Assembly: GCF_030013205.1 (NCBI RefSeq)
Contig: NZ_CP122648.1
DNA length: 64,000 nt
From: Escherichia coli
GTDB lineage: Bacteria > Pseudomonadota > Gammaproteobacteria > Enterobacterales > Enterobacteriaceae
Strand: one strand, 5' to 3'
Shown here: one piece after another, positions 1 to 64,000 of the stretch
Position numbering within the stretch: position 1 is the stretch's first letter
Layout of the letters: the number at the start of each line of letters is the position of its first letter
Made by a program: the position numbers and the translations under genes
The notes under the pieces: model-generated
Database searches by the model: none
Seen by the model: the letters and a program-made list of their open reading frames with translations, nothing else
Told to the model about the DNA's origin: nothing

Positions 1-860
1 ATACCGAACATCAGGATTGCGACCACAATCGTACCGATGATGATCCCCCGATGTACGGCTTTGCTGTCTTTATAAGAGATACAGCGCACCGCAGTATGCG
101 GCAGGCCAATCACGCCAAAACACACCAGCACCCAGAACGACGTCATAAACGCAGGCGACAGAATATCGTCAGCGCCTTGTGGCGTAACCAGTTGCGGATC
201 GATGGTTTGCAGCGTCTCTACCGCATTGCTTAAGCCGCCAGCAGCATGGACCACGCCAATAAGCAGCACAATGGTGCCAATCAGCATCACCAGCCCTTGC
301 ATGGTGTCGTTCAGCACGCTGGCGCGAAAGCCACCAAAGGCGGTGTAGAGCGCAATGCTGATGCCAAAAATCAGCAAACCTGTTTCATAAGGAATACCCG
401 CCGCAGTTTCCAGCAGGCGCGCACCGCCGATAAACTGCACGGTCATCGCACCAACGAACGCAACCAGCAAACTCAAACTCGCCAGCCACACCAGCAGACG
501 ACTCTGGTAGCGGGCAAATAGCATATCGTTCAGCGTCACCGCATTGTAGCGGCGCGCAAGAATCGCGAACTTCTTGCCGAGAATACCGAGCGAAAGCCAG
601 ACCGCAGGAAGCTGAATCATCGCCAGCAATACCCAACCCAGGCCGTATTTATAAGCAGCGCCAGGCCCGCCGATAAACGAACTGGCACTGATATAGGTCG
701 CGGTGAGCGTCATCGCTAGCACAATACCGCCCATAGAGCGGCTACCGAGGAAATACTCATTAAGGAAGGTGCCGGTGCTCCGTTTACGCATCGCATAAAC
801 AGAGATACCGAACACCACCACCAGATAGGCGACCAGCGGTAGAATCACTTCAAGCTGCAT
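1..860 (-). CDS. panF: sodium/pantothenate symporter PanF, N-terminal part (gene continues past window start)
   Basis: Minus-strand reading frame runs off the window edge; translation from the ATG at 860 reads MQLEVILPLVAYLVVVFGISVYAMRKRSTG..., recognised as PanF. The start overlaps the yhdT stop by 11 nt, as recalled for K-12. Confidence 0.9.
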   Translation of the reverse strand, partial: MQLEVILPLVAYLVVVFGISVYAMRKRSTGTFLNEYFLGSRSMGGIVLAMTLTATYISASSFIGGPGAAYKYGLGWVLLAMIQLPAVWLSLGILGKKFAILARRYNAVTLNDMLFARYQSRLLVWLASLSLLVAFVGAMTVQFIGGARLLETAAGIPYETGLLIFGISIALYTAFGGFRASVLNDTMQGLVMLIGTIVLLIGVVHAAGGLSNAVETLQTIDPQLVTPQGADDILSPAFMTSFWVLVCFGVIGLPHTAVRCISYKDSKAVHRGIIIGTIVVAILMFG

Positions 861-1092
861 CGTCATCCTCCAGTGGGATATCGCGATAGATAAATTTCAC
901 CATCGCCCAGCACAGTCCAATAAACAGCAGCGGCGTCAGGATGCAGGCCATCTCAAACCAGCGCGGAAAGCCGGTAAAACCGGGGGCAACGCCAGGTAAG
1001 TAAGCGGCTACTAACCATACCGCCAGATACAAAAGGGTCAGCCCCAGCGCCCAGCGCGCCTCTTTATGGGCCTGAACAAAACGAGTGTCCAC
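850..1092 (-). CDS. yhdT: small inner-membrane protein YhdT (DUF997)
   Basis: The track ORF 850..1110 is trimmed to a GTG at 1092, which sits 9 nt downstream of a perfect AGGAGG (1102-1107, minus strand); this gives 80 aa, the length recalled for K-12 YhdT. Hydrophobic two-helix protein. Confidence 0.8.
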   Translation of the reverse strand: MDTRFVQAHKEARWALGLTLLYLAVWLVAAYLPGVAPGFTGFPRWFEMACILTPLLFIGLCWAMVKFIYRDIPLEDDDAA

Positions 1093-1184
1093 GGAAGGGG
1101 TCCTCCTCATGGGGGGATACGAGAAACGGGCAATTCTACGGCAACTCTTCAGGCAGGGAAAATAATCTGACAGAAAATTGCCGT

Positions 1185-2141
1185 TCAGTGCTGCTGCAAA
1201 AAGTCTTCAATGTCAGCCAGTGAGGATATCCCTTCCATCGGACCTTGCCGCATTACGGCGAGCGCGCCGCTGGCATTTGCATATTGCAGTGCCTTATGTG
1301 CCGGGAAACCGGATAAGAAAAGAGTGATAAACGTTGCGCCAAAGCAGTCGCCTGCACCCGTTGGATCGATAATTTCGATATCGTGGCCTGTAACATGCTG
1401 GGCGTGTAATGTACCGTTTTTAAGCTTGTAATAGCTGGCCCCACGCTGGGCGCGTTTTATCGCCACATGTTTTACGCCGCCGTGGAGAAGATCGCTAACA
1501 ATCTGTTCTTCTGACAGATTTTTGTGACGCGCGAAGAAAGGGAGTTCGCTTTCGCTGGGGATAAAAATATCCGTATATTCAATCAAATAATCGAGAGCCT
1601 GCGCCATTTCAGGAATACTCAGCATCTCTTTGCGAATATTGGGATCGAAAGAAACGGTGCCGCCAGCCGATTTGATCGTCGTTATTGCTTTACGCATGAC
1701 ATCGATCATGCGAAATGAGAACAATGATGAGCCCACAATATGCAGATGGTTACACTGTTTTAGCAGATCCTTATCAATGTGCTCAGCAGTAAACAAACCG
1801 CAGGCGCTGTTAGGGATATTAAAGACGAAATCCCGCTGCTGGGGATTTTGATAACTCACGAATGCCGTACCTGTTACGGCATTGTTCATAACATGGATCC
1901 CATCGGTAATGACACCTTCATGACGGAGACGCTCTATAATGAGTCGGCCAAAATCATCATTACCAACACATCCGAAGAAGATGGCCCGATGGGACAGTTT
2001 TGCCACCTGAGCAGCAAAAATTGCTGGTGCACCGCTGGGAAATGGCCCGATAAACTCCCCAGGCTGAGTGAATTTTTGATGTGGGTTGCGGGACAAAAAC
2101 TCGGCCAGCAATTCGCCCATAGAGCAGATAGTTATTGTCAC
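1185..2141 (-). CDS. PfkB-family carbohydrate kinase, KdgK-like (islet kinase A)
   Basis: ORF 1185..2195; contains the PfkB signature DPTGAGDCFGATF and an N-terminal IGE..E / GPFPSGAPAIF region; paralogous to the kinase at 7676-8638. Start chosen as the GTG at 2141 preceded by AGAGGGG; the upstream ATG at 2195 would overlap the regulator gene by 44 nt. Confidence 0.8.
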   Translation of the reverse strand: MTITICSMGELLAEFLSRNPHQKFTQPGEFIGPFPSGAPAIFAAQVAKLSHRAIFFGCVGNDDFGRLIIERLRHEGVITDGIHVMNNAVTGTAFVSYQNPQQRDFVFNIPNSACGLFTAEHIDKDLLKQCNHLHIVGSSLFSFRMIDVMRKAITTIKSAGGTVSFDPNIRKEMLSIPEMAQALDYLIEYTDIFIPSESELPFFARHKNLSEEQIVSDLLHGGVKHVAIKRAQRGASYYKLKNGTLHAQHVTGHDIEIIDPTGAGDCFGATFITLFLSGFPAHKALQYANASGALAVMRQGPMEGISSLADIEDFLQQH

Positions 2142-2151
2142 AAAACCCCTC

Positions 2152-2982
2152 TCATTCCTGAAGCCTCTCGCGATTGGACCAAGTAAAGCACTCATTACTG
2201 GTATAAAGGATAACGAAATCAGCCGACTGCAATTGTTGCTGATATTGTTCGTTAATGCTGCGGCTGACGATCACATTTTCTGCCTGATGCAAATGCCCGA
2301 TAGCAGCCGTTGATGGCGCAGGATCGGCGGCAACGATAACTGTCTTATTCTGGGCATGATCGAAACAGAGCTGCCAGGCAGCGGCAAGTCTGGGAACGTT
2401 GATATTTAAAGTACCATCAGCATCCAGATGGCTGATTTCCAGAATGCTGTGTGTAATGGTGAAATGCTGAAGTGCCTGTTCGAGCGGTTTTCCGGCCAGT
2501 GCGGTGTCGGGGCGCAGCATTTCACTGCCAGCCAGTATTATTTCGCCATCAATAAACTGATTTGCCAGCAGCGCATGTTCGGGATCGTTGGTGATCAGAC
2601 GCAGTTTTTTCACTTCGCTGAGCAAGGGAATGATCTTACGACAGATTGTCCCATGTCCAAGAAATAGCGTGTCACGATCCCGAATTAACCGTGCGCAATG
2701 TCGTGCTATTTCCATTTGTTGTGCCAGAGACAATGGCGCGATCGGTTGTATCGCTTCTGGTTCAGAGGAGAGTGGTGTCGCAATAGCACCGCCAAATGAT
2801 CGCTTTAAATATCCCTGTTGCTCCAGATAACTGAGATCGCCGCGGATCGTCACGCCAGAGACACCAAGTTGCGCAGATAAGTCATCAACTTTGATTTCAC
2901 CCTGGGCGGCAACAATTTCTGCAATTTTTAATCTGCGTTTCAGTAGGTTAGACGATTTTCTCGGCACGTTAACACTCTTCAT
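2152..2982 (-). CDS. DeoR-family transcriptional regulator (HTH plus sugar-phosphate-binding domain)
   Basis: 276-aa ORF; N-terminal segment RLKIAEIVAAQGEIKVDDLSAQLGVSGVTIRGDLSYLEQQGYLKRSFGGA resembles the DeoR/GlpR/AgaR HTH; co-directional with and immediately upstream of kinase A. Confidence 0.8.
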   Translation of the reverse strand: MKSVNVPRKSSNLLKRRLKIAEIVAAQGEIKVDDLSAQLGVSGVTIRGDLSYLEQQGYLKRSFGGAIATPLSSEPEAIQPIAPLSLAQQMEIARHCARLIRDRDTLFLGHGTICRKIIPLLSEVKKLRLITNDPEHALLANQFIDGEIILAGSEMLRPDTALAGKPLEQALQHFTITHSILEISHLDADGTLNINVPRLAAAWQLCFDHAQNKTVIVAADPAPSTAAIGHLHQAENVIVSRSINEQYQQQLQSADFVILYTSNECFTWSNRERLQE

Positions 2983-4178
<1,196 letters not shown>

Positions 4179-4213
4179 GACGTTGTACCCTACAAAAACA
4201 ATGAGGATTGTTT

Positions 4214-5104
4214 ATGAAAAATATTAAATTACTTGGTTCAGCTATGTTGGTGAGCCTGGCATTGTTCTCGCCAAGTTCGTTGGCAAAAGAGTATAAAATT
4301 GGTGCGTCATTATTAACACAGCAACATCCTTTCTATATCGATCTTGCGAATGCCATGAAAGAAGAGGCAAAAAAAGACAATGTCAATTTAAGTGTCTCTA
4401 TTGCCAATCAGGATTTAAACAAACAACTTTCTGATGTTGAGGATTTTATTACTAAAAAAGTGGATGCCATTATTATCTCTCCGGTCGATTCGAAAGGCGT
4501 CCAGGCGGCGATAATTAAAGCCGATAAGGCCGGTATTCCCGTTATCACCGTCGACGTTGCTGCGGAAGGCGTTCCGGTCGTATCGCACGTTGCGACCGAT
4601 AACTATGCGGGAGGCGTTGAAGCAGGCAAGTTAATGGGCAAACTTTTGAATGGTAAAGGTACTGTAGCCATTATTTCTTATCCGGCACTACAATCGGTGG
4701 TTGCGCGCGTTGATGGTTTTAAGAAAGGGTTAAGCGAGACACCGGATATTAGAATTGTTGCTGAACAGCCTGGTATTACGCGGGCTGAAGCGTTAACGAC
4801 TGCGCAAAACATTATGCAGGCCAACGCCAACCTGAATGGTCTGTTTGGCTTTGGTGATGATGCGGCGTTGGCAGCGGTTATCGCAGCGAAATCTGCGCAT
4901 AACGACAACATCAAAATCATTGGTTTTGACGGCATGAAAGAAGCGCGTGATGCCGTTGACAGTGAAAAAACGTTTGCGGCCGTGATTCGGCAATATCCCG
5001 ATCAAATGGGTGCTAAAGCCATTGATGCCGCTGTTGATCACCTCAATGGTAAACCGGTAGAAAAAATGATCCCGGTACAACCCGGCGTTTATACAGGTAA
5101 ATAG
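4214..5104 (+). CDS. periplasmic sugar-binding protein of an ABC importer (RbsB-like)
   Basis: ORF 4208..5104 trimmed to the ATG at 4214 (GAGGA RBS at 4203-4207); N-terminal signal peptide MKNIKLLGSAMLVSLALFSPSSLA; overall resemblance to ribose-binding protein. Confidence 0.8.
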   Translation: MKNIKLLGSAMLVSLALFSPSSLAKEYKIGASLLTQQHPFYIDLANAMKEEAKKDNVNLSVSIANQDLNKQLSDVEDFITKKVDAIIISPVDSKGVQAAIIKADKAGIPVITVDVAAEGVPVVSHVATDNYAGGVEAGKLMGKLLNGKGTVAIISYPALQSVVARVDGFKKGLSETPDIRIVAEQPGITRAEALTTAQNIMQANANLNGLFGFGDDAALAAVIAAKSAHNDNIKIIGFDGMKEARDAVDSEKTFAAVIRQYPDQMGAKAIDAAVDHLNGKPVEKMIPVQPGVYTGK

Positions 5105-5164
5105 TAAACATCTTCACCTCACAACAAAACGTTATTGGCGTTTTGTTGTGACACCGAGGTCATT

Positions 5165-6664
5165 ATGACGGATGTTATTCTTGATGTTTCGCATATTGCG
5201 AAGACATTTGGTCATGTTCAGGCATTAAAAGATATTACCCTCTCTTTACGTAAAGGGCGGGTGCATACTTTATTAGGCGAGAATGGTGCCGGTAAATCGA
5301 CATTAATGAAAATACTCGCTGGTGTTTATCCGCCAACCCAGGGAACGATAATACTACGTGGTGAAACCATCACCATTAATAATCCGCAGCATTCTCGCCA
5401 GTTAGGGATTGCGATTATTTTTCAGGAACTGAGCCTGAGTAATAATATGACCGTGGCGGAAAATATTTATGCCAATAATGAACCGCGACGTTTTGGCATT
5501 ATTAACGATAAAAAAATGCTCGCAGATTGCCAGAATCTCCTCGCGGAACTGGGCATCCCACTGGATCCGCTGGAAATGGTCGGCAATATGTCGATGGCAC
5601 ATAGGCAACTGGTAGAAATTGCCAAAGCCTTAAGCTATGCAGCGGATGTCGTGATTATGGATGAACCGACATCTTCGCTAAGTGATAATGAAGCAGAGAT
5701 TCTGTTTAACATTATTGAAAAATTAAAGCAGCGAGGCTGTGCGGTTATTTATATCTCTCATCGCATGGATGAAATTATGCGGATTTCAGATGATATTTCG
5801 GTGATCCGCGACGGTGAGTATATCGCCACGCATGAAAAGAAAAACAGTGATATCCAGCATTTGATTGCCCAAATGGTTGGTCGGGAAATGAAAAATATTT
5901 GGCCAGCACGTCTTGGGGAAAAACCGGATGAAAATGTTCCTGCAAAACTGGAAGTAAAAAATCTTTCCCATCCTTCGCTTTTTAAAGAGGTCAGTTTCGC
6001 TGTGCGTCCGGGGGAGGTCCTCGGATTTTTTGGCCTGGTGGGGGCCGGGCGTTCCGATGTGATGAAGGCGCTATTTGGCCTCGTTTCGTATCAGGGGACT
6101 GTGTTGATTGATGGTAAGGAAGTCAGGATCGCTAATCCCAAACAGGCTATTGATCATGGCATTGCTTTTGTGACCGAAAACCGCAAGGAAGAAGGGTTAG
6201 TGCTGATGCACGACGTCAATATGAACACGCACCATGTGGCGTTTCAATATAACGCTTCGCGGATGGGACTCATTAATCACCGACAAGAAGAGGCGAAGAC
6301 GCTGCAATCAATTGCCAGAATGAACACTAAAGTGAGTTCTGTACATCAGGCAGTGGGAGCGCTGAGCGGCGGTAATCAACAGAAAATCGTGTTATCGAAG
6401 TGGCTGGAGAAAACTCCGCGTATTTTATTGCTCGATGAGCCAACGCGCGGAGTGGATGTCGGCGCAAAATTTGAAATCTATAACGTGATACGTCAACTGG
6501 CTGCGGCAGGGACAGCAATTATTCTGGTGTCCTCTGAACTGCCAGAAGTCATGGCACTTAGCGATCGTCTGGTGGTAATGCGTAATAAAACGATTGCCGA
6601 TATTTATTCATGTGAAAATTTAACGCAGACACAGGTAATGACCGCTGCAACAGGAGTACGTTAA
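5165..6664 (+). CDS. sugar ABC transporter ATP-binding protein with two fused ABC domains (RbsA/MglA-like)
   Basis: ORF 5135..6664 trimmed to the ATG at 5165 (GAGGT upstream). First Walker A GENGAGKST; second domain has LSGGNQQK signature and LLLDEPTRGVD Walker B. Confidence 0.85.
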   Translation: MTDVILDVSHIAKTFGHVQALKDITLSLRKGRVHTLLGENGAGKSTLMKILAGVYPPTQGTIILRGETITINNPQHSRQLGIAIIFQELSLSNNMTVAENIYANNEPRRFGIINDKKMLADCQNLLAELGIPLDPLEMVGNMSMAHRQLVEIAKALSYAADVVIMDEPTSSLSDNEAEILFNIIEKLKQRGCAVIYISHRMDEIMRISDDISVIRDGEYIATHEKKNSDIQHLIAQMVGREMKNIWPARLGEKPDENVPAKLEVKNLSHPSLFKEVSFAVRPGEVLGFFGLVGAGRSDVMKALFGLVSYQGTVLIDGKEVRIANPKQAIDHGIAFVTENRKEEGLVLMHDVNMNTHHVAFQYNASRMGLINHRQEEAKTLQSIARMNTKVSSVHQAVGALSGGNQQKIVLSKWLEKTPRILLLDEPTRGVDVGAKFEIYNVIRQLAAAGTAIILVSSELPEVMALSDRLVVMRNKTIADIYSCENLTQTQVMTAATGVR

Positions 6665-7654
6665 ATGACAGAGAAAACTCTTGCCAGTCCGAAACCTTCG
6701 GAAATTCCCATTGCAAATAATTTTAAAAAAGTCTTCAGGCAATATGGCGGTATCCTCAGTGGAATGGTGGTGTTAATCATTCTGTTCAGTTTTATTAATG
6801 ACAGTTTTTTTACCGCCAATAACATTACTAATATTATTCTTCAGGTTTCGATAATTGCAATTACCGCCTATGGAATGACTTATGTACTTTTGCTTGGCGA
6901 TATTGATTTATCGGTTGGTTCAACCATTGCATTGATTGGCACATTTGCTGCGCTTGGGGCTTCATGGGGAATTCCATTTATTTTATTGGTCCCATTATCC
7001 ATTATTGCAGCACTGGCTCTGGGGATGATAAATGGTGGCTTGACGGCTATAGCGGGGATCCCGTCGTTTATTGTCACCGTTGCTACTATGGGGATCTTCC
7101 GTGGTATCGCTTATATAGTGACCGATGGTATGCCCATCATGATTAAAGATGATGCCTTTCTGGCGCTGGGGAATGAAGAATTTCTCTATATACCTATTCC
7201 TATCTGGATATTAATCATCTTATTGCTGATTAACCACTTCATTCTTACTAAAACAACCTTTGGACGAAAAATTTATATCACTGGTGGTAATAAAGAAGCG
7301 GCAGTTTATTCAGGGATAAATGTCACCCGCTTGAAAATTAAAGTCTTTATGATTACAGCCGTGCTGGCAGGTATCAGCGGGATGATCCTCGCGTCACGCC
7401 TCTATTCCGGGCAACCGAATTCCGCGTTGAGCTACGAACTGGATGCTATTGCTGCGGCTGTACTGGGAGGCACCAGCCTGAACGGCGGCTATGGAACCGT
7501 GGTGGGGACGGTGATCGGCGCATTAACCATCGGCGTTATTAATAATGGCATGAACTTAATGAATGTTCCCTATTTTTACCAGATGGTGGTTAAAGGATTA
7601 GTCATTCTTGTAGCCGTTTATTTTGACGTAAGAAATAAAAGAAAACGCAGCTAA
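6665..7654 (+). CDS. sugar ABC transporter permease (RbsC-like, single membrane component)
   Basis: 329-aa highly hydrophobic ORF starting 1 nt after the ATPase stop; consistent with a monosaccharide ABC permease. Confidence 0.85.
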   Translation: MTEKTLASPKPSEIPIANNFKKVFRQYGGILSGMVVLIILFSFINDSFFTANNITNIILQVSIIAITAYGMTYVLLLGDIDLSVGSTIALIGTFAALGASWGIPFILLVPLSIIAALALGMINGGLTAIAGIPSFIVTVATMGIFRGIAYIVTDGMPIMIKDDAFLALGNEEFLYIPIPIWILIILLLINHFILTKTTFGRKIYITGGNKEAAVYSGINVTRLKIKVFMITAVLAGISGMILASRLYSGQPNSALSYELDAIAAAVLGGTSLNGGYGTVVGTVIGALTIGVINNGMNLMNVPYFYQMVVKGLVILVAVYFDVRNKRKRS

Positions 7655-7675
7655 TCATTTCAAGGAATTAATCAT

Positions 7676-8638
7676 ATGAGTAAGGTCTTCACAATTGGAG
7701 AAATTCTGGTTGAAATTATGGCGAGTAAAATCGGCCAGCCATTTGATCAACCAGGTATCTGGAACGGCCCTTATCCCAGTGGCGCACCCGCTATTTTTAT
7801 CGACCAGGTGACACGTCTTGGCGTTCCGTGCGGCATCATTAGCTGTGTGGGGAATGATGGCTTTGGTGATATTAATATACATCGTCTGGCTGCTGACGGT
7901 GTGGATATCAGGGGGATTTCAGTCTTACCTTTGGAAGCTACCGGGAGTGCCTTTGTTACTTATCATAACTCTGGCGATCGCGATTTTATTTTTAATATCA
8001 AGAATGCCGCTTGCGGTAAATTATCGGCGCAGCATGTTGATGAAAATATTCTGAAGGACTGTACCCATTTTCATATTATGGGTTCATCCCTGTTTTCATT
8101 CCATATGGTAGACGCAGTAAAGAAAGCGGTAACCATTGTAAAAGAGAATGGTGGCGTTATTTCTTTTGACCCTAATATTCGGAAAGAGATGCTCGATATT
8201 CCAGAAATGCGTGACGCCCTCCACTTTGTTCTTGAGTTAACAGATATCTATATGCCCAGCGAGGGAGAAGTGTTGCTCTTGTCGCCACACTCGACACCGG
8301 AGCGTGCAATCGCTGGTTTTCTTGAAGAAGGTGTTAAAGAGGTGATTGTGAAGCGCGGCAATCAAGGTGCCAGTTACTACTCCGCGAATGAGCAGTTTCA
8401 TGTTGAGAGCTATCCGGTGGAAGAAGTTGACCCGACTGGTGCGGGAGACTGTTTTGGTGGCGCGTGGATTGCCTGCCGCCAGCTAGGGTTTGACGCCCAT
8501 CGGGCATTACAATATGCCAACGCCTGCGGTGCACTGGCGGTAACCCGACGTGGCCCAATGGAGGGAACGTCTCGCCTTGCGGAAATCGAAGCGTTCATCC
8601 AGCGCCATGACATGTCCATTCGGGAAGCAGCACAATGA
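7676..8638 (+). CDS. PfkB-family carbohydrate kinase, KdgK-like (islet kinase B)
   Basis: 320-aa ORF; N-terminus MSKVFTIGEILVEIMA and GPYPSGAPAIF, C-terminal DPTGAGDCFGG signature; shares long identical stretches with kinase A (e.g. SFDPNIRKEML.IPEM, MGSSLFSF). Confidence 0.85.
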   Translation: MSKVFTIGEILVEIMASKIGQPFDQPGIWNGPYPSGAPAIFIDQVTRLGVPCGIISCVGNDGFGDINIHRLAADGVDIRGISVLPLEATGSAFVTYHNSGDRDFIFNIKNAACGKLSAQHVDENILKDCTHFHIMGSSLFSFHMVDAVKKAVTIVKENGGVISFDPNIRKEMLDIPEMRDALHFVLELTDIYMPSEGEVLLLSPHSTPERAIAGFLEEGVKEVIVKRGNQGASYYSANEQFHVESYPVEEVDPTGAGDCFGGAWIACRQLGFDAHRALQYANACGALAVTRRGPMEGTSRLAEIEAFIQRHDMSIREAAQ

Positions 8639-9681
8639 AAAACGAAATTTGGTCGTGGATTGGCGATCTCTCGCAGGTTGCCGGAATTAAACACTATGAG
8701 TTACGTAGTGGCAGAGCAAAGGGGACAGAAGCGTTTGATGTCCGTACTGGTGCGGGACTGGCATTTACGGTGGTAAAAGATCGCGCGCTGGATATTGCAT
8801 GGGCCAGCTACAAGGACACTGCGCTCTCTTTTATCACCCCCAACGGCATTGTCGCCCCCGCTTTTTTTGAGTCTCATGGCAACGGGTTTTTACGTAGCTT
8901 CTACGCGGGGTTACTGACTACCTGCGGACTTAGCTACATTGGCACGCCCTGTGAGGATGACGGAGAAACGCTGGGGTTACACGGGCGTTTGGCTGCGACT
9001 CCAGCAGAAGAGGTGGGGTATCGCACAGAACGGACCGACGACGGCATTGAATTTGTCATCAATGGCAAAGTACGGGAAACACGATTGTTCGGTGAAAATC
9101 TGACGCTGGAAAGGACCATTCGCTGCCGTTATGGCGAAAATGTGCTGCGCATTGAAGACAAGGTGACTAATCATGGTTTCACCCGCCAGCCGCTGCAAAT
9201 TCTTTATCACTTTAATTACGGCTGGCCTTTATTATCGCCACAGGCAGAAATCTTGCTGTCGGCTAAAAGCGTAACGCCACGAACCCCGCATGCGGCGGAA
9301 GGGTTAACCAGTCATCTGGAGATTTGTACCCCACAGCCCGGTTTTGACGAGCAAGTTTACTATCTCACGTTGAATAGCGACAGTCAGGGGATGAGTAAAG
9401 TTGCGCTGGTGAACGCCGAACTGGGGTGGGGAATTTACGAGAAATTCGACACCATGCAGCTACCCAACTTTATCCAGTGGAAAAATTTAGGCGCGGGTGA
9501 ATATGTTATGGGGCTGGAGGTCAGCAATAGTTTTCCTGACGGTCGTGATAAAGAACGAGCGCAGGGGCGTCTGCCCTTTATAGAGCCAGGGGAAACAAAG
9601 ACATACTGCTTTGAGCTGGGAATTGTTGATGGCGATGCTGAAATTAGCGCGTTGAAAGCGGAAATTGCAAGCTACCGTTAG
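8635..9681 (+). CDS. galactose-mutarotase-like (aldose-1-epimerase superfamily, possibly DUF4432) protein of unknown function
   Basis: 348-aa ORF whose ATG overlaps the kinase B stop (ATGA). Contains a YHFNYGWP motif; the family assignment is from pattern memory and is not verified. Confidence 0.6.
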   Translation: MKNEIWSWIGDLSQVAGIKHYELRSGRAKGTEAFDVRTGAGLAFTVVKDRALDIAWASYKDTALSFITPNGIVAPAFFESHGNGFLRSFYAGLLTTCGLSYIGTPCEDDGETLGLHGRLAATPAEEVGYRTERTDDGIEFVINGKVRETRLFGENLTLERTIRCRYGENVLRIEDKVTNHGFTRQPLQILYHFNYGWPLLSPQAEILLSAKSVTPRTPHAAEGLTSHLEICTPQPGFDEQVYYLTLNSDSQGMSKVALVNAELGWGIYEKFDTMQLPNFIQWKNLGAGEYVMGLEVSNSFPDGRDKERAQGRLPFIEPGETKTYCFELGIVDGDAEISALKAEIASYR

Positions 9682-9697
9682 CTAACGGCAATAAAAA

Positions 9698-9724
9698 CGC
9701 CGGGCAGCGTTAACAGGCCCGGCG
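9698..9724. terminator. GC-rich hairpin in the convergent gap between the islet and accC
   Basis: Inverted repeat CGCCGGGC / GCCCGGCG around a short loop, lying between the stop of the mutarotase-like gene (9681) and the stop of accC (9773). Confidence 0.5.
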
Positions 9725-9772
9725 TTGATTACGTTCTTTGCTAAGCGCGATGAAAACACCGCGCGTCACAAA

Positions 9773-11122
9773 TTATTTTTCCTGAAGACCGAGTTTTTTC
9801 TCCAGATAGTGGATATTAGTACCACCATGCTGGAAGTTCTCGTCATTCATGATGCGGATCTGCAGATCAACGTTGGTTTTGATACCGTCGATGATCAGCT
9901 CCTGCAGCGCATTCTTCATGCGGGCAATCGCCACGTCACGGTTTTCACCGTAGCAAATCAGCTTACCGATCATTGAGTCATAGTACGGCGGTACGGTGTA
10001 GCCCGCGTAGATATGAGACTCCCAACGTACGCCAAAACCGCCAGGTGCGTGGAAACGGGTGATTTTGCCCGGACTTGGCAGGAAGGTGTTCGGATCTTCG
10101 GCGTTGATACGACATTCCACCGCATGGCCGCGAACGTGAACTTCTTCTTGCTTGATCGACAGCGGTTGACCGGCAGCGATACGCAGCTGTTCTTTGATCA
10201 GGTCAACGCCGGTGATCATTTCGGTAACCGGATGTTCTACCTGAATACGGGTGTTCATTTCGATGAAATAGAACTCGCCGTTTTCGAACAGGAACTCGAA
10301 AGTACCTGCACCGCGATAGCCGATATCAACACACGCTTTAGCGCAACGTTCGCCGATGTAGCGACGCAGTTCCGGGGTAATGCCCGGTGCTGGTGCTTCT
10401 TCGACCACTTTCTGGTGGCGGCGCTGCATGGAGCAGTCACGTTCCGCCAGATAGATAGCGTTGCCCTGACCGTCAGCCAGTACCTGAATCTCGACGTGGC
10501 GAGGATTTTCCAGGTATTTCTCCATGTAAACCATATCGTTGCTGAAAGCAGCTTTCGCTTCCGCACGGGTCATGGAGATGGATTGTGCCAGTTCAGCGTC
10601 GCCACGCACTACGCGCATACCGCGACCGCCGCCGCCGCCGGAGGCTTTGATAATCACCGGATAACCAATGCGTTTAGCAATGGCGCGGTTTTTATCCATA
10701 TCGTCGCCCAGCGGGCCGTCAGAACCCGGTACGCAAGGAACGCCTGCTTTTTTCATCGCCGCGATTGCGGATACTTTGTCGCCCATCAGGCGAATGGTTT
10801 CTGCTTTCGGGCCAATGAAGATAAAGCCGGAGCGCTCAACCTGCTCGGCAAAGTTGGCGTTCTCGGAGAGGAAGCCGTAACCCGGATGGATTGCTACTGC
10901 GCCGGTGATTTCAGCGGCGCTGATGATTGCCGGGATGTTCAGATAACTTTTTACTGACGGAGCAGGGCCGATACAGACCGTTTCATCTGCCAGTAATACG
11001 TGTTTTAGATCGCGATCCGCGCTGGAGTGTACAGCGACAGTCTTGATGCCCAGTTCTTTACAGGCACGAAGAATACGCAATGCAATCTCGCCGCGGTTGG
11101 CAATAACAATTTTATCCAGCAT
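9773..11122 (-). CDS. accC: biotin carboxylase subunit of acetyl-CoA carboxylase
   Basis: ORF 9773..11161 trimmed to [33 protein letters not shown]... (449 aa), the AccC sequence. Confidence 0.95.
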
Positions 11123-11132
11123 GTTCGCCTCG

Positions 11133-11603
11133 TTACTCGATGACGACCAGCGGCTCGTCAAATTCTACCGGTTGTCCACTTTCGACCAGAATTGCTTTCA
11201 CGGTACCGGATTTGTCCGCTTCGATCTGGTTCATCATTTTCATGGCTTCAACGATGCACAGGGTATCGCCCACGTTGACTTTCTGACCCACTTCGATGAA
11301 CGCTTTCGCGTCCGGGCTTGGGGTGCGGTAGAAAGTACCAACCATCGGGGAACGTACGATGTGACCACTGATTTCCGCTGCTGCTGGCGCTTCCATTGAA
11401 GGAACGGTCGCCGGAGCGGCTGCGTTAGATTGAGCTGGCTGCTGCATCATTGGTGCAGCGTAAGCTTGTTGCATCACAGGGAAACTTGCGGCAGGAGCTG
11501 CACGGCTAATGCGTACTGACTCTTCGCCTTCAGAAATTTCCAGTTCGGAGATGCCTGATTCTTCAACCAGCTCGATCAGTTTTTTAATCTTACGAATATC
11601 CAT
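11133..11603 (-). CDS. accB: biotin carboxyl carrier protein of acetyl-CoA carboxylase
   Basis: 156-aa [25 protein letters not shown]... with the biotinylation motif [10 protein letters not shown]. Confidence 0.95.
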
Positions 11604-12580
11604 GAGTGGGTTCCGTACTCTTTGTTTAGTGTGATTGTGACAGGCGTTTCACCGCCGTCTGTAAAGCGTATGCCCCGACAGCTGTATGCATAGCGATAAA
11701 TTCCAGCAGGCCGGGACGCCGGTCTATTTTGCCCCAGAGTGTCAATGTTAGACTTGACGGACATTGTGCAGCGATCTGCTGCTATCCTCCGGCAAAAAAC
11801 AAAATATACCTTCGTTGCGCCAATGTCACCTTTTCCGCAGCGCAAAAACTGCGTCAGGGAGGACGAGGTCGCACATTATAACGATTTCGTAGCAATTGGC
11901 AGCTAAATACTGGTCTTATCAGGGAAGATAATCAACAGCTAACATGTAAATAACCTTCAACACCGTGTAATTTGCAACAAGCCGCACAATTCACGAAATT
12001 AGCGCCATCATCGACGGAACTTCTTATAACGTAAGGTGAAAAGCTGTAAAGCCAGCCCTGCGAAGATGAGGGGCTGCAATGAGATAATCTTCACAGACCA
12101 CAAATAATGTAGGGATGCCAGGATCGCGACAAGATAGACGACATTACGCAGCGGTTGCTGAGGATTACGCAATTTTCACTTCATCGTCTGGATAGATGTG
12201 AATGCTAAAGCACGCAAAATCAACCGTCTGACAATGCTCAGCATCAAATACGTTCGAGTGGTTAATTTGTAGGCAAATAAAATCAGATTATTCACCCCAT
12301 GGTACCAGAAATCAGTAACAGGTTAAGCGTAGCGTCGCCCAGGCAAAGCACCATAAACCTAACAGGCGACGGAGGCGTATCAATAATGGCTGTTTAGTGG
12401 AGTAACAGTGCGCATCAATTTATGGTCAGTCGAAATCATGACTTTCCAGTTTGGATGATGTTGTACAACTTCATGACCAAGATGTTCGACGAAAGCTGTC
12501 CGGCTAACCGCTTTTCCCGTTAACCGATTGAATAATGGTTTCAAAATGAGTTCCCTCTCTTATTAATCCTTGCTAAATGG

Positions 12581-13555
12581 TTAGTTAACCTTCACCAGCG
12601 TGCGCCCCTGGATCTGGTTATTAATGATGGCCTCGGCAAACTTCGGTGCCTCTGCCAGAGATATCTCTTGTGCCGCCTGGGTATAGAATGATTCCGGTAA
12701 ATCGGCGACCAGTCGCTGCCAGGCTTGTGCGCGGCGTGCTGGTGGCGTCATCACTGAATCCACCCCCTGTAAACGGACATTACGCAGAATAAATGGCATG
12801 ACCGTGGTTGGCAGAGTAAAACCACCCGCCAGACCACAGGCCGCCACGCAGCCGCCGTAATTCATTTGCGCCAGCACTTTCGCCAGCACTTTGTCGCCAA
12901 CGGTGTCAATTGCCCCAGCCCAGAGTTGTTTTTCCAGAGGACGGGATTCGGCAAACTCATCGCGAGAGAGAATACGGCTGGCTCCTAAACTTTTCAGATA
13001 TTCATGGGTACTTTCGCGACCAGAAACGGCAACGACCTGATAACCCAACTTATGCAGCAGCGCCACGGCGGTACTGCCGACGCCACCACTGGCACCCGTC
13101 ACGACAATCTCCCCATCCTGCGGGCGAACACCGGCATCTTCCAGCGCCATCACACACAGCATGGCGGTAAAACCGGCAGTACCGATAATCATTGCTTTAC
13201 GCGCGTCCAGCCCTTGCGGCATGGCAACCAGCCAGTCACCTTTCACTCGCGCCTGTTCCGCCAGCCCCCCCCAGTGGTTTTCACCAACGCCCCAGCCAGT
13301 GAGTAATACGTCCTGACCGGCATGAAAACGCGGATCTTCGCTGGTGCGTACAGTTCCGGCAAAATCGATCCCAGGAATCATCGGAAAATTACGGATGATT
13401 TTTCCCTTACCGGTAATCGCCAGCGCATCTTTGTAGTTCAGGCTCGACCAGTGAACATCAACCGTGACATCGCCCTCCGGCAGGCAACTTTCGTCCAGAG
13501 TCTTTACCGATGCGAGAGTTTTGCCGTCCTGCTGTTCTAAAAGTAACGCCTGCAT
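12581..13555 (-). CDS. acuI: acrylyl-CoA reductase / quinone-oxidoreductase-family protein AcuI (YhdH)
   Basis: 324-aa ORF MQALLLEQQDGKTLASVKTLDES...; MDR zinc-independent oxidoreductase fold; expected position next to csrD. Confidence 0.9.
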   Translation of the reverse strand: MQALLLEQQDGKTLASVKTLDESCLPEGDVTVDVHWSSLNYKDALAITGKGKIIRNFPMIPGIDFAGTVRTSEDPRFHAGQDVLLTGWGVGENHWGGLAEQARVKGDWLVAMPQGLDARKAMIIGTAGFTAMLCVMALEDAGVRPQDGEIVVTGASGGVGSTAVALLHKLGYQVVAVSGRESTHEYLKSLGASRILSRDEFAESRPLEKQLWAGAIDTVGDKVLAKVLAQMNYGGCVAACGLAGGFTLPTTVMPFILRNVRLQGVDSVMTPPARRAQAWQRLVADLPESFYTQAAQEISLAEAPKFAEAIINNQIQGRTLVKVN

Positions 13556-13706
13556 AAGTGGTCCTCATGTGCATGATGGATTGGAAAATAATTTCTGAAG
13601 ACTATACTCGCTAATGGAAAAGCAAAGCCGATGAAGCGCAATAAATTGCGAGATAAATCTGATTTGCTAGTATGCCCGCTTCCTCACTATCGGAGTTAAC
13701 ACAAGG

Positions 13707-15647
13707 ATGAGATTAACGACGAAATTTTCGGCCTTTGTTACGCTGCTCACCGGGTTAACAATTTTTGTGACTTTGCTGGGCTGTTCGCTAAGTTTCTACA
13801 ATGCCATTCAGTATAAGTTTAGTCATCGCGTTCAGGCGGTGGCGACGGCAATTGATACCCACCTTGTGTCGAATGACTTCAGCGCATTAAGGCCACAAAT
13901 TACCGAATTAATGATGTCGGCAGATATCGTTCGTGTAGACCTGCTGCATGGTGATAAACAGGTATATACCCTGGCCAGAAATGGAAGTTATCGTCCGGTT
14001 GGCACCAGCGATCTGTTTCGCGAACTGAGCGTTCCGTTGATAAAGCATCCGGGGATGTCGCTGCGTCTGGTTTATCAGGATCCGATGGGCAACTATTTCC
14101 ATTCGTTGATGACCACCGCGCCGCTCACGGGGGCGATTGGCTTTATCATTCTTATGCTCTTTCTGGCGGTACGCTGGTTACAACGGCAACTTGCCGGGCA
14201 AGAATTGCTGGAAACCCGGGCTACTCGTATCTTAAACGGTGAACGTGGCTCTAATGTTTTGGGAACCATCTATGAATGGCCGCCCAGAACCAGCAGTGCG
14301 CTGGATACGCTGCTTCGTGAAATTCAGAACGCACGCGAACAACACAGCCGTCTTGATACGCTGATCCGCTCTTATGCCGCCCAGGACATGAAAACCGGCC
14401 TCAATAACCGACTCTTCTTCGATAATCAGTTAGCAACGTTACTGGAAGATCAGGAGAAAGTAGGTACCCACGGGATCGTGATGATGATTCGTCTTCCGGA
14501 TTTCAATATGTTGAGCGATACCTGGGGGCACAGCCAGGTTGAAGAACAGTTCTTCACTCTGACGAATCTGCTGTCGACATTTATGATGCGCTATCCTGGC
14601 GCACTGCTGGCGCGTTACCACCGCAGTGATTTTGCTGCGCTGTTGCCGCACCGGACGTTAAAAGAGGCTGAGAGCATAGCCAGTCAGTTAATCAAAGCCG
14701 TCGATACCTTGCCGAATAATAAAATGCTCGATCGCGACGATATGATCCACATTGGTATCTGCGCCTGGCGTAGTGGTCAGGATACCGAGCAGGTAATGGA
14801 ACATGCAGAGTCTGCCACGCGTAATGCGGGATTGCAGGGCGGCAATAGCTGGGCTATTTACGATGACTCGTTGCCTGAAAAAGGACGCGGTAATGTTCGC
14901 TGGCGTACGCTTATCGAGCAAATGCTCAGTCGCGGCGGCCCGCGCCTTTATCAAAAACCGGCGGTTACTCGCGAAGGTCAGGTTCATCATCGCGAACTCA
15001 TGTGCCGCATCTTCGATGGTAATGAAGAGGTTAGCTCGGCGGAGTATATGCCGATGGTCTTGCAGTTTGGCTTATCGGAAGAGTATGACCGCCTGCAAAT
15101 CAGCCGTCTTATTCCACTATTGCGTTACTGGCCTGAGGAAAATCTGGCGATTCAGGTTACCGTTGAGTCGCTGATTCGCCCGCGTTTTCAGCGTTGGCTG
15201 CGCGATACGTTAATGCAATGTGAAAGATCGCAACGAAAACGCATAATTATTGAACTTGCAGAGGCCGATGTAGGTCAACATATCAGTCGTTTACAACCTG
15301 TTATTCGTTTAGTGAATGCTTTAGGGGTACGGGTAGCCGTCAACCAGGCTGGTTTGACGCTGGTAAGCACCAGTTGGATCAAAGAACTTAATGTTGAGTT
15401 ACTCAAGCTCCATCCGGGGCTGGTCAGAAACATTGAGAAGCGAACGGAGAACCAGCTGCTGGTTCAAAGCCTGGTGGAAGCCTGCTCCGGGACCAGCACC
15501 CAGGTTTACGCCACCGGCGTGCGTTCGCGAAGCGAGTGGCAGACCCTGATTCAGCGCGGTGTTACAGGTGGGCAAGGGGATTTTTTCGCGTCCTCACAGC
15601 CACTTGATACTAACGTGAAAAAATATTCACAAAGATACTCGGTTTAA
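13707..15647 (+). CDS. csrD: RNase E specificity factor CsrD (degenerate GGDEF/EAL protein)
   Basis: 646-aa ORF with N-terminal membrane segments followed by GGDEF-like and EAL-like domains; expected position upstream of mreB. Confidence 0.9.
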   Translation: MRLTTKFSAFVTLLTGLTIFVTLLGCSLSFYNAIQYKFSHRVQAVATAIDTHLVSNDFSALRPQITELMMSADIVRVDLLHGDKQVYTLARNGSYRPVGTSDLFRELSVPLIKHPGMSLRLVYQDPMGNYFHSLMTTAPLTGAIGFIILMLFLAVRWLQRQLAGQELLETRATRILNGERGSNVLGTIYEWPPRTSSALDTLLREIQNAREQHSRLDTLIRSYAAQDMKTGLNNRLFFDNQLATLLEDQEKVGTHGIVMMIRLPDFNMLSDTWGHSQVEEQFFTLTNLLSTFMMRYPGALLARYHRSDFAALLPHRTLKEAESIASQLIKAVDTLPNNKMLDRDDMIHIGICAWRSGQDTEQVMEHAESATRNAGLQGGNSWAIYDDSLPEKGRGNVRWRTLIEQMLSRGGPRLYQKPAVTREGQVHHRELMCRIFDGNEEVSSAEYMPMVLQFGLSEEYDRLQISRLIPLLRYWPEENLAIQVTVESLIRPRFQRWLRDTLMQCERSQRKRIIIELAEADVGQHISRLQPVIRLVNALGVRVAVNQAGLTLVSTSWIKELNVELLKLHPGLVRNIEKRTENQLLVQSLVEACSGTSTQVYATGVRSRSEWQTLIQRGVTGGQGDFFASSQPLDTNVKKYSQRYSV

Positions 15648-15825
15648 CCTGCCGTTTAATCCGTTTTCACGTAGAATAACGCGCGCTGCGTCTCATGGGA
15701 GTGTGCTTGTCTGCTCGCCAGATTGTTGCAGCACATATGCAGATGAATGACCTTACGTGGTTGCAAACAGGCGAGGAATGCTGCTGATGCATTAAGCCTT
15801 TCTGGACTCAGGCAGAGATTTGTAA

Positions 15826-16995
<1,170 letters not shown>

Positions 16996-17060
16996 TCGGA
17001 TGCAGGCAGGGGAAATGTCTGTTTACCCTGCCTGGTCTGATACGAGAATACGCATAACTT

Positions 17061-18652
<1,592 letters not shown>

Positions 18653-18660
18653 AGGTTTCT

Positions 18661-19254
18661 ATGACTTCTCTGTATTTAGCTTCCGGTTCTCCGCGTCGTC
18701 AGGAGTTACTTGCGCAACTTGGCGTAACCTTTGAACGTATTGTTACGGGCATTGAGGAGCAGCGTCAGCCGCAGGAGAGCGCGCAGCAGTATGTTGTGCG
18801 TCTGGCGCGCGAGAAAGCACAGGCGGGTGTCGCGCAAACGGCGCAGGATCTCCCGGTGTTGGGTGCGGATACTATCGTTATCCTGAATGGAGAAGTGCTG
18901 GAGAAACCGCGCGACGCAGAGCATGCGGCGCAGATGTTGCGCAAATTATCGGGTCAGACCCATCAGGTAATGACGGCAGTGGCGTTGGCCGACAGCCAGC
19001 ACATTCTCGATTGCCTGGTGGTCACCGATGTGACTTTCAGAACGTTAACAGACGAAGACATCGCGGGCTATGTCGCCAGCGGTGAACCGTTAGATAAAGC
19101 AGGTGCATACGGTATTCAGGGGCTGGGTGGCTGTTTTGTCAGGAAGATAAATGGCAGCTATCACGCCGTAGTCGGCTTACCGCTGGTTGAAACGTATGAA
19201 TTATTAAGTAATTTTAACGCACTGCGTGAGAAAAGGGATAAACATGACGGCTGA
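18661..19254 (+). CDS. yhdE: Maf-family nucleoside triphosphate pyrophosphatase YhdE
   Basis: ORF 18601..19254 trimmed to [22 protein letters not shown]... (197 aa). Confidence 0.9.
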
Positions 19255-20713
19255 ATTGTTAGTAAACGTAACGCCTTCGGAAACGCGAGTGGCGTATATT
19301 GATGGCGGTATTCTGCAGGAAATTCATATTGAACGTGAGGCGCGACGCGGAATAGTAGGCAATATCTACAAGGGTCGTGTAAGTCGTGTACTTCCGGGTA
19401 TGCAGGCGGCTTTTGTAGATATTGGGCTGGATAAAGCCGCGTTTCTTCATGCATCTGACATCATGCCGCACACCGAATGTGTGGCGGGTGAAGAACAAAA
19501 GCAATTCACGGTGCGCGACATCTCGGAACTGGTTCGTCAGGGGCAAGATCTGATGGTGCAGGTGGTGAAAGATCCACTTGGCACTAAGGGTGCGCGCCTG
19601 ACCACCGATATCACGCTGCCTTCTCGCTATCTGGTATTTATGCCAGGGGCTTCTCACGTTGGGGTTTCCCAACGAATTGAAAGCGAATCAGAACGTGAAC
19701 GCCTGAAAAAAGTGGTCGCAGAGTATTGCGACGAGCAGGGCGGGTTTATCATCCGTACCGCAGCTGAAGGGGTTGGCGAGGCTGAACTGGCCTCCGATGC
19801 CGCTTATCTGAAACGCGTCTGGACCAAAGTTATGGAGCGTAAAAAGCGCCCACAGACCCGTTATCAGCTGTACGGCGAACTGGCGCTGGCGCAGCGTGTT
19901 CTGCGTGATTTCGCCGACGCCGAACTCGACCGCATTCGCGTTGACTCACGCCTGACTTACGAAGCATTGCTGGAGTTTACCTCGGAGTACATTCCCGAGA
20001 TGACCAGCAAGCTGGAGCATTACACCGGACGCCAGCCGATTTTCGATCTCTTTGATGTCGAAAACGAAATTCAGCGAGCGCTGGAACGCAAAGTAGAACT
20101 GAAATCCGGTGGCTATCTGATTATCGACCAGACCGAAGCGATGACCACCGTAGACATCAATACCGGGGCGTTTGTCGGTCATCGCAATCTGGACGACACC
20201 ATTTTCAATACCAATATTGAAGCGACGCAGGCTATCGCTCGCCAGTTACGGTTGCGCAATCTGGGCGGGATTATCATTATTGATTTCATCGACATGAATA
20301 ATGAAGATCACCGTCGCCGCGTGCTGCACTCGCTGGAGCAGGCGTTGAGCAAAGACCGGGTGAAAACCAGCGTTAATGGTTTTTCGGCGCTGGGGCTGGT
20401 GGAGATGACGCGTAAACGCACCCGCGAAAGCATTGAGCACGTACTATGTAACGAATGCCCAACCTGCCACGGTCGCGGAACGGTGAAAACCGTGGAAACG
20501 GTATGCTATGAAATCATGCGCGAGATTGTTCGTGTACACCATGCTTATGATTCCGACCGTTTCCTGGTCTATGCTTCTCCGGCAGTAGCTGAAGCCTTGA
20601 AAGGCGAAGAGTCACACTCGCTGGCGGAAGTGGAAATTTTCGTTGGTAAACAGGTTAAAGTACAAATTGAACCGCTCTATAACCAGGAGCAGTTTGACGT
20701 CGTAATGATGTAA
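19244..20713 (+). CDS. rng: ribonuclease G
   Basis: ORF 19226..20713 trimmed to [30 protein letters not shown]... (489 aa); S1 domain plus RNase E/G catalytic domain. Confidence 0.95.
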
Positions 20714-20780
20714 ACAGATGCTGGGCCGCCATCCGGCAAAGGGTTTTTGAGTCACATTTTTAGCAGACAAGGAGTGACGG

Positions 20781-23700
20781 GTGAGGCGATTGCCGGGGAT
20801 TTTACTGCTTACTGGAGCCGCGCTCGTTGTGATCGCTGCCCTGCTGGTTAGCGGCCTGCGTATTGCTTTACCGCATCTTGACGCTTGGCGTCCGGAAATC
20901 CTCAACAAAATAGAATCCGCGACTGGCATGCCGGTAGAAGCCAGTCAGCTCTCAGCCAGCTGGCAGAATTTTGGCCCGACGCTTGAAGCACACGACATCC
21001 GTGCAGAACTAAAGGATGGCGGCGAATTTTCGGTTAAACGCGTTACTCTTGCGCTAGATGTCTGGCAGAGCCTGTTACATATGCGCTGGCAGTTTCGCGA
21101 CCTCACTTTCTGGCAGCTGCGCTTTCGCACCAACACTCCTATCACCAGCGGCGGTGGTAATGATAGCCTGGAAGCCAGTCACATCAGCGATCTGTTTCTT
21201 CGTCAGTTCGACCATTTTGATCTCCGCGACAGTGAAGTCAGTTTCCTGACGCCATCCGGTCAGCGCGCCGAGCTGGCGATCCCACAACTCACCTGGCTGA
21301 ACGATCCACGTCGACACCGTGCAGAAGGCCTGGTAAGCCTCTCCAGCCTTACCGGACAGCACGGCGTGATGCAGGTGCGCATGGATTTGCGCGATGATGA
21401 GGGGTTGTTAAGCAATGGTCGCGTCTGGCTCCAGGCGGATGACATCGACCTGAAGCCGTGGCTCGGTAAATGGATGCAGGACAATATTGCGCTGGAAACG
21501 GCACAGTTCTCCCTTGAAGGCTGGATGACGATCGACAAAGGCGATGTAACCGGCGGTGACGTCTGGCTGAAACAGGGCGGTGCCAGCTGGTTGGGCGAGA
21601 AGCAAACGCATACGCTGTCGGTGGATAATCTGACCGCGCATATTACGCGTGAAAATCCAGGCTGGCAGTTCTCTATTCCCGATACACGGATCACGATGGA
21701 CGGCAAACCCTGGCCGAGCGGAGCATTGACGCTGGCCTGGATACCGGAACAGGACGTTGGCGGCAAAGACAATAAACGCAGTGACGAACTCCGGATTCGC
21801 GCCAGTAATCTGGAGCTGGCAGGCCTGGAGGGCATACGCCCGCTGGCCGCGAAACTTTCACCTGCACTGGGTGATGTTTGGCGCTCCACACAACCGAGCG
21901 GCAAGATTAACACTCTGGCGCTGGATATCCCGCTTCAGGCGGCAGACAAGACCCGTTTTCAGGCATCGTGGAGCGATCTGGCCTGGAAGCAATGGAAATT
22001 ATTACCGGGTGCGGAACACTTCTCCGGGACGCTTTCCGGCAGCGTAGAAAATGGTTTGCTTACCGCGTCGATGAAACAGGCAAAGATGCCTTACGAAACG
22101 GTATTCCGTGCGCCACTGGAAATCGCCGACGGCCAGGCAACGATAAGCTGGCTGAACAATGACAAAGGTTTCCAGCTGGATGGGCGTAATATTGACGTTA
22201 AAGCCAAAGCCGTCCATGCGCGCGGCGGTTTTCGTTACCTGCAACCAGCTAACGATGAACCCTGGCTGGGTATTCTGGCTGGCATCAGTACCGATGATGG
22301 TTCACAAGCCTGGCGCTATTTCCCGGAAAACTTGATGGGTAAAGACCTGGTTGATTACTTAAGTGGCGCGATTCAGGGCGGTGTAGCGGATAACGCGACG
22401 CTGGTTTATGGTGGCAATCCGCAACTCTTCCCCTATAAACACAACGAAGGTCAGTTTGAAGTGCTGGTGCCGCTGCGCAACGCGAAGTTTGCCTTCCAGC
22501 CGGACTGGCCTGCATTAACTAACCTTGATATTGAACTGGACTTTATTAACGACGGTTTATGGATGAAAACCGATGGCGTTAATCTGGGCGGCGTGCGCGC
22601 GAGTAATCTCACCGCAGTGATCCCTGACTACTCGAAAGAAAAACTGCTGATTGACGCTGACATTAAAGGTCCGGGTAAAGCCGTCGGCCCTTACTTTGAT
22701 GAGACACCGCTGAAAGATTCTCTGGGTGCAACCCTGCAAGAACTCCAGCTCGACGGCGATGTGAATGCTCGCTTACATCTCGATATTCCGCTGAACGGCG
22801 AACTGGTAACCGCGAAAGGTGAAGTGACGCTGCGTAATAACAGTCTGTTTATCAAACCACTCGACAGCACCCTGAAAAATTTGAGCGGTAAATTCAGCTT
22901 TATCAATGGCGATTTGCAAAGTGAACCACTGACAGCAAGCTGGTTTAATCAGCCGTTGAACGTGGATTTTTCCACCAAAGAAGGGGCAAAAGCCTACCAG
23001 GTTGCGGTGAATCTCAACGGTAACTGGCAACCAGCGAAAACCGGCGTTCTGCCTGCAGCGGTGAACGAAGCATTAAGTGGCAGCGTGGCGTGGGATGGTA
23101 AAGTGGGCATTGATCTGCCTTATCATGCTGGCGCGACCTATAACGTAGAGCTGAACGGCGACCTGAAGAATGTGAGCAGTCACTTACCTTCACCGTTAGC
23201 CAAACCTGCGGGTGAACCACTAGCGGTAAACGTTAAGGTTGATGGCAATCTCAACAGCTTTGAATTAACCGGACAGGCAGGTGCGGATAACCATTTCAAT
23301 AGCCGCTGGTTGCTCGGTCAAAAGCTGACGCTCGATCGTGCTATTTGGGCGGCAGACAGTAAAACGCTCCCGCCGTTGCCGGAACAAAGTGGCGTTGAAC
23401 TCAATATGCCGCCGATGAATGGTGCCGAGTGGCTGGCCCTGTTCCAGAAAGGCGCGGCGGAGAGTGTCGGTGGTGCAGCGAGTTTCCCACAACACATAAC
23501 GTTACGTACGCCTATGTTGTCGCTGGGAAATCAGCAATGGAATAACCTGAGTATTGTTTCGCAACCGACGGCAAATGGCACCCAGGTTGAGGCGCAAGGG
23601 CGTGAAATCAACGCCACGCTGGCGATGCGTAATAACGCGCCGTGGCTGGCGAATATCAAATATCTTTATTACAACCCGAGCGTGGCGAAAACTCGTGGTG

Positions 23701-24581
23701 ATTCAACACAGTCATCACCTTTCCCGACAACGGAGCGCATTAACTTCCGTGGCTGGCCGGACGCCCAAATACGATGCGCAGAGTGCTGGTTCTGGGGGCA
23801 AAAATTTGGGCGCATTGACAGTGATATCACCATTTCTGGCAATACATTAACGCTGACCAATGGACTGATTGATACTGGTTTCTCGCGGCTTACTGCCGAT
23901 GGTGAATGGGTTAACAATCCGGGAAATGAACGCACCTCGCTGAAAGGAAAACTGCGTGGGCAGAAAATTGATGCCGCCGCAGAATTTTTTGGTGTCACGA
24001 CGCCCATACGCCAGTCGTCATTTAATGTGGATTACGATTTACACTGGCGCAAAGCACCCTGGCAACCAGATGAGGCGACGTTGAATGGCATCATTCATAC
24101 TCAACTGGGCAAAGGCGAAATTACCGAAATCAATACCGGACATGCCGGGCAATTGCTGCGCTTATTGAGCGTTGATGCCCTGATGCGTAAGCTGCGTTTT
24201 GATTTCAGAGACACCTTTGGTGAAGGGTTCTATTTTGACTCCATTCGCAGCACCGCGTGGATTAAAGACGGCGTTATGCACACCGACGACACGCTGGTGG
24301 ATGGCCTGGAAGCGGACATTGCCATGAAAGGGTCGGTAAATCTGGTGCGTCGCGACCTGAATATGGAAGCGGTTGTCGCACCAGAGATTTCTGCGACGGT
24401 GGGCGTGGCTGCGGCTTTTGCGGTTAACCCCATTGTTGGCGCGGCAGTGTTTGCAGCCAGTAAAGTGCTGGGGCCGCTGTGGAGCAAAGTCTCCATTTTG
24501 CGCTATCACATTTCGGGTCCGCTGGACGATCCGCAAATCAACGAAGTGTTGCGCCAACCGCGTAAAGAAAAAGCGCAATGA
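20781..24581 (+). CDS. yhdP: AsmA-like inner-membrane-anchored envelope protein YhdP
   Basis: 1266-aa ORF with an N-terminal transmembrane anchor; size and position match YhdP. Confidence 0.9.
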   Translation: MRRLPGILLLTGAALVVIAALLVSGLRIALPHLDAWRPEILNKIESATGMPVEASQLSASWQNFGPTLEAHDIRAELKDGGEFSVKRVTLALDVWQSLLHMRWQFRDLTFWQLRFRTNTPITSGGGNDSLEASHISDLFLRQFDHFDLRDSEVSFLTPSGQRAELAIPQLTWLNDPRRHRAEGLVSLSSLTGQHGVMQVRMDLRDDEGLLSNGRVWLQADDIDLKPWLGKWMQDNIALETAQFSLEGWMTIDKGDVTGGDVWLKQGGASWLGEKQTHTLSVDNLTAHITRENPGWQFSIPDTRITMDGKPWPSGALTLAWIPEQDVGGKDNKRSDELRIRASNLELAGLEGIRPLAAKLSPALGDVWRSTQPSGKINTLALDIPLQAADKTRFQASWSDLAWKQWKLLPGAEHFSGTLSGSVENGLLTASMKQAKMPYETVFRAPLEIADGQATISWLNNDKGFQLDGRNIDVKAKAVHARGGFRYLQPANDEPWLGILAGISTDDGSQAWRYFPENLMGKDLVDYLSGAIQGGVADNATLVYGGNPQLFPYKHNEGQFEVLVPLRNAKFAFQPDWPALTNLDIELDFINDGLWMKTDGVNLGGVRASNLTAVIPDYSKEKLLIDADIKGPGKAVGPYFDETPLKDSLGATLQELQLDGDVNARLHLDIPLNGELVTAKGEVTLRNNSLFIKPLDSTLKNLSGKFSFINGDLQSEPLTASWFNQPLNVDFSTKEGAKAYQVAVNLNGNWQPAKTGVLPAAVNEALSGSVAWDGKVGIDLPYHAGATYNVELNGDLKNVSSHLPSPLAKPAGEPLAVNVKVDGNLNSFELTGQAGADNHFNSRWLLGQKLTLDRAIWAADSKTLPPLPEQSGVELNMPPMNGAEWLALFQKGAAESVGGAASFPQHITLRTPMLSLGNQQWNNLSIVSQPTANGTQVEAQGREINATLAMRNNAPWLANIKYLYYNPSVAKTRGDSTQSSPFPTTERINFRGWPDAQIRCAECWFWGQKFGRIDSDITISGNTLTLTNGLIDTGFSRLTADGEWVNNPGNERTSLKGKLRGQKIDAAAEFFGVTTPIRQSSFNVDYDLHWRKAPWQPDEATLNGIIHTQLGKGEITEINTGHAGQLLRLLSVDALMRKLRFDFRDTFGEGFYFDSIRSTAWIKDGVMHTDDTLVDGLEADIAMKGSVNLVRRDLNMEAVVAPEISATVGVAAAFAVNPIVGAAVFAASKVLGPLWSKVSILRYHISGPLDDPQINEVLRQPRKEKAQ

Positions 24582-24654
24582 TTTGACGAGGGCGCGTAAT
24601 TGCCCCAATCTCATATGATAATCGTTGCCAAAGGCCAACGAGCCGGAACATAAC

Positions 24655-24689
24655 CGTAGGCCGGATAGGGCGTTCACGCCGCATCCGGC
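24655..24689. repeat. REP (repetitive extragenic palindromic) element
   Basis: CGTAGGCCGGATAGGGCGTTCACGCCGCATCCGGC matches the REP consensus in the yhdP-tldD intergenic region. Confidence 0.85.
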
Positions 24690-24721
24690 AGCCGTAAAAA
24701 ATCCTCTACTGCAGTAACTAA

Positions 24722-26182
<1,461 letters not shown>

Positions 26183-26233
26183 TAATTTCACTATTTTCAG
26201 AAGGATAATTAATCCTTCTACGTGCACGAACGG

Positions 26234-26266
26234 TCCCCTCGCCCCTCTGGGGTTAGGGTGAGGGGA
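26234..26266. repeat. GC-rich palindromic repeat TCCCCTCGCCCCT...GGTGAGGGGA (copy 1)
   Basis: Inverted arms TCCCCTC / GAGGGGA downstream of tldD; a near-identical unit recurs at 44793-44825. Confidence 0.7.
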
Positions 26267-26309
26267 ACCCGTTGGCACAGGTTTGTACAACGTAACAGTA
26301 TAATATTAA

Positions 26310-27239
26310 TTACTTCTCTTTCCCGCGCCCGTGCATCTCCTGAAACAATTTACCGACCTCAACAAAATAATCCGTCAGCGAGTTGATCACGACCTGTACC
26401 TTCAGCGGCAGCTTATCTTTTTCGGTATATAACGCATAAACCGGGCGTGGATCTGACTGATAACGCGGCAGCAGGATCTCCAGCTCCCCACGATTGATCT
26501 CGTTGATCACCCACATCAGCGGCACGTAGGCGATCCCGGCACCCGCCGTCAGCCAGCGCACCAGCGTCATCGGATCATTAGTCACAAATCTTCCTTGTGG
26601 GATCAGGCGAGTCGAGATCCCTTCCGGTGCGATCAGTTCAAATTCATTGTCGGGCCGCACGCTGTATTCAAGCCATGAATGACTACTCAAATCGGCGGGT
26701 TTTTCCGGTATGCCGTATTGTGTGAGATAGCTTTTCGCGGCGCACACCACCATCGGCATCGCGCCCAGACGGCGGGAAAACAGGCTGGAATCCTGCAACG
26801 CGCCGACGCGGATCACCACATCCAGACCGTCGGCAATCAGGTCGGGGGCAGGAATTCCGGTAACCAGATTGACGCTCAAACCTGGGTATTCTTTCAGCAT
26901 TTTTGCTGTCAGCCCGGCGAGAACATTTTGTGCCATAGTTGAAGAACAGCCAATGCGCAGCGTCCCGATGGGGGTGTTATTGAAGGCATACAGTTGCTCA
27001 TGAACATCCTGCACTTCATGGAGCATCCGACGGCAGCCCTGGTAGTAAATTCTACCGGCTTCGGTCAGGCCAATGCTGCGTGTGCTACGGTTTAACAGCT
27101 TTACCTGCAACTCATCTTCCAGTTTTGACACCGTCTGACTGATGGACGAAACGCTCATCTGTAGCTGTCTGGCGGCGGCGGTAAAAGAGCCAAATTCAAC
27201 TACTTTGGCAAACACCGACATGCGTTTTAGTCGTTCCAT
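26310..27239 (-). CDS. aaeR: LysR-family activator of the aaeXAB efflux operon
   Basis: 309-aa ORF with LysR-type N-terminal HTH; divergent from aaeX. Confidence 0.9.
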   Translation of the reverse strand: MERLKRMSVFAKVVEFGSFTAAARQLQMSVSSISQTVSKLEDELQVKLLNRSTRSIGLTEAGRIYYQGCRRMLHEVQDVHEQLYAFNNTPIGTLRIGCSSTMAQNVLAGLTAKMLKEYPGLSVNLVTGIPAPDLIADGLDVVIRVGALQDSSLFSRRLGAMPMVVCAAKSYLTQYGIPEKPADLSSHSWLEYSVRPDNEFELIAPEGISTRLIPQGRFVTNDPMTLVRWLTAGAGIAYVPLMWVINEINRGELEILLPRYQSDPRPVYALYTEKDKLPLKVQVVINSLTDYFVEVGKLFQEMHGRGKEK

Positions 27240-27421
27240 TATTCACTCTGACTTAAAAGTGATTTAGATCACATAATATAGATAACAGCATAACAGTTAC
27301 GTTAATATATTAAATATCAATCTACAGCAATGTTGCTCTCGCCCGGCTTTCCATGCCCTTCTCTGCGGCGACAGATGCTGAAAATAATAACGCCTGCTCT
27401 CTCTATACAACCAAGGTCAAC

Positions 27422-27625
27422 ATGAGTCTGTTTCCCGTTATCGTGGTGTTTGGGCTGTCCTTCCCACCGATATTTTTCGAATTGCTTTTATCACTGGCGA
27501 TTTTCTGGCTGGTGCGCCGGGTACTTGTGCCAACAGGTATCTACGACTTTGTCTGGCATCCGGCGTTGTTCAACACCGCGCTCTATTGCTGCTTGTTTTA
27601 TTTGATATCGCGACTGTTCGTTTGA
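27422..27625 (+). CDS. aaeX: small membrane protein AaeX
   Basis: ORF 27353..27625 trimmed to [30 protein letters not shown]... (67 aa). Confidence 0.85.
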
Positions 27626-27632
27626 GGTTGAA

Positions 27633-28565
27633 GTGAAAACACTAATAAGAAAATTCTCCCGTACGGCCATCACGGTCGTATTAGTCATTCTGGCCTTCAT
27701 CGCAATTTTTAATGCCTGGGTCTATTACACCGAATCCCCGTGGACGCGTGACGCGCGCTTTAGCGCTGACGTCGTTGCGATCGCGCCGGACGTTTCTGGA
27801 CTTATCACCCAGGTGAATGTTCATGATAACCAGCTGGTGAAAAAAGGACAGGTACTGTTCACCATCGACCAGCCGCGCTATCAAAAGGCGCTTGAGGAAG
27901 CGCAAGCCGATGTTGCTTATTATCAGGTACTGGCACAGGAGAAACGCCAGGAGGCAGGACGTCGTAACCGTCTCGGTGTGCAGGCGATGTCCCGCGAAGA
28001 GATCGACCAGGCCAACAACGTACTACAAACAGTTCTGCATCAGTTAGCGAAAGCGCAGGCGACCCGCGATCTGGCAAAACTGGATCTTGAACGCACGGTG
28101 ATCCGCGCGCCAGCAGATGGCTGGGTGACCAACCTCAACGTCTATACCGGTGAGTTTATTACCCGTGGATCAACGGCGGTTGCGCTGGTGAAACAGAACT
28201 CCTTCTATGTACTGGCCTATATGGAAGAAACTAAGCTGGAAGGGGTGCGCCCTGGGTATCGTGCAGAGATCACGCCGCTTGGCAGTAACAAAGTGCTAAA
28301 AGGGACTGTTGATAGTGTTGCCGCAGGGGTCACCAACGCCAGCAGCACGCGTGACGACAAAGGGATGGCGACCATCGACTCTAACCTTGAATGGGTGCGT
28401 TTGGCGCAACGTGTTCCGGTTCGTATTCGTCTCGACAACCAGCAAGAGAACATCTGGCCTGCGGGCACCACTGCTACAGTGGTGGTCACTGGCAAACAAG
28501 ATCGCGACGAAAGCCAGGATTCGTTCTTCCGTAAAATGGCCCATCGCCTGCGTGAGTTTGGTTAA
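27633..28565 (+). CDS. aaeA: p-hydroxybenzoic acid efflux pump, membrane-fusion subunit AaeA
   Basis: 310-aa ORF with an N-terminal membrane anchor and HlyD-like coiled-coil region. Confidence 0.9.
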
Positions 28566-28570
28566 TCACG

Positions 28571-30538
28571 ATGGGTATTTTCTCCATTGCTAACCAACAT
28601 ATTCGCTTTGCGGTAAAACTGGCGACCGCCATTGTACTGGCGCTGTTTGTTGGCTTTCACTTCCAGCTAGAAACGCCACGCTGGGCAGTACTGACAGCGG
28701 CGATTGTTGCCGCCGGTCCGGCCTTTGCTGCGGGAGGTGAACCGTATTCTGGCGCTATTCGCTATCGTGGCTTTTTGCGCATCATCGGCACATTTATTGG
28801 CTGTATTGCCGGACTGGTGATCATTATTGCGATGATCCGTGCACCATTATTGATGATTCTGGTGTGCTGTATCTGGGCCGGTTTTTGTACCTGGATATCC
28901 TCGCTGGTACGAATAGAAAACTCGTATGCGTGGGGGCTGGCCGGTTATACCGCGCTGATCATTGTGATCACCATTCAGCCGGAACCATTGCTTACGCCGC
29001 AGTTTGCCGTCGAACGTTGTAGCGAGATCGTTATCGGTATTGTGTGTGCCATTATGGCGGATTTGCTCTTTTCTCCGCGATCGATCAAACAAGAAGTGGA
29101 TCGAGAGCTGGAAAGTTTGCTGGTCGCGCAATATCAATTAATGCAACTCTGTATCAAGCATGGCGATGGTGAAGTTGTCGATAAAGCCTGGGGCGATCTG
29201 GTGCGACGCACCACGGCGTTACAAGGTATGCGCAGCAACCTGAATATGGAATCTTCCCGCTGGGCGCGGGCCAATCGACGTTTAAAAGCGATCAATACGC
29301 TATCGCTGACTCTGATTACCCAATCCTGCGAAACTTATCTTATTCAGAATACGCGCCCGGAATTGATCACTGATACTTTCCGCGAATTTTTTGACACGCC
29401 GGTAGAAACCGCGCAGGACGTCCACAAGCAGCTCAAACGCCTGCGGAGAGTTATCGCCTGGACCGGGGAACGGGAAACCCCTGTCACCATTTATAGCTGG
29501 GTCGCGGCGGCAACGCGTTATCAGCTTCTCAAGCGCGGCGTTATCAGTAACACAAAAATCAACGCCACCGAAGAAGAGATCCTGCAAGGCGAACCGGAAG
29601 TCAAAGTAGAGTCAGCCGAACGTCATCATGCGATGGTTAACTTCTGGCGAACCACACTTTCCTGCATTCTGGGGACGCTTTTCTGGCTGTGGACGGGCTG
29701 GACTTCCGGTAGTGGTGCAATGGTGATGATTGCGGTAGTGACGTCACTGGCAATGCGTTTGCCGAATCCACGCATGGTGGCGATCGACTTTATCTACGGG
29801 ACGCTGGCAGCGCTGCCGTTAGGGCTGCTCTACTTTTTGGTGATTATCCCTAATACTCAACAGAGCATGTTGCTGCTGTGTATTAGCCTGGCAGTGCTGG
29901 GATTCTTCCTCGGTATAGAAGTACAGAAACGGCGACTGGGCTCGATGGGGGCGCTGGCCAGCACCATAAATATTATCGTGCTGGATAACCCGATGACTTT
30001 CCATTTCAGTCAGTTTCTCGACAGCGCATTAGGGCAAATCGTCGGCTGTGTGCTCGCGTTCACCGTTATTTTGCTGGTGCGGGATAAATCGCGCGACAGG
30101 ACTGGACGTGTACTGCTTAATCAGTTTGTTTCTGCCGCTGTTTCCGCGATGACTACCAATGTGGCACGTCGTAAAGAGAATCACCTCCCGGCACTTTATC
30201 AGCAGCTGTTTTTGCTGATGAATAAGTTCCCAGGGGATTTGCCGAAATTTCGCCTGGCGCTGACGATGATTATCGCGCACCAGCGCCTGCGTGATGCGCC
30301 GATCCCGATTAACGAGGATTTATCGGCGTTTCACCGACAAATGCGCCGCACAGCAGACCATGTGATATCTGCCCGTAGCGATGATAAACGTCGTCGGTAT
30401 TTTGGACAGTTGCTGGAAGAACTGGAAATCTACCAGGAAAAGCTACGCATCTGGCAAGCGCCACCGCAGGTGACGGAACCGGTTCATCGGCTGGCGGGTA
30501 TGCTGCATAAGTATCAACATGCGTTGACCGATAGTTAA
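28571..30538 (+). CDS. aaeB: p-hydroxybenzoic acid efflux pump subunit AaeB
   Basis: 655-aa polytopic membrane protein immediately downstream of aaeA. Confidence 0.9.
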
Positions 30539-30543
30539 GTCAA

Positions 30544-30571
30544 AGCCGACGCCCGAAGCGTCGGTTTTTTC
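30544..30571 (+). terminator. rho-independent terminator after aaeB
   Basis: Stem CCGACGC / GCGTCGG around loop CCGAA, followed by TTTTTT. Confidence 0.75.
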
Positions 30572-30629
30572 ATGGCTATACTTAGCGATGAACGGCAGAA
30601 CTCGCCGCGAAACGTGACGGTGGCAACAG

Positions 30630-30902
30630 ATGAATATTTATACCTTTGATTTTGATGAGATTGAGAGTCAGGAGGATTTTTATCGTGACTTTAGCCAAAC
30701 CTTTGGTCTGGCAAAAGATAAAGTACGCGATCTCGACTCTCTATGGGATGTGTTAATGAACGATGTCCTGCCGCTACCACTTGAGATTGAATTTGTTCAT
30801 CTGGGAGAGAAAACGCGTCGCCGTTTTGGCGCGTTAATATTGCTGTTTGATGAGGCAGAGGAAGAGCTGGAAGGGCATTTGCGTTTTAATGTTCGTCATT
30901 AG
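30630..30902 (+). CDS. yhcO: barstar-like protein YhcO
   Basis: 90-aa acidic [24 protein letters not shown]...; recognised from memory. Confidence 0.8.
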
Positions 30903-30904
30903 CG

Positions 30905-30929
30905 CAAAAAAAGCCCCCGAACCGGGGGC
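30905..30929 (-). terminator. hairpin terminator between convergent yhcO and yhcN
   Basis: GCCCCCGAACCGGGGGC flanked by an A-run on the plus strand, i.e. a T-run for the minus-strand yhcN transcript. Confidence 0.7.
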
Positions 30930-30956
30930 AATATCGTCGGACAAGACGATGAGGGT

Positions 30957-31220
30957 TTATTTGTACAGTTCAGCCGTAGCGTGCCAGGTGTCACCGCTAC
31001 GAGCTTCCGTAATCTGGTAGGCCGTTGCGCCTTTCTCTTCTGCTTTTTTGTTCAGCATTTCACGCATATCCATTGGCGAAGACGCCACACCACTTACGGA
31101 TACGGTCCCGATTGCTTCACGATTTTGTGCTTGTGCAGCATCAATGGAGTCGGCAGCGAATGCACCGAAAGAGAGAACAGAAAGTACACTTAATGCAGCA
31201 ACAGTGGTTTTGATTTTCAT
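30957..31220 (-). CDS. yhcN: DUF1471 periplasmic stress-induced protein YhcN
   Basis: ORF 30957..31271 trimmed to MKIKTTVAALSVLSVLSFGAFA... (87 aa) with a signal peptide. Confidence 0.85.
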   Translation of the reverse strand: MKIKTTVAALSVLSVLSFGAFAADSIDAAQAQNREAIGTVSVSGVASSPMDMREMLNKKAEEKGATAYQITEARSGDTWHATAELYK

Positions 31221-31584
31221 GATTTTTACCTCGACATAATCTTTTAGCTGGGCCTTTGTTTCGTGACCCATATCACAAAATCAAGTATACACTAATTATT
31301 GAACTAATTAATACCACGCTAACTGTTTCAGTTGATACTAAGTGTTAAAAATGTGAATTTTAATAACAAAAAAGAATTAAAAACACGGTTATTTATTTTT
31401 AATTCTAGTATTTTCAATTAGATAATGAATTTTGCATAATGTGCTTTTTTTATCGTATGTATTCATTGTGTGAATGACATGTCGCAGTAAAACGCACTAT
31501 TCGTTAAATTAATCGCAGGGGAAAGCAGGGGGGTGAGAGGGATAAGCAACATTTTCCCCGCCGCCAGAAGCGACGGGGCAGAGA

Positions 31585-32058
<474 letters not shown>

Positions 32059-32084
32059 TCACCCGATATGGTGGTTGATACAAC

Positions 32085-32120
32085 ATTATTGTGCATACAG
32101 ATGAATTTTTATGCAAACAG
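32085..32120. promoter_or_regulatory. ARG box(es) in the argR promoter (autoregulation)
   Basis: TGCATACAGATGAATTTTTATGCAAA matches the ARG-box pattern TnTGAAT(W4)ATTCAn with one mismatch, about 40 nt upstream of the argR start. Confidence 0.55.
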
Positions 32121-32414
32121 TCAGCCCTGAAGAAGGCTGAAATAATGTTATGAAAGAGCGGGATTTTATCAAATTTCGTTATTGAGAAACATGCCTGCGT
32201 CACGGCATGCAAATTCTGCTTAAAAGTAAATTAATTGTTATCAAATTGATGTTGTTTTGGCTGAACGGTAGGGTATATTGTCACCACCTGTTGGAATGTT
32301 GCGCTAATGCATAAGCGACTGTTAATTACGTAAGTTAGGTTCCTGATTACGGCAATTAAATGCATAAACGCTAAACTTGCGTGACTACACATTCTTGAGA
32401 TGTGGTCATTGTAA

Positions 32415-33428
<1,014 letters not shown>

Positions 33429-33445
33429 TTGATTAGCGGATAATA

Positions 33446-34155
33446 AAAAACCGGAGCACAGACTCCGGTTTTTTGTTGTGCACAGAAAACCCCCAGCTAG
33501 GCTGGGGGTTCCGGAAAGCTTTCAGCTTTGAGCCAGTTATTAAAACCCCTTTTGATTTGTTAAAACACCTTGCGGTCTGGCAACTGCAAGTGTCAAACAA
33601 GAAATCAAAAGGGGGTCCCAATGGGGAACGAAAAGAGCTTAGCGCACACCCGATGGAACTGTAAATATCACATAGTTTTTGCGCCAAAATACCGAAGACA
33701 GGTGTTCTACAGAGAGAAGCGTAGAGCAATAGGCAGTATTTTGAGAAAGCTGTGTGAGTGGAAAAGCGTACGGATTCTGGAAGCTGAATGCTGTGCAGAT
33801 CATATCCATATGCTTGTGGAGATCCCGCCCAAAATGAGCGTATCCGGGTTTATGGGATATCTGAAAGGGAAAAGCAGTCTGATGCTTTACGAGCAGTTTG
33901 GTGATTTGAAATTCAAATACAGGAACAGGGAGTTCTGGTGCAGAGGGTACTACGTCGATACAGTGGGTAAGAACACGGCGAAGATACAGGATTACATAAA
34001 GCACCAGCTTGAAGAGGATAAAATGGGAGAGCAGTTATCGATTCCCTATCCGGGCAGCCCGTTTACGGGCCGTAAGTAACGAAGTTGGATGCAAATGTCA
34101 GATCGTGTGCGCCTGTTAGGGCGCGGCTGGTAAGAGAGCCTTATAGGCGCATTTG
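33446..34155 (+). mobile_element. IS200-family insertion sequence (IS200/IS605 family, about 0.71 kb)
   Basis: Encodes a 152-aa Y1 (HuH) transposase closely matching Salmonella IS200 TnpA as I recall it. Left-end hairpin with T-run (33451-33474) and internal hairpin CCCCCAGC-tag-GCTGGGGG (33490-33508). The convergent mdh-degS gap is recalled as about 60 bp in K-12 and is 774 bp here. Boundaries are inferred, give or take about 15 bp. Confidence 0.75.
33621..34079 (+). CDS. tnpA: IS200 transposase TnpA (Y1 HuH transposase)
   Basis: ORF 33570..34079 trimmed to MGNEKSLAHTRWNCKYHIVFAPKYRRQVFY...; HuH motif (HIHMLVEIPP) and catalytic-Tyr region present. Confidence 0.85.
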   Translation: MGNEKSLAHTRWNCKYHIVFAPKYRRQVFYREKRRAIGSILRKLCEWKSVRILEAECCADHIHMLVEIPPKMSVSGFMGYLKGKSSLMLYEQFGDLKFKYRNREFWCRGYYVDTVGKNTAKIQDYIKHQLEEDKMGEQLSIPYPGSPFTGRK

Positions 34156-34186
34156 AAAAACCTCCGGCTATGCCGGAGGATATTTA
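34156..34186 (-). terminator. rho-independent terminator of degS (probably the native bidirectional mdh/degS terminator)
   Basis: CCTCCGGC-tat-GCCGGAGG with a T-run on the minus strand just downstream of the degS stop. Confidence 0.75.
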
Positions 34187-34202
34187 TTTTTGAGCGCACG
34201 AC

Positions 34203-35270
34203 TTAATTGGTTGCCGGATATTCCTGAATGGTGACCTGCAGCGTTAACTGCTTATCATCACGCATCACTACAACCGGGATCACCGAGCCAGGGCGAATTT
34301 CCGCCACCTGATCCATCGTCTCCAGAGCAGAGATGGCCGGTTTGTTATCCACCGAAATAATCAAATCGTTGACCTGAATACCCGCATTCGCCGCCGGGCC
34401 GTCAGGTGACACTTCATTAACCACGATCCCTTGCAGTTGATCTATACCACCGCCCTGCGCGTGCAGTGGTGCGATCTCACGTCCGCCGATACCAATGTAG
34501 CCGCGGATCACGCGACCATCGCGGATCAGCTTATCCATAATTTTGGTTGCTAACTGGAAAGGAATCGCAAAGCCGATGCCTTCCGGCGTTTCGCCATCGT
34601 TACTCTTATCAAACGACAGCGTGTTAATGCCCATCAGTTCGCCCAGCGAGTTCACCAGCGCGCCGCCAGAGTTACCGTGGTTAATGGAAGCATCTGTTTG
34701 CAGGAAGTTTTGCCGCCCGGTCGGGTTCAGACCAATTCGACCCGTGGCACTAATAATCCCCTGGGTAATGGTCTGCCCGAGGTTGTATGGGTTACCGATC
34801 GCCAGTACCACGTCACCAATGTGCGGTACGCGACGTGCATTGATTGGAATGGTAGGTAAACCGCCAGTGGCATTAATTTTAAGTACCGCCAGATCGGTTA
34901 GAGAGTCAGATCCCACCAGCAATGCTTCAAATACACGTCCATCCTGTAAGGCGACGATGATCTGATCGGCGTCGTTGATGACGTGTTTATTGGTGATGAT
35001 ATAACCGCGTTGATCCATGATTACACCGGATCCCAGGGTGCGGATCTCAAGCTGGTTGTGAGAGTTGGTGTTCAAACCACGGTTGTAAACGTTAACCACC
35101 GCTGGCGCGGCGCGGCGAACCGCCAGATTATAGCTGGCAGGCGTCTCATCGGTACTGTCAAATTGCGGAGTGGAAAGCGGGTTAAGGCTGCGCAGCGAAG
35201 GCATGGCAACCAGCAGAATAGCGCCGACAATTAATCCAATCGCAACGGAACGTAAGAGCTTCACAAACAT
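34203..35270 (-). CDS. degS: periplasmic serine endoprotease DegS
   Basis: 355-aa ORF with an N-terminal anchor, trypsin-like domain (GNSGGAL) and one PDZ domain. Confidence 0.95.
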   Translation of the reverse strand: MFVKLLRSVAIGLIVGAILLVAMPSLRSLNPLSTPQFDSTDETPASYNLAVRRAAPAVVNVYNRGLNTNSHNQLEIRTLGSGVIMDQRGYIITNKHVINDADQIIVALQDGRVFEALLVGSDSLTDLAVLKINATGGLPTIPINARRVPHIGDVVLAIGNPYNLGQTITQGIISATGRIGLNPTGRQNFLQTDASINHGNSGGALVNSLGELMGINTLSFDKSNDGETPEGIGFAIPFQLATKIMDKLIRDGRVIRGYIGIGGREIAPLHAQGGGIDQLQGIVVNEVSPDGPAANAGIQVNDLIISVDNKPAISALETMDQVAEIRPGSVIPVVVMRDDKQLTLQVTIQEYPATN

Positions 35271-35359
35271 GATGGAGGCGTCATTAAAAAAGGGAACGGC
35301 AGCAGCATACCACGAGTTAACCGGACATCACACGTCAGCCTGATGCCCGGTTTACGACA

Positions 35360-36727
35360 TTAACGCATCAGCAGATAGATGCTTTCATTGCCGCGTACAA
35401 TTTGCAGGGCGATGATGGCCGGTTTTGCCGCCAGCACTTTACGCATTTCAGCAATCGAGTTCACCCGATCGCGGTTGACGCCAATGATCACATCGTCTTT
35501 TTGCAAGCCAGCCTGAGCAGCTGGGCTTCCTTTGACAACCTCATCGATCTTAATACCTTTGCCGCCATCTTTTAGCTGACCATCGCTCAACGTTGCACCT
35601 TCAAGCGCTGGCGTGATCATTTCAGCGCTGGCCGACGAAGAGGTGCTGGTATCGAGCGTCACTTCTACTTCCAGTGGTTTGCCGTTACGCAGCAGGCCAA
35701 GCTTCACTTTCGTGCCCGGCTCGGTGGTTGCGATACGAGAGCGCAACTCAGCAAAGCTATTCAGCGGTTTGCCGTTGAGGCTGGTAATAATATCGCCCGC
35801 TTTGACGCCCGCTTTTGCCGAGCCAGAACCTGGCAACACTTCGCTGACAAACGCGCCACGCTGCACGTCAAGGTTGAAGGCTTTGGCGATATCGGCACTC
35901 ATCTCGGTGCCTTTGATGCCTAACAAACCGCGTTTGATTTCACCAAAGTCGATAAGCTGCTGCGCCAGTGTTCGCGCCATATTACTGGGGATGGCAAATC
36001 CAATCCCGACGCTCCCGCCGCCAGGCGCAAGGATTGCAGTGTTGATGCCAATTAACTCACCGTTAAGGTTTAACAGTGCACCGCCGGAGTTACCGCGGTT
36101 AATGGAAGCATCTGTCTGGATAAAGTTTTCCAGACCTTCAAGATTCAACCCACTGCGGCCTAATGCGGAAACAATGCCAGAGGTGGCGGTTTGCCCAAGG
36201 CCAAATGGGTTACCGACCGCCACGGCAAAATCACCGACGCGCAATTTATCGGAGTCGGCAATAGCGATTTGCGTTAATTTGCTCGGGTTTTGAATTTGCA
36301 ACAGGGCGATATCGCTCTGGTCATCGCTACCAATCAGTTTTGCATCAAACTCGCGCCCATCATTGAGCTGAATACTGATTTTCTGTGCCTGATTAATCAC
36401 ATGGTTGTTAGTCAGCACATAGCCTTTACTGGCGTTGATGATGACACCGGAGCCTAAACCTTCGAAGGGTTGTGCCGGTTGATCCGGTAAATCATCACCA
36501 AAAAACTTTTTGAATTCTTCCGGGATTTTCTGTCCCTGACTGGCCGTTCCTTCCACCCGTACGCTCACCACTGCCGGAAGCACTTTTTCCAGCATTGGGG
36601 CCAGACTGGGGAGGGGGGCCTGATCGGCAACCTGGCCTGGAATCGACGCGACGGCCTGAAATGACGCCGAGAGAGTTAACCCGACACTTAACGCTAATGC
36701 ACTCAACAGCTGGGTTTGTTTTTTCAT
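35360..36727 (-). CDS. degQ: periplasmic serine endoprotease DegQ
   Basis: ORF 35360..36769 trimmed to MKKQTQLLSALALSVGLTLSASFQAVA... (455 aa); GNSGGAL catalytic motif and two PDZ domains. Confidence 0.95.
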   Translation of the reverse strand: MKKQTQLLSALALSVGLTLSASFQAVASIPGQVADQAPLPSLAPMLEKVLPAVVSVRVEGTASQGQKIPEEFKKFFGDDLPDQPAQPFEGLGSGVIINASKGYVLTNNHVINQAQKISIQLNDGREFDAKLIGSDDQSDIALLQIQNPSKLTQIAIADSDKLRVGDFAVAVGNPFGLGQTATSGIVSALGRSGLNLEGLENFIQTDASINRGNSGGALLNLNGELIGINTAILAPGGGSVGIGFAIPSNMARTLAQQLIDFGEIKRGLLGIKGTEMSADIAKAFNLDVQRGAFVSEVLPGSGSAKAGVKAGDIITSLNGKPLNSFAELRSRIATTEPGTKVKLGLLRNGKPLEVEVTLDTSTSSSASAEMITPALEGATLSDGQLKDGGKGIKIDEVVKGSPAAQAGLQKDDVIIGVNRDRVNSIAEMRKVLAAKPAIIALQIVRGNESIYLLMR

Positions 36728-36880
36728 TATTCCTGCTCTCGTACCTGAATGATAAGAAAAGAGATTCAAAACAGTTTGATGTTATTGAATTTTCAGACGG
36801 CTAACAATGAGACACCAGATTAAATGATAGTCGGGGAGGGAGAGAAGAGGAGGGCGCAATGGCTGCGCCCGAAAAATAAA

Positions 36881-37279
36881 TTAGTCGCGCTTCGCGCCAG
36901 TACGCAGCAGGCCGGACGCGCCTTCAGAATAGTCGCGAGGCATCTGCACCGGTGCCTGATCGTTGCTGGCTTCAGACTCTGCCAGACGATTACGGAACGG
37001 GTTTGCTTCAGCAGACAGTTCCGGCAGCAGGCTGCTGGAGCTTTTCGCCATGTGCTGATACAGCTGGCGATAGTCGTGCGCCATGGTATCCAGTAATTCC
37101 GCGCTGCGGGCAAAGTGGCTAACCAGCTCTTCGCGATACTCGTCCAGTTCAGCTTTATTCTTTTCCAGTTCGTACTGCAACGCCTGTTGCTGGCGTAGTT
37201 TACGATTACCAAAACGCATGGCCACAGCACCAATAATGATGCCGACGACTAACCCAATTAGCGCATATTCCCAGGTCAT
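36881..37279 (-). CDS. yhcB: divisome-associated membrane protein YhcB (ZapG)
   Basis: ORF trimmed to MTWEYALIGLVVGIIIGAVAMRFGNRKLRQ... (132 aa). Confidence 0.9.
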   Translation of the reverse strand: MTWEYALIGLVVGIIIGAVAMRFGNRKLRQQQALQYELEKNKAELDEYREELVSHFARSAELLDTMAHDYRQLYQHMAKSSSSLLPELSAEANPFRNRLAESEASNDQAPVQMPRDYSEGASGLLRTGAKRD

Positions 37280-37472
37280 GAACATCTCCCGTTGTCTTTT
37301 GTTTCCGTAGGGTGTTGGCTTCAGGCTCCATGCCTGCGGCTGATTATGCCACTATAACCGTTAATTCCACAGAAGTGGAATCCCGACTGCATATCGCGTA
37401 GTGTAGAACGGCCTTTTTTTCGTCAACCGTGAACAACGGCGCACCGATTATTCAAGGAATAACAATAAGATC

Positions 37473-38600
37473 ATGCAAAGCGTTACCCCAACATCGCAAT
37501 ACCTGAAGGCGCTCAATGAAGGCAGCCATCAACCCGACGACGTTCAAAAAGAGGCCGTCAGCCGCCTGGAAATTATTTATCAGGAACTCATCAATAGCAC
37601 GCCTCCAGCCCCCAGGACGAGTGGGCTAATGGCGCGGGTCGGTAAGCTGTGGGGTAAACGCGAAGACACAAAGCATACGCCAGTGCGTGGCTTATATATG
37701 TGGGGCGGTGTAGGACGCGGGAAAACCTGGCTGATGGACCTTTTCTATCAAAGCCTGCCGGGAGAGCGGAAACAGCGTCTGCACTTTCACCGTTTTATGC
37801 TGCGGGTGCACGAAGAGCTGACCGAATTACAAGGCCAAAGCGATCCGCTGGAAATTATTGCCGATCGCTTTAAAGCAGAAACTGACGTGCTCTGTTTTGA
37901 CGAATTTTTTGTTTCTGATATTACCGATGCCATGCTACTTGGCGGTCTGATGAAAGCCCTGTTCGCCCGCGGTATTACCCTGGTAGCGACGTCAAATATT
38001 CCGCCGGACGAACTTTATCGAAATGGCCTACAACGTGCGCGTTTTTTGCCTGCAATCGATGCCATTAAACAGCATTGTGATGTAATGAACGTGGACGCTG
38101 GTGTTGATTATCGACTGCGTACACTCACTCAGGCGCATCTGTGGCTTTCGCCCCTCAACGATGAAATCCGGGCGCAAATGGATAAACTATGGTTGGCGCT
38201 GGCGGGGGCGAAACGAGAAAATTCACCGACGTTAGAAATCAACCATCGGCCATTGGCGACAATGGGCGTCGAGAACCAGACGCTGGCGGTCTCTTTTACT
38301 ACGCTGTGCGTCGACGCCCGCAGTCAGCATGACTATATTGCGCTCTCACGCCTCTTTCATACGGTCATGTTGTTTGATGTACCAGTTATGACTCGGTTGA
38401 TGGAGAGTGAAGCGCGGCGCTTTATTGCGCTGGTGGATGAGTTTTACGAGCGCCATGTCAAATTAGTGGTGAGTGCAGAAGTGCCGCTATATGACATTTA
38501 TCAGGGCGAGCGGCTGGAATTTGAGTTCCTGCGTTGCCTGTCACGTCTGCAAGAGATGCAAAGCGAAGAGTATCTGAAGCGCGAGCATTTAGCGGGTTAA
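37473..38600 (+). CDS. zapE: cell-division ATPase ZapE (YhcM, AFG1-like)
   Basis: 375-aa ORF with Walker A GGVGRGKT. Confidence 0.9.
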   Translation: MQSVTPTSQYLKALNEGSHQPDDVQKEAVSRLEIIYQELINSTPPAPRTSGLMARVGKLWGKREDTKHTPVRGLYMWGGVGRGKTWLMDLFYQSLPGERKQRLHFHRFMLRVHEELTELQGQSDPLEIIADRFKAETDVLCFDEFFVSDITDAMLLGGLMKALFARGITLVATSNIPPDELYRNGLQRARFLPAIDAIKQHCDVMNVDAGVDYRLRTLTQAHLWLSPLNDEIRAQMDKLWLALAGAKRENSPTLEINHRPLATMGVENQTLAVSFTTLCVDARSQHDYIALSRLFHTVMLFDVPVMTRLMESEARRFIALVDEFYERHVKLVVSAEVPLYDIYQGERLEFEFLRCLSRLQEMQSEEYLKREHLAG

Positions 38601-38731
38601 AACCTGCCACAAATCACAAAAAGGGGTCGATCTTTGACCCCGACTTCTCTATAATCCTGCGACCCCACGTTACAAGAAAGTTTTTTTCCCAAAACTTTTT
38701 GTGTGCTGGCATAGGCTATTCGAAGGGGTAG

Positions 38732-39247
<516 letters not shown>

Positions 39248-39259
39248 TCGGGATTATAG

Positions 39260-39655
<396 letters not shown>

Positions 39656-39690
39656 TTGGCTTCTGCTCCGGCAGAAAACAATTTGCGAAA

Positions 39691-39716
39691 AAACCCGCTT
39701 CGGCGGGTTTTTTTAT
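39691..39716 (+). terminator. rho-independent terminator of the rplM-rpsI operon
   Basis: AAACCCGCTTCGGCGGGTTTTTTT: GC stem, GNRA-like loop, T-run. Confidence 0.85.
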
Positions 39717-40049
39717 GGCTAAATTCTGAATCAGCGTAAAAAATGGAAAGTTGCTTTTTGCTGCCGTCTGACAGACAGGCAAAACAAAAACCACATCGCC
39801 AATAAGGGACTAAGTCAACTATTTCAGACTAAAGCGCATCTCTTTTTCCCCATTTCCGGCATCGACTCACCACAAAGGTCGCAAAATCTGGTAAACTATC
39901 ATCCAATTTTCTGCCCAAATGTCGGGTATTGCTCATTTTTTGTTTGATTTTCGAACAAAGAGAGTCGTTCCTTACTGGGTAACACAACTTCTGACTGGCC
40001 ACCTGGTGGCTGGTAGCAGTAAAAATTCTGACTATACCTGGAGGTTTTC

Positions 40050-40688
40050 ATGGCTGTCGCTGCCAACAAACGTTCGGTAATGACGCTGTTTTCCGGTCCT
40101 ACTGACATCTATAGCCATCAGGTCCGCATTGTGCTGGCTGAGAAAGGTGTAAGTTTCGAGATCGAACACGTGGAAAAGGACAATCCGCCTCAGGATCTGA
40201 TTGACCTCAACCCGAATCAGAGCGTTCCGACTCTGGTGGATCGTGAGCTGACCCTGTGGGAATCTCGCATCATTATGGAATATCTGGATGAGCGTTTCCC
40301 GCATCCGCCACTGATGCCTGTTTACCCGGTAGCTCGCGGTGAAAGCCGTCTGTACATGCATCGCATCGAAAAAGACTGGTACACGCTGATGAACACCATC
40401 ATCAACGGTTCAGCTTCTGAAGCAGATGCCGCACGTAAGCAACTGCGCGAAGAACTGCTGGCGATTGCGCCGGTCTTCGGTCAGAAGCCGTACTTCCTGA
40501 GCGATGAGTTCAGCCTGGTCGATTGCTACCTTGCTCCGCTGCTGTGGCGTCTGCCGCAACTGGGTATCGAGTTCAGCGGCCCGGGTGCGAAAGAGCTGAA
40601 AGGCTATATGACCCGCGTCTTTGAGCGTGACTCTTTCCTTGCTTCTTTAACTGAAGCTGAACGTGAAATGCGTCTGGGCCGGAGTTAA
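40050..40688 (+). CDS. sspA: stringent starvation protein A (GST-fold, RNA-polymerase-associated)
   Basis: 212-aa ORF MAVAANKRSVMTLFSGPTDIYSHQVRIVLAEKGV... Confidence 0.95.
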   Translation: MAVAANKRSVMTLFSGPTDIYSHQVRIVLAEKGVSFEIEHVEKDNPPQDLIDLNPNQSVPTLVDRELTLWESRIIMEYLDERFPHPPLMPVYPVARGESRLYMHRIEKDWYTLMNTIINGSASEADAARKQLREELLAIAPVFGQKPYFLSDEFSLVDCYLAPLLWRLPQLGIEFSGPGAKELKGYMTRVFERDSFLASLTEAEREMRLGRS

Positions 40689-40693
40689 TCTGT

Positions 40694-41191
40694 ATGGATT
40701 TGTCACAGCTAACACCACGTCGTCCCTATCTGCTGCGTGCATTCTATGAGTGGTTGCTGGATAACCAGCTCACGCCGCACCTGGTGGTGGATGTGACGCT
40801 CCCTGGCGTGCAGGTTCCTATGGAATATGCGCGTGACGGGCAAATCGTACTCAACATTGCGCCGCGTGCTGTCGGCAATCTGGAACTGGCGAATGATGAG
40901 GTGCGCTTTAACGCGCGCTTTGGTGGCATTCCGCGTCAGGTTTCTGTGCCGCTGGCTGCCGTGCTGGCTATCTACGCCCGTGAAAATGGCGCAGGCACGA
41001 TGTTTGAACCTGAAGCTGCCTACGATGAAGATGCCAGCATCATGAATGATGAAGAGGCATCGGCAGACAACGAAACCGTTATGTCGGTTATTGATGGCGA
41101 CAAGCCAGATCACGATGATGACACTCATCCTGACGATGAACCACCGCAGCCACCACGTGGTGGTCGACCAGCATTACGCGTTGTGAAGTAA
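40694..41191 (+). CDS. sspB: ClpXP adaptor SspB
   Basis: 165-aa ORF MDLSQLTPRRPYLLRAFYEWLLDNQLTPHLVV... ending in the ClpX-binding tail GGRPALRVVK. Confidence 0.95.
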   Translation: MDLSQLTPRRPYLLRAFYEWLLDNQLTPHLVVDVTLPGVQVPMEYARDGQIVLNIAPRAVGNLELANDEVRFNARFGGIPRQVSVPLAAVLAIYARENGAGTMFEPEAAYDEDASIMNDEEASADNETVMSVIDGDKPDHDDDTHPDDEPPQPPRGGRPALRVVK

Positions 41192-41196
41192 TACTA

Positions 41197-41227
41197 AAAC
41201 AGGCCCTGGCGGCCTGTTTTGTCTTTT
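41197..41227. terminator. bidirectional hairpin terminator between sspB and dcuD
   Basis: AAAACAGGCC-ctggc-GGCCTGTTTT followed by a T-run, flanked by A-runs on the other side. Confidence 0.8.
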
Positions 41228-41234
41228 TAATCGC

Positions 41235-42602
41235 TTAATAAAATAGCGTGATAGTGGCAATCATATTCACCACGAAACCGACTGCCATGGGGATCGCTGT
41301 CCGCTTCACTACCGCAAAAGGCGAAACGCCTGCAATTCCTGACGTAACGACCACCACCGCAGTAATCGGCGAAACAGCGCGCGCTAGCGTCGTGGCAAAA
41401 TGCATCGGCATAATCATTACAACCGCTGGTACATGTAGTCCGGCTGCGATATTCGGAATAAGACTGGCAAATGACATAAACGGCGCATTGCCTGAGCCCA
41501 TCACAATGGCACAAATGGCAATGACCAGCGCCATAATAATCATCACGCCAATACCGCCCAGACCAGAATGCTCCGCCCCCCTGATAACCGCATCGACAGT
41601 GCCAATCGTCGTTAAGCCTTTCGCAAATATTTCACCCGCGACCACCAGCGTTACCACGTTGGCAAACTGCGTACCCATGCCATCAAAAAACGCCTGCACA
41701 TCGTCCATTGTTTCGCGCAAGTTATGCTTGCGGAAGAACTCAACAAACATCGTCACCGTCAAACTCAGTAACATCACCACCACCAGATGCAGTTCTGACT
41801 GCATCAGCCCGACGTGGGCAAGGAACAGCGAGCCGAGCATCAGGATTAACGGCATCACCGGTAAAATGGCGTAATAGAGCGGCGGGACATTATCGAGAGC
41901 TTTTTGCTCTGCCTGTTCGTGATTGATATTTTTATCTTTTTTGTCGAAAGCGCGTTGCACGAAAAAGTGGGAGATCGCCACCGAGATAATGACGCAAGAG
42001 GCGACCGGAAGCTGGTAGTGGAAGAAGTAAGTGGCAATTTTCATTCCTGCGACCTGGGCAGCAAAAATGGAGTTCGTTTCCAGAATCCCCCACTCAATGG
42101 ACATGGTGGTTGCGATAACCGCCACCGCAGAGAGACTACTTACTCCCAGACTCACCAGCGTCGGAAATAAGGTGACCATCAGCAACATACCCAGACCGGA
42201 GGCGCTGGTAATAAACTGCGCCATGATTTGGCCGATGACGTAAGTTGCCGACAGAATAATATACGGCGAGCGAATGAGTTTTAACGGGCGGCTTAACAAG
42301 CTCACCATCGCGCGACTTGCCCCTATGCGCTCCATATAGCGGGCATAACCGCCCACTGCCATAATCGACAGCCCCAATCCGGCAATGCGGTTGGACAGCA
42401 TGCGCAGGATTTCATTATAAATATCGACGATCAAGTAGCCGCTGCTTTTGGCGGGATCGAGCACACCACCGAACCCTAACCAGACACCGCACATCATCAG
42501 GAAGATACCTGCGGCAGCCAGCACCACCTGAGGTTTGTAGTTTTTCAGGATCAAATAGCCCATCGTAATTAATACGATGACAGATATAATTATGCCGAAC
42601 AT
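41235..42602 (-). CDS. dcuD: DcuC-family anaerobic C4-dicarboxylate transporter homolog DcuD (YhcL)
   Basis: ORF 41235..42620 trimmed to [25 protein letters not shown]... (455 aa); polytopic membrane protein at the expected position next to nanR. Confidence 0.85.
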
Positions 42603-42981
42603 TGTTGAACTCCGTGTCAAAAGAAAACGGTCAATCCCATAAACGGCAGATTGAAAACAATGATGTTATATTTTTTGCAAGGCTATTTATGGTGCGGATG
42701 TCGTGTTTTTAATTGTAGGTGAGGTGATTTTTCATTAAAAAATATGCGCTTATGATTATTTTGTAAGAACACATTTATAATATTCATAATGCTCGTGAAT
42801 AGTCTTATAAATAATTCAATCGGGATGTTTTTATCTGCGTTACATTAATTTTTCGCAATAGTTAATTATTCCGTTAATTATGGTAATGATGAGGCACAAA
42901 GAGAAAACCCTGCCATTTTCCCCTACTTTCAATCCTGTGATAGGATGTCACTGATGATGTTAATCACACTGACCTTACAGA

Positions 42982-43773
42982 ATGGGCCTTATGAACGCAT
43001 TTGATTCGCAAACCGAAGATTCTTCACCTGCAATTGGTCGCAACTTGCGTAGCCGCCCGCTGGCGCGTAAAAAACTCTCCGAAATGGTGGAAGAAGAGCT
43101 GGAACAGATGATCCGCCGTCGTGAATTTGGCGAAGGTGAACAATTACCGTCTGAACGCGAACTGATGGCGTTCTTTAACGTCGGGCGTCCTTCGGTGCGC
43201 GAAGCGCTGGCAGCGTTAAAACGCAAAGGTCTGGTGCAGATAAACAACGGCGAACGCGCTCGCGTCTCACGTCCTTCTGCGGACACCATCATCGGCGAGC
43301 TTTCCGGCATGGCGAAAGATTTCCTTTCTCATCCTGGCGGGATTGCCCATTTCGAACAATTACGTCTGTTCTTTGAATCCAGCCTGGTGCGCTATGCGGC
43401 TGAACACGCCACCGATGAACAAATCGATTTGCTGGCAAAAGCACTGGAAATCAACAGTCAGTCGCTGGATAACAACGCGGCATTCATTCGCTCAGACGTT
43501 GATTTCCACCGCGTTCTGGCGGAGATCCCCGGTAACCCAATCTTCATGGCGATCCACGTTGCTCTGCTCGACTGGCTGATCGCCGCACGTCCAACCGTGG
43601 CTGATCAGGCTCTGCACGAGCATAACAACGTTAGCTATCAACAGCATATTGCGATCGTTGACGCGATCCGCCGCCACGATCCCGATGAAGCCGATCGCGC
43701 GTTGCAATCGCATCTCAACAGCGTCTCTGCTACCTGGCACGCCTTCGGTCAGACCACCAACAAAAAGAAATAA
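42982..43773 (+). CDS. nanR: GntR/FadR-family repressor of sialic acid catabolism NanR
   Basis: 263-aa ORF; GntR-type HTH and FCD domain; immediately upstream of nanA. Confidence 0.9.
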
Positions 43774-43836
43774 TGCCACTTTAGTGAAGCAGATCGCATT
43801 ATAAGCTTTCTGTATGGGGTGTTGCTTAATTGATCT

Positions 43837-43859
43837 GGTATAACAGGTATAAAGGTATA
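43837..43859 (+). promoter_or_regulatory. NanR operator: three direct GGTATA repeats in the nanA promoter
   Basis: GGTATA at 43837-43842, 43846-43851 and 43854-43859 (GGTATAACAGGTATAAAGGTATA), the known NanR recognition repeat. Confidence 0.85.
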
Positions 43860-43894
43860 TCGTTTATCAGACAAGCATCACTTCAGAGGTATTT

Positions 43895-44788
43895 ATGGCA
43901 ACGAATTTACGTGGCGTAATGGCCGCACTCCTGACTCCTTTTGACCAACAACAAGCACTGGATAAAGCGAGTCTGCGCCGCCTAGTTCAGTTCAATATTC
44001 AGCAGGGCATCGACGGCTTATACGTGGGTGGTTCGACCGGCGAAGCCTTTGTACAAAGCCTTTCCGAGCGTGAACAGGTACTGGAAATCGTCGCCGAAGA
44101 GGCGAAAGGCAAGATTAAACTCATCGCCCACGTTGGTTGCGTCAGCACTGCTGAAAGCCAACAACTTGCGGCATCGGCTAAACGTTATGGCTTCGATGCC
44201 GTCTCCGCCGTCACGCCGTTCTACTATCCTTTCAGCTTTGAAGAACACTGCGATCACTATCGGGCAATTATTGATTCAGCGGATGGGTTGCCGATGGTGG
44301 TGTACAACATTCCAGCCCTGAGCGGGGTAAAACTGACCCTGGATCAAATCAACACACTTGTTACGTTGCCTGGCGTCGGTGCGCTGAAACAGACTTCTGG
44401 CGATCTCTATCAGATGGAACAGATCCGTCGTGAACATCCTGATCTGGTGCTCTATAACGGTTACGACGAAATCTTCGCCTCTGGTCTTCTGGCGGGCGCT
44501 GATGGTGGTATCGGTAGTACCTACAACATCATGGGCTGGCGTTATCAGGGGATTGTGAAGGCGCTGAAAGAAGGCGATATCCAGACCGCGCAGAAGCTGC
44601 AAACCGAATGTAATAAAGTCATTGATTTACTGATCAAAACGGGCGTATTCCGCGGCCTGAAAACGGTCCTGCATTATATGGATGTCGTTTCTGTGCCGCT
44701 GTGCCGCAAACCGTTTGGACCGGTAGATGAAAAATATCTGCCAGAACTGAAGGCGCTGGCCCAGCAGTTGATGCAAGAGCGCGGGTGA
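43895..44788 (+). CDS. nanA: N-acetylneuraminate lyase
   Basis: 297-aa [36 protein letters not shown]... Confidence 0.95.
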
Positions 44789-44792
44789 GTTG

Positions 44793-44825
44793 TTTCCCCT
44801 CGCTCGCCCCTACCGGGTGAGGGGA
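44793..44825. repeat. GC-rich palindromic repeat TCCCCTCGC..GCCCCT...GGTGAGGGGA (copy 2)
   Basis: TTTCCCCTCGCTCGCCCCTACCGGGTGAGGGGAAA in the nanA-nanT spacer; same arms as the copy at 26234-26266. Confidence 0.7.
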
Positions 44826-44896
44826 AATAAACGCATCTGTACCCTACAATTTTCATACCAAAGCGTGTGGGCATCGCCCACCGCGGGAGACTCACA

Positions 44897-46387
44897 ATGA
44901 GTACTACAACCCAGAATATCCCGTGGTATCGCCATCTCAATCGTGCACAATGGCGGGCATTTTCCGCTGCCTGGTTGGGATATCTGCTTGACGGTTTTGA
45001 TTTCGTTTTAATCGCCCTGGTACTCACCGAAGTACAAGGTGAATTCGGGCTGACGACGGTGCAGGCGGCAAGTCTGATCTCCGCAGCCTTTATCTCTCGC
45101 TGGTTCGGCGGCCTGATGCTCGGCGCTATGGGTGACCGCTACGGGCGTCGTCTGGCAATGGTCACCAGCATCGTTCTCTTCTCGGCCGGGACGCTGGCCT
45201 GCGGCTTTGCGCCAGGCTACATCACCATGTTTATCGCTCGTCTGGTCATCGGCATGGGGATGGCGGGTGAATACGGTTCCAGCGCCACCTATGTCATTGA
45301 AAGCTGGCCAAAACATCTGCGTAATAAAGCCAGTGGTTTTCTGATTTCCGGCTTCTCTGTGGGGGCCGTCGTTGCCGCTCAGGTCTATAGCCTGGTGGTT
45401 CCGGTCTGGGGCTGGCGTGCGCTGTTCTTTATCGGCATTTTGCCAATCATCTTTGCTCTCTGGCTGCGTAAAAACATCCCGGAAGCGGAAGACTGGAAAG
45501 AGAAACATGCTGGTAAAGCACCAGTACGCACGATGGTAGATATTCTCTACCGTGGTGAACATCGCATTGCCAATATCGTAATGACACTGGCGGCGGCTAC
45601 TGCGCTGTGGTTTTGCTTCGCCGGTAACCTGCAAAATGCCGCGATCGTCGCTGTTCTTGGGCTGTTATGCGCCGCAATCTTTATCAGCTTTATGGTGCAA
45701 AGTACGGGCAAACGCTGGCCAACGGGCGTAATGCTGATGGTGGTCGTGTTGTTTGCTTTCCTCTACTCATGGCCGATTCAGGCGCTGCTGCCAACGTATC
45801 TGAAAACCGATCTGGCTTATAACCCGCATACTGTCGCCAATGTGCTGTTCTTTAGTGGCTTTGGCGCGGCGGTGGGATGCTGCGTAGGTGGCTTCCTCGG
45901 TGACTGGCTGGGAACCCGCAAAGCGTACGTTTGTAGCCTGCTGGCCTCGCAGCTGCTGATTATTCCGGTATTTGCGATTGGCGGCGCAAACGTCTGGGTG
46001 CTCGGTCTGTTACTGTTCTTCCAGCAAATGCTTGGACAAGGGATCGCCGGGATCTTACCGAAACTGATTGGCGGTTATTTCGATACCGACCAGCGTGCAG
46101 CGGGCCTGGGCTTTACCTACAACGTCGGCGCATTGGGCGGTGCACTGGCCCCAATCATCGGCGCGTTGATCGCTCAACGTCTGGATCTGGGTACTGCGCT
46201 GGCATCGCTCTCGTTCAGTCTGACATTTGTGGTGATCCTGCTGATTGGTCTGGATATGCCTTCCCGCGTTCAGCGTTGGCTGCGCCCGGAAGCATTGCGT
46301 ACTCATGACGCTATCGACGGCAAACCATTTAGCGGTGCCGTGCCATTTGGCCGCGCCAAAAACGATTTAGTCAAAACCAAAAGTTAA
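44897..46387 (+). CDS. nanT: sialic acid:H+ symporter NanT (MFS)
   Basis: ORF 44867..46387 trimmed to [36 protein letters not shown]... (496 aa). Confidence 0.9.
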
Positions 46388-46434
46388 TCCTGTTGCCCGG
46401 TCTCTGTACCGGGCCTTTCGCTAAGGGAAGATGT

Positions 46435-47120
46435 ATGTCGTTACTTGCACAACTGGATCAAAAAATCGCTGCTAACGGTGGCCTGATTGTCTCCTGCCAG
46501 CCGGTTCCGGACAGCCCGCTCGATAAACCCGAAATCGTCGCCGCCATGGCATTAGCGGCAGAACAGGCGGGCGCGGTTGCCATTCGCATTGAAGGTGTGG
46601 CAAATCTGCAAGCCACGCGTGCGGTGGTGAGCGTGCCAATTATCGGGATTGTGAAACGCGATCTGGAGGATTCTCCGGTACGCATCACGGCCTATATTGA
46701 AGATGTTGATGCGCTGGCGCAGGCGGGCGCGGACATTATCGCCATTGACGGCACCGACCGCCCGCGTCCGGTGCCTGTTGAAACGTTGCTGGCACGTATT
46801 CACCATCACGGTTTACTGGCGATGACCGACTGCTCAACGCCGGAAGACGGCCTGGCATGCCAAAAGCTGGGAGCCGAAATTATTGGCACTACGCTTTCTG
46901 GCTATACCACGCCTGAAACGCCAGAAGAGCCGGATCTGGCGCTGGTGAAAACGTTGAGCGACGCCGGATGTCGGGTGATTGCCGAAGGGCGTTACAACAC
47001 GCCTGCTCAGGCGGCAGATGCGATGCGCCACGGCGCGTGGGCGGTGACGGTCGGTTCTGCCATTACGCGTCTTGAACACATTTGTCAGTGGTACAACACA
47101 GCGATGAAAAAGGCGGTGCT

Positions 47121-47124
<4 letters not shown>
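46435..47124 (+). CDS. nanE: N-acetylmannosamine-6-phosphate 2-epimerase
   Basis: ORF 46393..47124 trimmed to [29 protein letters not shown]... (229 aa). Confidence 0.9.
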
Positions 47125-48457
<1,333 letters not shown>

Positions 48458-48476
48458 AACTTAGTTCGTTTTAAAG

Positions 48477-48501
48477 ATTCTGCAGACACTGTCTGCAGAA
48501 T
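48477..48501. repeat. 25-bp perfect palindrome ATTCTGCAGACA-c-TGTCTGCAGAAT in the yhcH/yhcG convergent gap
   Basis: Read directly from the sequence; 12-bp arms around a single central base; related to the palindromes at 49266-49327. Confidence 0.8.
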
Positions 48502-48516
48502 TCGAAACCGCTGAAA

Positions 48517-49629
48517 TTAACGGCGTCTATAGCCTTCCTCTAGCACCGCCTGTGTTCGAACGAGTTCATCCGCGAGTCGTTTTTCATCAGGTAGTTGCAT
48601 CTTATATTCGCTCGCCAGAACGGTGTTAGGCAAACCAGCCAGTGCATAATACGCTTCGCCGGCTCCTTTCTCTGCACAGAGAACCAGACCGATGGGCGGA
48701 TTTTCATCCGGTAGTGTCCAGTGCTCTTTGGCGTAGTTGAGATACATATTCATCTGTCCGGCATCGCTATAGCTGAATTTGCCCACTTTTAGATCGACGA
48801 TTAGCAGGCAGCGTAAACGGCGGTGGAAAAACAGCAGATCGACACGAAACCAGTTGTCATCAATGCGTAACCTTCGCTGTCGACCAACAAAGGCAAAATC
48901 ATCCCCAAGTTCCAGCATGAAATCCATCAGGTGGTTGATCAGCGCCTCCTCAAAATCGGATTCTGAGTATTCATCTTTCAATTCCAGAAATTCGAGCACA
49001 AAGGGATCGCGTATCGCCTGCTGCGGAAGAATATGCGTCTCGGTAGGAGCGTGTTGTTGCAGCATGGCTGATTTGTCATGTGACAGTAGTGTCCGCTCAT
49101 AAAACTGGGTCGCAATTTGTCGTTCGAGCTGACGAGCAGACCAGCCACAGCGGAGTGTCTCTTTCTCATAAAAGCTGCGAGCATCAGCTTTTTTAACAGA
49201 AAGCAAACGGACGTAAGTGGACCAGGGCAGGGGGAAGGATTTGGCGAGTTGCGCTAAATGGCAAGATTCTCCAGACACAGTCTGGAGAATTGTGGGGGTG
49301 AATTGTGCAGACAGTGTCTGCACAATTTCAATTCTTTGAAAACAAATATAAAAATTCTTAAACTGCCATAAATTCCTGGTGGAAAATCCACGCTTATACC
49401 TTAGACTTAAATCCTTTGATAGTCGCTTGATTAGCTGCGCACCATACGCAGCCCTGGCCTCGCCACCTTGTTCAAATTCGACAATTCGTCGGCCAATTTC
49501 CCAGTACGTCGCGGTCATTAACGCGTTAACGCTACGTACCGTTTCCGTTCGGGCGCTATCGACCAGATGAATAATGCCGTCGTGGATTTGCTGGTAGCCT
49601 GCTGTGGTTCCTTCTGAGAGCGATTCCAT
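48517..49629 (-). CDS. yhcG: DUF1016 (YhcG-family, predicted PD-(D/E)xK nuclease-fold) protein
   Basis: 370-aa ORF MESLSEGTTAGYQQIHDGIIHLVDSARTETVRSVNALMTATYWEIGRRIVEFEQ...; size and position correspond to YhcG. Confidence 0.85.
   Translation of the reverse strand: MESLSEGTTAGYQQIHDGIIHLVDSARTETVRSVNALMTATYWEIGRRIVEFEQGGEARAAYGAQLIKRLSKDLSLRYKRGFSTRNLWQFKNFYICFQRIEIVQTLSAQFTPTILQTVSGESCHLAQLAKSFPLPWSTYVRLLSVKKADARSFYEKETLRCGWSARQLERQIATQFYERTLLSHDKSAMLQQHAPTETHILPQQAIRDPFVLEFLELKDEYSESDFEEALINHLMDFMLELGDDFAFVGRQRRLRIDDNWFRVDLLFFHRRLRCLLIVDLKVGKFSYSDAGQMNMYLNYAKEHWTLPDENPPIGLVLCAEKGAGEAYYALAGLPNTVLASEYKMQLPDEKRLADELVRTQAVLEEGYRRR
49266..49327. repeat. two further palindromes of the same family inside the 5' third of yhcG
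   Basis: ATTCTCCAGAC-aca-GTCTGGAGAAT (49266-49290) and AATTGTGCAGACA-g-TGTCTGCACAATT (49301-49327); both share the CAGACA..TGTCTG core with 48477-48501. Confidence 0.8.
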
Positions 49630-49812
49630 TATCTGTCCCTTAATATGGCGCAGTGTTGAATAATGGAATCAGCTATACGCCGGGCATCTGCCGGTAACAA
49701 TCCAGATGTGCGTATTACATTGGTTTTCTTCAGATTATGCGAGGCGCTTTCCAGAACGAAAGGAGAATTTCAGCGCCGACTCTTTTCTGAGGAGGCGGCG
49801 CTGGGACAGAGC

Positions 49813-51243
<1,431 letters not shown>

Positions 51244-54200
51244 TTACTGCGCCTGCACGCGCAACTCTGCTGCGCTACGACTACGGTGACCCAGCAGTGC
51301 TTTTACATCACTGGACTTCGGTTTAACCAGCGCAAATTTAGTGGCGAAGGTTGACCAGTTCGCCAGAATCTCTTCACCGCGCTGAGAACCGGTATGCTGA
51401 ACATGCTCGGTGATAAGACCGCGCAGATGCTCTTCATGGATCGCCAGATCGTCAACGCTTAAGACCTCGACCAGTTCCGGGTTAACGCGTTTGCGGAAAT
51501 CGCCGCTTTCATCGAGAACGTAAGCGAAGCCGCCGGTCATGCCCGCGCCGAAGTTAACGCCGGTTTTACCCAGAATACAGACAATACCGCCCGTCATATA
51601 TTCACAGCCGTTGTCGCCAATGCCTTCTACCACGGTGATAGCACCGGAGTTACGCACGCCGAAACGTTCACCCGCGCGGCCTGCGGCATACAGACGACCT
51701 CCGGTCGCGCCATACAGGCAGGTGTTGCCGATAATGCTTGCTTCATGGCTGCGGAAGGCTGAGCCAACCGGAGGACGAATGGCGATTAAGCCGCCCGCCA
51801 TGCCTTTACCGACATAGTCGTTGGCATCACCGGTCAGGTACAGTTCCACGCCGCCCGCGTTCCACACACCGAAGCTCTGGCCTGCGGTGCCGTTGAAGTA
51901 CGCTTTGATCGGATCGGCTGCCAGACCCTGATCGCCGTGCGTCTGGGCGATATAGCCTGAAAGCGACGCGCCGACAGAACGGTCGGTGTTGCGAATATCG
52001 AACCAGAAGGTTTTGCTCTGACGCTCATCGACAAACGGTTTTGCCTGTTGCAGCAACTGTGCGTTCAGCAGGCCGTTATCAAACGGCGGGTTGTTTTCGG
52101 TACAGTAGAGCGCCTTACCTGGATGCGGCTCAGCGGTCTCCAGCAGTTTCGACAGCGCCAGTTTCTGCTGTTTGGCGGTGAAACCGTCCAGCTCTTTCAG
52201 CAGGTCGGTGCGACCAATCAGATCCACCAGACGCGTTACCCCCAGCTGTGCCATCAGCTCGCGGGTTTCACGGGCGATAAACTCAAAGTAATTAGTCACC
52301 TTGAACGGCAGGCCGTGATAGTGATTCTTACGCAGTTTGTCATCCTGAGTTGCTACACCCGTCGCGCAGTTGTTCAGGTGGCAAATACGCAGATATTTAC
52401 AGCCGAGCGCCACCATCGGACCGGTGCCGAAGCCGAAGCTTTCTGCGCCGAGAATCGCCGCTTTGATGATATCGACACCCGTTTTCAGGCCGCCATCGAC
52501 CTGCAAACGAATTTTATGACGTAAACCGTTGGCAACCAGCGCCTGTTGGGTTTCCACCAGGCCGAGTTCCCACGGACAGCCTGCGTATTTCACCGATGAA
52601 AGCGGACTTGCGCCGGTGCCGCCATCATAGCCTGCGATGGTGATTAAATCGGCATAAGCTTTCGCCACGCCAGTCGCGATGGTGCCTACGCCCGGTTCGG
52701 AAACCAGCTTCACGGAGATCATCGCTTTCGGGTTAACCTGCTTGAGGTCGAAAATAAGCTGCGCTAAGTCCTCGATAGAGTAGATATCATGGTGCGGCGG
52801 CGGGGAGATCAGCGTCACTCCGGGCACCGAATAGCGCAGTTTGGCGATGTAAGGCGTGACTTTATCGCCCGGTAACTGACCGCCTTCGCCCGGCTTCGCG
52901 CCCTGGGCGACTTTAATCTGAATGACGTCGGCATTGACCAGATACGCCGGAGTAACCCCAAAGCGACCGGAAGCCACCTGCTTGATGCGCGACACTTTGT
53001 TGGTGCCGTAGCGTGCCGGATCTTCGCCGCCTTCACCGGAGTTAGAGTTGCCGCCGATGCTGTTCATCGCTTCAGCCAGCGCCTCGTGGGCTTCCGGGCT
53101 TAACGCGCCGATAGACATCGCAGCGGTATCGAAGCGTTTAAACAGTTCGCTTGCCGGTTCAACATCAGCAATGTTGACCGCGTTTTCACCCGGCGTAATT
53201 GCCAGCAGATCGCGCAGCGTGGTTGCCGGACGCTCATTAACCAGCTTCGCGTATTCCTGATAGTCGCTGTACTCGCCGCTTTGTACCGCCTGTTGCAGCG
53301 TGCGCACCACGTCCGGGTTGTAGGCGTGGTATTCGCCGCCGTGCACATATTTCAGCAGGCCGCCCTGGCTGATGGGCTTACGCGCCAGCCAGGCACGTTT
53401 CGACAGATTCAGCAGATCCTGCTGGAAGTCTTCAAAGCTTGCCCCGCCAATGCGGCTGACCGCGCCCTGGAAGCACAGGCCCACTACATCATCGTGTAGA
53501 CCGACCGCTTCAAACAGTTTCGAGCAGCGGTAAGAGGCGATGGTGGAGATGCCCATTTTGGACATGATTTTGTACAAGCCTTTGTTGATGCCGTTACGGT
53601 AGTTGAGCATCACGGTACGATAATCTTTGGCAATCGCGTGGGTGTCTACCAGGCGGCCCAGCGTTTCATAGGCAAGGTACGGATAAATAGCCGTCGCACC
53701 GAAGCCCAGCAACACGGCGAAATGGTGCGGATCGCGGGCGCTGGCGGTTTCGACGATGATGTTGGCATCGCAACGCAAGCTTTGATCGACCAGACGGGTC
53801 TGGATCGCGCCAACCGCCATCGGGGCTGGAACCGGCAGGCGATCTTTAGCGATATTCCTGTCGGAGAGCACCAGCAGCACAGTGCCGCTACGTACCATTT
53901 TTTCAGCTTTGTCGCACAGCTCTTTGACCGTCGCTTCGAGCGTGGTTTTGGTGACGTCAAAGGTGATATCCAGTGTATCTGCGCGGTAGTGCTCCTCTTT
54001 CATCGTCGTGAGCTGTTTGAAATCGGAGTAGAGCAGAATCGGCGATTTAAAACTTAAACGGTGCGCCTGGCCCTCTGCTTCACAGAAGACGTTCATTTCA
54101 CGCCCTATGCTGGTGGCGAGCGACATAACATGCGCTTCACGCAGTGGGTCGATTGGCGGGTTGGTGACCTGGGCAAATTGCTGGCGGAAGTAATCGTAAA

Positions 54201-55797
54201 TAATGCGCGGCTGACTGGAGAGCACGGCGAATGGGGTGTCGTCGCCCATCGAACCGACCGCTTCCTGACCGTTTTCGCCCAGTACGCGAATTACGGAGTC
54301 CAGCTCTTCCGCGCTGTAGTTAAACTGTTTCTGGTAGCTGGCAAGTGTGTCGTCGTCCAGTTCGCGGCTACCCACTTCTTCATCGGGCAGATCTTCAAAC
54401 GGTACCAGTCGGCGGACGTTTTTCTCCATCCACTCTTTATATGGATGGCGGCTTTTCAGATCGTCATCAGTTTCTGCCGAGTGCAGAATGCGCCCACTGC
54501 GAGTGTCGATCACCATCAGTTCGCCTGGCCCGACGCGGCCTTTTTCGACCACTTCGTCAGGCTGATAATCCCAGATACCGACTTCAGAGGCGCAGGTGAT
54601 GAGCTTATCTTTGGTGATGACGTAGCGCGCCGGACGCAGACCGTTACGGTCGAGGTTACAGGCGGCAAAACGACCATCGGACATCACGATGCCCGCCGGG
54701 CCATCCCACGGCTCCATATGCATGGAGTTAAAGTCAAAGAAGGCACGCAGTTCCGGGTCCATATCCGGGTTGTTCTGCCAGGCGGGTGGTACTAACAGAC
54801 GCATGGCGCGGATGATATCCATCCCGCCTGCCAGCAGCAGTTCCAGCATGTTATCCATGGAACTGGAGTCAGAGCCGGTTTCGTTGACGAACGGCGCGGC
54901 GTCGTGCAGGTCAGGGATCAGCGGCGTCTGGAATTTATAGGTACGCGCACGCGCCCATTGGCGGTTGCCGGTGATGGTGTTGATTTCACCGTTATGCGCC
55001 AGGTAGCGGAACGGCTGCGCCAGCGGCCAGCGCGGTACGGTGTTAGTGGAGAAGCGCTGGTGGAACAGGCAAATGGCCGATTCCAGACGCAGGTCCGCAA
55101 GATCCAGGTAGAAGCGCGGTAGATCCGCCGGCATACACAGACCTTTATAGATGTTCACCAGATTCGACAGGCTACAGACGTAGAAGTCTTTGTCGGCTTC
55201 GAGACGCTTTTCAATGCGGCGGCGGGCGATAAACAGACGGCGCTCCATATCGCGCGGACGCCAGCCTGCCGGGGCGTTCACAAAAATTTGCTCAATGCGT
55301 GGCAGAGAGGAGAGGGCGATTTCACCCAGCACGCCTTCGTTGGTGGGGACATCACGCCAGCCCACAATCGATAAGGTTTCGCGTTGCAGCTCTTCTTCAA
55401 CGATGCGGCGTGCGGCAGCGGCGAGTTCAGGATCTTTATTCAGGAAGAGCATCCCGACGGCGTAGTTTTTCGCTAAACGCCAGCCGCGCTCCTGCGCAAC
55501 GATGCGAAAAAAGCGATCCGGTTTTTGTAACAGCAAGCCGCAACCGTCACCGGTTTTACCATCGGCGAGAATCGCGCCACGGTGCTGCATGCGGGCCAGT
55601 GCGTGTATTGCAGTACGCACTACCTTGTGGCTAGGTTCGCCTTCTATGTGGGCGATCAGGCCGAAACCACAGTTATCCCTCTCAAGGGATTTATCGTACA
55701 ACATATCGTGAACCTCCCCCAGGCTCTGCGGGAACCCCACTTCCGAACCGCTGCGCACGGGCACAGAAAGAGCGTGGCGACGGGGGTTGCGTGTCAT
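51244..55797 (-). CDS. gltB: glutamate synthase (NADPH) large subunit
   Basis: ORF 51244..55812 trimmed to [53 protein letters not shown]... (1517 aa, includes propeptide). Confidence 0.95.
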
Positions 55798-56378
55798 ACG
55801 CGCGCCTCGCATTCGCCCCCTTGTTGTCCTTTTCGCATCGGTTAATACGGTGAAGAGGGGATCTCAATTACTGCATAAATATGATGAGCAGGCTGCTCAT
55901 CCAGAAAGCTTCCAGCGGATTTCCAACTTATCGGGAAAGCTGATACAGGTCAAATGGCAAGCTTATTGGTACAGAAATGTGCTTTAGCGCAAAATTCTTT
56001 ATTAATTTGCTGAAATTAAAGTGGATTTTCTATTTAAGGCTAAAAGGGGCGTCGTTAGAGAAACAGTCAATTCCTGACTGTCATAAAGGCGTGTTAACCC
56101 TTATCCTGCCTTGAACTGACGAGAAAGCCAGCATTTTATACTGCTTTAATTGGTAATGGCATTTTATGCTACTGTTTTTGCCTAAAATCCATAAGGAGAT
56201 AAAAAAATCTGACACAAGATAAGCAAAAATGATTTATGTGATCATGCATGAAATTTCGGTAATTTTGATTGATTATGCAGTTGATAAAAGCAGGCCGGGA
56301 CGATTGATCCAGGTCATCGCCGAATTGAGCTAAAAATGGCAGGCTTTGGCCTCTTTTCAAGGCGCGGTCTATCAGATT

Positions 56379-57308
56379 ATGCAGTTACAGAAATTAGTCA
56401 ATATGTTTGGTGGTGATCTCACCCGTCGTTATGGGCAAAAGGTGCATAAGCTGACGCTGCACGGCGGTTTTAGCTGCCCTAACCGTGACGGTACCATCGG
56501 GCGTGGTGGCTGCACATTCTGTAATGTTGCCTCGTTTGCCGATGAAGCGCAGCAACATCGTTCCATTGCCGAACAACTGGCGCACCAGGCGAATTTAGTT
56601 AACCGCGCTAAACGCTATCTGGCCTACTTTCAGGCGTATACCAGCACCTTTGCGGAAGTTCAGGTGCTGCGTTCTATGTATCAGCAGGCGGTGAGCCAGG
56701 CCAATATTGTCGGTTTGTGTGTTGGTACCCGCCCGGACTGCGTGCCGGATGCAGTGCTGGATCTGCTTTGTGAATATAAAGACCAGGGCTACGAAGTGTG
56801 GCTGGAGCTGGGGCTACAAACCGCCCACGACAAAACGCTACATCGCATCAACCGCGGCCATGATTTTGCCTGTTATCAGCGTACAACCCAGCTGGCACGT
56901 CAGCGCGGGCTGAAGGTGTGTTCCCACTTAATTGTCGGCCTGCCTGGCGAAGGGCAGGCTGAATGTTTGCAAACGCTGGAGCGAGTGGTTGAAACCGGCG
57001 TGGACGGCATAAAGCTGCATCCGCTGCATATTGTGAAAGGCAGCATTATGGCGAAAGCCTGGGAAGCGGGGCGTTTGAACGGTATTGAACTGGAGGATTA
57101 CACGCTCACTGCCGGAGAAATGATTCGCCATACGCCACCGGAAGTGATCTACCACCGCATTTCCGCCAGCGCCCGTCGCCCGACGCTGCTTGCTCCTCTG
57201 TGGTGCGAAAATCGATGGACGGGAATGGTCGAGCTGGATCGTTATCTGAATGAACATGGCGTACAGGGATCGGCGCTGGGACGTCCGTGGCTACCTCCAA
57301 CGGAGTAG
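56379..57308 (+). CDS. yhcC: radical SAM protein YhcC
   Basis: ORF 56346..57308 trimmed to MQLQKLVNMFGGDLTRRYGQK... (309 aa); Cys-rich cluster motif region (CPNRDGTIGRGGCTFC). Confidence 0.85.
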   Translation: MQLQKLVNMFGGDLTRRYGQKVHKLTLHGGFSCPNRDGTIGRGGCTFCNVASFADEAQQHRSIAEQLAHQANLVNRAKRYLAYFQAYTSTFAEVQVLRSMYQQAVSQANIVGLCVGTRPDCVPDAVLDLLCEYKDQGYEVWLELGLQTAHDKTLHRINRGHDFACYQRTTQLARQRGLKVCSHLIVGLPGEGQAECLQTLERVVETGVDGIKLHPLHIVKGSIMAKAWEAGRLNGIELEDYTLTAGEMIRHTPPEVIYHRISASARRPTLLAPLWCENRWTGMVELDRYLNEHGVQGSALGRPWLPPTE

Positions 57309-57403
57309 TCCATTGAGGGGGATTCCGCATTTCTCACACAATTTATAACGTAACTGTCAGAATTGGGTATTATTGGGGCAGGTTGTCGTGAAGGAATTCC
57401 CTA

Positions 57404-59740
57404 ATGAAGCAAATTCGTCTGCTGGCGCAGTATTATGTTGACCTGATGATGAAGTTAGGTCTGGTGCGCTTCTCAATGTTGCTGGCGCTGGCCCTCGTCG
57501 TTCTTGCCATTGTGGTACAAATGGCGGTAACCATGGTGCTGCATGGTCAGGTCGAAAGCATTGATGTTATTCGTTCTATCTTCTTTGGTTTGCTGATTAC
57601 GCCGTGGGCGGTCTACTTTCTATCGGTGGTCGTCGAGCAACTGGAGGAGTCACGGCAACGTCTGTCACGGCTGGTGCAAAAACTGGAGGAGATGCGCGAG
57701 CGCGATTTGAGCCTCAACGTTCAGTTAAAAGATAATATTGCCCAGCTAAATCAGGAAATCGCCGTTCGTGAAAAAGCGGAAGCAGAACTGCAGGAAACCT
57801 TCGGCCAACTGAAAATTGAAATTAAAGAGCGCGAAGAGACACAAATTCAGCTCGAACAGCAATCCTCATTCTTACGTTCCTTTCTTGATGCTTCACCCGA
57901 CCTGGTTTTTTATCGTAACGAAGATAAAGAGTTTTCCGGCTGTAACCGCGCGATGGAGCTGCTGACCGGAAAAAGCGAAAAACAACTGGTTCACCTGAAA
58001 CCTGCTGATGTTTACTCACCGGAAGCCGCCGCAAAAGTCATTGAAACCGATGAAAAAGTGTTCCGTCATAATGTGTCACTGACCTATGAACAGTGGCTGG
58101 ATTACCCGGACGGGCGCAAAGCCTGTTTTGAAATCCGTAAAGTGCCGTACTACGACCGCGTGGGTAAACGTCACGGTTTGATGGGTTTTGGTCGCGACAT
58201 TACCGAGCGTAAGCGGTATCAGGATGCGCTTGAACGGGCCAGCCGCGACAAAACGACGTTTATCTCCACCATCAGTCACGAATTGCGTACACCGCTGAAT
58301 GGTATCGTCGGCCTGAGCCGCATTCTGCTGGATACCGAACTCACCGCCGAGCAGGAAAAATATCTCAAAACCATCCATGTTTCGGCCGTCACGCTCGGGA
58401 ATATCTTCAACGATATTATCGACATGGATAAGATGGAACGGCGTAAGGTCCAGCTTGATAATCAGCCGGTTGATTTCACCAGCTTCCTTGCCGATCTGGA
58501 AAATCTCTCCGCATTGCAGGCGCAACAAAAAGGATTGCGCTTTAATCTGGAGCCTACGCTGCCATTACCGCATCAGGTCATTACCGACGGGACGCGTTTA
58601 CGGCAGATCCTGTGGAATCTCATCAGTAACGCCGTCAAATTCACCCAGCAAGGCCAGGTTACCGTGCGCGTGCGCTACGATGAAGGCGATATGCTGCATT
58701 TTGAAGTGGAAGACTCTGGTATCGGCATTCCGCAGGATGAGCTGGATAAAATCTTTGCCATGTATTACCAGGTGAAAGACAGTCATGGCGGTAAACCTGC
58801 CACCGGCACCGGTATTGGTCTGGCCGTTTCTCGTCGTCTGGCGAAAAATATGGGCGGCGATATTACGGTTACCAGCGAACAGGGTAAAGGTTCAACCTTT
58901 ACGTTGACGATCCACGCACCGTCGGTGGCTGAAGAGGTCGATGATGCGTTTGATGAAGACGATATGCCTTTACCGGCGCTGAATGTGCTGCTGGTGGAAG
59001 ACATTGAACTGAACGTGATTGTCGCGCGTTCTGTGCTGGAAAAATTAGGTAACAGCGTTGATGTCGCCATGACCGGCAAGGCGGCGCTGGAGATGTTTAA
59101 ACCGGGCGAATACGACCTGGTATTGCTGGATATTCAGTTGCCAGATATGACCGGGCTGGATATCTCTCGTGAACTGACGAAGCGTTATCCGCGCGAGGAT
59201 TTACCGCCGCTGGTGGCCTTAACCGCTAACGTGCTGAAAGACAAGCAAGAGTACCTCAATGCTGGAATGGATGATGTGCTGAGTAAGCCGCTTTCTGTTC
59301 CGGCGCTAACCGCGATGATCAAGAAATTCTGGGATACCCAGGATGATGAGGAGAGTACGGTGACGACAGAAGAGAACAGTAAATCAGAAGCATTGCTCGA
59401 TATTCCCATGCTGGAACAGTATCTCGAACTTGTAGGACCGAAGCTGATCACCGACGGGTTAGCGGTGTTTGAGAAGATGATGCCGGGCTATGTCAGCGTG
59501 CTGGAGTCGAATCTGACGGCGCAGGATAAAAAAGGCATTGTTGAGGAAGGACATAAAATTAAAGGTGCGGCGGGGTCAGTGGGGTTACGCCATCTGCAAC
59601 AGCTGGGTCAGCAAATTCAGTCTCCTGACCTTCCCGCCTGGGAAGATAACGTCGGTGAATGGATTGAAGAGATGAAAGAAGAGTGGCGTCACGACGTAGA
59701 AGTACTGAAAGCGTGGGTGGCAAAAGCCACTAAAAAATGA
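57404..59740 (+). CDS. arcB: aerobic respiration control sensor histidine kinase ArcB
   Basis: 778-aa ORF MKQIRLLAQYYVDLMMKLGLVRFSMLLALALVV...; transmembrane, PAS, kinase, receiver and HPt modules. Confidence 0.95.
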   Translation: MKQIRLLAQYYVDLMMKLGLVRFSMLLALALVVLAIVVQMAVTMVLHGQVESIDVIRSIFFGLLITPWAVYFLSVVVEQLEESRQRLSRLVQKLEEMRERDLSLNVQLKDNIAQLNQEIAVREKAEAELQETFGQLKIEIKEREETQIQLEQQSSFLRSFLDASPDLVFYRNEDKEFSGCNRAMELLTGKSEKQLVHLKPADVYSPEAAAKVIETDEKVFRHNVSLTYEQWLDYPDGRKACFEIRKVPYYDRVGKRHGLMGFGRDITERKRYQDALERASRDKTTFISTISHELRTPLNGIVGLSRILLDTELTAEQEKYLKTIHVSAVTLGNIFNDIIDMDKMERRKVQLDNQPVDFTSFLADLENLSALQAQQKGLRFNLEPTLPLPHQVITDGTRLRQILWNLISNAVKFTQQGQVTVRVRYDEGDMLHFEVEDSGIGIPQDELDKIFAMYYQVKDSHGGKPATGTGIGLAVSRRLAKNMGGDITVTSEQGKGSTFTLTIHAPSVAEEVDDAFDEDDMPLPALNVLLVEDIELNVIVARSVLEKLGNSVDVAMTGKAALEMFKPGEYDLVLLDIQLPDMTGLDISRELTKRYPREDLPPLVALTANVLKDKQEYLNAGMDDVLSKPLSVPALTAMIKKFWDTQDDEESTVTTEENSKSEALLDIPMLEQYLELVGPKLITDGLAVFEKMMPGYVSVLESNLTAQDKKGIVEEGHKIKGAAGSVGLRHLQQLGQQIQSPDLPAWEDNVGEWIEEMKEEWRHDVEVLKAWVAKATKK

Positions 59741-59852
59741 CCCCGGCTAGACCGGGGTGCGCGAATACTGCGCCAACACCAGGGAAATCTTGGCTGCGCC
59801 GTAAATTATTATGATGAGTTACAAGGGCACAGCACTGTTTTTCAGGCCGCAC
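59732..59852 (-). ncRNA. arcZ: small regulatory RNA ArcZ (SraH/RyhA)
   Basis: Minus-strand sequence GTGCGGCCTGAAAAACAGTGCTGTGCCCTTGTAACTCATCATAATAATTTACGGCGCAGCCAAGATTTCCCTGGTGTTGGCGCAGTATTCGCGCACCCCGGTCTAGCCGGGGTCATTTTTT matches ArcZ as I recall it; its terminator overlaps the arcB stop codon. Confidence 0.85.
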
Positions 59853-59969
59853 GCAGTTAAGATAGCAAAACTTAAATGATTTGTTACATGAATCAGTTAA
59901 ATGTGTGATGCGTAGCATTTTTATTAAAAAAATTAATGTGTTTCAGTCAATTGCGAAAGGATGATCACA

Positions 59970-60623
59970 ATGAAGAAAATTGGCGTAATTCTGAGCGGAT
60001 GCGGCGTCTATGACGGTTCTGAAATTCATGAAGCGGTGTTGACGTTGTTAGCTATTTCACGCAGCGGTGCGCAGGCGGTCTGCTTTGCACCGGATAAGCA
60101 GCAGGTTGATGTTATCAACCATTTAACGGGCGAAGCGATGACGGAAACGCGCAATGTGCTGATTGAAGCGGCACGAATAACGCGCGGTGAAATCCGTCCT
60201 CTGGCCCAGGCCGATGCCGCTGAACTGGATGCGTTGATTGTGCCGGGGGGGTTTGGCGCGGCGAAGAATTTAAGCAATTTTGCCAGTCTTGGTAGCGAAT
60301 GCACCGTTGACCGTGAATTAAAGGCGCTGGCACAAGCGATGCATCAGGCCGGAAAACCGCTTGGTTTTATGTGTATTGCCCCGGCGATGCTGCCGAAAAT
60401 TTTCGATTTCCCGCTGCGTTTGACCATCGGTACTGATATCGATACCGCAGAAGTGCTGGAAGAGATGGGCGCGGAGCATGTGCCGTGTCCTGTCGATGAT
60501 ATCGTGGTTGATGAAGACAATAAGATTGTCACCACCCCGGCATATATGCTGGCGCAGAACATTGCAGAAGCGGCGAGCGGCATTGATAAGCTGGTTTCCC
60601 GCGTGCTGGTCCTGGCGGAATGA
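59970..60623 (+). CDS. elbB: DJ-1/PfpI-fold protein ElbB (YhbL)
   Basis: ORF 59961..60623 trimmed to [29 protein letters not shown]... (217 aa). Confidence 0.9.
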
Positions 60624-61348
60624 GTAAAAGCCGCTTAACGGTGTTTAGTTTCATTCGCCGTTTTCTTCTGCGGTTAATGGTTGTCCTCGCCGTTTTCTGG
60701 GGCGGGGGCATTGCGTTGTTTAGCGTTGCGCCTGTTCCTTTCTCTGCGGTAATGGTCGAGCGGCAAGTCAGCGCCTGGCTGCATGGCAATTTTCGTTACG
60801 TGGCACATTCTGACTGGGTCAACATGGATCAAATCTCGCCGTGGATGGGACTGGCGGTGATTGCCGCAGAAGATCAGAAGTTTCCTGAGCACTGGGGCTT
60901 TGATGTCGCTTCCATTGAGCAAGCCCTGGCGCACAACGAACGCAATGAAAACCGTATTCGCGGTGCGTCGACGATTTCTCAGCAGACAGCCAAAAATCTC
61001 TTTTTATGGGATGGGCGCAGCTGGGTTCGAAAAGGGCTGGAAGCCGGATTAACGCTGGGGATAGAAACTGTCTGGAGCAAAAAGCGTATCCTGACGGTTT
61101 ACCTGAATATCGCCGAATTTGGCGACGGTGTGTTTGGCGTCGAAGCTGCGGCACAACGTTATTTCCACAAACCCGCGAGCAAACTTACCCGCTCGGAAGC
61201 TGCATTACTGGCTGCTGTATTACCTAATCCACTTCGTTTCAAAGTCTCCGCGCCATCGGGCTACGTGCGTAGCCGTCAGGCGTGGATTTTACGGCAGATG
61301 TATCAGTTAGGCGGTGAGTCGTTTATGCAACAGCACCAGCTGGATTAA
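60620..61348 (+). CDS. mtgA: monofunctional peptidoglycan glycosyltransferase
   Basis: 242-aa ORF with membrane anchor and transglycosylase domain; ATGA overlap with elbB. Confidence 0.9.
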
Positions 61349-61977
61349 GCTTCGCGCGAAGTGAGGGCCAGCGTTTTGCTCTCACGAGGTTGCAGATCTT
61401 TCTGCAGGGCAATAGCCAGCGCCGGTTGGGCGATAAATCGTTTCCATAACCGCTCTTGCTTACGCAGACAACACCACTTCGACCAGGTCGCCAGTGGAAT
61501 CAATGTGCTTTCACCAATGTTGTCGCAGACGACGGGGATAACCTCTGACTCACTGATGCGGTGACAGAGGATATTCTGCGGCTTCAGCGACATCGTCACG
61601 ATACGGTTATCCTGCAAATAACGCTTCAGCTGTTTCAGTAGCTGGCGCAGTTGTGCAATGTCTTCTTCGTAACGGCATTGTTCAGCAAATTCGGTCAGCG
61701 TAATGGAGGGTTTGCCGTCAAAATCTGCAATCACATCGTAGACATAACCGGTTCCGCAATCCGTCTCAACGGTACCGTGATAGCGCGGTATTCCACTCCA
61801 GTCTTTTAACCGACGACCAAGATGCGCGTAGTACTTTAACTCACGGCGGATCTCTTTATCGCCACCATCGCCACGATGGTAGACAATCTTGATACAGCGT
61901 TGGGCATCTTCCGGATGCGCATAACATTTCCGATGTCTTCCGGTGCCCAGGGGACTTTGTTCAGATAAGCGAATCAT
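61345..61977 (-). CDS. yrbL: PhoP-regulated kinase-fold protein YrbL
   Basis: ORF 61345..62034 trimmed to [34 protein letters not shown]... (210 aa). Confidence 0.8.
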
Positions 61978-62189
61978 GCCATCTCCTGGAAATATTTTCT
62001 GACGATCTCCAGTATGGTCGATTAACTTAAACAAAACCTAAACAATGCCTCTTAAGGTTTTCTTAAGGTTCTTCTGAAAGTGAAAAGCGCACAAAATGTA
62101 CAAATGACGTTGATTGAGAACGATTTCAGTACGCGCTTTTCTTATTGCCGGAGGAGCTTGAAGGGATTTGAATGTCAAAGTGATGAAGA

Positions 62190-62462
62190 TTAATCTTCAT
62201 CAAAACCAGAGTTAAAGAGGGCGATAACGGCGGCCAGTGCTTCCTCTTCCTGTGGACCGGTCGCTTCAACTTCAATCTGCCGTCCTTTGGCAGAATCCAA
62301 CATCAGCAGCGCAATAACGCTGTTGGCTTCAGCCTCGGTGCCTTCGTCATTACGTAACAGCACTTCAGCGTCAAAACCCTGCATTAATTCAAACAGCTTC
62401 ATTGCAGGCCGGGCATGCATGCCCAGCTTGTTTGTGATTTCAACAGTTTGCTTGACGGTCAT
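62190..62462 (-). CDS. npr: nitrogen-related phosphocarrier protein NPr (PtsO)
   Basis: 90-aa HPr-like [29 protein letters not shown]... Confidence 0.9.
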
Positions 62463-63313
62463 GGTTTACGTTTTTCCAGCGTCCGATGGCGTGACTGGAC
62501 GTTTTTACCGCGCGAGCGGAAGTAGTCTGCCAGTTGCTCTGCAATATACACCGAACGGTGCTTCCCGCCGGTACAACCAATGGCGACCGTCAGGTAGCTA
62601 CGGTTGTTGGTTTCCAGCATAGGTAACCATAGCTCAAGATAGCTTCGCGTCTGGTAGATAAAATTGTGTACTTCTGTGTGGCGGTCGAGGAACGCGGCGA
62701 CAGGTTTATCAAGACCTGTCATTGGACGCAGTTTCGGATCCCAGTGCGGGTTCGGCAAGAAGCGCACGTCAAAGACGTAATCTGCATCGATAGGGATACC
62801 GTGTTTGAAGCCGAAAGACTCAAAGACCATTGTCAGTTCGCGTTCACGTTTACCCAGCAGACGGGTACGCAGCATTTCAGCCAGCTCGTGAACGGACATT
62901 TCTGAGGTATCGACAATCAGATCCGCTCGCGAACGCAGAGGCTCCAGCAAATCGCTTTCTTTGTCGATAGCACTTTCCAGCGACAGGTTTTTGCTGGAAA
63001 GCGGATGCAGTCGGCGCGTGTCACTGTAACGACGAATTAAGGTATTACGGTCGGCATCCAGGAACAGGAGTTGCGGTGAGAAAGCGTCAGGCAGGTTACT
63101 CATCGCCTGTTCGAATATTTCTGGTGACTCCGGCATATTACGAACATCAATGCTGACGGCGGCAGAAATCTCGCGATCGGCCAGGGTTCGAGCCAGATCG
63201 GGTAACAACACTACGGGAAGGTTATCCACGCAGTAAAAACCCATATCTTCCAGCGCACGCAGGGCGACAGATTTACCTGAACCTGAACGTCCGCTGACGA
63301 TCATCAGTACCAT
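62459..63313 (-). CDS. rapZ: RNase adaptor protein RapZ (YhbJ)
   Basis: 284-aa [36 protein letters not shown]... with Walker A; overlaps npr by 4 nt. Confidence 0.9.
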
Positions 63314-63358
63314 GTACTGTTTCTCCTCACAACGTCTAAAAGAGACATTACCGAATAA

Positions 63359-63850
63359 CTACGCTTCATCCGGAGTACCTTCGGTATCCGTAATGATTTG
63401 ATACAGCTCTTCATCGCTCTGGGCTGCGCGTAAACGGCGGCAGATGGTTTTGTCCGCCAGACGTTTCGCCACCAGTGACAGAGTATGCAGGTGCGTTTTA
63501 GTTTGGTCTGCCGGCACCAGCAGGGCAAAAAGTAAGTCCACCGGTTGGTTGTCGATGGCATCGAAAGCTATAGGCGTTTCGAGCTGAACGAAAACGCCAA
63601 CGGCGCGCAGAGTATCTTCTTCCAGTTTGCCATGCGGAATGGCAATACCATTGCCGATACCGGTACTGCCCATTTTTTCCCGCGTCAGGATAGCTTCAAA
63701 AACCACCTGAGGCGGCAGACTAAGTTGTTTCGCCGCCAGCTCGCTGATGATTTCCAGGGCGCGTTTTTTGCTCTGACAGTGGACGCGGCTTCGCGTACAT
63801 TCCCTGTTAAGAACACTGCTAAGCTGTAGAGTTGTATCATTATTTGTCAT
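63359..63850 (-). CDS. ptsN: nitrogen-related PTS enzyme IIA (EIIA-Ntr)
   Basis: ORF 63359..63874 trimmed to MTNNDTTLQLSSVLNRECTRSRVHCQSKKRALEIISELAAK... (163 aa). Confidence 0.9.
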   Translation of the reverse strand: MTNNDTTLQLSSVLNRECTRSRVHCQSKKRALEIISELAAKQLSLPPQVVFEAILTREKMGSTGIGNGIAIPHGKLEEDTLRAVGVFVQLETPIAFDAIDNQPVDLLFALLVPADQTKTHLHTLSLVAKRLADKTICRRLRAAQSDEELYQIITDTEGTPDEA

Positions 63851-63967
63851 AATTTCACCTAAGAACCTGCCCACTCAAACAGTGGAACAGGCTCGGAGCA
63901 TTAACCGTACAAATGGCCCGTTGTGCCGCACAACAGGCCGCCATGCACATGCTAATTGCCCGGACAA

Positions 63968-64000
63968 TTAGTGTTGTTTCAGTTTATCTTTATGTTTGGT
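63968..64000 (-). CDS. hpf: ribosome hibernation promoting factor Hpf, C-terminal 10 codons (gene continues past window end)
   Basis: Minus-strand frame ending ...TKHKDKLKQH-stop at 63968-63970, matching the Hpf C-terminus as recalled; expected position upstream of ptsN. Confidence 0.65.
   Translation of the reverse strand, partial: TKHKDKLKQH

Follow-up and report, generated by a model that had tools for sequence, protein, structure and literature searches.

ArcZ is a major post-transcriptional regulator in enteric bacteria, where it ties oxygen and redox sensing to RpoS, motility, mutagenesis, and virulence. The small RNA is produced as a precursor of ~121 nt that is processed to ~56 nt in a Hfq- and RNase E-dependent manner (PMC11331407, PMC4152358). 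The RNase E consensus is RN↓WUU, the product that it yields from ArcZ is 56 nt long, and CCCUGGUGUUGGCGCA has been named as a conserved ArcZ element (PMC11331407). The homologs of Salmonella, Erwinia, Dickeya, Photorhabdus/Xenorhabdus, and Yersinia share the invariant 3′ half, the RN↓WUU motif, a hairpin followed by a U-tail, and a convergent arcB gene (PMC11331407). The annotation of K-12 MG1655 lists the gene as the ncRNA arcZ (b4450) of 121 nt, nine of which are shared with the arcB coding sequence.

GadY, which acts mainly in cis, forms with the 3′ end of gadX a cis-encoded, 3′-overlapping antisense pair of E. coli, in which the small RNA is convergent with the mRNA of a regulator. The likeness to ArcZ lies in this arrangement, a small RNA that converges with and overlaps the 3′ end of a regulator's mRNA, and it provides a model for an overlap that affects mRNA fate. 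Unlike GadY, the established activity of ArcZ is in trans, with a seed unrelated to arcB, and a cis effect of ArcZ is a candidate only.

Identity and position of arcZ

In the window (a 64,000-nt stretch of Escherichia coli DNA), the minus strand from 59852 to 59732, reading GUGCGGCCUGAAAAACAG...CCCCGGUCUAGCCGGGGUCAUUUUUU, is almost certainly arcZ, the gene of the Hfq-dependent small RNA ArcZ (formerly SraH/RyhA). The Rfam ArcZ model RF00081 matched 59852..59745 with 120.8 bits (gathering score 66, E 4.1e-27), covering model positions 1–106 of 106 without truncation and with zero non-canonical pairs flagged. Moreover, the K-12 annotation maps exactly to 59732..59852, and the sequence is identical to the curated b4450 gene at 121/121 nt, with the same neighbors, 9-nt overlap, terminator, RNase E site, and seed. 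Over the 276-nt stretch 59700–59975, only two bases differ from MG1655 and both lie outside arcZ: 59915, in the spacer upstream of the gene, and 59704, within arcB. Among complete E. coli genomes, arcZ was present in 5416 of 5426, with an identity of at least 99% in 5395.

These results bear out a sequence-only reading of the window, which had assigned the minus strand of the arcB–elbB spacer to ArcZ, described it as a known feature, and proposed an alignment to the Rfam model as the check. The identity is supported by the covariance-model score, the identity to K-12, the synteny with arcB, and structural covariation, and no observation speaks against it. The locus is an already described gene and holds no new biology; its boundaries, its structure, the geometry of its overlap, and the conservation of each were observed directly (Table 1), and its expression, processing, Hfq dependence, targets, and regulation by ArcA/ArcB are taken from the literature.

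Table 1. Features of the arcZ locus in the window
Feature	Coordinates	Strand	Description and basis
arcB	57404..59740	+	Sensor histidine kinase, 778 aa; NF008302 equivalog, 1483 bits; convergent with arcZ
arcZ, full-length primary transcript	59732..59852	-	121 nt, TSS G59852, 3′ end inside the U-run; RF00081 and identity to b4450
RF00081-covered segment	59745..59852	-	Model alignment; the model does not extend to the U-tail or to the 3′ arm of the terminator
arcZ promoter	59859..59887	-	-35 GTAACA (59887..59882), 17-nt spacer, extended -10 TGcTATCTT (59867..59859); read from the sequence
Highly conserved block TCACACATTTAACTGATTCATGTAACAAA	59880..59908	-	Upstream of and overlapping the -35; 20-genus alignment; candidate regulator-binding region
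5′ stem-loop GCUGUGCC ... GGCGCAGC	59793..59833	-	8 pairs including one G-U; Rfam consensus structure; precedes the processing site closely
RNase E site GA↓UUU (consensus RN↓WUU)	59785..59789	-	Predicted from the sequence; cut between 59788 and 59787
Processed 56-nt form, 3′ part of ArcZ	59732..59787	-	Length measured back from the annotated 3′ end; processing per PMC11331407
Conserved core and seed CCCUGGUGUUGGCGCAGUAUUCGCGCACC	59756..59784	-	29 nt; contains the small stem-loop GCGC-AGUAUUC-GCGC (59773..59759)
Rho-independent terminator hairpin CCCCGG-UCUAG-CCGGGG (CCCCGGTCTAGCCGGGG)	59757..59741	-	17 nt; terminator scan
UCA + U6 tail	59732..59740	-	9 nt common to the arcB CDS; complement of Lys-Lys-stop
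elbB	59970..60623	+	NF008747, 357 bits; divergent from arcZ; far boundary of the spacer

Promoter, processing, and structure

A conserved minus-strand promoter of the sigma-70 type, with an extended -10, would drive transcription of arcZ from G59852, a base that lies 6 nt beyond the end of the extended -10. The TSS of ArcZ has been placed by published 5′-RACE and TSS mapping, as cited in PMC11331407. Both TTTGCTATCTTA and the -35 hexamer GTAACA were invariant in an alignment across 20 Enterobacteriaceae genera. A generic sigma-70 scan of 59500–60100 called no promoter, because the arcZ promoter agrees with the consensus at 8 of 12 positions and falls just below the cut-off.

Under low oxygen, arcZ transcription would be repressed via ArcB/ArcA, and binding of ArcA-P to the arcZ promoter region has been stated in a review (PMC11331407); the conserved block at 59880–59908 is a candidate location for it. 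Our search of the promoter region (59853–59970) for the 15-mer ArcA box GTTAATTAAATGTTA with up to three mismatches returned no match, as did a search of the same region for the direct repeat TGTTA-N6-TGTTA with up to two mismatches. Since both searches missed the promoter and the counts across the window were near chance, no ArcA site was assigned. An ArcA ChIP-seq study likewise reported arcZ to lack an upstream ArcA site (PMC3798270); together with the absence of a box match, direct binding by ArcA is therefore less secure than reviews imply.

Downstream of the start, the GA↓UUU motif directly precedes CCCUGGUGUUGGCGCA, and the combined element (59789..59769, minus strand) fits the definition of ArcZ given in PMC11331407. 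In the course of processing described in the literature, the 5′ stem-loop of the 121-nt precursor would hold the conserved 3′ region, and a Hfq-guided RNase E cut at GA↓UUU would then free 59787..59732 as the active species of 56 nt. Its published targets are many mRNAs, with which it pairs in trans through the invariant CCCUGGUGUUGGCGCA; among them, rpoS is activated, and flhDC, mutS, tpx, and sdaC are repressed. A single-sequence MFE fold of ArcZ gave z = -2.7 and displayed a long-range pairing of the 5′ and 3′ parts unlike the Rfam consensus; because of the modest z-score and this difference in pairing, the fold was left out as evidence for the 5′ helix.

Conservation and terminator geometry

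Exact matches to the 29-nt core were found in at least 120 species genomes across Enterobacterales. Our species sample consists of the genomes that carry this exact match, so that variant-core lineages lie outside it and the invariance of the core in the alignment holds by construction. Outside Enterobacteriaceae, both the 5′ half and the promoter of the ArcZ homologs are strongly divergent. MAFFT and RNAalifold applied to 115 homologs among the matches listed recovered the two 3′ helices and not the 5′ helix, because the divergent 5′ half was misaligned by MAFFT, and the 5′ helix was scored sequence by sequence instead of by alignment. Scored in this manner, an uninterrupted 5′ helix of at least 8 bp was present in 75 of the 115 homologs among the matches listed versus 11 of 115 shuffles, and its two arms occurred in 83 different sequence combinations.

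The terminator stem displayed a comparable pattern of compensated change, and 120 loci among the matches listed carried 36 different forms of the hairpin; variants in ArcZ homologs include CCCCAAC/GUUGGGG and CCCCAGU/ACUGGGG. Pairs 5 and 6 alternate between G-C, A-U, and G-U in the homologs among the matches listed, and none is broken. At two terminator positions, the same set of matches gave counts of G-C 71, A-U 22, and G-U 22 for one and 80, 21, and 14, respectively, for the next.

In the window, the terminator scan identified a single minus-strand site, with a stem of eight pairs (six G-C) at 59758..59740, a loop of 3, and the tail CATTTTTTAG / CAUUUUUU. The hairpin itself begins one base past the arcB stop codon (TGA, 59738–59740) and does not run across it; at most one base of the stop codon enters the stem, via an extra A-U pair (59758/59740). 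What is complementary to the stop codon and the two final Lys codons of arcB is the UCA + U6 segment. The sequence-only reading had drawn the hairpin and the T-run together across the arcB stop, which holds for the U-tail but not for the hairpin, located immediately 3′ of it. Its description of the two transcripts as convergent and overlapping stands, with the shared 9 nt covering the arcB stop and last two codons.

The overlap with arcB and alternative readings

The overlap could either contribute to the ArcB/ArcZ feedback loop or result from dense packing of the two genes. According to the literature, ArcZ in turn lowers arcB expression, giving a loop of mutual inhibition, and the overlap had been read as consistent with this reciprocal regulation. 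Consistency is as far as that claim goes, as an antisense mechanism is labeled speculation in the review (PMC11331407), and the 3′ overlap is no more than a candidate route for effects of ArcZ and arcB mRNA on one another. In 116 of 116 species among the matches listed, arcZ is immediately followed by the C-terminal end of a convergent arcB. The canonical interlock, in which the stop codon falls exactly between the hairpin and the U-run and ArcB ends in Lys-Lys, was found in 98 of these 116; 32 of the 98 canonical cases carry TAA rather than TGA under the tail. The other 18 of the 116 listed species deviate from this layout, and in ~7 of 116 the arcB stop lies 4–10 nt past the U-run.

The overlap may be an incidental product of compaction, in which ArcZ needs its hairpin and U-tail, arcB ends where it can, and regulation runs via ArcA and trans pairing only; we place this somewhat short of an even chance. 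In support of this notion, T[CT]A followed by at least five T was seen in each of the 120 loci among the matches listed whose flank was long enough, and the corresponding UCA/UUA and U-run are kept even when they no longer serve as the arcB stop. This suggests that the ArcZ terminator is constrained and that the end of arcB can shift freely, a view to which the 18 deviating species also lend weight. An identical interlock in 84% of the listed species order-wide is nevertheless high for a neutral feature, although shared ancestry and the constraint on the U-tail could yield the same.

Tentatively, the overlap might instead act as a cis-antisense element, with arcB mRNA reading through arcZ to form a long, perfect duplex with ArcZ and the two being degraded together (e.g. 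by RNase III) as the basis of reciprocal repression. Such read-through antisense to arcZ is plausible because the scan found no plus-strand terminator-like site from the arcB stop to elbB, and on the plus strand it is UGCGCGAAUA, not a U-run, that comes after the hairpin; a literature search for arcZ/arcB with a bidirectional terminator found nothing. The convergence seen in every listed species and the frequency of the identical interlock also argue for it. Besides the speculative status of the mechanism in the review, the overlap of the coding sequence is dispensable in some lineages, as in the ~7 listed species above and in Pectobacterium carotovorum, where arcZ and arcB are reported as non-overlapping (PMC11331407).

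Transcriptional interference, by which polymerases would converge over ~120 bp and arcB read-through would occlude the arcZ promoter with no RNA pairing involved, appears unlikely. The genes are indeed convergent, and the arcZ promoter lies ~115–150 bp downstream of the arcB stop with no plus-strand terminator between. However, arcB is likely weakly transcribed relative to arcZ, which counts against interference. A further point against it is that ArcZ supplied in trans is reported to lower arcB (PMC4152358).

We regard it as rather improbable that the interlock of ArcZ tail and arcB stop is itself under selection, in which case the coupling could be used mechanistically as a compact, cis-coupled switch. 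If so, the same 9 nt would provide a small RNA with its tail for Hfq binding and termination and its own regulator with a C-terminus and stop. The formation or the stability of the ArcZ 3′ end might then, for instance, be modulated by ribosomes that terminate on arcB or by read-through from arcB.

Two further readings dispense with a small RNA gene altogether, and we give practically no credence to either. The first takes the hairpin, directly 3′ of the arcB stop, as the arcB terminator or 3′ UTR and the RF00081 match as a conserved arcB 3′ UTR, but the U-run exists on the minus strand only, an invariant minus-strand promoter is correctly spaced from the 5′ end, the curated K-12 ncRNA annotation also speaks against it, and the published 5′-RACE and TSS data, cited in PMC11331407, already refute it. 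The second, a small protein encoded by a listed 62-aa ORF (59918..59730, minus strand) or by a leaderless 40-codon ORF whose +1 GUG shares its frame in the sequence, was rejected since the frame is broken in Citrobacter (GTG CGG CCT GAA AAA TAG, with codon 6 a stop) and in Salmonella (an indel of 1 nt and a premature TAA), while indels in the 5′ half are not multiples of three and yet keep the helix, the conserved part being the structured non-coding 3′ region.

The practical value of the assignment lies in annotation. PGAP-annotated RefSeq records of E. coli list arcB and elbB alone over the arcZ stretch, just as the sequence-only reading had expected of a protein-only annotation, and the analysis thereby recovers a functional gene that routine RefSeq/PGAP annotation omits in thousands of E. 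coli genomes.

Identity, distribution and annotation of arcZ

Between arcB and elbB, scanning all 4227 Rfam families with cmscan revealed a full-length minus-strand match to RF00081 (ArcZ) at 59852..59745; all 106 model positions (1-106) are aligned, and none of the pairs was flagged as non-canonical. The curated MG1655 feature "ncRNA arcZ b4450" (121 nt, 9 nt of which are shared with the arcB CDS) maps exactly onto 59732..59852, and over the 276 nt of 59700-59975 two bases depart from MG1655, both outside arcZ. The sequence-only reading had proposed ArcZ on this strand, with an Rfam alignment as its check; the score of 120.8 bits (gathering score 66, E 4.1e-27) and the exact mapping of the curated gene confirm it far beyond chance. 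Minus-strand 59732..59852 is thus E. coli arcZ itself, identical to the K-12 reference, and not an ArcZ-like element; every testable defining feature of ArcZ was found there, and its location in this spacer is already known. A 62-aa mechanical ORF (59918..59730, minus strand) covers arcZ and holds the +1 GUG in its frame. As a small protein it was rejected, since close relatives interrupt the frame, Citrobacter by a stop at codon 6 and Salmonella by a 1-nt indel, and the ORF is therefore not coding.

Across 5426 complete E. coli genomes, arcZ was matched in 5416, with at least 99% identity in 5395, and no match was obtained in 10. A second, plasmid-borne copy occurs in one record. A 401-nt arcB-arcZ-elbB query was matched over less than 80% in 54 genomes while arcZ itself was kept in all 5416, which suggests spacer rearrangements or insertions in some strains.

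The window has the gene order yhcC, arcB, elbB, mtgA, which is likewise annotated in K-12 MG1655 and in one PGAP-annotated strain. The anticipated blind spot of protein-only annotation was borne out: the PGAP-annotated RefSeq E. coli records that were checked, comprising a region table and 22 hit rows, list arcB and elbB alone over 59732..59852, whereas curated MG1655 has arcZ. This missing annotation in PGAP-annotated RefSeq genomes is the sole practical interest of the locus.

Coordinates of the features discussed
Feature	Position	Strand	Remark
arcB	57404..59740	+	778-aa ORF; NF008302 equivalog end to end, 1483 bits
Last two arcB codons, AAA AAA (Lys-Lys)	59732-59737	+	read from sequence
arcB stop, TGA	59738-59740	+	read from sequence
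ArcZ tail, UCA-UUUUUU	59740..59732	-	complement of arcB Lys-Lys-stop
ArcZ 17-nt terminator hairpin, CCCCGG-UCUAG-CCGGGG	59757..59741	-	begins one base past arcB stop
Small stem-loop, GCGC-AGUAUUC-GCGC	59773..59759	-	between CCCUGGUGUUGGCGCA and terminator
Predicted RNase E site, GA|UUU	59789..59785	-	fits consensus RN|WUU
5' helix, GCUGUGCC/GGCGCAGC	59833..59793	-	ArcZ positions 20-27 and 53-60; Rfam consensus
arcZ extended -10, TGcTATCTT	59867..59859	-	17-nt spacer from -35
arcZ -35, GTAACA	59887..59882	-	read from sequence
elbB	59970..60623	+	NF008747, 357 bits
mdh ORF	32424..33428		directly upstream of IS200C-type element
tnpA-like ORF	33570..34079		within IS200C-type element

Architecture of the RNA and its promoter

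With G59852 as +1 of the ArcZ numbering, the promoter elements lie at the correct distance upstream. A generic promoter scan missed them because they score 8 of 12 against consensus. Aligned across 20 Enterobacteriaceae genera, the promoter region is nearly invariant at the -35, at the extended -10 and in a stretch of about 30 bp that surrounds the -35 and continues upstream (59880..59908), and the transcribed 5' half of arcZ varies freely across the same genera. Directly 3' of the predicted cleavage site, which follows the RNase E consensus published for ArcZ, RN|WUU (PMC11331407), stands the invariant CCCUGGUGUUGGCGCA. Counted on the sequence, a cut there would release exactly 56 nt (59787..59732), matching the size published for the active RNA (PMC11331407).

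ArcZ homologues were surveyed by an exact search for the conserved 29-nt core of the 3' part (59756..59784, minus strand), with one genome per species, giving at least 120 loci; the survey takes in exact-core lineages only, and core invariance is by construction. It includes Escherichia, Salmonella, Citrobacter, Enterobacter, Klebsiella, Yersinia, Photorhabdus, Xenorhabdus, Proteus, Providencia, Morganella, Pantoea, Erwinia, Rahnella and others. Among the listed loci, 36 terminator variants occur; in 115 sequences, terminator pairs 5 and 6 alternate between G-C, A-U and G-U with 0 broken pairs. A per-sequence check of these 115 further revealed a helix that stops 7-9 nt short of the core and persists with arms of unrelated sequence (such as GGCUGCGCC/GGCGCAGCC, UUUACUCGCC/GGCGGGUAAA, UGAUUCGC/GCGAAUCA and CGCUGUUGCU/AGCAACAGCG); it is 8 bp or longer in 75 of the 115, vs 11 of 115 shuffles. 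The ArcZ structure is thus supported by covariation.

The overlap with arcB and its possible meaning

The hairpin and its T-run had been read as jointly spanning the arcB stop; this holds for the T-run, and the hairpin proper sits beyond the stop, at 59757..59741. A terminator scan found one site on the minus strand, with a stem of 8 pairs when A-U 59758/59740 and the closing G-U are included (6 of the 8 are G-C), and none on the plus strand, where the hairpin is followed by UGCGCGAAUA without a U-run. The scan found no further plus-strand terminator-like site between the hairpin and elbB, so the end of the arcB transcript is not evident from the sequence. Between the divergent promoters of arcZ and elbB, the plus strand has a weak hairpin (AUGC-GUA-GCAU, then UUUUUAUU, 59905..59925) that scores under the threshold of the scan and may either act as a leaky stop on arcB read-through or be meaningless. 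The reading of the locus as an arcB terminator only fails, as the U-run and the conserved promoter are both on the minus strand.

The survey provides a quantified picture of the interlock between ArcZ tail and arcB stop across the order. Hairpin, T[CT]A and at least 5 T were found in all 120 listed loci whose downstream flank is 40 nt or longer, and a convergent ArcB C-terminus directly downstream in all 116 with a flank of 150 nt or more (tblastn). In 98 of these 116, ArcB ends Lys-Lys and the stop-codon complement (UCA 66, UUA 32) sits precisely between the hairpin and the U-run. In the 18 non-canonical loci, the arcB stop is inside the U-run or at its end (about 8) or 4-10 nt past it (7); one locus extends as far as the hairpin, and the other two seem displaced or frameshifted. 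UCA and the U-run are still present at such exceptions among the matches listed, which suggests that constraint acts on the ArcZ tail rather than on the end of arcB. The overlap is described as usual, yet absent in Pectobacterium carotovorum (PMC11331407). The terminal Lys-Lys of ArcB is the mirror image of the ArcZ U-tail, a minor curiosity already present in outline in that review.

Individual survey loci (L-numbers) with the arcB stop shifted 3-18 nt from canonical belong to Pantoea (L017, L024, L031, L046, L054, L072, L080, L104, L108), Mixta (L032, L120), Morganella (L014), and Pluralibacter and relatives (L042, L045, L068). Past the ArcZ hairpin they still have an unaltered UCA/UUA triplet and U-run; the triplet is seemingly preserved for a purpose other than the stop, or simply by ancestry. 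Odd arcB 3' ends also occur: in L022 (Pantoea sp. 1.19) the arcB frame runs through the U-run into the ArcZ hairpin, and L116 (Chimaeribacter californicus) has its stop 65 nt away from the U-run. The ArcB alignment of L088 (Kluyvera genomosp. 3) ends at residue 92 of 130, with the next stop 83 nt from the U-run, possibly a frameshift or an assembly error.

The published account is the best-supported mechanism (PMC11331407, PMC4152358): ArcZ would be made aerobically, with a peak in stationary phase, bound by Hfq and trimmed by RNase E to the 56-nt form, which would pair in trans with many mRNAs; ArcB/ArcA would repress ArcZ at low oxygen, and ArcZ would lower arcB expression, resulting in mutual inhibition. 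All sequence features needed by this mechanism appear to be present and conserved. Two of its links are less secure than usually stated. The review states that ArcA-P binds the arcZ promoter region (PMC11331407); however, consensus searches found no ArcA-box match in the arcZ promoter (59853..59970) and ArcA ChIP-seq found no site upstream of arcZ (PMC3798270), which makes direct ArcA binding there less secure. Likewise, arcB/ArcZ cross-talk mediated by the overlap is less secure because antisense pairing via the 3' overlap is itself called speculation (PMC11331407). The sequence allows RNA-RNA antisense pairing following arcB read-through, transcriptional interference between convergent polymerases on arcB and arcZ, or an overlap that is incidental and due to the ArcZ tail; it does not discriminate among the three readings.

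A second Rfam match at an insertion sequence

The window holds a second Rfam match, STnc490 (RF01405, 146 bits, 33488..33611, plus strand), which corresponds to the left end of an insertion sequence of the IS200C type (roughly 33480..34190), immediately downstream of mdh. Of 5426 complete E. coli genomes, just 26 have this junction, and the best matches are swine isolates with 19-31 IS200C copies; the window is thus from an IS200C-rich lineage and not from K-12.
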